Shown here in pieces: positions 1 to 38,583 of a stretch of 38,583 nt of DNA. Under the pieces are notes generated by a model. The model did no database searches, had not been told where the DNA came from, and saw only the letters and a list, made by a program, of their open reading frames with translations. The stretch lies in IMG/VR virus record IMGVR_UViG_3300025896_000023; one strand, written 5' to 3'. Made by a program: the position numbers and the translations under genes. Each line of letters starts with the position of its first letter. Position 1 is the first letter of the stretch. This DNA comes from a virus. Its lineage: Duplodnaviria; Heunggongvirae; Uroviricota; Caudoviricetes.

Positions 1-90
1 CAGATGGCAAATATGACAAGAGAAGAATGGATTGCACATTATGGAACCGCGACTATCGGTTCTGGTATTGATGAAAAAAAAGAAGTATAA
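1..90 (+). CDS. 3' end of a hypothetical protein (partial, ...MTREEWIAHYGTATIGSGIDEKKEV*)
   Basis: Frame 1 is open from the window edge to TAA at 88-90. Confidence 0.55.
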   Translation, partial: QMANMTREEWIAHYGTATIGSGIDEKKEV

Positions 91-146
91 TCTAATATAG
101 ATTAAATTCTAAATAATACATACATCCTTAGGGACTTCCTATTTAA

Positions 147-190
147 TGGGTCTTTTTAGCTAGATATATATTCTAGACTAAAAAGACCCA
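147..190 (+). promoter_or_regulatory. Long inverted repeat with a late-type GATATATA element at its apex, directly before the holin-like gene
   Basis: TGGGTCTTTTTAG-CTAGA-[TATATAT]-TCTAG-A-CTAAAAAGACCCA: perfect 13-bp outer stem plus 5-bp inner stem; GATATATA at 163-170. Confidence 0.7.
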
Positions 191-199
191 TTGTTATAT

Positions 200-583
200 A
201 TGAACCAGGACAGAAGCCCTCAAGAGATGATTCTTGAACTATATGATTTATTTTCATCATTCAAACGAAGAATAGAGGATCCAAATTATATTCAAATTGA
301 AAACACATTAGAAAAGTTGGTTGATAACCAAAATGAAATGAAAAATGAGATTAGAGAGTTGAAAAAACAACTTTTAAGTCCATTTGATGGTGTTATTGTT
401 GAAAATAAAAAGAATACTGAATTTAGAGAAACTCAAGAAGCATGGATATCTGAAAGAGATAAATTTATAGAAGAACATAAGTCACTAGTACGATGGAAAA
501 ACACAGTCGCTAAGGTACTTATTGCTCTTTTAACAGCAAGTGGTGCTATTGTAACATTTTTCATAAGTAAATATATAGGATAA
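200..583 (+). CDS. Putative holin / lysis-associated membrane protein (coiled coil plus C-terminal TM helix)
   Basis: ORF track starts at TTG 191; ATG 200 is the alternative. Coiled coil LEKLVDNQNEMKNEIRELKKQL, then hydrophobic VAKVLIALLTASGAIVTFFI near the C-terminus. Confidence 0.5.
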   Translation: MNQDRSPQEMILELYDLFSSFKRRIEDPNYIQIENTLEKLVDNQNEMKNEIRELKKQLLSPFDGVIVENKKNTEFRETQEAWISERDKFIEEHKSLVRWKNTVAKVLIALLTASGAIVTFFISKYIG

Positions 584-585
584 CC

Positions 586-1101
586 ATGATAGTAGACAGA
601 ATATCCTTAAATATTGCACTAAAATATCTTAATCAATTTCAACAAAATGAGGGAGAGGTTATTGATATACTTTTTACGTATAGGGATCAAGTAAATCCAT
701 TTACAAAAACTATGAAATTTGATAATATGGAAACATTAATATCGTTCGTTGATCGATATGCACCGTTAGTTGCATTCCAAGATATTGATTGCCAAGTAAC
801 ATATTTATATCAAATTCAATCTTTTTCCATAATTAAAAATGGAACTGATAAAAACAAGGTGTACTATAATATAAATAACTTCACAACAAGTAGTACAAAT
901 ATTAATCAAATATCTTTAATAGGATTAAATGATGGATATTTACCAGACATTGCCGAAGTTACACATGCATTTGTAGGAATTAAAATAAATGAATATATTT
1001 TAAATCAATTAGACTACATCGATTGCGGATATATTGAAATACATTATCCTGAGGCAATTTTAGAATTGGAAACACTATACAATAAATATAAACAAATATA
1101 A
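586..1101 (+). CDS. Hypothetical protein, probably virion-associated
   Basis: 171-aa ORF coupled by TAATG overlap to the fibre gene; no recognisable motif. Confidence 0.7.
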
Positions 1102-4100
1102 TGGCACAAGACAATTTACAAGACTCAGAAATGAGAGGCCCTTATGGAGAATATAATCCGCTTTATCCAGGAGATCTTGGTAGAGCATTATATCATCCGG
1201 AGATGGATTATAACTTAGACCTAATTGGTCAAGTTATTCAAGGCTTTAGAGTGATGGGTACGAATGGTGATGGTAGCATAAATATAGATGATGATACTGA
1301 AAAGGTATTAAAACTATATATTGTTAAAATTACAGATACTGCCCTAATATCAGCTGGAGCTCCGGTTGGAGATAGAGTATGGATCCCTACTGATAAGATT
1401 GGAACCGATGAAGGACCTCAAGGATTTCAAGGAGATAGAGGATTTCAGGGGTTTCAGGGAGCTAGAGGGTTTCAAGGAGACAGAGGGTTTCAAGGAGCCA
1501 AAGGAGACCAAGGATTCCAAGGAGCTCAAGGTTCACTAGGAGCCGTTGGAGCACAGGGATTTCAAGGAGAACAAGGATTTCAAGGAGCTAGCGGATTTCA
1601 GGGGTTTCAGGGAGTTAGAGGGTTTCAAGGATTTCAAGGAGATCAAGGAGACTTAGGATTTCAAGGTAATCAGGGTCTTAAAGGAGATCAAGGATTTAGA
1701 GGAGACCAAGGTGCAAGAGGAGACCAAGGATTCCAGGGTAATCAGGGTTTTCAAGGTAATCAAGGAGCCAAAGGAGATCAAGGTTTTCAAGGTAATCAGG
1801 GTCTTAAAGGAGACCAAGGTTTTAAAGGAGACCAAGGTTTTAAAGGAGACCAAGGTCTTAAAGGAGATCAAGGATTCCAAGGTAATCAGGGTCTTAAAGG
1901 AGACCAAGGTCTTAAAGGAGATCAAGGCTTTAAAGGAGACCAAGGAGCCAAAGGAGACCAAGGATTCCAAGGTATTCAAGGTTCTAAAGGGGACCAAGGA
2001 TTCCAAGGTAATCAAGGTTTTAAAGGAGATCAAGGGGCCAAGGGAGACCAAGGATTCCAAGGTAATCAAGGAGCCAAGGGAGATCAAGGATTCCAAGGAT
2101 TCCAAGGTAATCAAGGAGCCAAGGGAGACCAAGGATTCCAAGGTAATCAAGGAGCCAAGGGAGACCAAGGTTTTCAAGGAGATCAAGGAGCCAAGGGAGA
2201 TCAAGGAGCTAATGGAGATCAAGGAGCCAAAGGAGACCAAGGATTTAAAGGAGACCAAGGATTCCAAGGTCTTAAAGGAGATCAAGGTCTTAAGGGAGAC
2301 CAAGGTTTTCAAGGAGATCAAGGAGCCAAAGGAGACCAGGGATTTAAAGGAGACCAAGGATTTAAAGGAGACCAAGGATTTAAAGGAGATATCGGATTCC
2401 AAGGATATCAAGGTAATACCGGTAGTCAAGGTAGTAGAGGATTCCAAGGAGACCAAGGTTTTCAAGGAGATATGGGTGACCAAGGGTTTCAAGGTCAGAG
2501 TGGTTCTGTAAATGGACAAACATTTTATATGAACGAATCCGTTATTATAGTTAATAATGGAGGTGGCGCAAACGATCTTAATGAAATCTCTCCAATTCCA
2601 ACCATTGGATCACAACAGGTTGTTACTGCAACATTAACTGCATTACAGTCTGATGTATTATTAACACAATTTATTACACCCGCCGGATTAGGAGTTGCTG
2701 TAGTTCCATCCGGAATACAACAATTTAAGATGCACTTTACAAAGGCGGATGAATCACATTTAATACAAGTATATGTAAAAATAACACAGACGAATGCGAG
2801 TGGAACTCCTATTGCAGTATGGGGAACATCAACACCAAATTTAATAGGATGGGACACTAGTCCTTTAATACCAGTTGACGTTTATCAAGATATATTTATA
2901 CCATCAAAATACGTAGATCCAACTGATAGGGTATTAGTTCAATTATACGCAATTAACGATGATAATCAATCTAGGACAATTAAATTTTACACAGAGGGTA
3001 TTACTGATTATTCATATATAATTTCAACATTAGGAGCAACTGAAGGTCCTACAGGTCCTCAAGGTCCTCAAGGATATCAAGGTCTTAAAGGAGACCAAGG
3101 ATTTCAAGGTCCTAAAGGAGACCAAGGATTTCAAGGAAATCAAGGATTTCAAGGTCCTAAAGGAGATCAAGGATTCCAAGGTAATCAGGGTCTTAAAGGA
3201 GACCAGGGTTTTAAAGGAGACCAGGGTTTTAAAGGAGATCAAGGATTTCAAGGATTTCAAGGTCTTAAAGGAGATCAAGGTCTTAAAGGAGATCAAGGTC
3301 TTAAAGGAGATCAAGGATTCCAAGGTCTTAAAGGAGATCAGGGTTTTAAAGGAGATCAAGGATTCCAAGGTAATCAAGGTCCTAAAGGAGATCAGGGATT
3401 CCAAGGTAATCAAGGGGCAAAGGGAGATCAAGGTTTAGTTGGAGCACAAGGATTCCAGGGAGATCGAGGATTTCAAGGATTTCAAGGATTTCAAGGTTTA
3501 GTTGGAGCACAAGGTCTTAAAGGAGATCAAGGTTCAGTTGGAGCACAGGGTCTTAAAGGAGATCAAGGATTTACAGGAGCACAGGGTCTTAAAGGAGATC
3601 AAGGATTTCAAGGAGATCAAGGTCTCAAAGGAGATCAAGGTCTCAAAGGAGACCAAGGATTTACAGGAGCACAAGGTCTTAAAGGAGACCAAGGATTCCA
3701 AGGAGATCAAGGCCTTAAAGGAGACCAAGGATTCCAAGGAGATAAAGGATTTACAGGAGATCAAGGATTTCAAGGAGATCAAGGATTTACAGGAAACCAA
3801 GGATTCCAAGGAAATCAAGGTCTTAAAGGAGATCAAGGATTTCAAGGAGATCAAGGATTTCAGGGTAATACTGGAACTGCGGCATTAGAATTATCATATG
3901 AATATATTTGGAGTGATGCAAATAATGCTAGTACATATCCTGGACTTAATAAAATTGCAGTAAATGGCGAGCCAGATACCTTTTCAGACGCAGGAGCCTT
4001 CCATTCGATATCAGCAAATGGTGTTGATATATCATCCATATTAAACGCAATTGGAAATGTAGGTGCAGTTAATAAGGCACAGTTTAAAATTACAAAGTCT

Positions 4101-6359
4101 AATGATATAACAAAATACTTATTATATAATATTACTAGTGTATCAACAAATACATCACCTAGTAAATGGTTTCAAGTTAATCTAATTTCACAAACAGCTC
4201 GCATATATCCTAATCAATTTGTTAATGGAGACTTAGTTAAATTAAGTTTTATTTTAAATGGTAATACTGGACATCAGGGTGCTATAGGTGATCAAGGGTT
4301 TAATGGCCCTACTGGAGATCAGGGTCTTACTGGAGATCAGGGGTTTAAAGGAGATCAAGGTGATATAGGATTTCAGGGTCTTACTGGATTCCAAGGAACT
4401 ACAGGAGATCAAGGTTTTACAGGAGATCAAGGTTTTACAGGAAATCAAGGACCTATTGGTTTTCAAGGAAATCAAGGATCAATCGGAGCACAGGGCGAAA
4501 GAGGTTTCCAAGGTTTAGTTGGGGCACAAGGTTCAATCGGAGCACAGGGTTCAACTGGATTCCAAGGAACTAAAGGAGATCAAGGCGAAAGAGGTTTCCA
4601 AGGTTTAGTTGGAGCGCAAGGTTTAACTGGATTCCAAGGAACTAAAGGAGATCAAGGTGACAGAGGTTTTCAAGGTTTAGTTGGAGCACAAGGTTCAACT
4701 GGATTCCAAGGAACTAAAGGAGATCAAGGTATTAAAGGAGACCAAGGTTTAGTTGGAGCACAGGGATTTCAAGGAGATAGAGGTTTCCAAGGTTTTATTG
4801 GATTCCAAGGAACTAAAGGAGATCAAGGATTAGTTGGACCACAAGGTCCAACTGGATTTCAAGGTGATATTGGAGCACAGGGTCTAACTGGATTCCAAGG
4901 TAATGTTGGAGCACAGGGAAGACAAGGTCCAATTGGAGCGCAAGGTCCAACTGGATTTCAAGGTAATATTGGAGCGCAAGGTCCAACTGGATTCCAAGGA
5001 ATTAAAGGAGATCAAGGTGACAGAGGTTTCCAAGGTAATATTGGAGCGCAAGGTCCAACTGGATTCCAGGGTAATATTGGAGCACAAGGTCCAACTGGAT
5101 TCCAAGGTAATATTGGAGCACAAGGTCCAACTGGATTCCAAGGTAATATTGGAGCGCAAGGTCCAACTGGATTCCAAGGATTAGACGGAGCGCAAGGAAG
5201 ACAAGGTCCAACTGGAGCACAAGGTCCAATTGGATTTCAAGGTATTGGATATTATGGATTAACTAGTACTACTTCAGTTGGAACTGGCAGTTCTGGTTCT
5301 AAAGTATTTACAGTAAATCAAGCAGCTGGAACAAATGCATTTATAATAGGAACAACAGTTAAAGCTATTTCAGGTTCATCTTATTTGATTGGTGATATTA
5401 CAGCGTATGTTGGAACAACACTTACCATAAATGCAGTTGAATTTTCAAATACAGGCGGCGCGGCTAGTTGGACATTTTCAGTAATGGGTAATAAAGGTAA
5501 TCAGGGTATTACAGGAGCACAAGGTCCAACCGGACCACAAGGACAACAAGGTCCAACTGGTCCAACTGGAGCACAAGGGTCGCAAGGTCCAACTGGTCCA
5601 ACTGGAGCACAAGGTCTAACTGGAGCACAAGGGTCGCAAGGTCCAATTGGTCCAACTGGAGCACAAGGTTCACAGGGTCCAATTGGTCCAACGGGAGCAC
5701 AGGGTTCACAAGGTCCAATTGGTCCAACTGGATTCCAAGGAGATAGAGGTTTCCAAGGACTTACTGGATTCCAAGGTGTTATTGGAGCAACTGGACCACA
5801 AGGACGACAAGGTCCTACTGGTCCAACGGGAGCACAGGGGTCGCAAGGTCCAACTGGTTTAACTGGATTCCAAGGAGATAGAGGTTTCCAAGGATTTACT
5901 GGAGCACAGGGACGGCAAGGTCCAACCGGAGTACAGGGTACTCAAGGGGCAGGAATTCCATTAGATAACTTAACTCTAACATATTCATTAGGAGTAGGAA
6001 CGCCTGCGTCTGGATTAACAGGAGATATTAGAGCGACTGGAGATATCACCGCGTATTATTCTTCCGATAGACGATTAAAAACAGATATTGTTAATATTGA
6101 TAATCCATTAGAAAAAATAATGCAAATTGGAGGTTATAACTTTAATTGGATTGATATGCCAGATATACATGGACATGTCGGCGCAGATATTGGAGTAATT
6201 GCACAAGAAATTGAAGCGATTCTACCTGATATCGTTGCAACTAGACGTACTGGATATAAAGCAGTTCAATACGAAAAAATAGTGGCATTACTAATCGAAG
6301 GTATTAAAGCACAGCAAATTCAAATAGATGCATTAAACAAAAGAATAGATAATTTATAA
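1101..6359 (+). CDS. Collagen-like tail fibre with C-terminal intramolecular chaperone (peptidase S74)
   Basis: Four Gly-X-Y blocks separated by globular inserts. C-terminus has [11 protein letters not shown]...GYNFNW...[15 protein letters not shown]...[13 protein letters not shown] plus coiled coil, typical of S74 auto-cleaving chaperones. Confidence 0.9.
1411..5952 (+). repeat. Four collagen-coding tandem repeat blocks (~1411-2505, ~3046-3875, ~4261-5250, ~5488-5952), 9/18-nt periodic
   Basis: Units such as ggattccaa/ggagatcaa/ggtcttaaa encode [15 protein letters not shown]. Confidence 0.9.
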
Positions 6360-6380
6360 AAACTTATAATTTTTATTTTA

Positions 6381-6406
6381 AAGGCTCCTATATAGGGGCC
6401 TTTTTT
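6381..6406 (+). terminator. Rho-independent terminator
   Basis: AAGGCTCCTA-TA-TAGGGGCCTT followed by a T run, just after the fibre gene. Confidence 0.8.
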
Positions 6407-6421
6407 ATGCAATTTGGTTAG

Positions 6422-6449
6422 GAAACATTTGGTGAAAATATAGTATAAT
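6422..6449 (+). promoter_or_regulatory. Middle-type promoter GAAAC-N17-TATAAT
   Basis: GAAAC 6422-6426, 17-nt spacer, TATAAT 6444-6449; same geometry at 11631, 24495, 24852 and 26850. Confidence 0.7.
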
Positions 6450-6453
6450 ATGT

Positions 6454-7428
6454 ATGGAAAATGAAATGACTATTGAAAACAATCCTAAATTTTGGGTATC
6501 TAATCAGATAGGTTATAATGATTGGCCTGATTTTGGTGAAGGAAATAATATCAAACTTGATAAGAATCATAAAATTGCATGTGTTTATCAGATATGGGGT
6601 ACTGAGGGGTATATACCGTACTTATACCATTCAATAATAAGTCAAATCATGTACACTGATGTTGAGGAAATGGCAGATATTTTTATATTTACAGATCCAG
6701 GACGATATGTATATACTAAATGGTTATTTAGAAATATATTAGGACCTGATAATATCATTGAAGTAGATTCTATAAACGCTATTAAATATATGATACCATG
6801 TCAACCTATCTTACAGGACTATGAAATTGTATCATTTATCGATGCCGATATGTTTTTTTGGTCTCCAATCTCTAAAAAATATCCATTCTATAAAAATATT
6901 AAGAAGTATATTATAGAAAATACAAATACAATTCTATTACTAGGAATGGATCCAACACCTGCAAGTAAAGTATTGCATGATAGAAAAAGAACATTATGTC
7001 CTAATATATCAGATGATAATTATATAAAATTAATAATAGAAGGAAGTGGAATGTCTATTGAAGATTATAAAGATTGGATGTTGCATGATAAATGGAAGAT
7101 GAGTGGAGTATTTATATATGATAATCACATGTTTAAGGATCCAAAATATCATAGTTACGCCATGATGCATACAGAGATAGGGCAATTATGTGATGAAACA
7201 GTATGGAACAGTTGGATAAAGGCAAACAAAATAGAAACTTTGGATGTTTCTTTAGGAATTCCATACTATTACTCATTAGAGTTAGATGACATTATAAATA
7301 CATATATAGAAGAGAATCCAAATTTATATATGCTACATCCTATCGTTGGAGATAGGGTAATTAATCCACATGCTGTTGAATTATTAAATAAAATCAAAAA
7401 AGATTTTAAAGAATATGGGAAGAAGTAA
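6454..7428 (+). CDS. Putative GT-A fold glycosyltransferase (GT8-like)
   Basis: DxD motif in VSFIDADMFF; late CDETVWN and LHP motifs; first gene of a glyco-modification cluster. Confidence 0.6.
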   Translation: MENEMTIENNPKFWVSNQIGYNDWPDFGEGNNIKLDKNHKIACVYQIWGTEGYIPYLYHSIISQIMYTDVEEMADIFIFTDPGRYVYTKWLFRNILGPDNIIEVDSINAIKYMIPCQPILQDYEIVSFIDADMFFWSPISKKYPFYKNIKKYIIENTNTILLLGMDPTPASKVLHDRKRTLCPNISDDNYIKLIIEGSGMSIEDYKDWMLHDKWKMSGVFIYDNHMFKDPKYHSYAMMHTEIGQLCDETVWNSWIKANKIETLDVSLGIPYYYSLELDDIINTYIEENPNLYMLHPIVGDRVINPHAVELLNKIKKDFKEYGKK

Positions 7429-8062
7429 ATATGATGGATTAACATCTAAAATCGCAAGTGAAATACTTAATAAATGGATAAGTGAAAAATCTAAAAAAGT
7501 ATCTTTCGCACTTTTAAACATAAATAGAAAAGATCTTGAATTTGATGTGCATGCCAGTTTATCCATAATATGTGATAAAACAATAGGATTTGAAGTACTT
7601 GATTCTACTGGAGCAGATGGCAGAGATTTTGATGATGATGGACTATCTCAAACGCCATTCGTTATAATAGATTTTGCAGTAAATGAAGAATTATTACCAA
7701 AATATTGGAGCGAAATATATTTTTATTTATGTGATGTAATTAGACATGAAATTGAACATATCACGCAGGAGGATGGAGTTATTCCAAACTATAAAAATGG
7801 TAAACCAGGTGATGACGATAGCCTACAGCGAGAATTAATTAAAACTAAATTATTACCAACATGGAATTATTATTTGTTACCGAAGGAAATTGACGCGAAT
7901 TTACAGGGATTAAGATTAGAGGCAAAGAAACGTCGTAAGCCATTTATTAAAATAATTAATAAGTATTTGGATTTACAAGAATTAGAAAATACACATCGAA
8001 ATATAATTTTTGAGAGATGGAGAAGTAGAGCAAAACAAATCGGAGGAATTCCAAAATTTTAA
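7415..8062 (+). CDS. HExxH zincin-like metallo-hydrolase domain protein
   Basis: IRHEIEHITQ followed by YYLLPKEIDANLQG (candidate third ligand Glu). Confidence 0.6.
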   Translation: MGRSKYDGLTSKIASEILNKWISEKSKKVSFALLNINRKDLEFDVHASLSIICDKTIGFEVLDSTGADGRDFDDDGLSQTPFVIIDFAVNEELLPKYWSEIYFYLCDVIRHEIEHITQEDGVIPNYKNGKPGDDDSLQRELIKTKLLPTWNYYLLPKEIDANLQGLRLEAKKRRKPFIKIINKYLDLQELENTHRNIIFERWRSRAKQIGGIPKF

Positions 8063-8067
8063 AAAAA

Positions 8068-8988
8068 ATGCAAATATTTGATAAAATATATATTATTAAT
8101 TTAAGTAATAATGTAGAAAGAAGAAACCATATTACAAATGAATTAAATGGAATTGGTTGGAATAATTATGAATTTATCGATGCAGTTAATGGCGCTGAAC
8201 TTCGGCCGATTACTGAATTAATTGGCAGCGGAATAGTATCCGATACATTTATAGATCCTAATGGTTTATTAACCAAAAATATTATAGCATGCGCGCATTC
8301 ACATAAGATTGCATATCAACGATTTTTAGATGATGGATACGATACTTGTTTAATTTTAGAAGATGATGCGACTATTACACCAATTGGATATAAATTTTTA
8401 TTAAATAATTTACATAAAAATATAAAAAATGAATTAGAAAAAATTGATTGGGATATTTTTGTATGGGGATTAGTAGGTGATAATATTCCAAATTATGGAC
8501 ATGTACCTGGAAGTAATATTTTAGTTGAATATAAGAAATATAGTCCAGATTGGGCAGGACATGCATACCAAATAAATAGAAAAGGAGCTCAAAAATTACT
8601 AAATAATAATACGCCTATACGATTTGCAGCGGATGTAAATTTAGAAACTGCAAATTGTAATATATTTGCAACATATTTTACATTAATCGCACAAACTGTA
8701 GGAAATTTCACTAAATTCGTATCCGACGATTTAATGGAATCATTTAAAAACACAATACACCAGGATCTATTTAATTCAGACACACTGAGTGTATTTGCTG
8801 ATAAATCTCCAATGAGTGGGCATACATCTCATGACATATACTTTAGCGCAGATCGTTCAATAAGATATGAATCTAGAAAATATATGTGTAATATTTCCAA
8901 AGATATTGATATTAAATCAGTTAGTTGGAAAACGTTTAAAGATGATGAAGGAACTGAATGTAAAAATTGGTGTTATATCAGTTTTTAA
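8068..8988 (+). CDS. Glycosyltransferase family 25 (Lex2/LgtB-like)
   Basis: KIYIINL...ERR...FIDAVNG...IACAHSH...CLILEDDA...GHAYQIN, the GT25 signature order. Confidence 0.85.
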   Translation: MQIFDKIYIINLSNNVERRNHITNELNGIGWNNYEFIDAVNGAELRPITELIGSGIVSDTFIDPNGLLTKNIIACAHSHKIAYQRFLDDGYDTCLILEDDATITPIGYKFLLNNLHKNIKNELEKIDWDIFVWGLVGDNIPNYGHVPGSNILVEYKKYSPDWAGHAYQINRKGAQKLLNNNTPIRFAADVNLETANCNIFATYFTLIAQTVGNFTKFVSDDLMESFKNTIHQDLFNSDTLSVFADKSPMSGHTSHDIYFSADRSIRYESRKYMCNISKDIDIKSVSWKTFKDDEGTECKNWCYISF

Positions 8989-9006
8989 TTTAAAATAAAA
9001 TAAAAA

Positions 9007-9828
9007 ATGACATTAGATAGTATTAAATATATAGTCACAGTAGGCACATCATTCACTCACGGGGGTGGTTATGCCGAAGGTACAGATACTATTAAAATAT
9101 TAAATAAGTATGAAAATAACATTCCAAGTACACAGGAAGAATGTTCTTGGCCTGCCTTTTTAAAGAAATTAATCAAATCAGAAATTAAAATTTATAATTT
9201 GGCACTACCTGGTACTGGTATTGAATATTTGATTAGAACTACAAATGAATGGATTATGAAAAATGAGAATAAAGTTAAAGATACTTTATTTTTATTAGAA
9301 AATTCTGGATATGGACGAATTGAGTTATGGGATAATGAAGTAGAAAGATATGTTGTATGTAATTGGGATTATGGAGTTAGAAAGGATAATTTCTGTGTAT
9401 CTTTACATAATGGAATTTCTTGGAGAAATTCAAAAAAATTAAATGATAAAATAGGTAGTGGAGAGATACAAGTTGAAAAATTTCTAGATCGATATTGTTC
9501 ACCAATGCTTTTAATTGAGAATTTACAATCACAATTCTTTGACTTTCTATGCAAATTGAAATACCATGGTATTAATTTTAAAATATTTGGAGAACATTTT
9601 TATGATGAAAGCTTTCAAAATGATAATATAGTAAAAGGTAATAGACTTTATTTAAATGACAATAAAAATATTCAACATTGCGGAATATATCAATTCATTG
9701 CAGCTAATAAAGTTCAAATAAAAAATATTACAAATGGTGAGATTAATGATGACCATGCGTGCCTAGAAGGAAATAGACAAATTGCAGAACAGTATTATAA
9801 TCAACTTAAAGAATTATATAAACTATGA
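9007..9828 (+). CDS. SGNH/GDSL hydrolase-fold protein
   Basis: VTVGTSFTHG (block I), SWP, NLALPGTG (block II) and C-terminal DDHACLEGN (DxH-like). Confidence 0.7.
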   Translation: MTLDSIKYIVTVGTSFTHGGGYAEGTDTIKILNKYENNIPSTQEECSWPAFLKKLIKSEIKIYNLALPGTGIEYLIRTTNEWIMKNENKVKDTLFLLENSGYGRIELWDNEVERYVVCNWDYGVRKDNFCVSLHNGISWRNSKKLNDKIGSGEIQVEKFLDRYCSPMLLIENLQSQFFDFLCKLKYHGINFKIFGEHFYDESFQNDNIVKGNRLYLNDNKNIQHCGIYQFIAANKVQIKNITNGEINDDHACLEGNRQIAEQYYNQLKELYKL

Positions 9829-11498
9829 TACAGTTAGGAATTTCAGCATTCTATCATGATTCAGCGGCTTGTTTAATTAAAGATGGCAAGGTGTTAGGCG
9901 CTATTGAGGAAGAAAAGTTTACAGGAATAAAACACGATATGAATTTTCCAATCAATTCAATAAATTGGTTACTAAGTGAGTTTGAATGTAATACACATGA
10001 CATCAATGAAATATGCTGGTATGAAAATCCTGATCTTAAAAGGGATAGAATTTTATCTATTTTTAAAAAATATCCTATTAAAAACTTCTGGAATAGGATT
10101 AAATTCATAAAGAGACATAAAATCGAAGGAGATATCCATGCTATTTTAATTAAATATTTACAGTATGATGGTAAAGTTACGTATGTTTCTCATCATCTTT
10201 CGCATGCTGCTTTTTCATATTATACATCACCATTTAAAAAAGGTAAAACCATTATTGTTACAATAGATGGTGTTGGAGAGTGGGATACGAGCGCAGTTTA
10301 CCTTGCAGAAAATGGTAAAATTATTAATAAAGTAATTGAGACTACATTTCCCAATTCAATTGGAATGTTATATTCTACATTTACTGCATTCTTAGGATTT
10401 GCGCCTAATGAAGGAGAATATAAAGTAATGGGATTGGCAGGATATGGAAACAAGAGTAACAATCCATATTATAATAAAATAATGGAACTTATTACTCTTA
10501 ACAATGATGGTTCATTTGAGATAAATCAAAAATACTTTACATGGGAATATTCTGACAAAATCATGTTTAATGACTCTCTTTGTGAATATTTACAGTTATC
10601 ACCAAGGACAAAGGATACAGTAATTTCTACAGAATATATGGATTTGGCATATGCCATTCAAATGGTATATGAAAATGTATTTAGACATATTATTTCTACC
10701 ATGCATAAAAAATATGGAGTAACACAAATCTGTCTAGGTGGTGGATGCGCATATAATGGTATTGCAAATACAATCGCTTATGAATATTTTAAGAATGTGT
10801 GGATTCCATTTGCTCCATCTGATTCTGGTTCTGCAATTGGAGCATGTCTATCAATTAATAAAGAAATGATTGAAGTTTCTCCATATATAGGACCTAACTA
10901 TAAAGATTATGATTTAAGTGAAGATTTAATAAAGAAATCTAATTATATCACATGGAAACACATGAAAGAAGATGAAATTATAGAACAAGTTGCCAATGAT
11001 ATACATAAAGGTGATGTAATTGGGTGGTTTCAAGGTGCTATGGAATTTGGAGCAAGAGCACTTGGAAATAGGTCAATTTTAGCTTCTCCATTGGGAGAAC
11101 ACACTAAAGATAGACTGAATACCGTTATTAAGAAAAGAGAAGGATTTAGACCTTTTGCGCCAAGTTGCATTGAAGAAGAAGCTAATAATTTTTTTAATAT
11201 ACCTGAACCTGTTCCATATATGAATCAAATAGTACATGTAAAGGATAATAAAATGCCAGCAATAACACATGTAGATGGAACTGCTAGAGTTCAAACAGTA
11301 ACACAAAAACAGAATGATAAATATTATAGATTATTAAAAAAACTTGGAGAATTATCTGGATATCCTATTTGTTTAAATACTTCATTTAACTTTAAAGATC
11401 AAACGATAACGATGACCCCTGCACAGGCAATTGATAGATTTTTAGATTGCGAAATGGATAGTTTAGTTATCAATAATACATATATAACAAAAAAATGA
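9825..11498 (+). CDS. Carbamoyltransferase (NodU/CmcH family)
   Basis: GISAFYHDSAACL, EEKFTGIKHD, HHLSHAA, IDGVGE, EYKVMGLAGYG, FQGAMEFGARALGNRSILA, HVDGTARVQTV, LNTSFN. Confidence 0.93.
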   Translation: MIQLGISAFYHDSAACLIKDGKVLGAIEEEKFTGIKHDMNFPINSINWLLSEFECNTHDINEICWYENPDLKRDRILSIFKKYPIKNFWNRIKFIKRHKIEGDIHAILIKYLQYDGKVTYVSHHLSHAAFSYYTSPFKKGKTIIVTIDGVGEWDTSAVYLAENGKIINKVIETTFPNSIGMLYSTFTAFLGFAPNEGEYKVMGLAGYGNKSNNPYYNKIMELITLNNDGSFEINQKYFTWEYSDKIMFNDSLCEYLQLSPRTKDTVISTEYMDLAYAIQMVYENVFRHIISTMHKKYGVTQICLGGGCAYNGIANTIAYEYFKNVWIPFAPSDSGSAIGACLSINKEMIEVSPYIGPNYKDYDLSEDLIKKSNYITWKHMKEDEIIEQVANDIHKGDVIGWFQGAMEFGARALGNRSILASPLGEHTKDRLNTVIKKREGFRPFAPSCIEEEANNFFNIPEPVPYMNQIVHVKDNKMPAITHVDGTARVQTVTQKQNDKYYRLLKKLGELSGYPICLNTSFNFKDQTITMTPAQAIDRFLDCEMDSLVINNTYITKK

Positions 11499-11617
11499 TT
11501 AGAAAATTAATTACATTTATAAAACTAAAATTAATGGAACGCAGAAAAAAACTAATGTTTAAAAAGGCATTGGATAAATATAAAAAGCAAGGACCATTAA
11601 ATTATAAAAATTTTTAA
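11495..11617 (+). CDS. Small basic protein (40 aa, MIRKLITFIKLKLMERRKKLMFKKALDKYKKQGPLNYKNF); not in the ORF track
   Basis: ATGA overlap with the carbamoyltransferase stop; open to TAA at 11615-11617. Confidence 0.55.
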   Translation: MIRKLITFIKLKLMERRKKLMFKKALDKYKKQGPLNYKNF

Positions 11618-11630
11618 TAAATTCAGTATT

Positions 11631-11658
11631 GAAACAATAATTGCAATATACGTATAAT
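11631..11658 (+). promoter_or_regulatory. Middle-type promoter GAAAC-N17-TATAAT
   Basis: GAAAC 11631-11635, TATAAT 11653-11658. Confidence 0.7.
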
Positions 11659-11664
11659 TAATAT

Positions 11665-12216
11665 ATGGCAATGAAAAAATATACAACTGATAAGATTTTA
11701 ATCTTCGACATTGACGACACTCTTGTGATAACGCATGCGAAGATAGTAGTTACTGATTCTAAAACTAAAGAATCATTTACGTTGACACCTGAAGAATTCA
11801 ATGAGTATGAAAGAGGTATCGATCATTGTATTAATTTTGACCAATTTCGATGTATAGAAATCATGAAAGCTGGCAAATTAATCTATAAATATTTCGATAT
11901 TCTTAAAGAAAATTATAAAAAAGGTATTGCAATTGGAATTATTACGGCTAGAGATGATAGAAATATGATTTATGAATGGTTCAAATATCATCTTGGATTT
12001 CATATTGATATGGAACTAATATGGGCTGTGAATGACCCCCTACATGGACTTACTGGAAACATACAAGAACGTAAGAAGCAGGCAATGCAATGGTTTATTG
12101 ACGTAGGATATACTGACATCACGTTTTTTGATGATGATTTAAATAACATAAAATTAATTAATGAGTTGGGTATCGCATTGGAAATACCTATCAAAACGCA
12201 TTTAGCTACAAAATAA
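11665..12216 (+). CDS. HAD-superfamily phosphatase / nucleotidase
   Basis: Motif I IFDIDDTL, motif II IITAR, motif IV FFDDDLNNI. Confidence 0.8.
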   Translation: MAMKKYTTDKILIFDIDDTLVITHAKIVVTDSKTKESFTLTPEEFNEYERGIDHCINFDQFRCIEIMKAGKLIYKYFDILKENYKKGIAIGIITARDDRNMIYEWFKYHLGFHIDMELIWAVNDPLHGLTGNIQERKKQAMQWFIDVGYTDITFFDDDLNNIKLINELGIALEIPIKTHLATK

Positions 12217-12219
12217 AGT

Positions 12220-13302
12220 ATGCGAAAAACGAAAAAAACGAATGCTATTTTAACATTAGTTGAAGAGGCTACTATACCTGGAACTTTGCATAATAACATG
12301 TATTTATTACAAAGATTGGTAGATAAAGGAAAATTGGAAGATTATCAAAGATTTATTACACAATTTCCAAATGGACAATTAGCAGCAATGTTACTTAAAT
12401 ATTTTGAAAGTCTGTCAGAGGATGAATCTGATATATTAGCAGATGCTCTATATTCGTTAGAAGGTCCTCATCAATTAACAAAAGAGTATTATGCTGACAG
12501 AAATAATGTATGGGGTAGAATGTTTGACATGCAGGTTAGAGGATCAGGAAAGGGAGAAGTAATAATTGCATGGCTAATAAAAAATTCAAGCATACAAGGA
12601 GGTACCGAATCATTTGATGTTTTAATTGAAGATAAAAAATATGAGGTAAAAGATTGGTCAAATCAAAAAAATTCATCAATATTGACTGGTGTGAAATCGA
12701 AGGTTTCTAATTTTGAATTTTGGAGAGAGATTGTAGATACTATTAGAAGATTAGATAAATTAACAGGATATTCAACATCGCCTAAGTTTAATTTTAAAGA
12801 TTATTTCGATGATGATATATGTAATTTGGTAGATATTATTTTAGAAAGACAAGGTATGATACTTTCTGGTGAATTTAATACAACAGATATTAAAAACTTT
12901 AAAAAATTCTATCAAAACATAAATTCTATTAATACTGAAATAATAGGATTTACAAATGTAATTCTTAGAGGACCTAATCAAGTTCCAATTGAATTAAGCA
13001 TTGATCCCATTCATTTAAAAGATATTTTAAATGAGTCATTAACAATACAAAGATCAAGCACTGATAATACATTTATTTATATTTTAACCGAACTGCGCAG
13101 ACTAAAGTATGCAAGAAATCCAGATGAACTGTACGCTGATATGCAATATGCTGTAAATAAAATAGTGGAAGGAATAACATATATTGTATATAGAGAAAAT
13201 CAAATTAATATAACATGTGACTTTGTGCCACATGCTGTGAGTATATCAAGTTTAAGATTTCTTGAAAAAAGTATAGCTACCAAACATATAATTGATATAT
13301 AA
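12220..13302 (+). CDS. Hypothetical protein with possible PD-(D/E)xK nuclease core
   Basis: GSGKGEV...FDVLIEDKKYEVKD fits an E...D-x(n)-E-x-K arrangement. Confidence 0.45.
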   Translation: MRKTKKTNAILTLVEEATIPGTLHNNMYLLQRLVDKGKLEDYQRFITQFPNGQLAAMLLKYFESLSEDESDILADALYSLEGPHQLTKEYYADRNNVWGRMFDMQVRGSGKGEVIIAWLIKNSSIQGGTESFDVLIEDKKYEVKDWSNQKNSSILTGVKSKVSNFEFWREIVDTIRRLDKLTGYSTSPKFNFKDYFDDDICNLVDIILERQGMILSGEFNTTDIKNFKKFYQNINSINTEIIGFTNVILRGPNQVPIELSIDPIHLKDILNESLTIQRSSTDNTFIYILTELRRLKYARNPDELYADMQYAVNKIVEGITYIVYRENQINITCDFVPHAVSISSLRFLEKSIATKHIIDI

Positions 13303-13305
13303 ATA
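13294..13305 (+). promoter_or_regulatory. Late-type promoter (GATATATA overlapping T4-like TATAAATA)
   Basis: GATATATAAATA upstream of the internal-head-protein cluster. Confidence 0.55.
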
Positions 13306-13323
13306 TAAATTATATGTAATCAT

Positions 13324-13506
13324 ATGAGTCAAGAAGAATGGAATGTATATATTGATACTGGATTTGTTCCTCATTATTTTATAAAAGAAATAGTGGAGAG
13401 TATTAAACTTGGCCATGTGTTAACACCCAAGCACTTACAAATCTATATTACACATAGCCAAATAATAGAAATATATCTAAACACGAAAAACGATGAAAAA
13501 AATTAA
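13324..13506 (+). CDS. Hypothetical protein (60 aa)
   Basis: ORF between the late-type motif and an overlapping next gene. Confidence 0.55.
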   Translation: MSQEEWNVYIDTGFVPHYFIKEIVESIKLGHVLTPKHLQIYITHSQIIEIYLNTKNDEKN

Positions 13507-14275
13507 ATTATTCGAAGAATTTATTAATGAAATTAAAGGAAGAAATAACACAGATCCTGAAGAAATAATAGATGATATTAACTCTAGAGTTAACTTTGGA
13601 AGTGCTGCAATCAAAGACACTAAAGATGGACCGTCTATTGTTATTTACCTTGATAAAAAATCTGAAAATCATAGTACAATAGTAAAAGAACTTGAAAAAA
13701 TATATACTGATGCTATTAAATATGAAAAAGGCAACTCAAGTAAAGATATCATTGTCTTTAGAATCAATGAAGAATTTGTTAATGAAATTAATATAGAAGA
13801 TACCGAAATAACAGAAACTATATCTGAATTTTATGAATTGCAGATGCAAATCTTACAACTACAATCTGAGTTAAAACAAAAACAGGCGCAGTTTAAAAAG
13901 TTTGATACAAATATTCAACCAATAATCGATGGAATGAAAGAAACTGGTGATAAGTTAGGGGTTACTGAAAAGTATGTTGTAAAGGTTTCAAGATTTGGAT
14001 ATGAAAGAACTACTGCATCATATAAAGATGCGTTTGAATTAGCGCTATCTAAAGTAAATGGAGCTACTCAAAAAATATTAAAGGAAGCGTTAGTTGCAAC
14101 CGAAAAGGTAGGAAGTGTTGCAAATTCATACACGATTGACCAAATGAATGAAGCGAATATTTTTCAAAAGATTATATCAACGTTAAAGGATATTTCCAGT
14201 AAATTTGTTAATATGTTTAAAAAGGAATCTAAAAATATTGATGCTGCAAATAATGATTTAAAAAAAATAGTATAA
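13493..14275 (+). CDS. Putative internal head protein with capsid-targeting-like leader MKKIKLFEEFINE
   Basis: Leader shared by five neighbours; internal INEEFVNE and QMNE|A motifs; coiled coil. Confidence 0.65.
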   Translation: MKKIKLFEEFINEIKGRNNTDPEEIIDDINSRVNFGSAAIKDTKDGPSIVIYLDKKSENHSTIVKELEKIYTDAIKYEKGNSSKDIIVFRINEEFVNEINIEDTEITETISEFYELQMQILQLQSELKQKQAQFKKFDTNIQPIIDGMKETGDKLGVTEKYVVKVSRFGYERTTASYKDAFELALSKVNGATQKILKEALVATEKVGSVANSYTIDQMNEANIFQKIISTLKDISSKFVNMFKKESKNIDAANNDLKKIV

Positions 14276-14826
14276 TGAAAAAAATTAAACTATTCGAAGA
14301 ATTTATGAATGAATCAGTAAATGAAAAGAAAGCAGCATATGATTACGGATGTGCAATGATATACTTTGAATTTCCAGAAATGGAAGATATTCACGTTAAA
14401 ATAGAGAAAGATGATGTATTTGTGGATCCTAAAGATTCTACATTTGGACTAGAAACTGAACCGCATTGCACATTATTATATGGATTACATGCTGATGTGG
14501 CTCTTAACACTATTAAAAAAATAGTAGATGGATTTGAATTTGGTGAATGTACTATTAAAGAGGCTTCACTTTTTGAAAATGAAAAATTTGATGTACTTAA
14601 ATTTGATGTAACTGGAAGTGGATTACACGATTGCAATTCTGCTTTATCAAAATTACCACATACTACTGATTATCCTAACTACCATCCACATATGACAGTG
14701 GCATACCTTAAAAATGGTATGGGTAAAAAATATGTAGATTTATTAGGAACTGAAGAAAGAACCTTAAAACCATCATATATTGTTTATAGCCAACCTGATG
14801 GTACCAAAACCAAGATATCTTTATAA
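14275..14826 (+). CDS. 2H phosphoesterase (Acb1/T4 57B-like) with capsid-targeting-like leader
   Basis: Two HxT motifs, EPHCTLLYG and YHPHMTVAY; leader MKKIKLFEEFMNESVNE. Confidence 0.75.
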   Translation: MKKIKLFEEFMNESVNEKKAAYDYGCAMIYFEFPEMEDIHVKIEKDDVFVDPKDSTFGLETEPHCTLLYGLHADVALNTIKKIVDGFEFGECTIKEASLFENEKFDVLKFDVTGSGLHDCNSALSKLPHTTDYPNYHPHMTVAYLKNGMGKKYVDLLGTEERTLKPSYIVYSQPDGTKTKISL

Positions 14827-14828
14827 GA

Positions 14829-14836
14829 GATATATA
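14829..14836 (+). promoter_or_regulatory. Late-type promoter element GATATATA
   Basis: Sits immediately after the 14826 stop, 26 nt before the next ATG. Confidence 0.45.
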
Positions 14837-14861
14837 AATGTAATAAACATAAAACAATATA

Positions 14862-15794
14862 ATGAAAAGAGTAAAGTTATTTGAAGAATTTATAAATGAA
14901 TCTAAAGGATTAGAATTAGTACATGCATATGATAAAGATGGTACGATGTATGGTACTGGAGAACTTGTTAAAAAACAAGGTTCAAAATCTTTAATTAGAT
15001 TTGACAGTGAAACTGAAAAATGGTTTGACAATAAAGACATTAAATTAGTAGAATCTAAATATAATGGAAATGTTGCCGGTGATGCCGCTGAATATATTGC
15101 TAAAGAATTATCGCAATACGTTAAAGGTATTATAAACCAATCTAATAATAATGTTACTTATTTTCATTTAAAAGATAAATCATATAAATCTAAAGTTATT
15201 AAAACCCTAAAGGATATTTATGGTTTAGATGCACAAGATGGTGGAACTCAATTCTCACCTTCACCAACTATCAAATTTGATAATGACGTAATATTGGAAT
15301 CAAATATCGACGAAGCTACTACATCTTGGAGTAAAATGATGAAAGGTGTTAAGGGTGGAGATGGTGGACCTTGGAGTTTGGTTGCTATTGAATATGGAAA
15401 AGTAGTTGGTCAAAAAAATAGCATAAAGGTTAGAGACATATTACCTGCTGAATTTGAAGAATTTCGTAAACAATTTCCAAAGGCAAAAATTCATATTGAA
15501 GATGCTGGCGGTGGAGTAGTTTGGAATGAATCTATTGTTAATGAAGCTCAAATCGGAGATAAATTAACTAAGAAATTTACAGAAGAAACTGGAATCTCAG
15601 TATGGGACAAAGTAACTTTAAAATCAGAATCTGGAATTTGGGTCGTTGCAAGATTATGGGCACCAAAGGATGATGGTGGTATGAATCCTGGTTTACATAT
15701 TGAATTAACTAAAGGTAGTTCAAGAGAACACTTTCAGGTAATGGATGATAATGGAAATTTAAGCCAATTTGGAAAAGAAATCACAAAGAAATAA
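14862..15794 (+). CDS. Putative modular internal head (poly)protein, leader MKRVKLFEEFINE
   Basis: Leader plus internal xxE|S/A junctions: LVE|S, ILE|SNIDE|A, WNE|SIVNE|A. Confidence 0.65.
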   Translation: MKRVKLFEEFINESKGLELVHAYDKDGTMYGTGELVKKQGSKSLIRFDSETEKWFDNKDIKLVESKYNGNVAGDAAEYIAKELSQYVKGIINQSNNNVTYFHLKDKSYKSKVIKTLKDIYGLDAQDGGTQFSPSPTIKFDNDVILESNIDEATTSWSKMMKGVKGGDGGPWSLVAIEYGKVVGQKNSIKVRDILPAEFEEFRKQFPKAKIHIEDAGGGVVWNESIVNEAQIGDKLTKKFTEETGISVWDKVTLKSESGIWVVARLWAPKDDGGMNPGLHIELTKGSSREHFQVMDDNGNLSQFGKEITKK

Positions 15795-16060
15795 TGAAAC
15801 ACATTAAATTATACGAGGAATTTGTAAATGAAAAAGAATTTACAGAGGATCAAAGAAAAGAATTAGCAAGTAAAGGATTTGCATTGCCAGATGGAAGCTT
15901 TCCAATCGAAAATGTAGAAGATCTTAAGAATGCAATTCAAGCATATGGTAGAGCAGGAGACCAATCTGCAGCCGCAAAACATATTGCAAAACGCGCAAAG
16001 GCATTAGGACAAGAAGATCTAATACCAACCAGTGATGATTTTCAAAAAAGTTTAAAATAA
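15794..16060 (+). CDS. Putative internal head protein, leader MKHIKLYEEFVNE
   Basis: Leader plus a compact ALPDGSFPI...DLKNAIQAYGRA...HIAKRAKALG domain of a type I recall from other phage proteins. Confidence 0.65.
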   Translation: MKHIKLYEEFVNEKEFTEDQRKELASKGFALPDGSFPIENVEDLKNAIQAYGRAGDQSAAAKHIAKRAKALGQEDLIPTSDDFQKSLK

Positions 16061-16062
16061 GT

Positions 16063-16572
16063 ATGAAAAAAGTAAGATTATACGAAGAATTCATTAATGA
16101 ATCAAAGGATGTATTTCCAAATGAAATCATAGGAAATGATAATATTCTTTTTAAGAAGGAGTGGGAAAAAATGAATGGTGGTAAACTTGCTGCCAAATAT
16201 AACCAATATTTTAAAGGTTATGATATTGATACAGGTGGACGTATCTTTAATACAGTAGATCAGTTAGAAAAATATATAAAAGCTACTGAACTTTCAAATA
16301 ATCAATATAACAAATATAAGTATATGCCAGAGATTCCAATTAAAGAATCTTTAGATGAAGCAGATGGTAGAGATACTCTAGGTGAATTACAAGAAATGGC
16401 ATTAGGTCAACTTGAAAGAATAGCAGACTATGCAAATATGATTAAAGAACGTATAAATGGTGGAGAATCTCTAGAATCATGGATGTTTTCTCAATTAACT
16501 ATTTCTTTAGAAAATCTAAATGCAATACATGATTCAATGGACGGTAACGATAAAAACCCAAACGATAATTAA
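16063..16572 (+). CDS. Putative internal head protein, leader MKKVRLYEEFINE
   Basis: Leader, internal IKE|SLDE|A junction, C-terminal MALGQLERIADYA...LESWMFSQ helical module. Confidence 0.65.
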   Translation: MKKVRLYEEFINESKDVFPNEIIGNDNILFKKEWEKMNGGKLAAKYNQYFKGYDIDTGGRIFNTVDQLEKYIKATELSNNQYNKYKYMPEIPIKESLDEADGRDTLGELQEMALGQLERIADYANMIKERINGGESLESWMFSQLTISLENLNAIHDSMDGNDKNPNDN

Positions 16573-16574
16573 TT

Positions 16575-16796
16575 ATGAAAAAACTAATCTTAGCAATCCT
16601 ATTACTATCAACACTTAGTTGTGCAACTGTATTCCATAATGGACCAATCACAGAATATCAAAGAACCAAACCTCAAACAGGAGAACCTCAAAGAAAGGTA
16701 AAGGTATTACCACTAGTGGCAGACTTAATTATTTTCTGGCCAGCAACTGTGGTAGATTTTGCAACAGGTGCAATATACTTACCAAAAGAAAAATAG
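16575..16796 (+). CDS. Small lipoprotein / membrane protein
   Basis: Signal peptide MKKLILAILLLSTLS-C (lipobox) and hydrophobic LVADLIIFWPATVVDFATGAIY. Confidence 0.7.
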   Translation: MKKLILAILLLSTLSCATVFHNGPITEYQRTKPQTGEPQRKVKVLPLVADLIIFWPATVVDFATGAIYLPKEK

Positions 16797-16818
16797 GTCT
16801 AGTAATTTAAAGTAAAGC

Positions 16819-16845
16819 AAGGGATCCCCAACAGGATCCCTTTTT
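16819..16845 (+). terminator. Rho-independent terminator ending the late operon
   Basis: AAGGGATCC-CCAACA-GGATCCCTT followed by TTT. Confidence 0.8.
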
Positions 16846-17541
16846 CTATGCCCCCTAATCCTCTGACATGCCTCCACCTATCCAAAATCCACAAGATATA
16901 ATTACAAGTACTTGGCATAAACCTAACCCCCACAGGAATCCAAAATCATTGCTACCCCCAAGGTCCCGAGTCGACGAAACCCCACCCCCACCATACAATA
17001 AAAATAATAATAATCTATAAAGACTAGATAAACAATAAGAACATCTAAATACAAAGCTAGATATAAACATACTAGATAATACAAGTATAAGATCCTCCAT
17101 ATCCCCAAGTATTCAAGTTATATCCATTCCTATGTCCACCCTAACCCTGTAAGTATTAAAGATCTCTATGCTCCTACACCCGTACACGGGTAGAGTCCCC
17201 TAGGTGACCAGTTCAAGCATTTAAGATTTGATAATGATATATACAGGCCTTTAAGATCCCTAAGCCCCTAAGTACCCTAAGTCCCTAATTGGTAATGTAA
17301 ATCCGTAAAGTAGATACGTTAGGGCCCAAAGTCAATGTTCCAGGACCCTACTTAAACCTCTCGCCCAATTATCTCACCCCACAGGTCCCCACCCCCTGTA
17401 TGTCACCTACCCTCCGGACGCCAAAAAACCCCGCGAGCATGCTCTGTAGCACAGTCCAGCAGGGTGGCAAGGGTTTCATGGCTCTTCTGTGATTTTCTTA
17501 GAAAAGCCGACCAGACCCTAATTTGAAATTGTTAATAACTT
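16846..17541. other. Left non-coding flank of the early island (C-rich/G-poor + strand, palindromes, C-tracts)
   Basis: No convincing ORF and many C3-C5 runs. CAAGTACTTG 16905, ACCCGT-AC-ACGGGT 17178, GAGCATGCTC 17435, GGGCCC 17322, TCCGGA 17413. Confidence 0.6.
17258..17288 (-). repeat. Four CCCTAA units (TTAGGG on the minus strand) forming a canonical G-quadruplex motif
   Basis: Minus strand reads TTAGGG-ACTTA-GGG-TACTTA-GGGG-CTTA-GGG; loops 5, 6 and 4 nt. Confidence 0.7.
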
Positions 17542-17742
17542 TTACGATTGCAGGTACACCGTATGCCAGGCACTAAATCCCTCAGAGGTACTTGACCAGT
17601 CGAATCCAACTCGTAAAATATCTTTTAGGTTTTGAAATCGGGTTTGAGCTAGATCTAGATCTTGTCTTAGATATTTTGCAATTTGCGTTCTTAGTTCTGG
17701 TGCTACGGTATCTAGTATAGATTGGATAGTTTTAGTTTGCAT
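17542..17742 (-). CDS. Early hypothetical protein (FxWxxTxEGxxxW motif)
   Basis: 66 aa with GFDWSSTSEGFSAWHTVY; last gene of the leftward early unit. Confidence 0.65.
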   Translation of the reverse strand: MQTKTIQSILDTVAPELRTQIAKYLRQDLDLAQTRFQNLKDILRVGFDWSSTSEGFSAWHTVYLQS

Positions 17743-17748
17743 GGTATA

Positions 17749-18012
17749 TTATTTAGGATTAGTTGAAAGGTTTGCTCCGGCTAGGTATAGGTTCGTAATC
17801 ATGAACATTAGGGGGTTTTTACCCTTTTTGCTTGATATACTGTTTTTCCATTTTGTTCGTGTTTCAGGGGAAGCATATGTATTTGTGCTTTCGATGATTT
17901 CTAAGAAGGTGCTGCGTAGTGCTTCTTCTGTAAGGGTTTGCATTTTACCGATTAGGCTTTCTACCTGTGCAGTAATTGAACGTTCTGTAATTGATAAGTC
18001 GATGTGTGCCAT
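17749..18012 (-). CDS. Early hypothetical protein
   Basis: 87 aa directly downstream of the early promoter copy at 18025-18068. Confidence 0.75.
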   Translation of the reverse strand: MAHIDLSITERSITAQVESLIGKMQTLTEEALRSTFLEIIESTNTYASPETRTKWKNSISSKKGKNPLMFMITNLYLAGANLSTNPK

Positions 18013-18024
18013 GGTGTTGTTGTT

Positions 18025-18068
18025 TTAATTATAATGTAAATATAACTATAATATTTGAACCATGAAAA
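18025..18068 (-). promoter_or_regulatory. Early promoter copy 1 (TTTC-N19-TATATTTA-CATTATAATTAA)
   Basis: Minus strand reads ttttcatggttcaaatattatagttatatttacattataattaa. Confidence 0.8.
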
Positions 18069-18187
18069 TTTATTTGCAATTATTTTTAAAAAGATTATGG
18101 GAGCACTAGACAGTAGAGAAACCTATAGGGTCAAGAAGAAACACCACATAACTTCATGACCCTAGAGGGGTTATAATTAAAAACGGT

Positions 18188-19297
18188 TTATAGTTCCACA
18201 ACTTGAGTTTTAAGTTCTGCTGGTATACTGTCCTTGTCAAACCCAAATAATTTGTCAAACGAATTTGATTCGCTATCTAGGGCTTTACGTTCTTCCGCTA
18301 AGATATCATCGTTGAATAGGTCTCTTGCATATCTTGCTTCGTCGAATGTTACTCCGCCATTTAGGTCAAAGAATAGTTTTTTATTGACATCACCTCCACG
18401 ATTCTTAGAGAATTCCATATATCTACGGCCAGAATTTTCAGATCCATCCCAGTCAAGATGCATCATGGCAGTGGCCATATGTTTTAGTTTATTAGAACCA
18501 ACAAATACTCCACCTTTAGATAATTGTAAGATGGTTACAAATGTTGTATGTTTAGATAGGATGTTATTTGCTTTGTTATGATTATCCATTAGATCTAGGA
18601 ACCATTTCTCAGTTTTACCTCGAGTCATCCCGCAAGCTTCTTTCACTGTGTCATTTACTTCTGTATATGAATCGGTTAAGATAACGTCCCATCCTTGAGA
18701 TACTACTGATTCGATTACCGATTTTGGGCATTCTTCAGTATAGTCTCCTAGGAATAGGATTGGTAATTGTCCCCAGTGTGGAAAACGTTTTAGGTAACGA
18801 GCCATATCGATTTGATTCATTTCTGCTGAGATGAATAGGACCTTCTTGCCAGCTGCTTGCAACTTAGATAATAGTTCAAGTAGCACTGTAGTTTTACCAA
18901 TACCAGGGGCTCCTGCTGCCATGACGTTTGTACCTGGTAGGAAACCACCTTCAGATGATACGAATTTATCAAACACTGTATTTGTAGCTAATGGAACAAA
19001 AAGGCTTTCATCTATATTTAGGTCATCTAATTTGGTTAGAGTAATAGGTCCAACTGGTTTAGATACTTTAGGTTCTTGTACTTGTTTAGGTTGTATACCT
19101 CCACCATATGCATTATGATAATCTTTAGAAGAATTAAAGTGACCTTGCTCGTTTATATTAACAAGTCTATTAGATTCTAATCCGCGGATCCATTCGTATT
19201 TAGGGTGATCCTCCTTGATTACTACGATATGATCTTGGTCAATAGCTCGTAATTCGAAGATGTCATTTAATTTGTGGAATGTGTAAGATACTTTCAT
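18188..19297 (-). CDS. RadA/Sms-like RecA-fold ATPase (core only, novel N-terminus)
   Basis: Walker A GAPGIGKT, KVLFISAEM, ILTDSY, LQLSKGGVFVGSNKLKH, KNRGG. No Zn finger and no Lon-like C-domain. Confidence 0.8.
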   Translation of the reverse strand: MKVSYTFHKLNDIFELRAIDQDHIVVIKEDHPKYEWIRGLESNRLVNINEQGHFNSSKDYHNAYGGGIQPKQVQEPKVSKPVGPITLTKLDDLNIDESLFVPLATNTVFDKFVSSEGGFLPGTNVMAAGAPGIGKTTVLLELLSKLQAAGKKVLFISAEMNQIDMARYLKRFPHWGQLPILFLGDYTEECPKSVIESVVSQGWDVILTDSYTEVNDTVKEACGMTRGKTEKWFLDLMDNHNKANNILSKHTTFVTILQLSKGGVFVGSNKLKHMATAMMHLDWDGSENSGRRYMEFSKNRGGDVNKKLFFDLNGGVTFDEARYARDLFNDDILAEERKALDSESNSFDKLFGFDKDSIPAELKTQVVEL

Positions 19298-19308
19298 AAT
19301 GTGGTGTT

Positions 19309-19352
19309 TTAATTATAATGTAAATCTAACTATAATAGATGATATGTGAAAA
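19309..19352 (-). promoter_or_regulatory. Early promoter copy 2
   Basis: Minus strand reads ttttcacatatcatctattatagttagatttacattataattaa; GTTATTAAC box at 19367-19375. Confidence 0.8.
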
Positions 19353-19380
19353 TTTAATTGCTTAAAGTTATTAACAATTT

Positions 19381-19734
19381 TTATTTTACTTGGTATGCTT
19401 TATCCCAGTCTCCGATTGATATACCTACGTAGAATGTTGGGATGCTACCGTAATCTCCATCGTATGTTAATTCAGATTGGTCTTCTTTTAAGATGTCTAC
19501 GATACCTTGCAATACTTGTGCAGTTTCAGGTCTATCTTTGTAGTTATCTTTAATATAGAAATGATTAACGTTCTCGTATCCATTTTCTTTTTCAGTTAGG
19601 GCAATTGGACCAGCAAGGATAGTTGCTTGAATTTTTGAATGATCTATATTACGTACTGAAATTTTATAATTAGGGAATGCAGATTTGATTGCTTTTCTTT
19701 TAGCTGCTACTTCTTCTTTAGTGATATATGGCAT
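19381..19734 (-). CDS. LPD29-like (large polyvalent protein-associated domain) early protein
   Basis: RKAIKSAFPNYKISVR...IQATILAGP and C-terminal DGDYGSIPTFYVGISIG pattern. Confidence 0.55.
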   Translation of the reverse strand: MPYITKEEVAAKRKAIKSAFPNYKISVRNIDHSKIQATILAGPIALTEKENGYENVNHFYIKDNYKDRPETAQVLQGIVDILKEDQSELTYDGDYGSIPTFYVGISIGDWDKAYQVK

Positions 19735-19748
19735 GGTGTTTTTGTTTT

Positions 19749-19791
19749 TTAATTATAAGTAAATCTAACTATAATCGATGATACGTGAAAA
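19749..19791 (-). promoter_or_regulatory. Early promoter copy 3
   Basis: Minus strand reads ttttcacgtatcatcgattatagttagatttacttataattaa. Confidence 0.8.
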
Positions 19792-19811
19792 TTTAAAGTG
19801 TTAAAACTTTG

Positions 19812-20030
19812 TTATTTTTTCTTGTACTTATTGTATAGCATATTAATCATAGTACCTAGTACAAATACGTTTAGTAAGATAATAAGAGAATTTACAGGTT
19901 CTTTAAGCATATATTCTAATGCGATGCATGATGCTAAGATTACGTTTGAAACTAATAGGTAAGCTAATGTACAGAATACTATTGAACCTACTAAACCAAC
20001 TATTGCCATTTTAAAAGATCTACGTGTCAT
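19812..20030 (-). CDS. Small early membrane protein (2 TM helices)
   Basis: Two hydrophobic stretches and a KYKKK tail; has its own promoter copy. Confidence 0.7.
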   Translation of the reverse strand: MTRRSFKMAIVGLVGSIVFCTLAYLLVSNVILASCIALEYMLKEPVNSLIILLNVFVLGTMINMLYNKYKKK

Positions 20031-20044
20031 ATTGTTTTTGTTTT

Positions 20045-20087
20045 TTAATTATAAGTAAATCTAATCAAATTGGGTGATATGTGAAAA
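20045..20087 (-). promoter_or_regulatory. Early promoter copy 4
   Basis: Minus strand reads ttttcacatatcacccaatttgattagatttacttataattaa. Confidence 0.78.
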
Positions 20088-20124
20088 TTTAAAGTGTTAA
20101 AACTTTGTTAAATTTTAGACATAG

Positions 20125-20147
20125 AAAAACCCCCATATAGAGGGTTT
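20125..20147 (-). terminator. Rho-independent terminator downstream of the DUF932-like gene
   Basis: Minus strand reads AAACCCTC-TATAT-GGGGGTTTTT. Confidence 0.65.
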
Positions 20148-20207
20148 GAAATGGATTTAAAACCTGAGTCTTACAGCGTCTAGAATTGTGATGCTCCGTT
20201 TATAATC

Positions 20208-21347
20208 CTAGTTTAATAATGAACCACTACGAACTAATTCTCTACCACCAAAGATATCTGGCATAGTGTTCTCGTGGTCAAATGATTTTTTACCGAATAG
20301 GTTACCTGATTTAACCATCAAGTCTGATGCATTATAATCTTGCATATTAGTATCTATAATACCAGTAGCATGTGTTGCGAAGTGGGTTACTCCATTAACA
20401 ACATCCCATACAGAAGTATTTGATTTTGCATGTTTTAATTGGTCTGTACTTAATGTGTCAAACCCTGCTTTATAGAATGCATTCATGTTTTCTGCTAGAG
20501 GCAACCAGTTATCTGAACGTTCTCCAGCAAATGGAGCGATGAGGTTATGTGCAAATTGTAATTCATGTAGAGAGGCAGGGGTGTTATGCGCTGCTCTTAC
20601 TCGTTCTGCAAATCCTTGAGGTGCAAAGTTATTTTTACGTAATTCATTTAAGTTTTCAAAGAATTTCTCCATTGAACCCTGATCTAATGAATTTAATGTA
20701 TATGATTCTTGGGCGAATGCTGTAGTTAATCCATTAGTACACCATTGGCGGTTAACATATGGAAGGACTTGAAAACCATCTTTAGGTGAATTTTGAAAAG
20801 TAACACCTCCGGTGAATACTTCGTTGCTTAATCCTTGAACTGCAAAGTTTGCATTAGGGTTAAATGCATTAATAGTTACAATACCTGTTCCTGGATCTAC
20901 TGACCAATTGGAAACTTCCATACTGTTATTGTCTATAATGTTTTCGGCAACACCCATAAATTGTGCGTTTGAAATACCGAACTGATCTTTCTTAGTAATA
21001 GCAACAACATACTTAGTAAGTGGGTTAAGTACCAATGTTACTTCAGATAATTTACCGCTATTAGAAGACATTGCATTTTTCATTGTATTAATGAATTGTG
21101 ATTTAGCTTCTTTAGTAAATAGGGTTTCAAATTTTTGTGCGAATGCTTGAGACATTCCTAATAAACCAAGCAAATTCTTAAATGCCGATTTAGTAACAGA
21201 TATACGGGATCCATTAAATTCAATTGTTTCGGCGTCAATAATATTGATATCACGGAAATGTACAACCTTGCGAAGATTTTGTGCTTCTAATGTATTTACC
21301 TTCTTACGATCAATAACTTGACTTGATAATGTTTGAATTGTTGCCAT
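20208..21347 (-). CDS. DUF932-like early protein
   Basis: VNRQWCTNGLTT (RxxCxNG) and SVWDVVNGVTHFATH (WxxxNxxTxxxxH) motifs. Confidence 0.6.
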   Translation of the reverse strand: MATIQTLSSQVIDRKKVNTLEAQNLRKVVHFRDINIIDAETIEFNGSRISVTKSAFKNLLGLLGMSQAFAQKFETLFTKEAKSQFINTMKNAMSSNSGKLSEVTLVLNPLTKYVVAITKKDQFGISNAQFMGVAENIIDNNSMEVSNWSVDPGTGIVTINAFNPNANFAVQGLSNEVFTGGVTFQNSPKDGFQVLPYVNRQWCTNGLTTAFAQESYTLNSLDQGSMEKFFENLNELRKNNFAPQGFAERVRAAHNTPASLHELQFAHNLIAPFAGERSDNWLPLAENMNAFYKAGFDTLSTDQLKHAKSNTSVWDVVNGVTHFATHATGIIDTNMQDYNASDLMVKSGNLFGKKSFDHENTMPDIFGGRELVRSGSLLN

Positions 21348-21399
21348 AATTGTTTTTGTTTATATTTATATGATTAATTAAAAAATTGTTTCAGTATTA

Positions 21400-21522
21400 T
21401 TAGGAATTAATTGCTCTGCATACCCATGATTGAGATACTTTAAGTCTATCAGCAATAATAGATGTAGTTAAGTTATCATTGAAGAATAAGTCCTTTGCGA
21501 TTTGTGTTTTTGTAAGTTTCAT
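21400..21522 (-). CDS. 40-aa helix-turn-helix mini-protein (MKLTKTQIAKDLFFNDNLTTSIIADRLKVSQSWVCRAINS); not in the ORF track
   Basis: ATG at 21522 just downstream of early promoter copy 5; TAA at 21402-21400; IADRLKVSQSWVCRAI fits an HTH pattern. Confidence 0.7.
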   Translation of the reverse strand: MKLTKTQIAKDLFFNDNLTTSIIADRLKVSQSWVCRAINS

Positions 21523-21534
21523 AATTTGTTTGTT

Positions 21535-21578
21535 TTAATTATAATGTAAATCTAACTATAATAGATGATCCGTGAAAA
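21535..21578 (-). promoter_or_regulatory. Early promoter copy 5
   Basis: Minus strand reads ttttcacggatcatctattatagttagatttacattataattaa. Confidence 0.8.
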
Positions 21579-21629
21579 CTTTTTTACAACTATTTTCAAA
21601 AAAGTTGTTAACACTCCTTTGTTAATAAC

Positions 21630-21817
21630 TTTATGGCGGGCTGGTTCATTATGTCGCGGAAATTGATTAATTTTATATGATGCCCCTTGGTTAGGGAATA
21701 TTTAAATATTTATGTATGGTGGAGTCTACTCTTCCCCCTAGCAAGGATAGGGACGCCCATGTCGAATCTTCCGATTCTTTGTCTTTCGACGCGTTATGTC
21801 ATTTTGTTATTTTCCAT
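21630..21817 (-). ncRNA. Candidate structured small RNA (~190 nt), possibly with a 7-codon minigene MENNKMT
   Basis: Downstream of a promoter with a perfect TATATTTG box. GNRA hairpins GTC-GAAA-GAC (21781-21790) and GAATC-GGAA-GATTC (21764-21777) read as GNRA only on the minus strand. Also CCCTA/TAGGG stem; no long ORF. The 3' boundary is uncertain. Confidence 0.45.
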
Positions 21818-21820
21818 ATA

Positions 21821-21850
21821 CAAATATAACTATAATACTTGAAATAAAAA
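21821..21850 (-). promoter_or_regulatory. Early promoter variant with exact Bacteroidota -7 box (TATATTTG)
   Basis: Minus strand reads ...tttcaagtattatagtTATATTTGtata; shares TTATAGT with the other copies. Confidence 0.65.
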
Positions 21851-21916
21851 AACATTGGCCTAATTATTTTCAATAAGATATGAACATTAAATTGTTAATA
21901 ACTTTGTCCTATTATA

Positions 21917-21960
21917 TTTTCATGGGTCATGGATAATAGTTAGATTTACATTATAATTAA
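21917..21960 (+). promoter_or_regulatory. Early promoter copy 6 (rightward)
   Basis: ttttcatgggtcatggataatagttagatttacattataattaa; GTTAATAAC box at 21894-21902. Confidence 0.8.
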
Positions 21961-21973
21961 AACATATAAAAAC

Positions 21974-22405
21974 ATGACAAATTTAGTAAACACCACAGGT
22001 ATCAACACAGTTAACTATTTAAAAGATTATTCAACTGGTAGATTTAGATTTATTGCAAAATGCAGAGCAGGTTTCATGACAGTATCGGACGCATTTAGTT
22101 TTGACAATGCACATTACATCCAATACCCTGAATCATTATTGGTTGCATATAAGAAAGGTGCTATCCAAACAATTGAATTCTGCCCAGACGGAGGAGATTA
22201 TTACTTAACAGTATTTGCAAAGAAAGGAAATAAGGTTGTAATAATAGATGAGACTATCTTGGCTAGCCTAACAGTAGGAACTATCAACCAGTTATATTCA
22301 AATACAAATCTTTATAACCAATCACAATATGCTGCTGTTGGAGCTAAGACGTGGGCAGATAAAGCATATGCAATTAATAATATGGCAGTCCTAGAGAACC
22401 TCTAA
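21974..22405 (+). CDS. Early hypothetical protein
   Basis: 143 aa directly downstream of the rightward early promoter. Confidence 0.75.
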   Translation: MTNLVNTTGINTVNYLKDYSTGRFRFIAKCRAGFMTVSDAFSFDNAHYIQYPESLLVAYKKGAIQTIEFCPDGGDYYLTVFAKKGNKVVIIDETILASLTVGTINQLYSNTNLYNQSQYAAVGAKTWADKAYAINNMAVLENL

Positions 22406-22441
22406 TATATAGATTATAAATTAACATTAAAACATTTAACC

Positions 22442-22576
22442 ATGGCAGCTAATATCCTACAGACATCTAAAGAGATTCAACAACAAATCCTAAAGACTAA
22501 AACCGAAGATCCGCATAACTATAAAAAGATCCAAAGGTTACAACAACTATTGGATAAACTTTCAAATGACAAATAA
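22442..22576 (+). CDS. Small helical protein (44 aa, MAANILQTSKEIQQQILKTKTEDPHNYKKIQRLQQLLDKLSNDK); not in the ORF track
   Basis: ATG at 22442; TAATG coupling to the next ORF at 22574-22578. Confidence 0.55.
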   Translation: MAANILQTSKEIQQQILKTKTEDPHNYKKIQRLQQLLDKLSNDK

Positions 22577-23265
22577 TGAAGTATACTGGGGTAAATTTCT
22601 CATTAGCAGATAAGATAAATTCTGCTAAGACACAAACTACAGATAGGACTGATACAACTCAAATTCCTACTAGGGTTAACCCATCCCCAGGCGACCCATC
22701 ATTATCAGTAGATACTTCTAATATCGATAATGCAGGTTCATATGTCAGTCAAAGACAATCGACAGCTACCGATGCAACCTCACCATCCAAAACAACACAA
22801 ATAGCAAATAAGACTAGTGAACTAACATATCAAAAGCCAACTGACGCAGTATATCCTAGAGAAACTGATCCTGGCAAAATAATCCCATCACCTAAAACTA
22901 AAGGATTTGCAGAAAGACTACTAGATGCACAAATGTCTAATTACCTAATAGATAATAAGAGACCAACTCCTAGTAATACAACATCAGAATATCCTAAAGA
23001 ACAGGGTACCCATATAAACAATTCTCAACCAGAGGATAATACGATCACGCGACCTAATCCAGGTATTTTCGATCCAAGTAGTATAGGTACTATAAACCCT
23101 AAAGCTCCCTCAGGGGATCCCCTAGGGAACATCCCTGGAGGCACTCCTGGAGCAACCCCTGAGGGTTCCCTAGGGCCTTTATATACGCCTCCTGCCATCT
23201 TTAAGGCACCTACTAGTCCTAAGGGCTTTACTACACCTAAGATTAATTTACCCAAATTCAAATAA
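22576..23265 (+). CDS. Pro/Thr/Ser-rich, probably disordered protein
   Basis: 229-aa ORF, TAATG-coupled, low complexity; its 3' end is palindrome-rich at the DNA level. Confidence 0.55.
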   Translation: MKYTGVNFSLADKINSAKTQTTDRTDTTQIPTRVNPSPGDPSLSVDTSNIDNAGSYVSQRQSTATDATSPSKTTQIANKTSELTYQKPTDAVYPRETDPGKIIPSPKTKGFAERLLDAQMSNYLIDNKRPTPSNTTSEYPKEQGTHINNSQPEDNTITRPNPGIFDPSSIGTINPKAPSGDPLGNIPGGTPGATPEGSLGPLYTPPAIFKAPTSPKGFTTPKINLPKFK

Positions 23266-23854
23266 GGGTCCTATAGGACCCACTTGACCCTAGACACTAT
23301 AGGCCTTACAGGGTACCCTCAGGACAACTGCGGACCCTAGGTCACTGCAGCGTCAAATAGGCCCACAAGGACCCACTGCCAAATATTGCCAATCCAACAC
23401 TATAGGCCTAGACGCGAGTGGTGATGGACGTAGAGCAAATGGAGTCATCATTGCATCAATTAGCCTTAAAGCGTATAGACCTTCATTTCGATAGAGAGAC
23501 ATGAAGGCATATGAGTAGAAAGCGCAAATTGACTAAGAGTTTTAGGGTTGAGAGTTAGAGATGCATAGGTTTCTATTCATCTACTAATAATTAGCTATAT
23601 AGCGATCGACCTTCCTATAAGCCTACCATTAGTCCCAGTCCAGAGATTCACTACACTCCAACCCATGCAGGTCTCAGTGTCTCTCTAAGGTCATCAAATC
23701 CCTTGAGAATGTGTCAACATACCCTCAGACGTTTCTCCATCCTACACACCCCTAGAAAAGTCAAAGTACCTGGATGAAAAAAATACCCCGGGGGAAATGG
23801 TCGACCACTTACGTACTGTGGGAGTAACTATAAGAAATATAAGTACTAAAACAA

Positions 23855-23877
23855 CACAGATATTGCCACAGATATTG
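23855..23877 (+). repeat. Tandem direct repeat CACAGATATTG x2
   Basis: Copies at 23855-23865 and 23867-23877. Confidence 0.75.
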
Positions 23878-23936
23878 ACCCCTAGCACACCTCAGAGTAA
23901 ATGTGAAAAATATTATAAAAAAGTTTCACAGATTCT

Positions 23937-23965
23937 GAAACAAACGGGAGTACTGACAATATAAC
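23937..23965 (+). promoter_or_regulatory. Middle-type promoter variant (GAAAC-N18-TATAAC) with no downstream ORF
   Basis: GAAAC 23937-23941, TATAAC 23960-23965. Confidence 0.4.
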
Positions 23966-24004
23966 TTAAGTCTTTAAGCCTGAGGGAAGACCAAGAGGGC
24001 AGAT

Positions 24005-24067
24005 TACAGGAGATTTGAGGTCTCACAGTACAGGAGAGGTTTGAGGTCTCACCCGATGTAAGGTCTC
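24005..24067 (+). repeat. Iteron-like direct repeat TACAGGAGA(GG)TTTGAGGTCTCAC x2 plus partial AGGTCTC
   Basis: Copies at 24005-24026, 24029-24052 and 24061-24067. Confidence 0.75.
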
Positions 24068-24494
24068 TATATAAAATAATTTACCCTAAAAATAGGTGAC
24101 TACCCAAATGAGGCGGAGGGGTGGCTGTTGTTGTAAGAACTATAAGTAATAAAAATAAATCGACATTTCGTTATTAGTATAAGACTATATAGATCAGATA
24201 ATAAAAACGATATTCATATAGATCTATATAGACAAGTAAGCAATCACACAAATATGGGAAATTATTTAAAGTATCATGAGGATGTGACAAGTATGGGTGT
24301 TGTTGCAAGGATCCCCTGATATTTTGGGGAATTACCCTTTAAGGTTCTGATATTCCTCCGGAGGATCTGAGGCCAGGGCCCCTATTATTATAGTAAAAAA
24401 TGAGTTTTTTGATGTTGATAAATTAAATTTTCCCACACCTATTAAAGATGGAAGATCTATGAGAAATAACTTGGAAATTATCTAAGAAATAAAT

Positions 24495-24522
24495 GAAACA
24501 AATACTAATAAGCTAATATAAA
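24495..24522 (+). promoter_or_regulatory. Middle-type promoter GAAAC-N17-TATAAA
   Basis: GAAAC 24495-24499, TATAAA 24517-24522. Confidence 0.6.
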
Positions 24523-24538
24523 TTACAAATAATCTAAT

Positions 24539-24745
24539 ATGTGGAAGACAAAAGAAATAACTAGACCAAACGGAACTAAGAAACGCCTAATGATTTGCCA
24601 AAATTCAAAACCAGGTGAAAGTAAATGGGGAGATTATGCACCTGAGGGTGGAATTTGTGAAAATTGGAGTGAGGTTGCACACAATACTACTGCATCCCTA
24701 TGTCCTGAATGTACCGGTAGATCAGTCGGAGGCATGAAAATATAA
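24539..24745 (+). CDS. Small Cys4 zinc-binding protein
   Basis: LMIC...GIC...LCPECTG, four Cys including a CxxC. Confidence 0.65.
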   Translation: MWKTKEITRPNGTKKRLMICQNSKPGESKWGDYAPEGGICENWSEVAHNTTASLCPECTGRSVGGMKI

Positions 24746-24799
24746 AGATATATAGAGTAACATATGATTTTGTTTTGAACCAACAATTTTTTCTATTAC

Positions 24800-24828
24800 A
24801 AGCTACCTTTAATCGGGTAGCTTTTTTT
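24800..24828 (+). terminator. Rho-independent terminator
   Basis: AAGCTACCT-TTAATC-GGGTAGCTT followed by a T run. Confidence 0.8.
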
Positions 24829-24851
24829 ATTAGAATAAATAGAATATAGAG

Positions 24852-24879
24852 GAAACAAAATCATTTTTTTCAATACAAA
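24852..24879 (+). promoter_or_regulatory. Middle-type promoter variant GAAAC-N17-TACAAA
   Basis: Same spacing as the other copies; upstream of clpC. Confidence 0.5.
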
Positions 24880-24897
24880 TATTATAAATAATAAAAT

Positions 24898-26868
24898 ATG
24901 TCTAAGAAAACAAATACACCTTTCATCGATCAATTCGGAGAAGATTTAACTAAAATGGCAAGTGAAGGTAAATTGGATCCTATCATCGGTAGGGAAAAGG
25001 AAGTTTATCGTATATGTCAAATTCTTTCAAGAAGAAAGAAAAACAATCCTATTATTTTAGGAGATCCAGGGGTTGGTAAAACTGCATTAGTGGAAGCCAT
25101 TGCTCAGCGAATTGTTGATAAACAAGTTGCAATGACTCTTCTTAATAAGAGAATCGTTTCGCTTAATATTTCAAATATAGTCGCTGGTACAAAATACCGT
25201 GGCGAATTTGAGGAACGCATGAAAAATATAGTGGATGAATTAAAAGAAAATAGAGATGTTATTGTCTTTATCGACGAAATTCATACCATTGTAGGTGCAG
25301 GTGGTGTTAGTGGATCTTTAGATGCTAGTAATATACTAAAACCTGCGCTAGCAAGAGGACAGGTACAATGTATTGGCGCAACCACATTGGATGAGTATAG
25401 AGAAAATATTGAAAAGGATGGTGCACTTACCAGAAGATTTCAAGAAGTTTTTATAGATCCACCCTCAATTGAAGATACTATTGAAATTCTTAATAGAATT
25501 AAACCTAATTATGAAGATTATCATGCAGTATCGTATAGCGACGAGGCAATAAAGGCATGTGTTACTTTATCTGAAAGATATATTACACAAAGAGAATTAC
25601 CAGATAAAGCCATTGATGTAATGGATGAGGCAGGTGCAAAGGTACATTTAAAGGAGGTTAAAATACCAGAAAGTATTAAAGAACTTGAAATTGAAGCTGA
25701 AAAGTATAAGGCATCTAAATTAATTGCAGTTGAACAACAGGACTACGAGAAAGCTGGTAAATTTAGAGATTTAGAATTAGCAAAAAAAGAAGAAATCCAA
25801 ACTTCAACAAAGGAATGGGAAACTTCTTTACGCGATAATAAAAAACAGGTAACTTACGAAGATATTGCTGAAACTATTTCACAAACTACTGGAATTCCAA
25901 TTACAAGAATGACTGACGATGAAAATAGAATCATTGTTGAAATGGAAAAGGAATTAAAATCCATGATTATCGGTCAGGATCTTGCGGTTGAAGGATTATG
26001 TAGAGTTATTAAAAGAAGTAGAACAGGTGTAAGTTCATCTAAAAAACCAATTGGATCATTTATGTTTATTGGACCTACAGGGGTAGGTAAAACTGAAATG
26101 GTTAAAGCTTTAACTGAATATTATTTTGGAAGTGAAGAGGCATTGATTAGAATCGATATGTCAGAATATCAGGAAAAATTCAATGTAAGTAGACTGATAG
26201 GTTCTCCTCCAGGATATGTTGGATATGAAGAAGGAGGACAACTAACAGAACAAGTTCGTCGCAAACCATATTCGGTAGTATTATTTGATGAGGTTGAGAA
26301 AGCACATCCAGATATTTTTAATACATTACTACAGGTATTAGATGAAGGTAGATTAACAGATACATCCGGTAGAATAATTGATTTTACAAATACTATTATT
26401 ATTATGACTTCAAATATTGGTGCTAAGCGAGTTGCAGAGTTCGGGGCAGGAATCGGGTTTAATAGTACTACATCATCATCATCTCATAAGATGGAAATGG
26501 AAACAGTTATTAGAAAAGAACTTAAAAATAAGTTTGCTCCAGAATTTTTGAATAGATTAGATGATATTGTTTTATTTGATGGATTAAAACAAGAACATGT
26601 ATTACAAATTGCAGATATTGAAATTAATAAAGTAATTGAAAGAATGGCATCACAAGACTATTCAATTAAACTTACAAAAACTGCCATGATTTTCTTAGCA
26701 GAAAAAGGATATGATGCACAATATGGTGCTAGGCCATTAAAAAGAGCAGTACAAACTTACGTTGAAGATTTATTAGCAGATTCTATTATTATGGGACAAG
26801 TTATTAAAGGTTCTAAGGTATATACCATTTCGCATAAAAAAGGAGATGAGAAACTTTCCATAAAGTAA
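24898..26868 (+). CDS. clpC: ClpC-type AAA+ unfoldase lacking the N-terminal domain
   Basis: Starts at TPFIDQFGEDLT...GKLDPIIGRE. NBD1 GDPGVGKT / FIDEIH, UVR-like M-domain (VEQQDYEKAGKFRD), NBD2 GPTGVGKT / LFDEVEKAH, IGF loop (GIGF), GARPLKR. Confidence 0.9.
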   Translation: MSKKTNTPFIDQFGEDLTKMASEGKLDPIIGREKEVYRICQILSRRKKNNPIILGDPGVGKTALVEAIAQRIVDKQVAMTLLNKRIVSLNISNIVAGTKYRGEFEERMKNIVDELKENRDVIVFIDEIHTIVGAGGVSGSLDASNILKPALARGQVQCIGATTLDEYRENIEKDGALTRRFQEVFIDPPSIEDTIEILNRIKPNYEDYHAVSYSDEAIKACVTLSERYITQRELPDKAIDVMDEAGAKVHLKEVKIPESIKELEIEAEKYKASKLIAVEQQDYEKAGKFRDLELAKKEEIQTSTKEWETSLRDNKKQVTYEDIAETISQTTGIPITRMTDDENRIIVEMEKELKSMIIGQDLAVEGLCRVIKRSRTGVSSSKKPIGSFMFIGPTGVGKTEMVKALTEYYFGSEEALIRIDMSEYQEKFNVSRLIGSPPGYVGYEEGGQLTEQVRRKPYSVVLFDEVEKAHPDIFNTLLQVLDEGRLTDTSGRIIDFTNTIIIMTSNIGAKRVAEFGAGIGFNSTTSSSSHKMEMETVIRKELKNKFAPEFLNRLDDIVLFDGLKQEHVLQIADIEINKVIERMASQDYSIKLTKTAMIFLAEKGYDAQYGARPLKRAVQTYVEDLLADSIIMGQVIKGSKVYTISHKKGDEKLSIK

Positions 26869-26877
26869 TAGTATAAT
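26850..26877 (+). promoter_or_regulatory. Middle-type promoter GAAAC-N17-TATAAT
   Basis: GAAAC 26850-26854, TATAAT 26872-26877. Confidence 0.7.
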
Positions 26878-26903
26878 ATTAAAATAACATAATAATATAA
26901 TAT

Positions 26904-27758
26904 ATGAATAGCTTTTCAAGGGTCTTCACAAAAATAATATCGGATATTAAAGTAAATGGAAAGGTCTCTAAACCCAGAGACCTTGAAGTTTCCGAATTAA
27001 TGTATAATGGATACGCAGTAAATCCTACCCAACCTATTGCAAATTTTAATAGTAGAGAATTCAATTGGAAATACTTTGCAGGTGAATTGGTATGGTATTT
27101 GAATAAAGATACAGATATAGATTACATCAATCAATTTTCAGGATTTTGGAAAGGTATTACAAATCCAAACACAAACGAAATTAATTCTAATTATGGTTCT
27201 CTTCTTTTTGGTGAACAACTTCAATGGGTTACGGATTCACTTAAAAAAGATAAAAATACAAGACAAGCAATTGCTTTCTTAAATCAACCTAAGTATCAAT
27301 TTGAAGGTAATAAGGATTTCGTATGTACGATGTATCTTAATTTTTCTATTAGAGAAGATAAATTAGATATGAAAGTGCAAATGAGATCTAATGACATTTT
27401 TTATGGCCTTACATTTGACGCACCTTTCTTTGCAGTAGTACATCAACATGTTTATCTTTGGTTAAAGTCAACATATCCAGAATTAACGTTAGGAACTTAT
27501 TATCATTTTGCGGATAATATTCATTTTTATGAGAGACATTATGAACTTGCTGAGAAAATAGTGCATGAGGCGTTACATCAAGATCAATATATTATGGAAT
27601 TAAAAAAACCATTATTTACAATTGAAAATAGTAATATGTTAATAACTGATCATGGTATTAACATGATACATAATATAAATAAAGGTATTGAAATTGATGC
27701 GAATAAAGATTATTATAATAATATATTAGCAGAATACCTTAATATAAAAAGAGTATGA
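26904..27758 (+). CDS. Thymidylate synthase-fold enzyme, T4 gp42-like dCMP hydroxymethylase candidate
   Basis: EINSNYG, DFVCT (catalytic Cys), MRSNDIFYGLTFD with Asp where ThyA has Asn177, and HFYERH. Confidence 0.8.
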   Translation: MNSFSRVFTKIISDIKVNGKVSKPRDLEVSELMYNGYAVNPTQPIANFNSREFNWKYFAGELVWYLNKDTDIDYINQFSGFWKGITNPNTNEINSNYGSLLFGEQLQWVTDSLKKDKNTRQAIAFLNQPKYQFEGNKDFVCTMYLNFSIREDKLDMKVQMRSNDIFYGLTFDAPFFAVVHQHVYLWLKSTYPELTLGTYYHFADNIHFYERHYELAEKIVHEALHQDQYIMELKKPLFTIENSNMLITDHGINMIHNINKGIEIDANKDYYNNILAEYLNIKRV

Positions 27759-28051
27759 TTAAATATATGAATAAAATTCCAGAATTTTATATAGAAGGAG
27801 AAAATGCAAGTACTATTCATAATACTAATGAATTTCATAATAGAATTGTTGAATTAATTGAAACAAATTTAAGTGGAGAATCAAAAGAAACAACACTATG
27901 TCATTTAATCACCGAAGATGGTACAGTGATGACCGCGGATTTACCTAGAAATGCGTATAAACAATCAATATTAAAAAGCTTAGAATTCTATATAGAAAAA
28001 GAGAATTATGAGATGTGTACAAGAATTAAAAATCTAATAGAACAATTATAA
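27755..28051 (+). CDS. Small protein with C-terminal UVR-like helix pair
   Basis: SLEFYIEKENYEMCTRIKNLIEQL; directly upstream of clpP. Confidence 0.55.
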   Translation: MIKYMNKIPEFYIEGENASTIHNTNEFHNRIVELIETNLSGESKETTLCHLITEDGTVMTADLPRNAYKQSILKSLEFYIEKENYEMCTRIKNLIEQL

Positions 28052-28053
28052 AA

Positions 28054-28725
28054 ATGAATTACGGAAAAGAATTTGAAAAATACGCAATGAGTGACCATGG
28101 TGTTAGCTCAATGAATTTACATTATGCAAAAAAGAATTTAGAAAATTCAATGACTCCATATATTTTAGAAGAGAGAGAATTGAGGGTTACTCAAATGGAT
28201 ATTTTTTCAAGATTAATGATGGATAGATTATTATGGGTTGCAGGAACTGTAAATGATAATATGTCAACCGTTGTTCAAGCACAATTAATGTTTTTAGATT
28301 CAGTAGATACTAGAGATATTACAATGCACATTGATTCAGGAGGGGGGAGTGTAAAGTCTGGACTTTCTATGGTAGATGTTATGGAATATATTAAATCTGA
28401 TATACGTACGGTCAACACAGGAATGGCCGCCTCTATGGGTTCTGTATTATTAGGAGCTGGAACTAAAGGCAAGAGAAGTTCACTAAGACACTCTACCACT
28501 ATGTTACACCAATCTTCGGGAGGATTCAGCGGAAATATCCAAGACGCTGAAATTGACTGGGCAGAATGGCAAAAGGTTAACAAAGAATTATTTAATCTTT
28601 TAGGACAATACTGCGGTAAAAAACCAGATCAAGTTATGAAAGATGCTACAAGAGATATGTGGTTAAACGCAGAAGAGGCATTGAAATATGGAATCATCGA
28701 TGAAATTATAATTAGTAAAAGATAA
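28054..28725 (+). CDS. clpP: ATP-dependent Clp protease proteolytic subunit
   Basis: TQMDIFSRLMMDR, IDSGGGSV, GMAASMGSVLL (Ser), MLHQ (His), RDMWLNAEEALKYGIIDEI (Asp). Confidence 0.93.
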   Translation: MNYGKEFEKYAMSDHGVSSMNLHYAKKNLENSMTPYILEERELRVTQMDIFSRLMMDRLLWVAGTVNDNMSTVVQAQLMFLDSVDTRDITMHIDSGGGSVKSGLSMVDVMEYIKSDIRTVNTGMAASMGSVLLGAGTKGKRSSLRHSTTMLHQSSGGFSGNIQDAEIDWAEWQKVNKELFNLLGQYCGKKPDQVMKDATRDMWLNAEEALKYGIIDEIIISKR

Positions 28726-28734
28726 TAACATAAT

Positions 28735-28932
28735 ATGAGAATACATTTTTATGTACATACTGAGGAATTAGAATATCTTAATACAATAATCAAAGGTAAT
28801 ATGGAAACTGGTGAATATCCAGTTTCCATAGCGCCTACTTATTTTGAAAATTCGTATTTAATAGATATATCCTACGACGATTATGTAAGATTAAATGACA
28901 ATAATACATTTACAACACTTATTTCATTATGA
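28735..28932 (+). CDS. Hypothetical protein
   Basis: 65-aa ORF in the operon; ATGA overlap with the next gene. Confidence 0.6.
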   Translation: MRIHFYVHTEELEYLNTIIKGNMETGEYPVSIAPTYFENSYLIDISYDDYVRLNDNNTFTTLISL

Positions 28933-29240
28933 CAAAAAGAGAAAAACAAAGAGACCTTTTCATTGAATTAATTAATTATCAGTTAAAGGACCATGGGGTA
29001 AAATACGAAGATGTTAAGGAAAATCCAGCATGGTATATGGAATATCACACAACTTTAGAAAAAGAAAATGAATTTATAACATATTGTGTTTCTAGAATTC
29101 AAGAAGTTTTAAAACTGTCAAAGTCAAACGCAGAAAGAGAAGCTAGTTGGTTTATTCTACAATGGGGACTTACTACCACGTATTCTCAGAATAAAGAAAT
29201 AAAGGATATTCAAAGAAAAATAAAAGATTCAGAATTATAA
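28929..29240 (+). CDS. Hypothetical protein
   Basis: 103-aa ORF, translationally coupled. Confidence 0.7.
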   Translation: MTKREKQRDLFIELINYQLKDHGVKYEDVKENPAWYMEYHTTLEKENEFITYCVSRIQEVLKLSKSNAEREASWFILQWGLTTTYSQNKEIKDIQRKIKDSEL

Positions 29241-29302
29241 GATTATCTTAATATAATTCATTCTTTGTACATATTTTCCATGTAAATATTGATAAATACT
29301 GT

Positions 29303-30004
29303 ATGGAAATATTTGATAAATATTGGCTTACCACTGGCCCATTTGACTACGAATCAAAACAATATAAATTATTAGCTGCAATTAAGGAAATAAATTCTTT
29401 AGTTGACGCTAACTTGTTATATACCGCGATAAGCATTGTTGAGATAGAACTTGAAAAACTTTACAATATAAAATATAATAAAGATTCAATAGAATTAAAA
29501 CATAGAAAAATTAGCGGAATCGATATTGATAACATGGAACTATCTTACGAATATTATGAAACCAGTAAAGAAATACAGGTAATATACGATATTTGTGATA
29601 CTGCAATCGAATCTTTAGAAAAAGCATATAGATATATTAGAGATAAATGGAGGGCTATTGAAATAAAGTGTGAAATAACAGAAATACCAGATAAAAAACC
29701 ATTGAATACAATGGGATATATCATGTATATTGTTCCTAATTCTCCAATTATTAAAATTTATAAGTATATAGAACCAACTAGTTTTAAAATAGATTGGAAT
29801 AAATTTAAATTAACAGAGGTTTGCGAAATTAAAAATGAAATTAGAGAAATTGCAATATTCATTGCGCATTCTGAAGCGAATACTAATTCATACCGTTTTT
29901 TTAGATTTGATGTAAAGATTAAGACAGAACTTCCTTCGTTTGATGAATGTATGCTTCCGCTTATGAAATATTGTATATTTAATAGAATCAAACATGGAAT
30001 TTAG
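29303..30004 (+). CDS. Hypothetical protein
   Basis: 233-aa ORF with GATAAATAC late-like motif just upstream. Confidence 0.7.
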   Translation: MEIFDKYWLTTGPFDYESKQYKLLAAIKEINSLVDANLLYTAISIVEIELEKLYNIKYNKDSIELKHRKISGIDIDNMELSYEYYETSKEIQVIYDICDTAIESLEKAYRYIRDKWRAIEIKCEITEIPDKKPLNTMGYIMYIVPNSPIIKIYKYIEPTSFKIDWNKFKLTEVCEIKNEIREIAIFIAHSEANTNSYRFFRFDVKIKTELPSFDECMLPLMKYCIFNRIKHGI

Positions 30005-30036
30005 AATATATACATTATAAAAATAATTTTTTAAAA

Positions 30037-31275
30037 ATGGCATACGTTATAAATGAAGATATAATCGCTAGTATAAATTCAACCTTTAATCTTAAACAAG
30101 GTGAATCCCAGATATACGAAATAACACTCGACCGCGATTTTATTGGAAATCAATTAAATACAAGGGTAGTAACATCCATATCGGTTGGAATATTAAATGC
30201 AATTGGTAAAAAAATATTAATGTATAATAATCCAATGGTACCTGGGGTTTCAGATAATCTTGTATTTGCAGATTCTTCTGAAAATAAACCTGGGGTTATT
30301 CGATTCGAAATTACAGATTCTCAATCGCTTATGATTTCAGGTGGAGAAATATCTGCACAAATTACTTTAGTATTTTCAGATTTTTATCCAAATGCAAAAA
30401 CGTATATCATGCCACCCCTACTACTTGGACAGATAATAGAATTAGATTCAAACGGAGGAGGTGGAACCGACGGAGGTGGAGGTATAATTCCAGGAACATC
30501 AACAACCCTAGGCGCACCCTTATTTGAAATAGAACATATTGACTTAACATATCCTAGCAAATCAGGAATGATGTCTATTAACGACCAAGATCCTGGAAAA
30601 TTAACGAAAATTATTTTTAGAAATTTAGATAAAAATTTAGTTAGATCTACCATTTTAGAAAACTTTTTAGTAAATAGAATGGATAGCGAAAAAAGTAACG
30701 GAATAATCACACTATATTCAACAACAAATTCAAAGTTCTTTACTATATATAAAATAATTTCTTGGAATAGGGTTGATATTACAAGTGGAAATGGAACTTC
30801 TGATAATACAGATGGTATTGAAATAAATGTAAAGATAGAAAGTGTATCAACAGGTCCAGGTATTACCAAATATCTGTGGCAAGTTGCAGATTCTGTTACA
30901 TTCTCAATAGATTCACATGGAATTGGAGGTACTGATATTAAACCAGATGGAATCTTAACATATCATGATAAAAATAAAAAAGTTACGAAACCAACCAATG
31001 GTCAAAAATCCCCTACCGGTGTTTATATCACATATTCACCATATTATGATTCCCATGTCATGATAGAGGTCAATGGAATAAGTGTTGATTCTGGTAATAG
31101 TTTAATGACATCAACTGCTTATTTTTCAGGAGATAATGGAATTACACCAGTAGATCTAGAATCAATCAGAGGAGGTGACCAGCTAATATGGAATGGTTCA
31201 ATCGCAGGTTTTGAATTAGAATTAGGTGATGAAATCAATCTAATATATGAGGTAAACGTAGATGATTTAAGATAA
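30037..31275 (+). CDS. Virion structural protein (beta-rich; C-terminal domain paralogous to 36062-36820)
   Basis: AATATATA at 30005; Gly linker GGGGTDGGGG; C-terminus PYYDSHVMIEVNG...YFSGDNG...WNGSIAGFELELGDEINLIYE. Confidence 0.65.
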   Translation: MAYVINEDIIASINSTFNLKQGESQIYEITLDRDFIGNQLNTRVVTSISVGILNAIGKKILMYNNPMVPGVSDNLVFADSSENKPGVIRFEITDSQSLMISGGEISAQITLVFSDFYPNAKTYIMPPLLLGQIIELDSNGGGGTDGGGGIIPGTSTTLGAPLFEIEHIDLTYPSKSGMMSINDQDPGKLTKIIFRNLDKNLVRSTILENFLVNRMDSEKSNGIITLYSTTNSKFFTIYKIISWNRVDITSGNGTSDNTDGIEINVKIESVSTGPGITKYLWQVADSVTFSIDSHGIGGTDIKPDGILTYHDKNKKVTKPTNGQKSPTGVYITYSPYYDSHVMIEVNGISVDSGNSLMTSTAYFSGDNGITPVDLESIRGGDQLIWNGSIAGFELELGDEINLIYEVNVDDLR

Positions 31276-31443
31276 TTCAAAAAAATGATTTTTTTAATTT
31301 TTATTTAAAAAATAATCATATAATATATCAAAATCAATAAAACACTACACATTCATATTAATATATAATCCAGTTACAAGCAATAATGTGAGTAACTCCA
31401 TACTCAATAAAGGGTATGGGCCTAAAAAAATTATATATTATAT

Positions 31444-33294
31444 ATGGCACAAATTCGTTCAAAACAAATCGCAGACTTTTTATCATCAGTAAACTGGGCT
31501 TCTGTTAACTCAACGGACATCGCAAACGCGGCTGACATTAAATCATTAGTATCTTCTGAGATCGCTGCTGTAAACGGAGACAACGCTGCAGTATCTGACG
31601 CTTTAGTTGCTGAAATCTCAGCAACTAACTCTGACTTTGTAAGAGTTGAAGCACATTTATCTGCTGAAATCTATGACGCTAGACTTTACACATCTGATGA
31701 GATGTTAAGAGCTCAAGAAGCTGAAGAAGCCTTAACCGCTGCTTTATCTACTGAGATTGCTTCTACTAATTCTGACTTCGTAAGAGTTGAAGCTGCTTAT
31801 GCTGCTGCAGATTCTATCGAAAAAGCAAGAGCTGAAGGAGCTGAAGGAGTATTAGATGGTAAAATTTCTACAGAAAAAGGTAGAATCGACGCTATCTTAT
31901 TAGCATCTGACGCGGATAAAGATTCATTCGCTGAAATCGTTTCATTAATTAATGGAGTCGATACTACAAACGATGATGTATTTGCAGGATACGTATTATC
32001 TAACAATGCTTCTGTTGATTCATTAGAATTAGCTATCGCTGGTGATTTTACTTCTATCGACACTAGAGCTTTAGATTTAGAAAATGCATTATCTGCTGAA
32101 ATCTCTGCAACTAATGGAGATGTTACTTCTATTGATTTAGCAATCTCTACTGAGCATTCTCATCACACTGCTGCTGAAGCTTCTTTAGAAACTTTAATCT
32201 CAGTTGAAATTGTTGACATGACAACTTATGTTGATGGAGAAGTTACTTCGATCGATGCTGCAATTTCTGCTGAAATCTCGGCTACTAACTCTGACTTCGC
32301 AAGAGTTGAAGCTAATTTATCTACTGAAATTGTTGACATGACAACTTATGTTGATGGTGAAGTTTCTACAATCAATGTTGCTTTAGCTGCTGAAATCTCA
32401 GCAACTAATGGAGATATCACATCGATTGACACGAGATTAGGTGCAGTAGGTTCTAGTTTAGTTGATTCTGTTGATTCATTAGAATTAGCTTTAACTGCTG
32501 AAATCTCTGCTACAAATGCTGATTTCGCTGAAGTTAACTCTTCTGTTGATTCATTAGAATTAGCTTTAACTGCTGAAATATCTGCTACAAATGCTGATTT
32601 TACTTCTGTTAACTCTAGAGTTTCTACCGAAGAAGGTAGAGTTGATGCTATCTTATTAGCTTCTGCTGCTGACAAAGATTCATTTGCTGAAATTGTTTCT
32701 TTAATCAACTTAGTTGATACTACTAACGATACTGCATTCGCTTCTTATGTTTTAGCAAATGACGCTTCTGTTGATTCATTAGAATTAGCTATCGCTGGTG
32801 ATTTTACTTCTATCGACACTAGAGCTTTAGATTTAGAAAATGCACTATCTGCTGAAATCTCTGCTACTAACTCTGACGTTACTAGAATTGACGCTGCATT
32901 ATCTGCTGAAATCTCTGCTACTAACTCTGACGTTACTAGAATTGACGCTAATTTATCTACTGAAATTGTTGACATGACAACTTATGTTGATGGTGAAGTA
33001 ACTACATTAGAAGGTACTATTTCTGATTTAGAAGCTGCGCATGATGGAAGATTAACTTCGTTAGAAGATTACATCATGGAAGATGCTCAAATGGTTGTTA
33101 AAGAAGTTACAGGTGCAGGTTTATCTTACACTTTAGATTTCGCAGTACAAGACGATAACAAAGATTTAGCTAACGTTTACGTTAACGGTCATAGAGTTAA
33201 AGTTTCTAGCGTTACTGGAACAGCGATCGTATTAGCAACGCCAGGTTACGTAATTGATGAAGATGATACTGTTGTTTTTGTTTACCAAAAATAA
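31444..33294 (+). CDS. Repetitive coiled-coil fibre / whisker-like virion protein
   Basis: Repeats of LSAEISATNxD, LSTEIVDMTTYVDGEV and DSLELA; large internal duplication; strongly biased codon usage; C-terminal VYVNG...GYVIDEDDTVVFVY domain. Confidence 0.7.
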   Translation: MAQIRSKQIADFLSSVNWASVNSTDIANAADIKSLVSSEIAAVNGDNAAVSDALVAEISATNSDFVRVEAHLSAEIYDARLYTSDEMLRAQEAEEALTAALSTEIASTNSDFVRVEAAYAAADSIEKARAEGAEGVLDGKISTEKGRIDAILLASDADKDSFAEIVSLINGVDTTNDDVFAGYVLSNNASVDSLELAIAGDFTSIDTRALDLENALSAEISATNGDVTSIDLAISTEHSHHTAAEASLETLISVEIVDMTTYVDGEVTSIDAAISAEISATNSDFARVEANLSTEIVDMTTYVDGEVSTINVALAAEISATNGDITSIDTRLGAVGSSLVDSVDSLELALTAEISATNADFAEVNSSVDSLELALTAEISATNADFTSVNSRVSTEEGRVDAILLASAADKDSFAEIVSLINLVDTTNDTAFASYVLANDASVDSLELAIAGDFTSIDTRALDLENALSAEISATNSDVTRIDAALSAEISATNSDVTRIDANLSTEIVDMTTYVDGEVTTLEGTISDLEAAHDGRLTSLEDYIMEDAQMVVKEVTGAGLSYTLDFAVQDDNKDLANVYVNGHRVKVSSVTGTAIVLATPGYVIDEDDTVVFVYQK

Positions 33295-33315
33295 TTAGTA
33301 AATTCTGATTAAACT

Positions 33316-33341
33316 AAAGGGAGCTTCGGCTCCCTTTTTTT
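33316..33341 (+). terminator. Rho-independent terminator
   Basis: AAAGGGAGC-TTCG-GCTCCCTTT followed by a T run. Confidence 0.9.
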
Positions 33342-33379
33342 ATAATAAATTAAATATATAAATTAAATAAATACCTTTT

Positions 33380-34576
33380 ATGAATATAGGAATTACAATA
33401 GGGTTAACCAAGGAAAATGAATCTCTTTGGATTAACGGAATTAAACTAAATGCGTTATATTTAGCAAATACCCTATTAAGTATAGGGGAACATAATGTAT
33501 GGATCTTAGATACCTCCGATAAAGTAGAGGATCTTACAAAAGTACAATGGGACACTAACAAATTTAAAATATTTAAATTTAAAGAAAAATTTAAAGAAAT
33601 AGATTTGCTTATAACATTAGGTACTTCAATTCCAGAAAATTGGTCAAATGCAATAAAAACTGCAAATCCAAATGCTAAGATAGTAAAATATCAATGCGGT
33701 AATAACTATGTCGTAGATATGGAAAGAGTTTTATTCGGAGATCCCAATGCTGAAGGAATTCCATCATGGGATAAAGGGCATGATGAAACATGGACCATCC
33801 CACAGCAAGAACACCACAATAAAGAATACTTTCAATTAATATATAGACAAAATCCAAAGGATGTTAAAATAGTTCCATTCGTATGGGATCCTATGTTTAT
33901 AGATAGAAATAGCGAAATACTTAAATCGCTTGGAAAGAAAAATCCAAAATATACACCTAAACCAATATCTGAAAAGAAAATTTCAGTAATGGAACCAAAT
34001 TTAAATGTTGTAAAATACGCTCTTATACCTATTATGATCGTTGAGGCATTCTTTAGAAAACTTGGAGAAAATTCATTTAAACAACTATATGTTGGAAGCG
34101 GTAATAAGTTATTAAAACATAAATATTTTCTAGGAATGATTAAAAACCTAGATATCGTAAATAGAAAAAATCCACTTATCAAATTTGTACCAAGATATCC
34201 TGTGACTACCTTTTTAGCTGAAGAAACTGATATTGTACTTGCACATCAATGGGGAAATCCATTAAATTATTCGTATTTGGATGCAATTCATTTCGGCTAT
34301 CCAGTGGTGCATAACGCTGATTTTATAAAAGATGGTGGATATTATTATAAGGACTTTTCAATATTTGGAGGAATGGAACAATTAGATATTGCAATAAATC
34401 AGCATGACAACAGTATAGAGGAATACAGAGAAAAGAATAAAAAGGTATTAGATAGATACTTATCAACTAATCCTGATGTTGTAGATACATATAGAAAATT
34501 AATAGAGAATTTATGGGATCCTAATAAACATAAATTATCATACAAATATAACTGGAAAACAAACACATATAAATAA
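33380..34576 (+). CDS. DUF2827-like putative glycosyltransferase
   Basis: IGITI...SLWINGIKLNA, ISVMEPNLNVVK, LAHQWGNPLNYSYLDAIHFGYPVVHN. Confidence 0.7.
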   Translation: MNIGITIGLTKENESLWINGIKLNALYLANTLLSIGEHNVWILDTSDKVEDLTKVQWDTNKFKIFKFKEKFKEIDLLITLGTSIPENWSNAIKTANPNAKIVKYQCGNNYVVDMERVLFGDPNAEGIPSWDKGHDETWTIPQQEHHNKEYFQLIYRQNPKDVKIVPFVWDPMFIDRNSEILKSLGKKNPKYTPKPISEKKISVMEPNLNVVKYALIPIMIVEAFFRKLGENSFKQLYVGSGNKLLKHKYFLGMIKNLDIVNRKNPLIKFVPRYPVTTFLAEETDIVLAHQWGNPLNYSYLDAIHFGYPVVHNADFIKDGGYYYKDFSIFGGMEQLDIAINQHDNSIEEYREKNKKVLDRYLSTNPDVVDTYRKLIENLWDPNKHKLSYKYNWKTNTYK

Positions 34577-35343
34577 TGAGTGAATTATCAAATTTAATGG
34601 AATCAATCGATAAACAAAAAATATCGATAATCATGCAATCTTATCTTGGAGATTATCCAGGTTCTAGAACAGATGCTATATCTAAATTTAGAAGAGCAGT
34701 AAAAAGTTTTCAAAATCAATTATATAAAAATTGTGAATTGATTATAGTGGCAGATGGTTGTACTAAAACACACCAGATTTACACCAGAGAATTCAAAAAC
34801 GATCCTTCAATTAAATTCATATTCGTAGATAAAGATACCCCACACATGTACGAATTAAACGAGGATGGACATAAATATTATAGAGGATTTCCACGAAGGG
34901 TTGGAGTTGGTGCTGCAACAGGGGCTTTAATAACATATATGGATTCCGACGATTTTCTAATGCCAGAGTTTACATTAACATTATTACTAACGTATAATAT
35001 GAATACTGATTTAGAATGGTGGATTAACACCGAGTGGTATGATAATGAAAACGCCAAATGGGAAGATAACAATGTAATCTTTGGAAGTAATCATGATGAA
35101 GATATAGAAATAGAAGGTATTCCGGGAAAATGGACAAAAACATCAGTAAAACCAGGCATGGCAGTTTTAAGTCCATGGTTATTAATGCACAAGGCGTCAT
35201 GTACTACCAAATGGAGAGATGTTATAGGAAATAGTGAAGATTCTGATTTCAATAAAAGACTTAGAACCGATTATAAAAACGGTACTGTACTTAATAAACC
35301 AATATATGTGCGATGCCATTATAGAGACGTATGGGATATTTAA
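34576..35343 (+). CDS. Glycosyltransferase family 2
   Basis: ISIIMQSY...SFQNQLYKNCELIIVADG...GVGAATGALITYMDSDD...SEDSDF. Confidence 0.85.
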   Translation: MSELSNLMESIDKQKISIIMQSYLGDYPGSRTDAISKFRRAVKSFQNQLYKNCELIIVADGCTKTHQIYTREFKNDPSIKFIFVDKDTPHMYELNEDGHKYYRGFPRRVGVGAATGALITYMDSDDFLMPEFTLTLLLTYNMNTDLEWWINTEWYDNENAKWEDNNVIFGSNHDEDIEIEGIPGKWTKTSVKPGMAVLSPWLLMHKASCTTKWRDVIGNSEDSDFNKRLRTDYKNGTVLNKPIYVRCHYRDVWDI

Positions 35344-35927
35344 TCTCTATTTAAAGATTTTTTAAATATGTCAGCACAGATGGCGAGATATTCTTTTTTA
35401 GAATTCTCGTCATTTTTTATATACCAAGAGTATGCCATTGAATTTTCATATCTTGCAATATCTCCTTTAATAATAGAAATATTTTCGGATATATTACTAA
35501 TCTCATCTTCACCTAACTCATCAAATTCAATATCTAATTCCATCGCAAGTTTAAGTAACATTCCCCAGTCATGTTTCGAATTTGCATCATTTAAATCTTC
35601 ATACACTTTTTTAAGAAATTTAGTTTCACTTGAATTAATATCTCTTAATTTATCCGGATGACATTTTACCGCAATCTTTCTAAATAATTTTTTAAATTTA
35701 GGATCATTATGATTATTATTAACCTCTTCTATAATTTCTATGTCCTCTTCCTTTATTTCAATATCGATTTTGGGTTTAGGCATAAGAGCTTCTACTGCTT
35801 CTGGATCTGATTCTAACATTGCATTTCTAAACTCACCCTCTGCAACACTTGAAATTTCTTTAACATCATCTAGGGTTTCATTTAGATAATTATAGTCTCT
35901 AATAAGTTTTTTTAGTATAGGATTCAT
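35340..35927 (-). CDS. J-domain (DnaJ-like) protein
   Basis: KKLFRKIAVKCHPDKL...LKKVYEDL with the HPD motif; GAATAAATAC upstream. Confidence 0.75.
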   Translation of the reverse strand: MNPILKKLIRDYNYLNETLDDVKEISSVAEGEFRNAMLESDPEAVEALMPKPKIDIEIKEEDIEIIEEVNNNHNDPKFKKLFRKIAVKCHPDKLRDINSSETKFLKKVYEDLNDANSKHDWGMLLKLAMELDIEFDELGEDEISNISENISIIKGDIARYENSMAYSWYIKNDENSKKEYLAICADIFKKSLNRD

Positions 35928-36061
35928 GTAGTATTTATTCTAATTATATTAAGATATTCCTGTTAATATAATACTGTATCGTAATATTATATGAATATAT
36001 AGAATTGAACGAGATTAAATAAATAATCTTTTTATAGAAAAAACAAAAAAAATAAAAATCT

Positions 36062-36820
36062 ATGTCACAAATTAAAATCAAGCAGGTTGAAGGTTTACAG
36101 GCTGTATTGGATGCTATTGGTGCTGGGTTACAATCTGGATCTTTAAAGTCTACATACACTCAAATTGGCCATGGCTTTTCTGCAGGAAGTGTAATTGCTT
36201 TCTTAAATGGATCTTGGGTTTTAGCAGACGCATCATCGGCAGAGAAACTAGGTAGACTAGTTGTTGAAAGTGTAACCACCGATGAATTCGTTGGAGTACA
36301 ACTTGGTAATATTGAAATTTCCGGATGGGGACTTACTCCTGGAAAATTCTATATGGTAGATGAAACCGGAAATGGAACGGTATCTGAATATTTATCTCCA
36401 TCATTACCAAACTTTGCATTTAGTAACCCTATTCTACAATCGTTAACCGAAGAGAAAGCGCAAGTTCTTCCATGGAGACCAAGTCTAGGTGCAACTCCAT
36501 TGGCACAAGGACAAGAATATTCCCAAACTGCCCAATCAGAATATACCAATGGAAATGGTTCATCTACTGGTATTTCGTTAGACTTCACCCCATTTGCCGA
36601 TTCAACAGTACAGGTATACATTAATGGTATTGCAGTAACAGAATCATATGGAAACAAAGATGGTGAGGTATATTTTTCAAATGACGGAGGAACAACATCT
36701 GCTGGTATTTCAGAATTAATTGCAGGATCTACTTTACATTGGAATACAACAAATGCAGGTTATGAAATTGGAAATGGAGATACATTAGATTTAGTATATG
36801 AAAAAAGTTCGTTAGATTAA
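36062..36820 (+). CDS. Virion structural protein
   Basis: N-terminal MSQIKIKQV (compare MAQIRSKQI of 31444); C-terminal domain paralogous to 30037-31275; AATATATA at 35994. Confidence 0.65.
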   Translation: MSQIKIKQVEGLQAVLDAIGAGLQSGSLKSTYTQIGHGFSAGSVIAFLNGSWVLADASSAEKLGRLVVESVTTDEFVGVQLGNIEISGWGLTPGKFYMVDETGNGTVSEYLSPSLPNFAFSNPILQSLTEEKAQVLPWRPSLGATPLAQGQEYSQTAQSEYTNGNGSSTGISLDFTPFADSTVQVYINGIAVTESYGNKDGEVYFSNDGGTTSAGISELIAGSTLHWNTTNAGYEIGNGDTLDLVYEKSSLD

Positions 36821-36853
36821 TATAAATAATAAATAAAAAAAAAAATAAAAAAT

Positions 36854-38583
36854 ATGTCAATTACACCGTACATTTCTACTTCGGGGCCACAGGGTTTTAC
36901 AGGGTTTCAAGGTTTTCAAGGTACTGCTGGAGATCAAGGTCTTATTGGAGATCAAGGAGAACAGGAATTCAAGGAACACAAGGTCTTAAAGGAGATCAAG
37001 GTTTCCAAGGTATTACTGGAACAACGGGAGCAACCGGAGATCAAGGTCTTAAAGGAGATCAAGGTTTCCAAGGTATTACTGGAACAACTGGAACACAAGG
37101 TCTTAAAGGAGATCAAGGTTTCCAAGGTATTACTGGAACAACTGGAACAACTGGAGCACAGGGTCTTAAAGGAGATCAAGGTTTCCAAGGTATTACTGGA
37201 ACAACTGGAGCACAAGGTCTTAAAGGAGATCAAGGAATTCAAGGAACACAAGGTCTTAAAGGAGATCAAGGTTTCCAAGGTATTACTGGAGCAACTGGAG
37301 CACAAGGTCTTAAAGGAGATCAAGGTCTTCAAGGAACACAAGGAATTCAAGGAACACAAGGAATTCAAGGAACACAAGGTCTTAAAGGAGATCAAGGTTT
37401 CCAAGGTGTTACTGGAACAACTGGAGCAACTGGAGCACAAGGTCTTAAAGGAGATCAAGGTTTCCAAGGTATTACTGGAACAACTGGAGCACAAGGTCTT
37501 AAAGGAGATCAAGGTCTTCAAGGAGAACAAGGAATTCAAGGAACGCAAGGTCTTAAAGGAGATCAAGGTTTCCAAGGTATTACTGGAACAACTGGAACAA
37601 CTGGAGCACAAGGTCTTAAAGGAGATCAAGGTCTTCAAGGAGAACAAGGAATTCAAGGAACGCAAGGTCTTAAAGGAGATCAAGGTTTCCAAGGTATTAC
37701 TGGAACAACTGGAACAACGGGAGCACAAGGTCTTAAAGGAGATCAAGGTCTTCAAGGAGAACAAGGAATTCAAGGAACGCAAGGTCTTAAAGGAGATCAA
37801 GGTTTCCAAGGTATTACTGGAGCACAGGGGGTAATTGGAGCAACTGGTTTCCAAGGTATTACTGGAACACAGGGTCTTAAAGGAGATCAAGGTTTCCAAG
37901 GTATTACTGGAGCACAAGGATCTCAAGGTTTCCAAGGTATTAAAGGAGATCAAGGTTTCCAAGGTATTAATGGAACAAGTATTACTGGAGCAACCGGAGC
38001 ACAGGGTTTCCAAGGTGTTACTGGAACAACAGGAGCGCAGGGATCTCAAGGTCCAACTGGAGTAACTGGAGCACAGGGTCTTAAAGGAGATCAAGGTTTC
38101 CAAGGTGTTACTGGAACAAGTATTACTGGAGCAACTGGAGCGCAGGGTCTTAAAGGAGATCAAGGTTTCCAAGGTGTTACTGGAACAAGTATTACCGGAG
38201 CAACCGGAGCGCAAGGTTTCCAAGGTGTTACTGGAACGACAGGAGCACAAGGATCTCAAGGTCCAACTGGAGCAACTGGAGCACAGGGTCTTAAAGGAGA
38301 TCAAGGTTTCCAAGGTGTTACTGGAACAAGTATTACCGGAGCAACCGGAGCGCAGGGTCTTAAAGGAGATCAAGGTTTCCAAGGTGTTACTGGAACAAGT
38401 ATTACCGGAGCAACAGGATCACAAGGTCCAACTGGAGCAACAGGATCACAAGGTCTTAAAGGAGATCAAGGTTTCCAAGGTATTAATGGAACAAGTATTA
38501 CTGGAGCAACCGGAGCACAAGGTTTCCAAGGTATTACTGGAACAACAGGAGCACAAGGATCTCAAGGCCCAACTGGAGCAACT
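36854..38583 (+). CDS. Second collagen-like fibre protein (Thr-rich), with a 1-nt frameshift at ~36963; 3'-truncated by the window
   Basis: MSITPYISTSGPQGFTGFQG... is in frame to 36963. The Gly-X-Y frame resumes at GGA 36964 and stays open for 540 codons to the window end. Here gaaca-ggaatt, versus gaacaaggaatt in later repeat copies. Confidence 0.8.

Follow-up and report, generated by a model that had tools for sequence, protein, structure and literature searches.

A 13-residue leader shared by five consecutive genes of an uncultured phage, a candidate variant of the T4 capsid targeting sequence

The window analysed here is the whole 38,583-nucleotide stretch of IMG/VR virus record IMGVR_UViG_3300025896_000023. 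It contains five consecutive open reading frames on the plus strand (13493–16572) whose products share the start MK[KRH][IV][KR]L[FY]EEF[IMV]NE and are unrelated beyond residue 13. The source is probably an uncultured T4-like jumbo phage with Flavobacteria-type hosts, and the window is syntenic with a close relative, G001, at 64–87% nucleotide identity. The array and its flanking signals comprise the following features.

13294–13304, plus strand: promoter-like motif GATATATAAAT of the late type; it overlaps the stop codon of the gene before it (12220–13302)
13493–14275, plus strand: ORF1 (260 aa), starting MKKIKLFEEFINE; tag (13493–13531), N-terminal module, tag remnant and C-terminal helical module
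14275–14826, plus strand: ORF2 (183 aa), starting MKKIKLFEEFMNE; tag (14275–14313) and predicted 2H phosphoesterase (Acb1-like)
14829–14839, plus strand: second late-type promoter-like motif GATATATAAAT, beginning 33 nt 5' of the ORF3 start codon
14862–15794, plus strand: ORF3 (310 aa), starting MKRVKLFEEFINE; tag (14862–14900) and three or four small modules
15794–16060, plus strand: ORF4 (88 aa), starting MKHIKLYEEFVNE; tag (15794–15832) and a domain of the form ALPDGSFPI..DLKNAI..GRA..HI.KRAKALG
16063–16572, plus strand: ORF5 (169 aa), starting MKKVRLYEEFINE; tag (16063–16101) and two modules
16575–16796, plus strand: 73-aa gene lacking the tag but with a signal resembling that of lipoproteins, MKKLILAILLLSTLSC; the last gene of the unit
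16819–16842, plus strand: terminator-like GC hairpin and T run, closing the unit

An earlier sequence-only reading had claimed a common start on five otherwise unrelated proteins, late-type motifs upstream of them and internal (I/L/V)xE-S/A junctions between modules, and each of these observations was recovered. All five ORFs carry the start, and a degenerate DNA pattern of the tag gives five matches in the window, compared with 0.00 across 100 dinucleotide-preserving shuffles; the rest of the window outside the five ORFs contains no further match to this pattern. The late-type motif lies at 13294 and 14829 and is also found before head genes in G001, and the junctions are seen in ORF3 and ORF5, with a whole tag remnant in ORF1. 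Since the DNA copies of the tag differ at synonymous sites (TTC/TTT, GAA/GAG, ATT/ATA/GTA, AAA/AGA), the conserved entity is the peptide.

The closest known counterpart of the tag is the capsid targeting sequence (CTS) of phage T4, which was the sole match in a literature search with motif strings. The form MKTYQEFIAE, which the sequence-only reading had quoted for the T4 CTS, is present in the T4 record (NC_000866.4), where ipII and ipIII begin MKTYQEFIAE↓A (here and below the arrow marks the junction). Mutagenesis of the T4 CTS has assigned targeting to residues 4 and 7 and processing to residues 8 and 10, with Asp at position 10 blocking cutting (PMC9026906). Conservation among 214 distinct tagged proteins is strongest at positions 7 (F in 157, Y in 57), 10 (F in 203, Y in 10, W in 1), 11 (I, V, L or M in 212) and 13 (E in 211, D in 3), which are spaced as residues 4, 7, 8 and 10 of the T4 CTS. 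Conservation of the tag ends at position 13; in 62% of the proteins the residue that follows is Ala, Ser or Gly. Both leaders are thus short and MK-initial, with two aromatics three residues apart, a hydrophobic-x-Glu motif and mostly Ala or Ser next. The T4 leader has 10 residues whereas the present one has 13, the difference being a three-residue insert, VKL or IKL. Bridging forms occur: G001 has MKTVKLFEEFLAE, followed by S, and G004 has MKTFNEFIIDE↓S. The comparison supports the view that the 13-residue tag may be regarded as a diverged and lengthened variant of the known T4 CTS.

A pattern scan of relatives, which had been proposed along with the claim that the tag is portable, found it in IMG/VR on at least 214 distinct proteins falling into at least 91 unrelated cargo clusters, in keeping with that claim. 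The tag is restricted to viruses: one match was obtained in 185,579 prokaryote genomes, versus at least 100 IMG/VR stretches with matches. Larger relatives have 5–20 tagged genes each, with zero control matches, and in G001 the 20 tagged genes lie at seven or more separate places; overall, the tag is on about 6% of genes in this phage group. Genomes resembling G001 are common in IMG/VR. No tag match was found in the cultured relatives Tenacibaculum phages PTm1 and pT24 and Flavobacterium phage MaF61. Two uncultured genomes, the 642-kb megaphage LR756502.1 and the 462-kb LR756500.1, have one tag match and 12 variant tags, respectively. The cargo is small (median length 136 aa), and membrane-like segments are rarer in tagged than in untagged proteins (4 of 214 versus 91 of 805, p = 2e-6). 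The few tagged proteins that do have such segments are a point against reading the tagged set as capsid cargo; a precedent for them is SPN3US gp47, whose mature part contains a transmembrane segment.

Several products of the array are composed of modules that occur separately elsewhere. ORF1, for which no match was found in Pfam or PHROG, retains a full tag remnant, EEFVNE98 (13769–13786), followed by I. The ORF3 junctions read ..ESNIDE151↓A152TTSW (15306–15314) and ..ESIVNE228↓A229QIGD (15537–15545), and stand-alone tagged versions of the modules beginning ATTSW and AQIGDKL are found in other phages. The AF2 model of ORF3 has low-confidence linkers between modules at residues 59–71 and 127–154; the modules gave no match in Pfam or PHROG and no convincing match in a PDB fold search. 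In ORF5 the junction is ..KESLDE99↓A100DGRD (16351–16359), and the C-terminal module is found alone behind the tag in L020 and G001. The ORF4 domain, whose own PHROG match is weak (phrog_80), is present in 766 longer proteins. In P0013, P0012 and P0005 such proteins also have a region matching head-maturation-protease and portal-fusion PHROGs, and in P0013 that region is followed by two copies of the ORF4 domain; a Pfam search of the long proteins gave no match, although PHROGs did.

Internal module boundaries of the tagged proteins were set solely by aligning them with tagged proteins that stand alone. In 18 of 20 cases the boundary is preceded by hydrophobic-x-Glu, compared with a background of 3.1% (p = 1.6e-25). 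Each junction in ORF3 and ORF5 coincides with the first post-tag residue of stand-alone tagged homologues in other phages. At the internal junctions the aromatic residues corresponding to the 'targeting' half of the CTS are lost and the 'processing' half alone is kept.

The shuffling of modules at the tag and at tag remnants, together with the retention of whole tags inside fused genes (ORF1 and P0067), would also be expected if the shared 5' end were a recombination and expression cassette, favouring the swapping of accessory genes between phages and good translation in hosts without Shine-Dalgarno sites, and the peptide had no targeting role. We regard this explanation as unlikely. The peptide is held while the DNA varies synonymously, its conserved positions are those that matter in the T4 CTS and stop abruptly at Glu13, and it is the processing half that persists at internal junctions. 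Recombination at the tag is, moreover, compatible with CTS function, and it accompanies the CTS in T-even phages.

The cargo that can be named includes enzymes (a 2H phosphodiesterase, a GNAT acetyltransferase, a P-loop kinase and an ATP-grasp protein), which sets it apart from the T4 internal proteins. In the array, the 2H phosphodiesterase is ORF2. Its Pfam match to 2_5_RNA_ligase2 (1.6e-6, 28.7 bits) is above the cut-off of 27, and the HCTL and HMTV motifs are invariant across 12 homologues. The AF2 model (pTM 0.81) leaves the tag outside the fold, with pLDDT below 50 for residues 1–18, and the structures that it matches best in Foldseek are Acb1-type phosphodiesterases of phages (9q2g, 9q2y and 7t26, probability 1.00). 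ORF2 accordingly has a 2H fold with two HxT/S motifs, as expected of the 2H family, and shares this fold and the HxT dyads with Acb1 (T4 gp57B). We do not file it as Acb1, because the score against Pfam Acb1 (8.7e-5, 22.7 bits) is under the cut-off of 27 and the profile match to PDB Acb1 entries is weak (E = 0.06–0.08); it is a predicted '2H phosphoesterase, Acb1-like' rather than Acb1 proper. The match between ORF2 and T4 57B is confined to the region around the second HxT motif.

A member of the G001 array matches Pfam Tad3 at 8e-19. Two of the few nameable cargo families are known counter-defence families, and some of the tagged cargo is likely to consist of anti-defence enzymes. Known Acb1 and Tad3 are cytoplasmic anti-defence proteins not reported with a capsid-targeting leader, whereas their tagged relatives here have one; similarly, T4 57B directly adjoins ipI yet lacks a CTS, while ORF2 is tagged. 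Common ancestry of the array with the T4 block gene 1-57A-57B-ipI was considered and rejected, as the tagged P-loop kinase matches T4 gp1 only at E of about 1 and over the P-loop only. T4 also has counter-defence cargo. The T4 protein IPI* blocks GmrSD.

The promoters of the tagged genes were compared with those of other genes in the group. After removal of duplicates, the early-type motif TATATTTAC precedes none of 195 tagged genes versus 56 of 805 untagged genes (p = 6e-6), and the enrichment of the late-type motif is marginal (p = 0.054). In G001 the sole untagged gene of the array carries the early-type motif TATATTTAC. In G001 the late-type motif GATATATAA lies 12–81 nt 5' of the protease-scaffold gene, of a 561-aa gene adjoining the capsid gene and of large genes of structural size; for the capsid gene the distance is 123 nt, again on the 5' side. 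These distributions support a late-type, not early-type, promoter context for the tagged genes.

A candidate protease for the tag is encoded by its carriers. Peptidase_S77, the gp21 type, is present in nine of the nine large tag-bearing contigs tested, and a gp23-family capsid protein in three of the first four such contigs, the fourth being a 74%-complete fragment. The protease domain of G001, encoded in the protease-scaffold gene at 51569–53383, matches the prohead core protease of PDB 5jbl, and from this syntenic relative we infer an S77 protease for the window's own genome. Searches for the contig of the window itself gave no 100% match in IMG/VR and, with an exact 46-mer, zero matches in the metagenome collection. 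With gp21-type protease and gp23-type capsid genes, and with a leader carried by unrelated small proteins from clustered genes, the resemblance to T4 extends beyond the tag itself. Unlike in T4, protease and scaffold form one fusion protein (about 600–650 aa), and a conserved motif, L(K/N)RVNE↓[AS][FY]GF, is found where the protease domain ends; hosts also differ, being probably Flavobacteria-type. The capsid N-terminus, MAQLINE↓AEI, was considered as a cleavage site of the tag type and rejected: because in the alignment it falls where the T4 gp23 propeptide begins, and not at Glu65↓Ala66, LINEAEI is no evidence on protease specificity.

The G008 lineage, which has a short, T4-like gp21, carries the same cargo modules with the same first residue behind another leader, MIKL[KT]DL..E↓. 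A strict pattern for this leader finds one gene per genome, and reading the ORFs gives three to four looser copies.

The window also encodes a ClpA/B-like ATPase (24898–26868) and ClpP (28054–28725), which raises the alternative that the tag is a degron, adaptor or unfolding signal for the phage's own Clp system, timing the removal of proteins independently of the capsid. Bacteria are known to have Clp recognition motifs at protein N-termini, and since ClpP is found in four of the five tag-bearing genomes tested, co-occurrence alone leaves room for a Clp-related role. We nevertheless consider such a role quite unlikely: it would leave unexplained why the tag agrees, residue by residue, with the functional map established for the T4 CTS, and likewise the hydrophobic-x-Glu rule at module boundaries with its counterpart at the protease-scaffold junction, and the exchange of the leader in the lineage whose gp21 differs. 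In addition, G003 has five tags and no ClpP match, although this genome is only 75% complete. Very unlikely, finally, is a leader recognised by something else that the phage makes, for instance a modifying enzyme or an assembly other than the capsid, which the tagged ATP-grasp and GNAT proteins might suggest, given that no untagged enzyme consistently adjoins the arrays, that the tagged genes of G001 lie at seven or more places, that the S77 protease is the sole partner in every genome tested and that the leader terminates in a Glu-type site of the S77 protease family.

The reading that we prefer, and hold to be probable, is that the tag is a CTS homologue that would load cargo into the head, be cut by the S77 protease and allow the cargo to be ejected with the DNA. 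The docking, cleavage, packaging and ejection of the tagged proteins are steps we infer by analogy with T4. The tagged genes would be transcribed late, and aromatics 7 and 10 of the leader would dock the new protein on the scaffolding core while the prohead assembles. Next, the gp21-type prohead protease (Peptidase_S77) would cut after Glu13 of the hydrophobic-Asn-Glu motif and, in ORF1, ORF3 and ORF5, might also cut internal sites of the form ..ES-hydrophobic-x-E. Small soluble proteins would thereby be freed inside the head and would leave it together with the DNA when the phage next infects a cell. Counting against a CTS role, T4 has three internal proteins compared with about 20 tagged genes per genome here. 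A further difference from T4 is that many of the present cargoes consist of several modules in a chain, with sites of the processing type inside it.

Other phages offer partial parallels to this CTS-like scheme. The ejection proteins of the giant phages SPN3US and phiKZ have long N-terminal propeptides cut at (S/A/G)-x-E by a gp21-related protease (PMC5694885, PMC7411985). Many of them are similar in being head-internal and in being cut after Glu by a prohead protease related to that of T4. However, their propeptides mostly exceed 100 residues, there is no one shared portable peptide, and the capsid lineage of these phages is not the gp23 lineage found here. T4 Alt, an ADP-ribosyltransferase, is loaded into the head by means of a short gp21-cut propeptide and delivered with the DNA (PMC9026906). 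Alt is a single case with its own 7-residue propeptide, whereas here one common leader would serve many enzymes.

More broadly, the tag could belong to a general delivery system, in which one leader loads about 20 products per genome, chains are cut at ES-hydrophobic-x-E, and a counter-defence kit enters the cell before phage expression begins; we would put this at somewhat less than an even chance. The kit would consist of the Acb1-like phosphodiesterase, the Tad3-like inhibitor, the kinase, the acetyltransferase and dozens of unknowns. If this is true, the tag would be a computational marker for new injected anti-defence proteins.

Should the tagged proteins prove to be packaged, the leader would mark the injected proteome of widespread uncultured aquatic jumbo phages from sequence alone, comprising at least 91 cargo families, most of them without known function. 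Because two counter-defence families are among the few that can be named, the tagged set is a focused place to search for proteins of the first seconds of infection, when CBASS, Thoeris and similar signalling defences trigger. In the T4 model one tag serves one protein; multi-module chains would widen it to several proteins per tag, and the exchange of tags between lineages would provide a natural experiment on the matching of leader and scaffold. A second CTS, from an unrelated host, would broaden the tools for protein packaging, which are now based on T4.

The first 13 residues of five adjacent ORFs in the window, all on the + strand, are nearly identical, and the tag-bearing starts are, from ORF1 to ORF5, MKKIKLFEEFINE, MKKIKLFEEFMNE, MKRVKLFEEFINE, MKHIKLYEEFVNE and MKKVRLYEEFINE. 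No relatedness among the five proteins is seen beyond residue 13.

Features of the tagged unit in the window
13294, late-type (promoter-like) motif GATATATAAAT
13493-14275, + strand, ORF1
14275-14826, + strand, ORF2
14829, second copy of the late-type motif GATATATAAAT
14862-15794, + strand, ORF3
15794-16060, + strand, ORF4
16063-16572, + strand, ORF5
16819-16842, terminator-like hairpin, 3' of the tagged unit

Written as a degenerate DNA pattern, the tag peptide occurs five times in the window, always at the array, versus 0.00 times in shuffles (n = 100), which confirms the five-gene array with a common 13-residue start described in the sequence-only reading. Synonymous positions vary among the five DNA copies, and thus the peptide, not the nucleotide string, is under selection. 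A short ORF of 60 aa without the tag (MSQEEWNVYIDTGFVPHYFIKEIV..; 13324-13506; homologue at L113:20091-20267) follows the first late-type motif and shares 14 nt with the start of ORF1. The tagged operon closes, just 5' of the hairpin, with a 73-aa lipoprotein-like gene that lacks the tag (16575-16796).

Most of the window (G+C ~30%) is syntenic, at 64-87% nucleotide identity, with G001 (IMGVR_UViG_3300012346_000380), a 256,444-bp contig with direct terminal repeats that is rated complete. The gene content of the window includes a 1752-aa collagen-like fibre, a carbamoyltransferase, a thymidylate-synthase-like gene and a Clp ATPase with ClpP. A Peptidase_S77 (T4 gp21-type) prohead protease is encoded by all nine large tag-bearing contigs tested (G001 and eight others), and a gp23-family major capsid protein by three of the four of these contigs searched, the fourth (G004) being a 74%-complete fragment. 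The protease gene adjoins the capsid gene in G001, G002 and G003. The G001 protease is part of a 604-aa fusion protein with an acidic scaffold-like region, and the N-terminal domain of the protein matches a prohead core protease (PDB code: 5jbl). The nearest cultured relatives of the capsid protein are from Tenacibaculum and Flavobacterium phages, with Lak and other megaphages also near. From the protease, the gp23-type capsid and these relatives, the window phage is predicted to be a distant T4-like jumbo phage, probably with Flavobacteria-type hosts; we infer the protease of the window's own phage from that of G001. Separately, the carbamoyltransferase (NodU-type; window 9825-11498) and the enzyme of thymidylate-synthase fold (26904-27758), together with glycosyltransferases at 8068-8988 and 34576-35343, suggest DNA base hypermodification.

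The pattern scan of relatives proposed in the sequence-only reading was run on IMG/VR and returned at least 100 stretches, the match being a true ORF start in all IMG/VR matches listed. Across 185,579 prokaryote species, one genome each, the same pattern gave a single stretch, on a 40-kb MAG scaffold, which argues that the tag belongs to viruses and is no general N-terminus of host proteins. This match (L137:3640-3678) is on JACPMZ010000011.1, labelled 'Woesearchaeota'; the scaffold is probably of phage origin and was binned with an archaeal MAG. Twenty of the ~341 called genes of G001 are tagged, 14 of them in one array (193.2-200.3 kb) in the region syntenic with the window; the other large contigs carry 5 to 20 tagged genes each, with 0 for a control pattern. 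The fetched loci yielded at least 214 distinct tagged proteins, which after removal of the tag fall into at least 91 single-linkage clusters, in keeping with the proposal of a tag portable over diverse cargo. The tag was not found in the cultured phages examined (Tenacibaculum phages PTm1 and pT24; Flavobacterium phage MaF61).

The tag resembles the capsid targeting sequence (CTS) of T4 internal proteins. In the T4 record ipII and ipIII start with MKTYQEFIAE↓A (arrows mark boundaries after leaders or modules) and ipI with MKTFKEFTST. The first ten residues of IPIII are enough for encapsidation; residues 4 and 7 of the CTS matter for targeting and 8 and 10 for processing, and Asp at position 10 prevents cutting (PMC9026906). 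The tag logo is M-K-H-I-K-L-[FY]-E-[EQD]-F-[IVL]-N-E, its four most invariant positions being aromatic 7, aromatic 10, hydrophobic 11 and Glu13 (211 Glu vs 3 Asp), and these match the four functional CTS residues in spacing and chemistry. Conservation ends sharply after Glu13, with Ala, Ser or Gly at position 14 in 62% of tagged proteins. At the head of the G001 array is a gene that begins with MKTVKLFEEFLAE↓S, equivalent to the T4 CTS with three inserted residues, and a G004 gene start, MKTFNEFIIDE↓S, has an intermediate form. On this likeness, we take the tag to be homologous to the T4 CTS. That the tag region is purely a recombination or translation cassette appears improbable: it clearly serves as a shuffling point too, but the synonymous variation and residue-specific conservation contradict this as its whole role.

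Several tagged proteins are chains whose modules are found in other phages as single proteins with a tag of their own. Boundaries were taken only from BLAST alignments in which the residue directly after the tag of a stand-alone protein is the first to align and falls inside a longer protein. The internal (I/L/V)xE junctions noted in the sequence-only reading are present in ORF3 and ORF5, and overall hydrophobic-x-Glu directly precedes 18 of 20 distinct boundaries, versus a background of 3.1% in the same proteins (p = 1.6e-25; the loci behind this and all other statistics share ancestry, and the p-values overstate independence). The majority of these boundaries read ..ES-hydrophobic-(x)-N-E↓A.

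Junctions in the window proteins
ORF3, ..ESNIDE151↓ATTSW
ORF3, ..ESIVNE228↓AQIGD
ORF5, ..KESLDE99↓ADGRD
ORF1, whole tag remnant EEFVNE98

The AF2 model of ORF3 has compact modules separated by low-confidence linkers (59-71 and 127-154), with the second junction within a predicted helix. What remains of the tag at the joints is its 'processing' half, without the aromatic 'targeting' half, as expected if a single leader were to bring the chain into the head and the protease then cut it apart at the joints. In the protease-scaffold proteins a conserved L(K/N)RVNE↓[AS][FY]GF ends the protease domain, and the scaffold part has many [IL]AE↓S motifs. The N-terminal LINEAEI of the capsid protein was rejected as evidence for the cleavage rule.

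The tag is absent from G008 (a 245-kb contig, complete), whose gp21 is short and closer to that of T4. There the ATTSW module and a P-loop kinase begin at the same residue behind another leader (MIKLTDLISE↓ATTSW; MIKLKDLLNSNILNE↓GVDD). On these few genes, the cargo boundary appears fixed and the leader to vary by lineage, as expected of a signal fitted to the phage's own scaffold. This second leader, MIKL[KT]DL[IL][NS]E, is found at L115:10052-11446 (G008) and L117:10236-12389 on 3-4 genes only, among them genes homologous to the ATTSW module of the window and to the tagged P-loop kinase. A third variant, MKYI(K/L)EYEEF(V/L)xE, is on 12 genes, on both strands, of the 462-kb uncultured phage LR756500.1, whose capsid protein (capsid region in L120) and that of G001 share 51% identity.

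The window encodes a 656-aa ClpA/B-like double-AAA ATPase (24898-26868) and a 223-aa ClpP protease (28054-28725), and a phage Clp ATPase and ClpP are kept in G001, G002 and G004. With ClpP in four of five tag-bearing genomes, the tag could be imagined as a Clp degron, but this would leave the CTS match, the junction rule and the tag swap unexplained and is about as improbable as a cassette. A leader for some other enzyme is likewise improbable, these phages having no supporting partner gene for it.

In G001 the late-type motif, GATATATAA, is found 12-81 nt 5' of the protease-scaffold gene, of a gene for 561 aa adjoining the capsid gene and of several very large genes of structural size, and 123 nt 5' of the capsid gene itself; the early-type motif, TATATTTAC, is found in front of 28 mostly small genes, at a distance of 24-41 nt. 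As the sequence-only reading held, late-type motifs accompany the window array (13294 and 14829), the second copy beginning 33 nt 5' of the ORF3 start codon. Over the 100 IMG/VR loci listed, duplicates removed, the early-type motif precedes 0/195 tagged versus 56/805 untagged genes (p = 6e-6, related loci) and the late-type motif 19/195 versus 47/805 (p = 0.054, marginal, related loci). The sole untagged gene within the G001 array is the one bearing the early-type motif. It encodes a HAD-like nucleotidase (196126 region, L112:7589-8086) with its own TATATTTAC, and looks like an insertion with different timing in the 14-gene array.

The tagged cargo has a median length of 136 aa. Membrane-like segments are rarer among tagged (4/214) than untagged (91/805) proteins (p = 2e-6, related loci); the few membrane-like cases would not be fatal to the capsid reading, because SPN3US gp47 is a processed ejection protein bearing a transmembrane segment (PMC5694885). 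ORF2 encodes a 2H phosphoesterase in which the HCTL and HMTV motifs are invariant. In its AF2 model (pTM 0.81) the tag and the short linker after it (residues 1-18) have pLDDT <50 and are outside the confident fold. Structurally it is nearest to phage Acb1-type phosphodiesterases and a poxvirus cGAMP phosphodiesterase; ORF2 is below the Pfam Acb1 cut-off and is therefore named Acb1-like only. The ORF4 domain is found in 766 longer proteins, and the three checked (P0013, P0012 and P0005) combine it with a region matching head-maturation-protease and portal-fusion PHROGs, followed in P0013 by two copies of the domain; these architectures would be a second, separate link between this cargo family and the inside of the head. 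No recognisable family was found for ORF1, ORF3 or ORF5.

Tagged cargo in relatives includes a GNAT acetyltransferase, a zeta-toxin/AAA_33-type kinase, an ATP-grasp protein, a DUF5824 protein and a Tad3-family protein (Pfam PF25185, E = 8e-19). The last is the first gene of the G001 array (L112:3935-4699; G001 199513-200277), and its leader, MKTVKLFEEFLAE, is the most T4-like. Tad3 inhibits the Thoeris sensor ThsB (PMC13728456), and the G001 protein is a candidate pre-packaged type I Thoeris inhibitor. In T4 (NC_000866.4, 73591-75374, L122) ipI directly adjoins 57B, an Acb1 2H phosphodiesterase, near gene 1, a kinase; in the phages here a 2H phosphodiesterase and a kinase are inside the array and themselves tagged. 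The two kinases are not homologous, so this resemblance may be coincidence.

The CTS concept and the CTS-like leaders of T-even phages are already established (PMC9026906, PMC3012670); a literature search gave no paper with the tag motif. The tag system is a well-supported variant of the known CTS system, with packaging, cleavage and ejection putative. New here are its scale (~6% of genes) within a distant T4-like lineage whose hosts probably belong to another phylum and, in the same lineage, the multi-module chains with processing-type joints and the putative enzymatic and counter-defence cargo.
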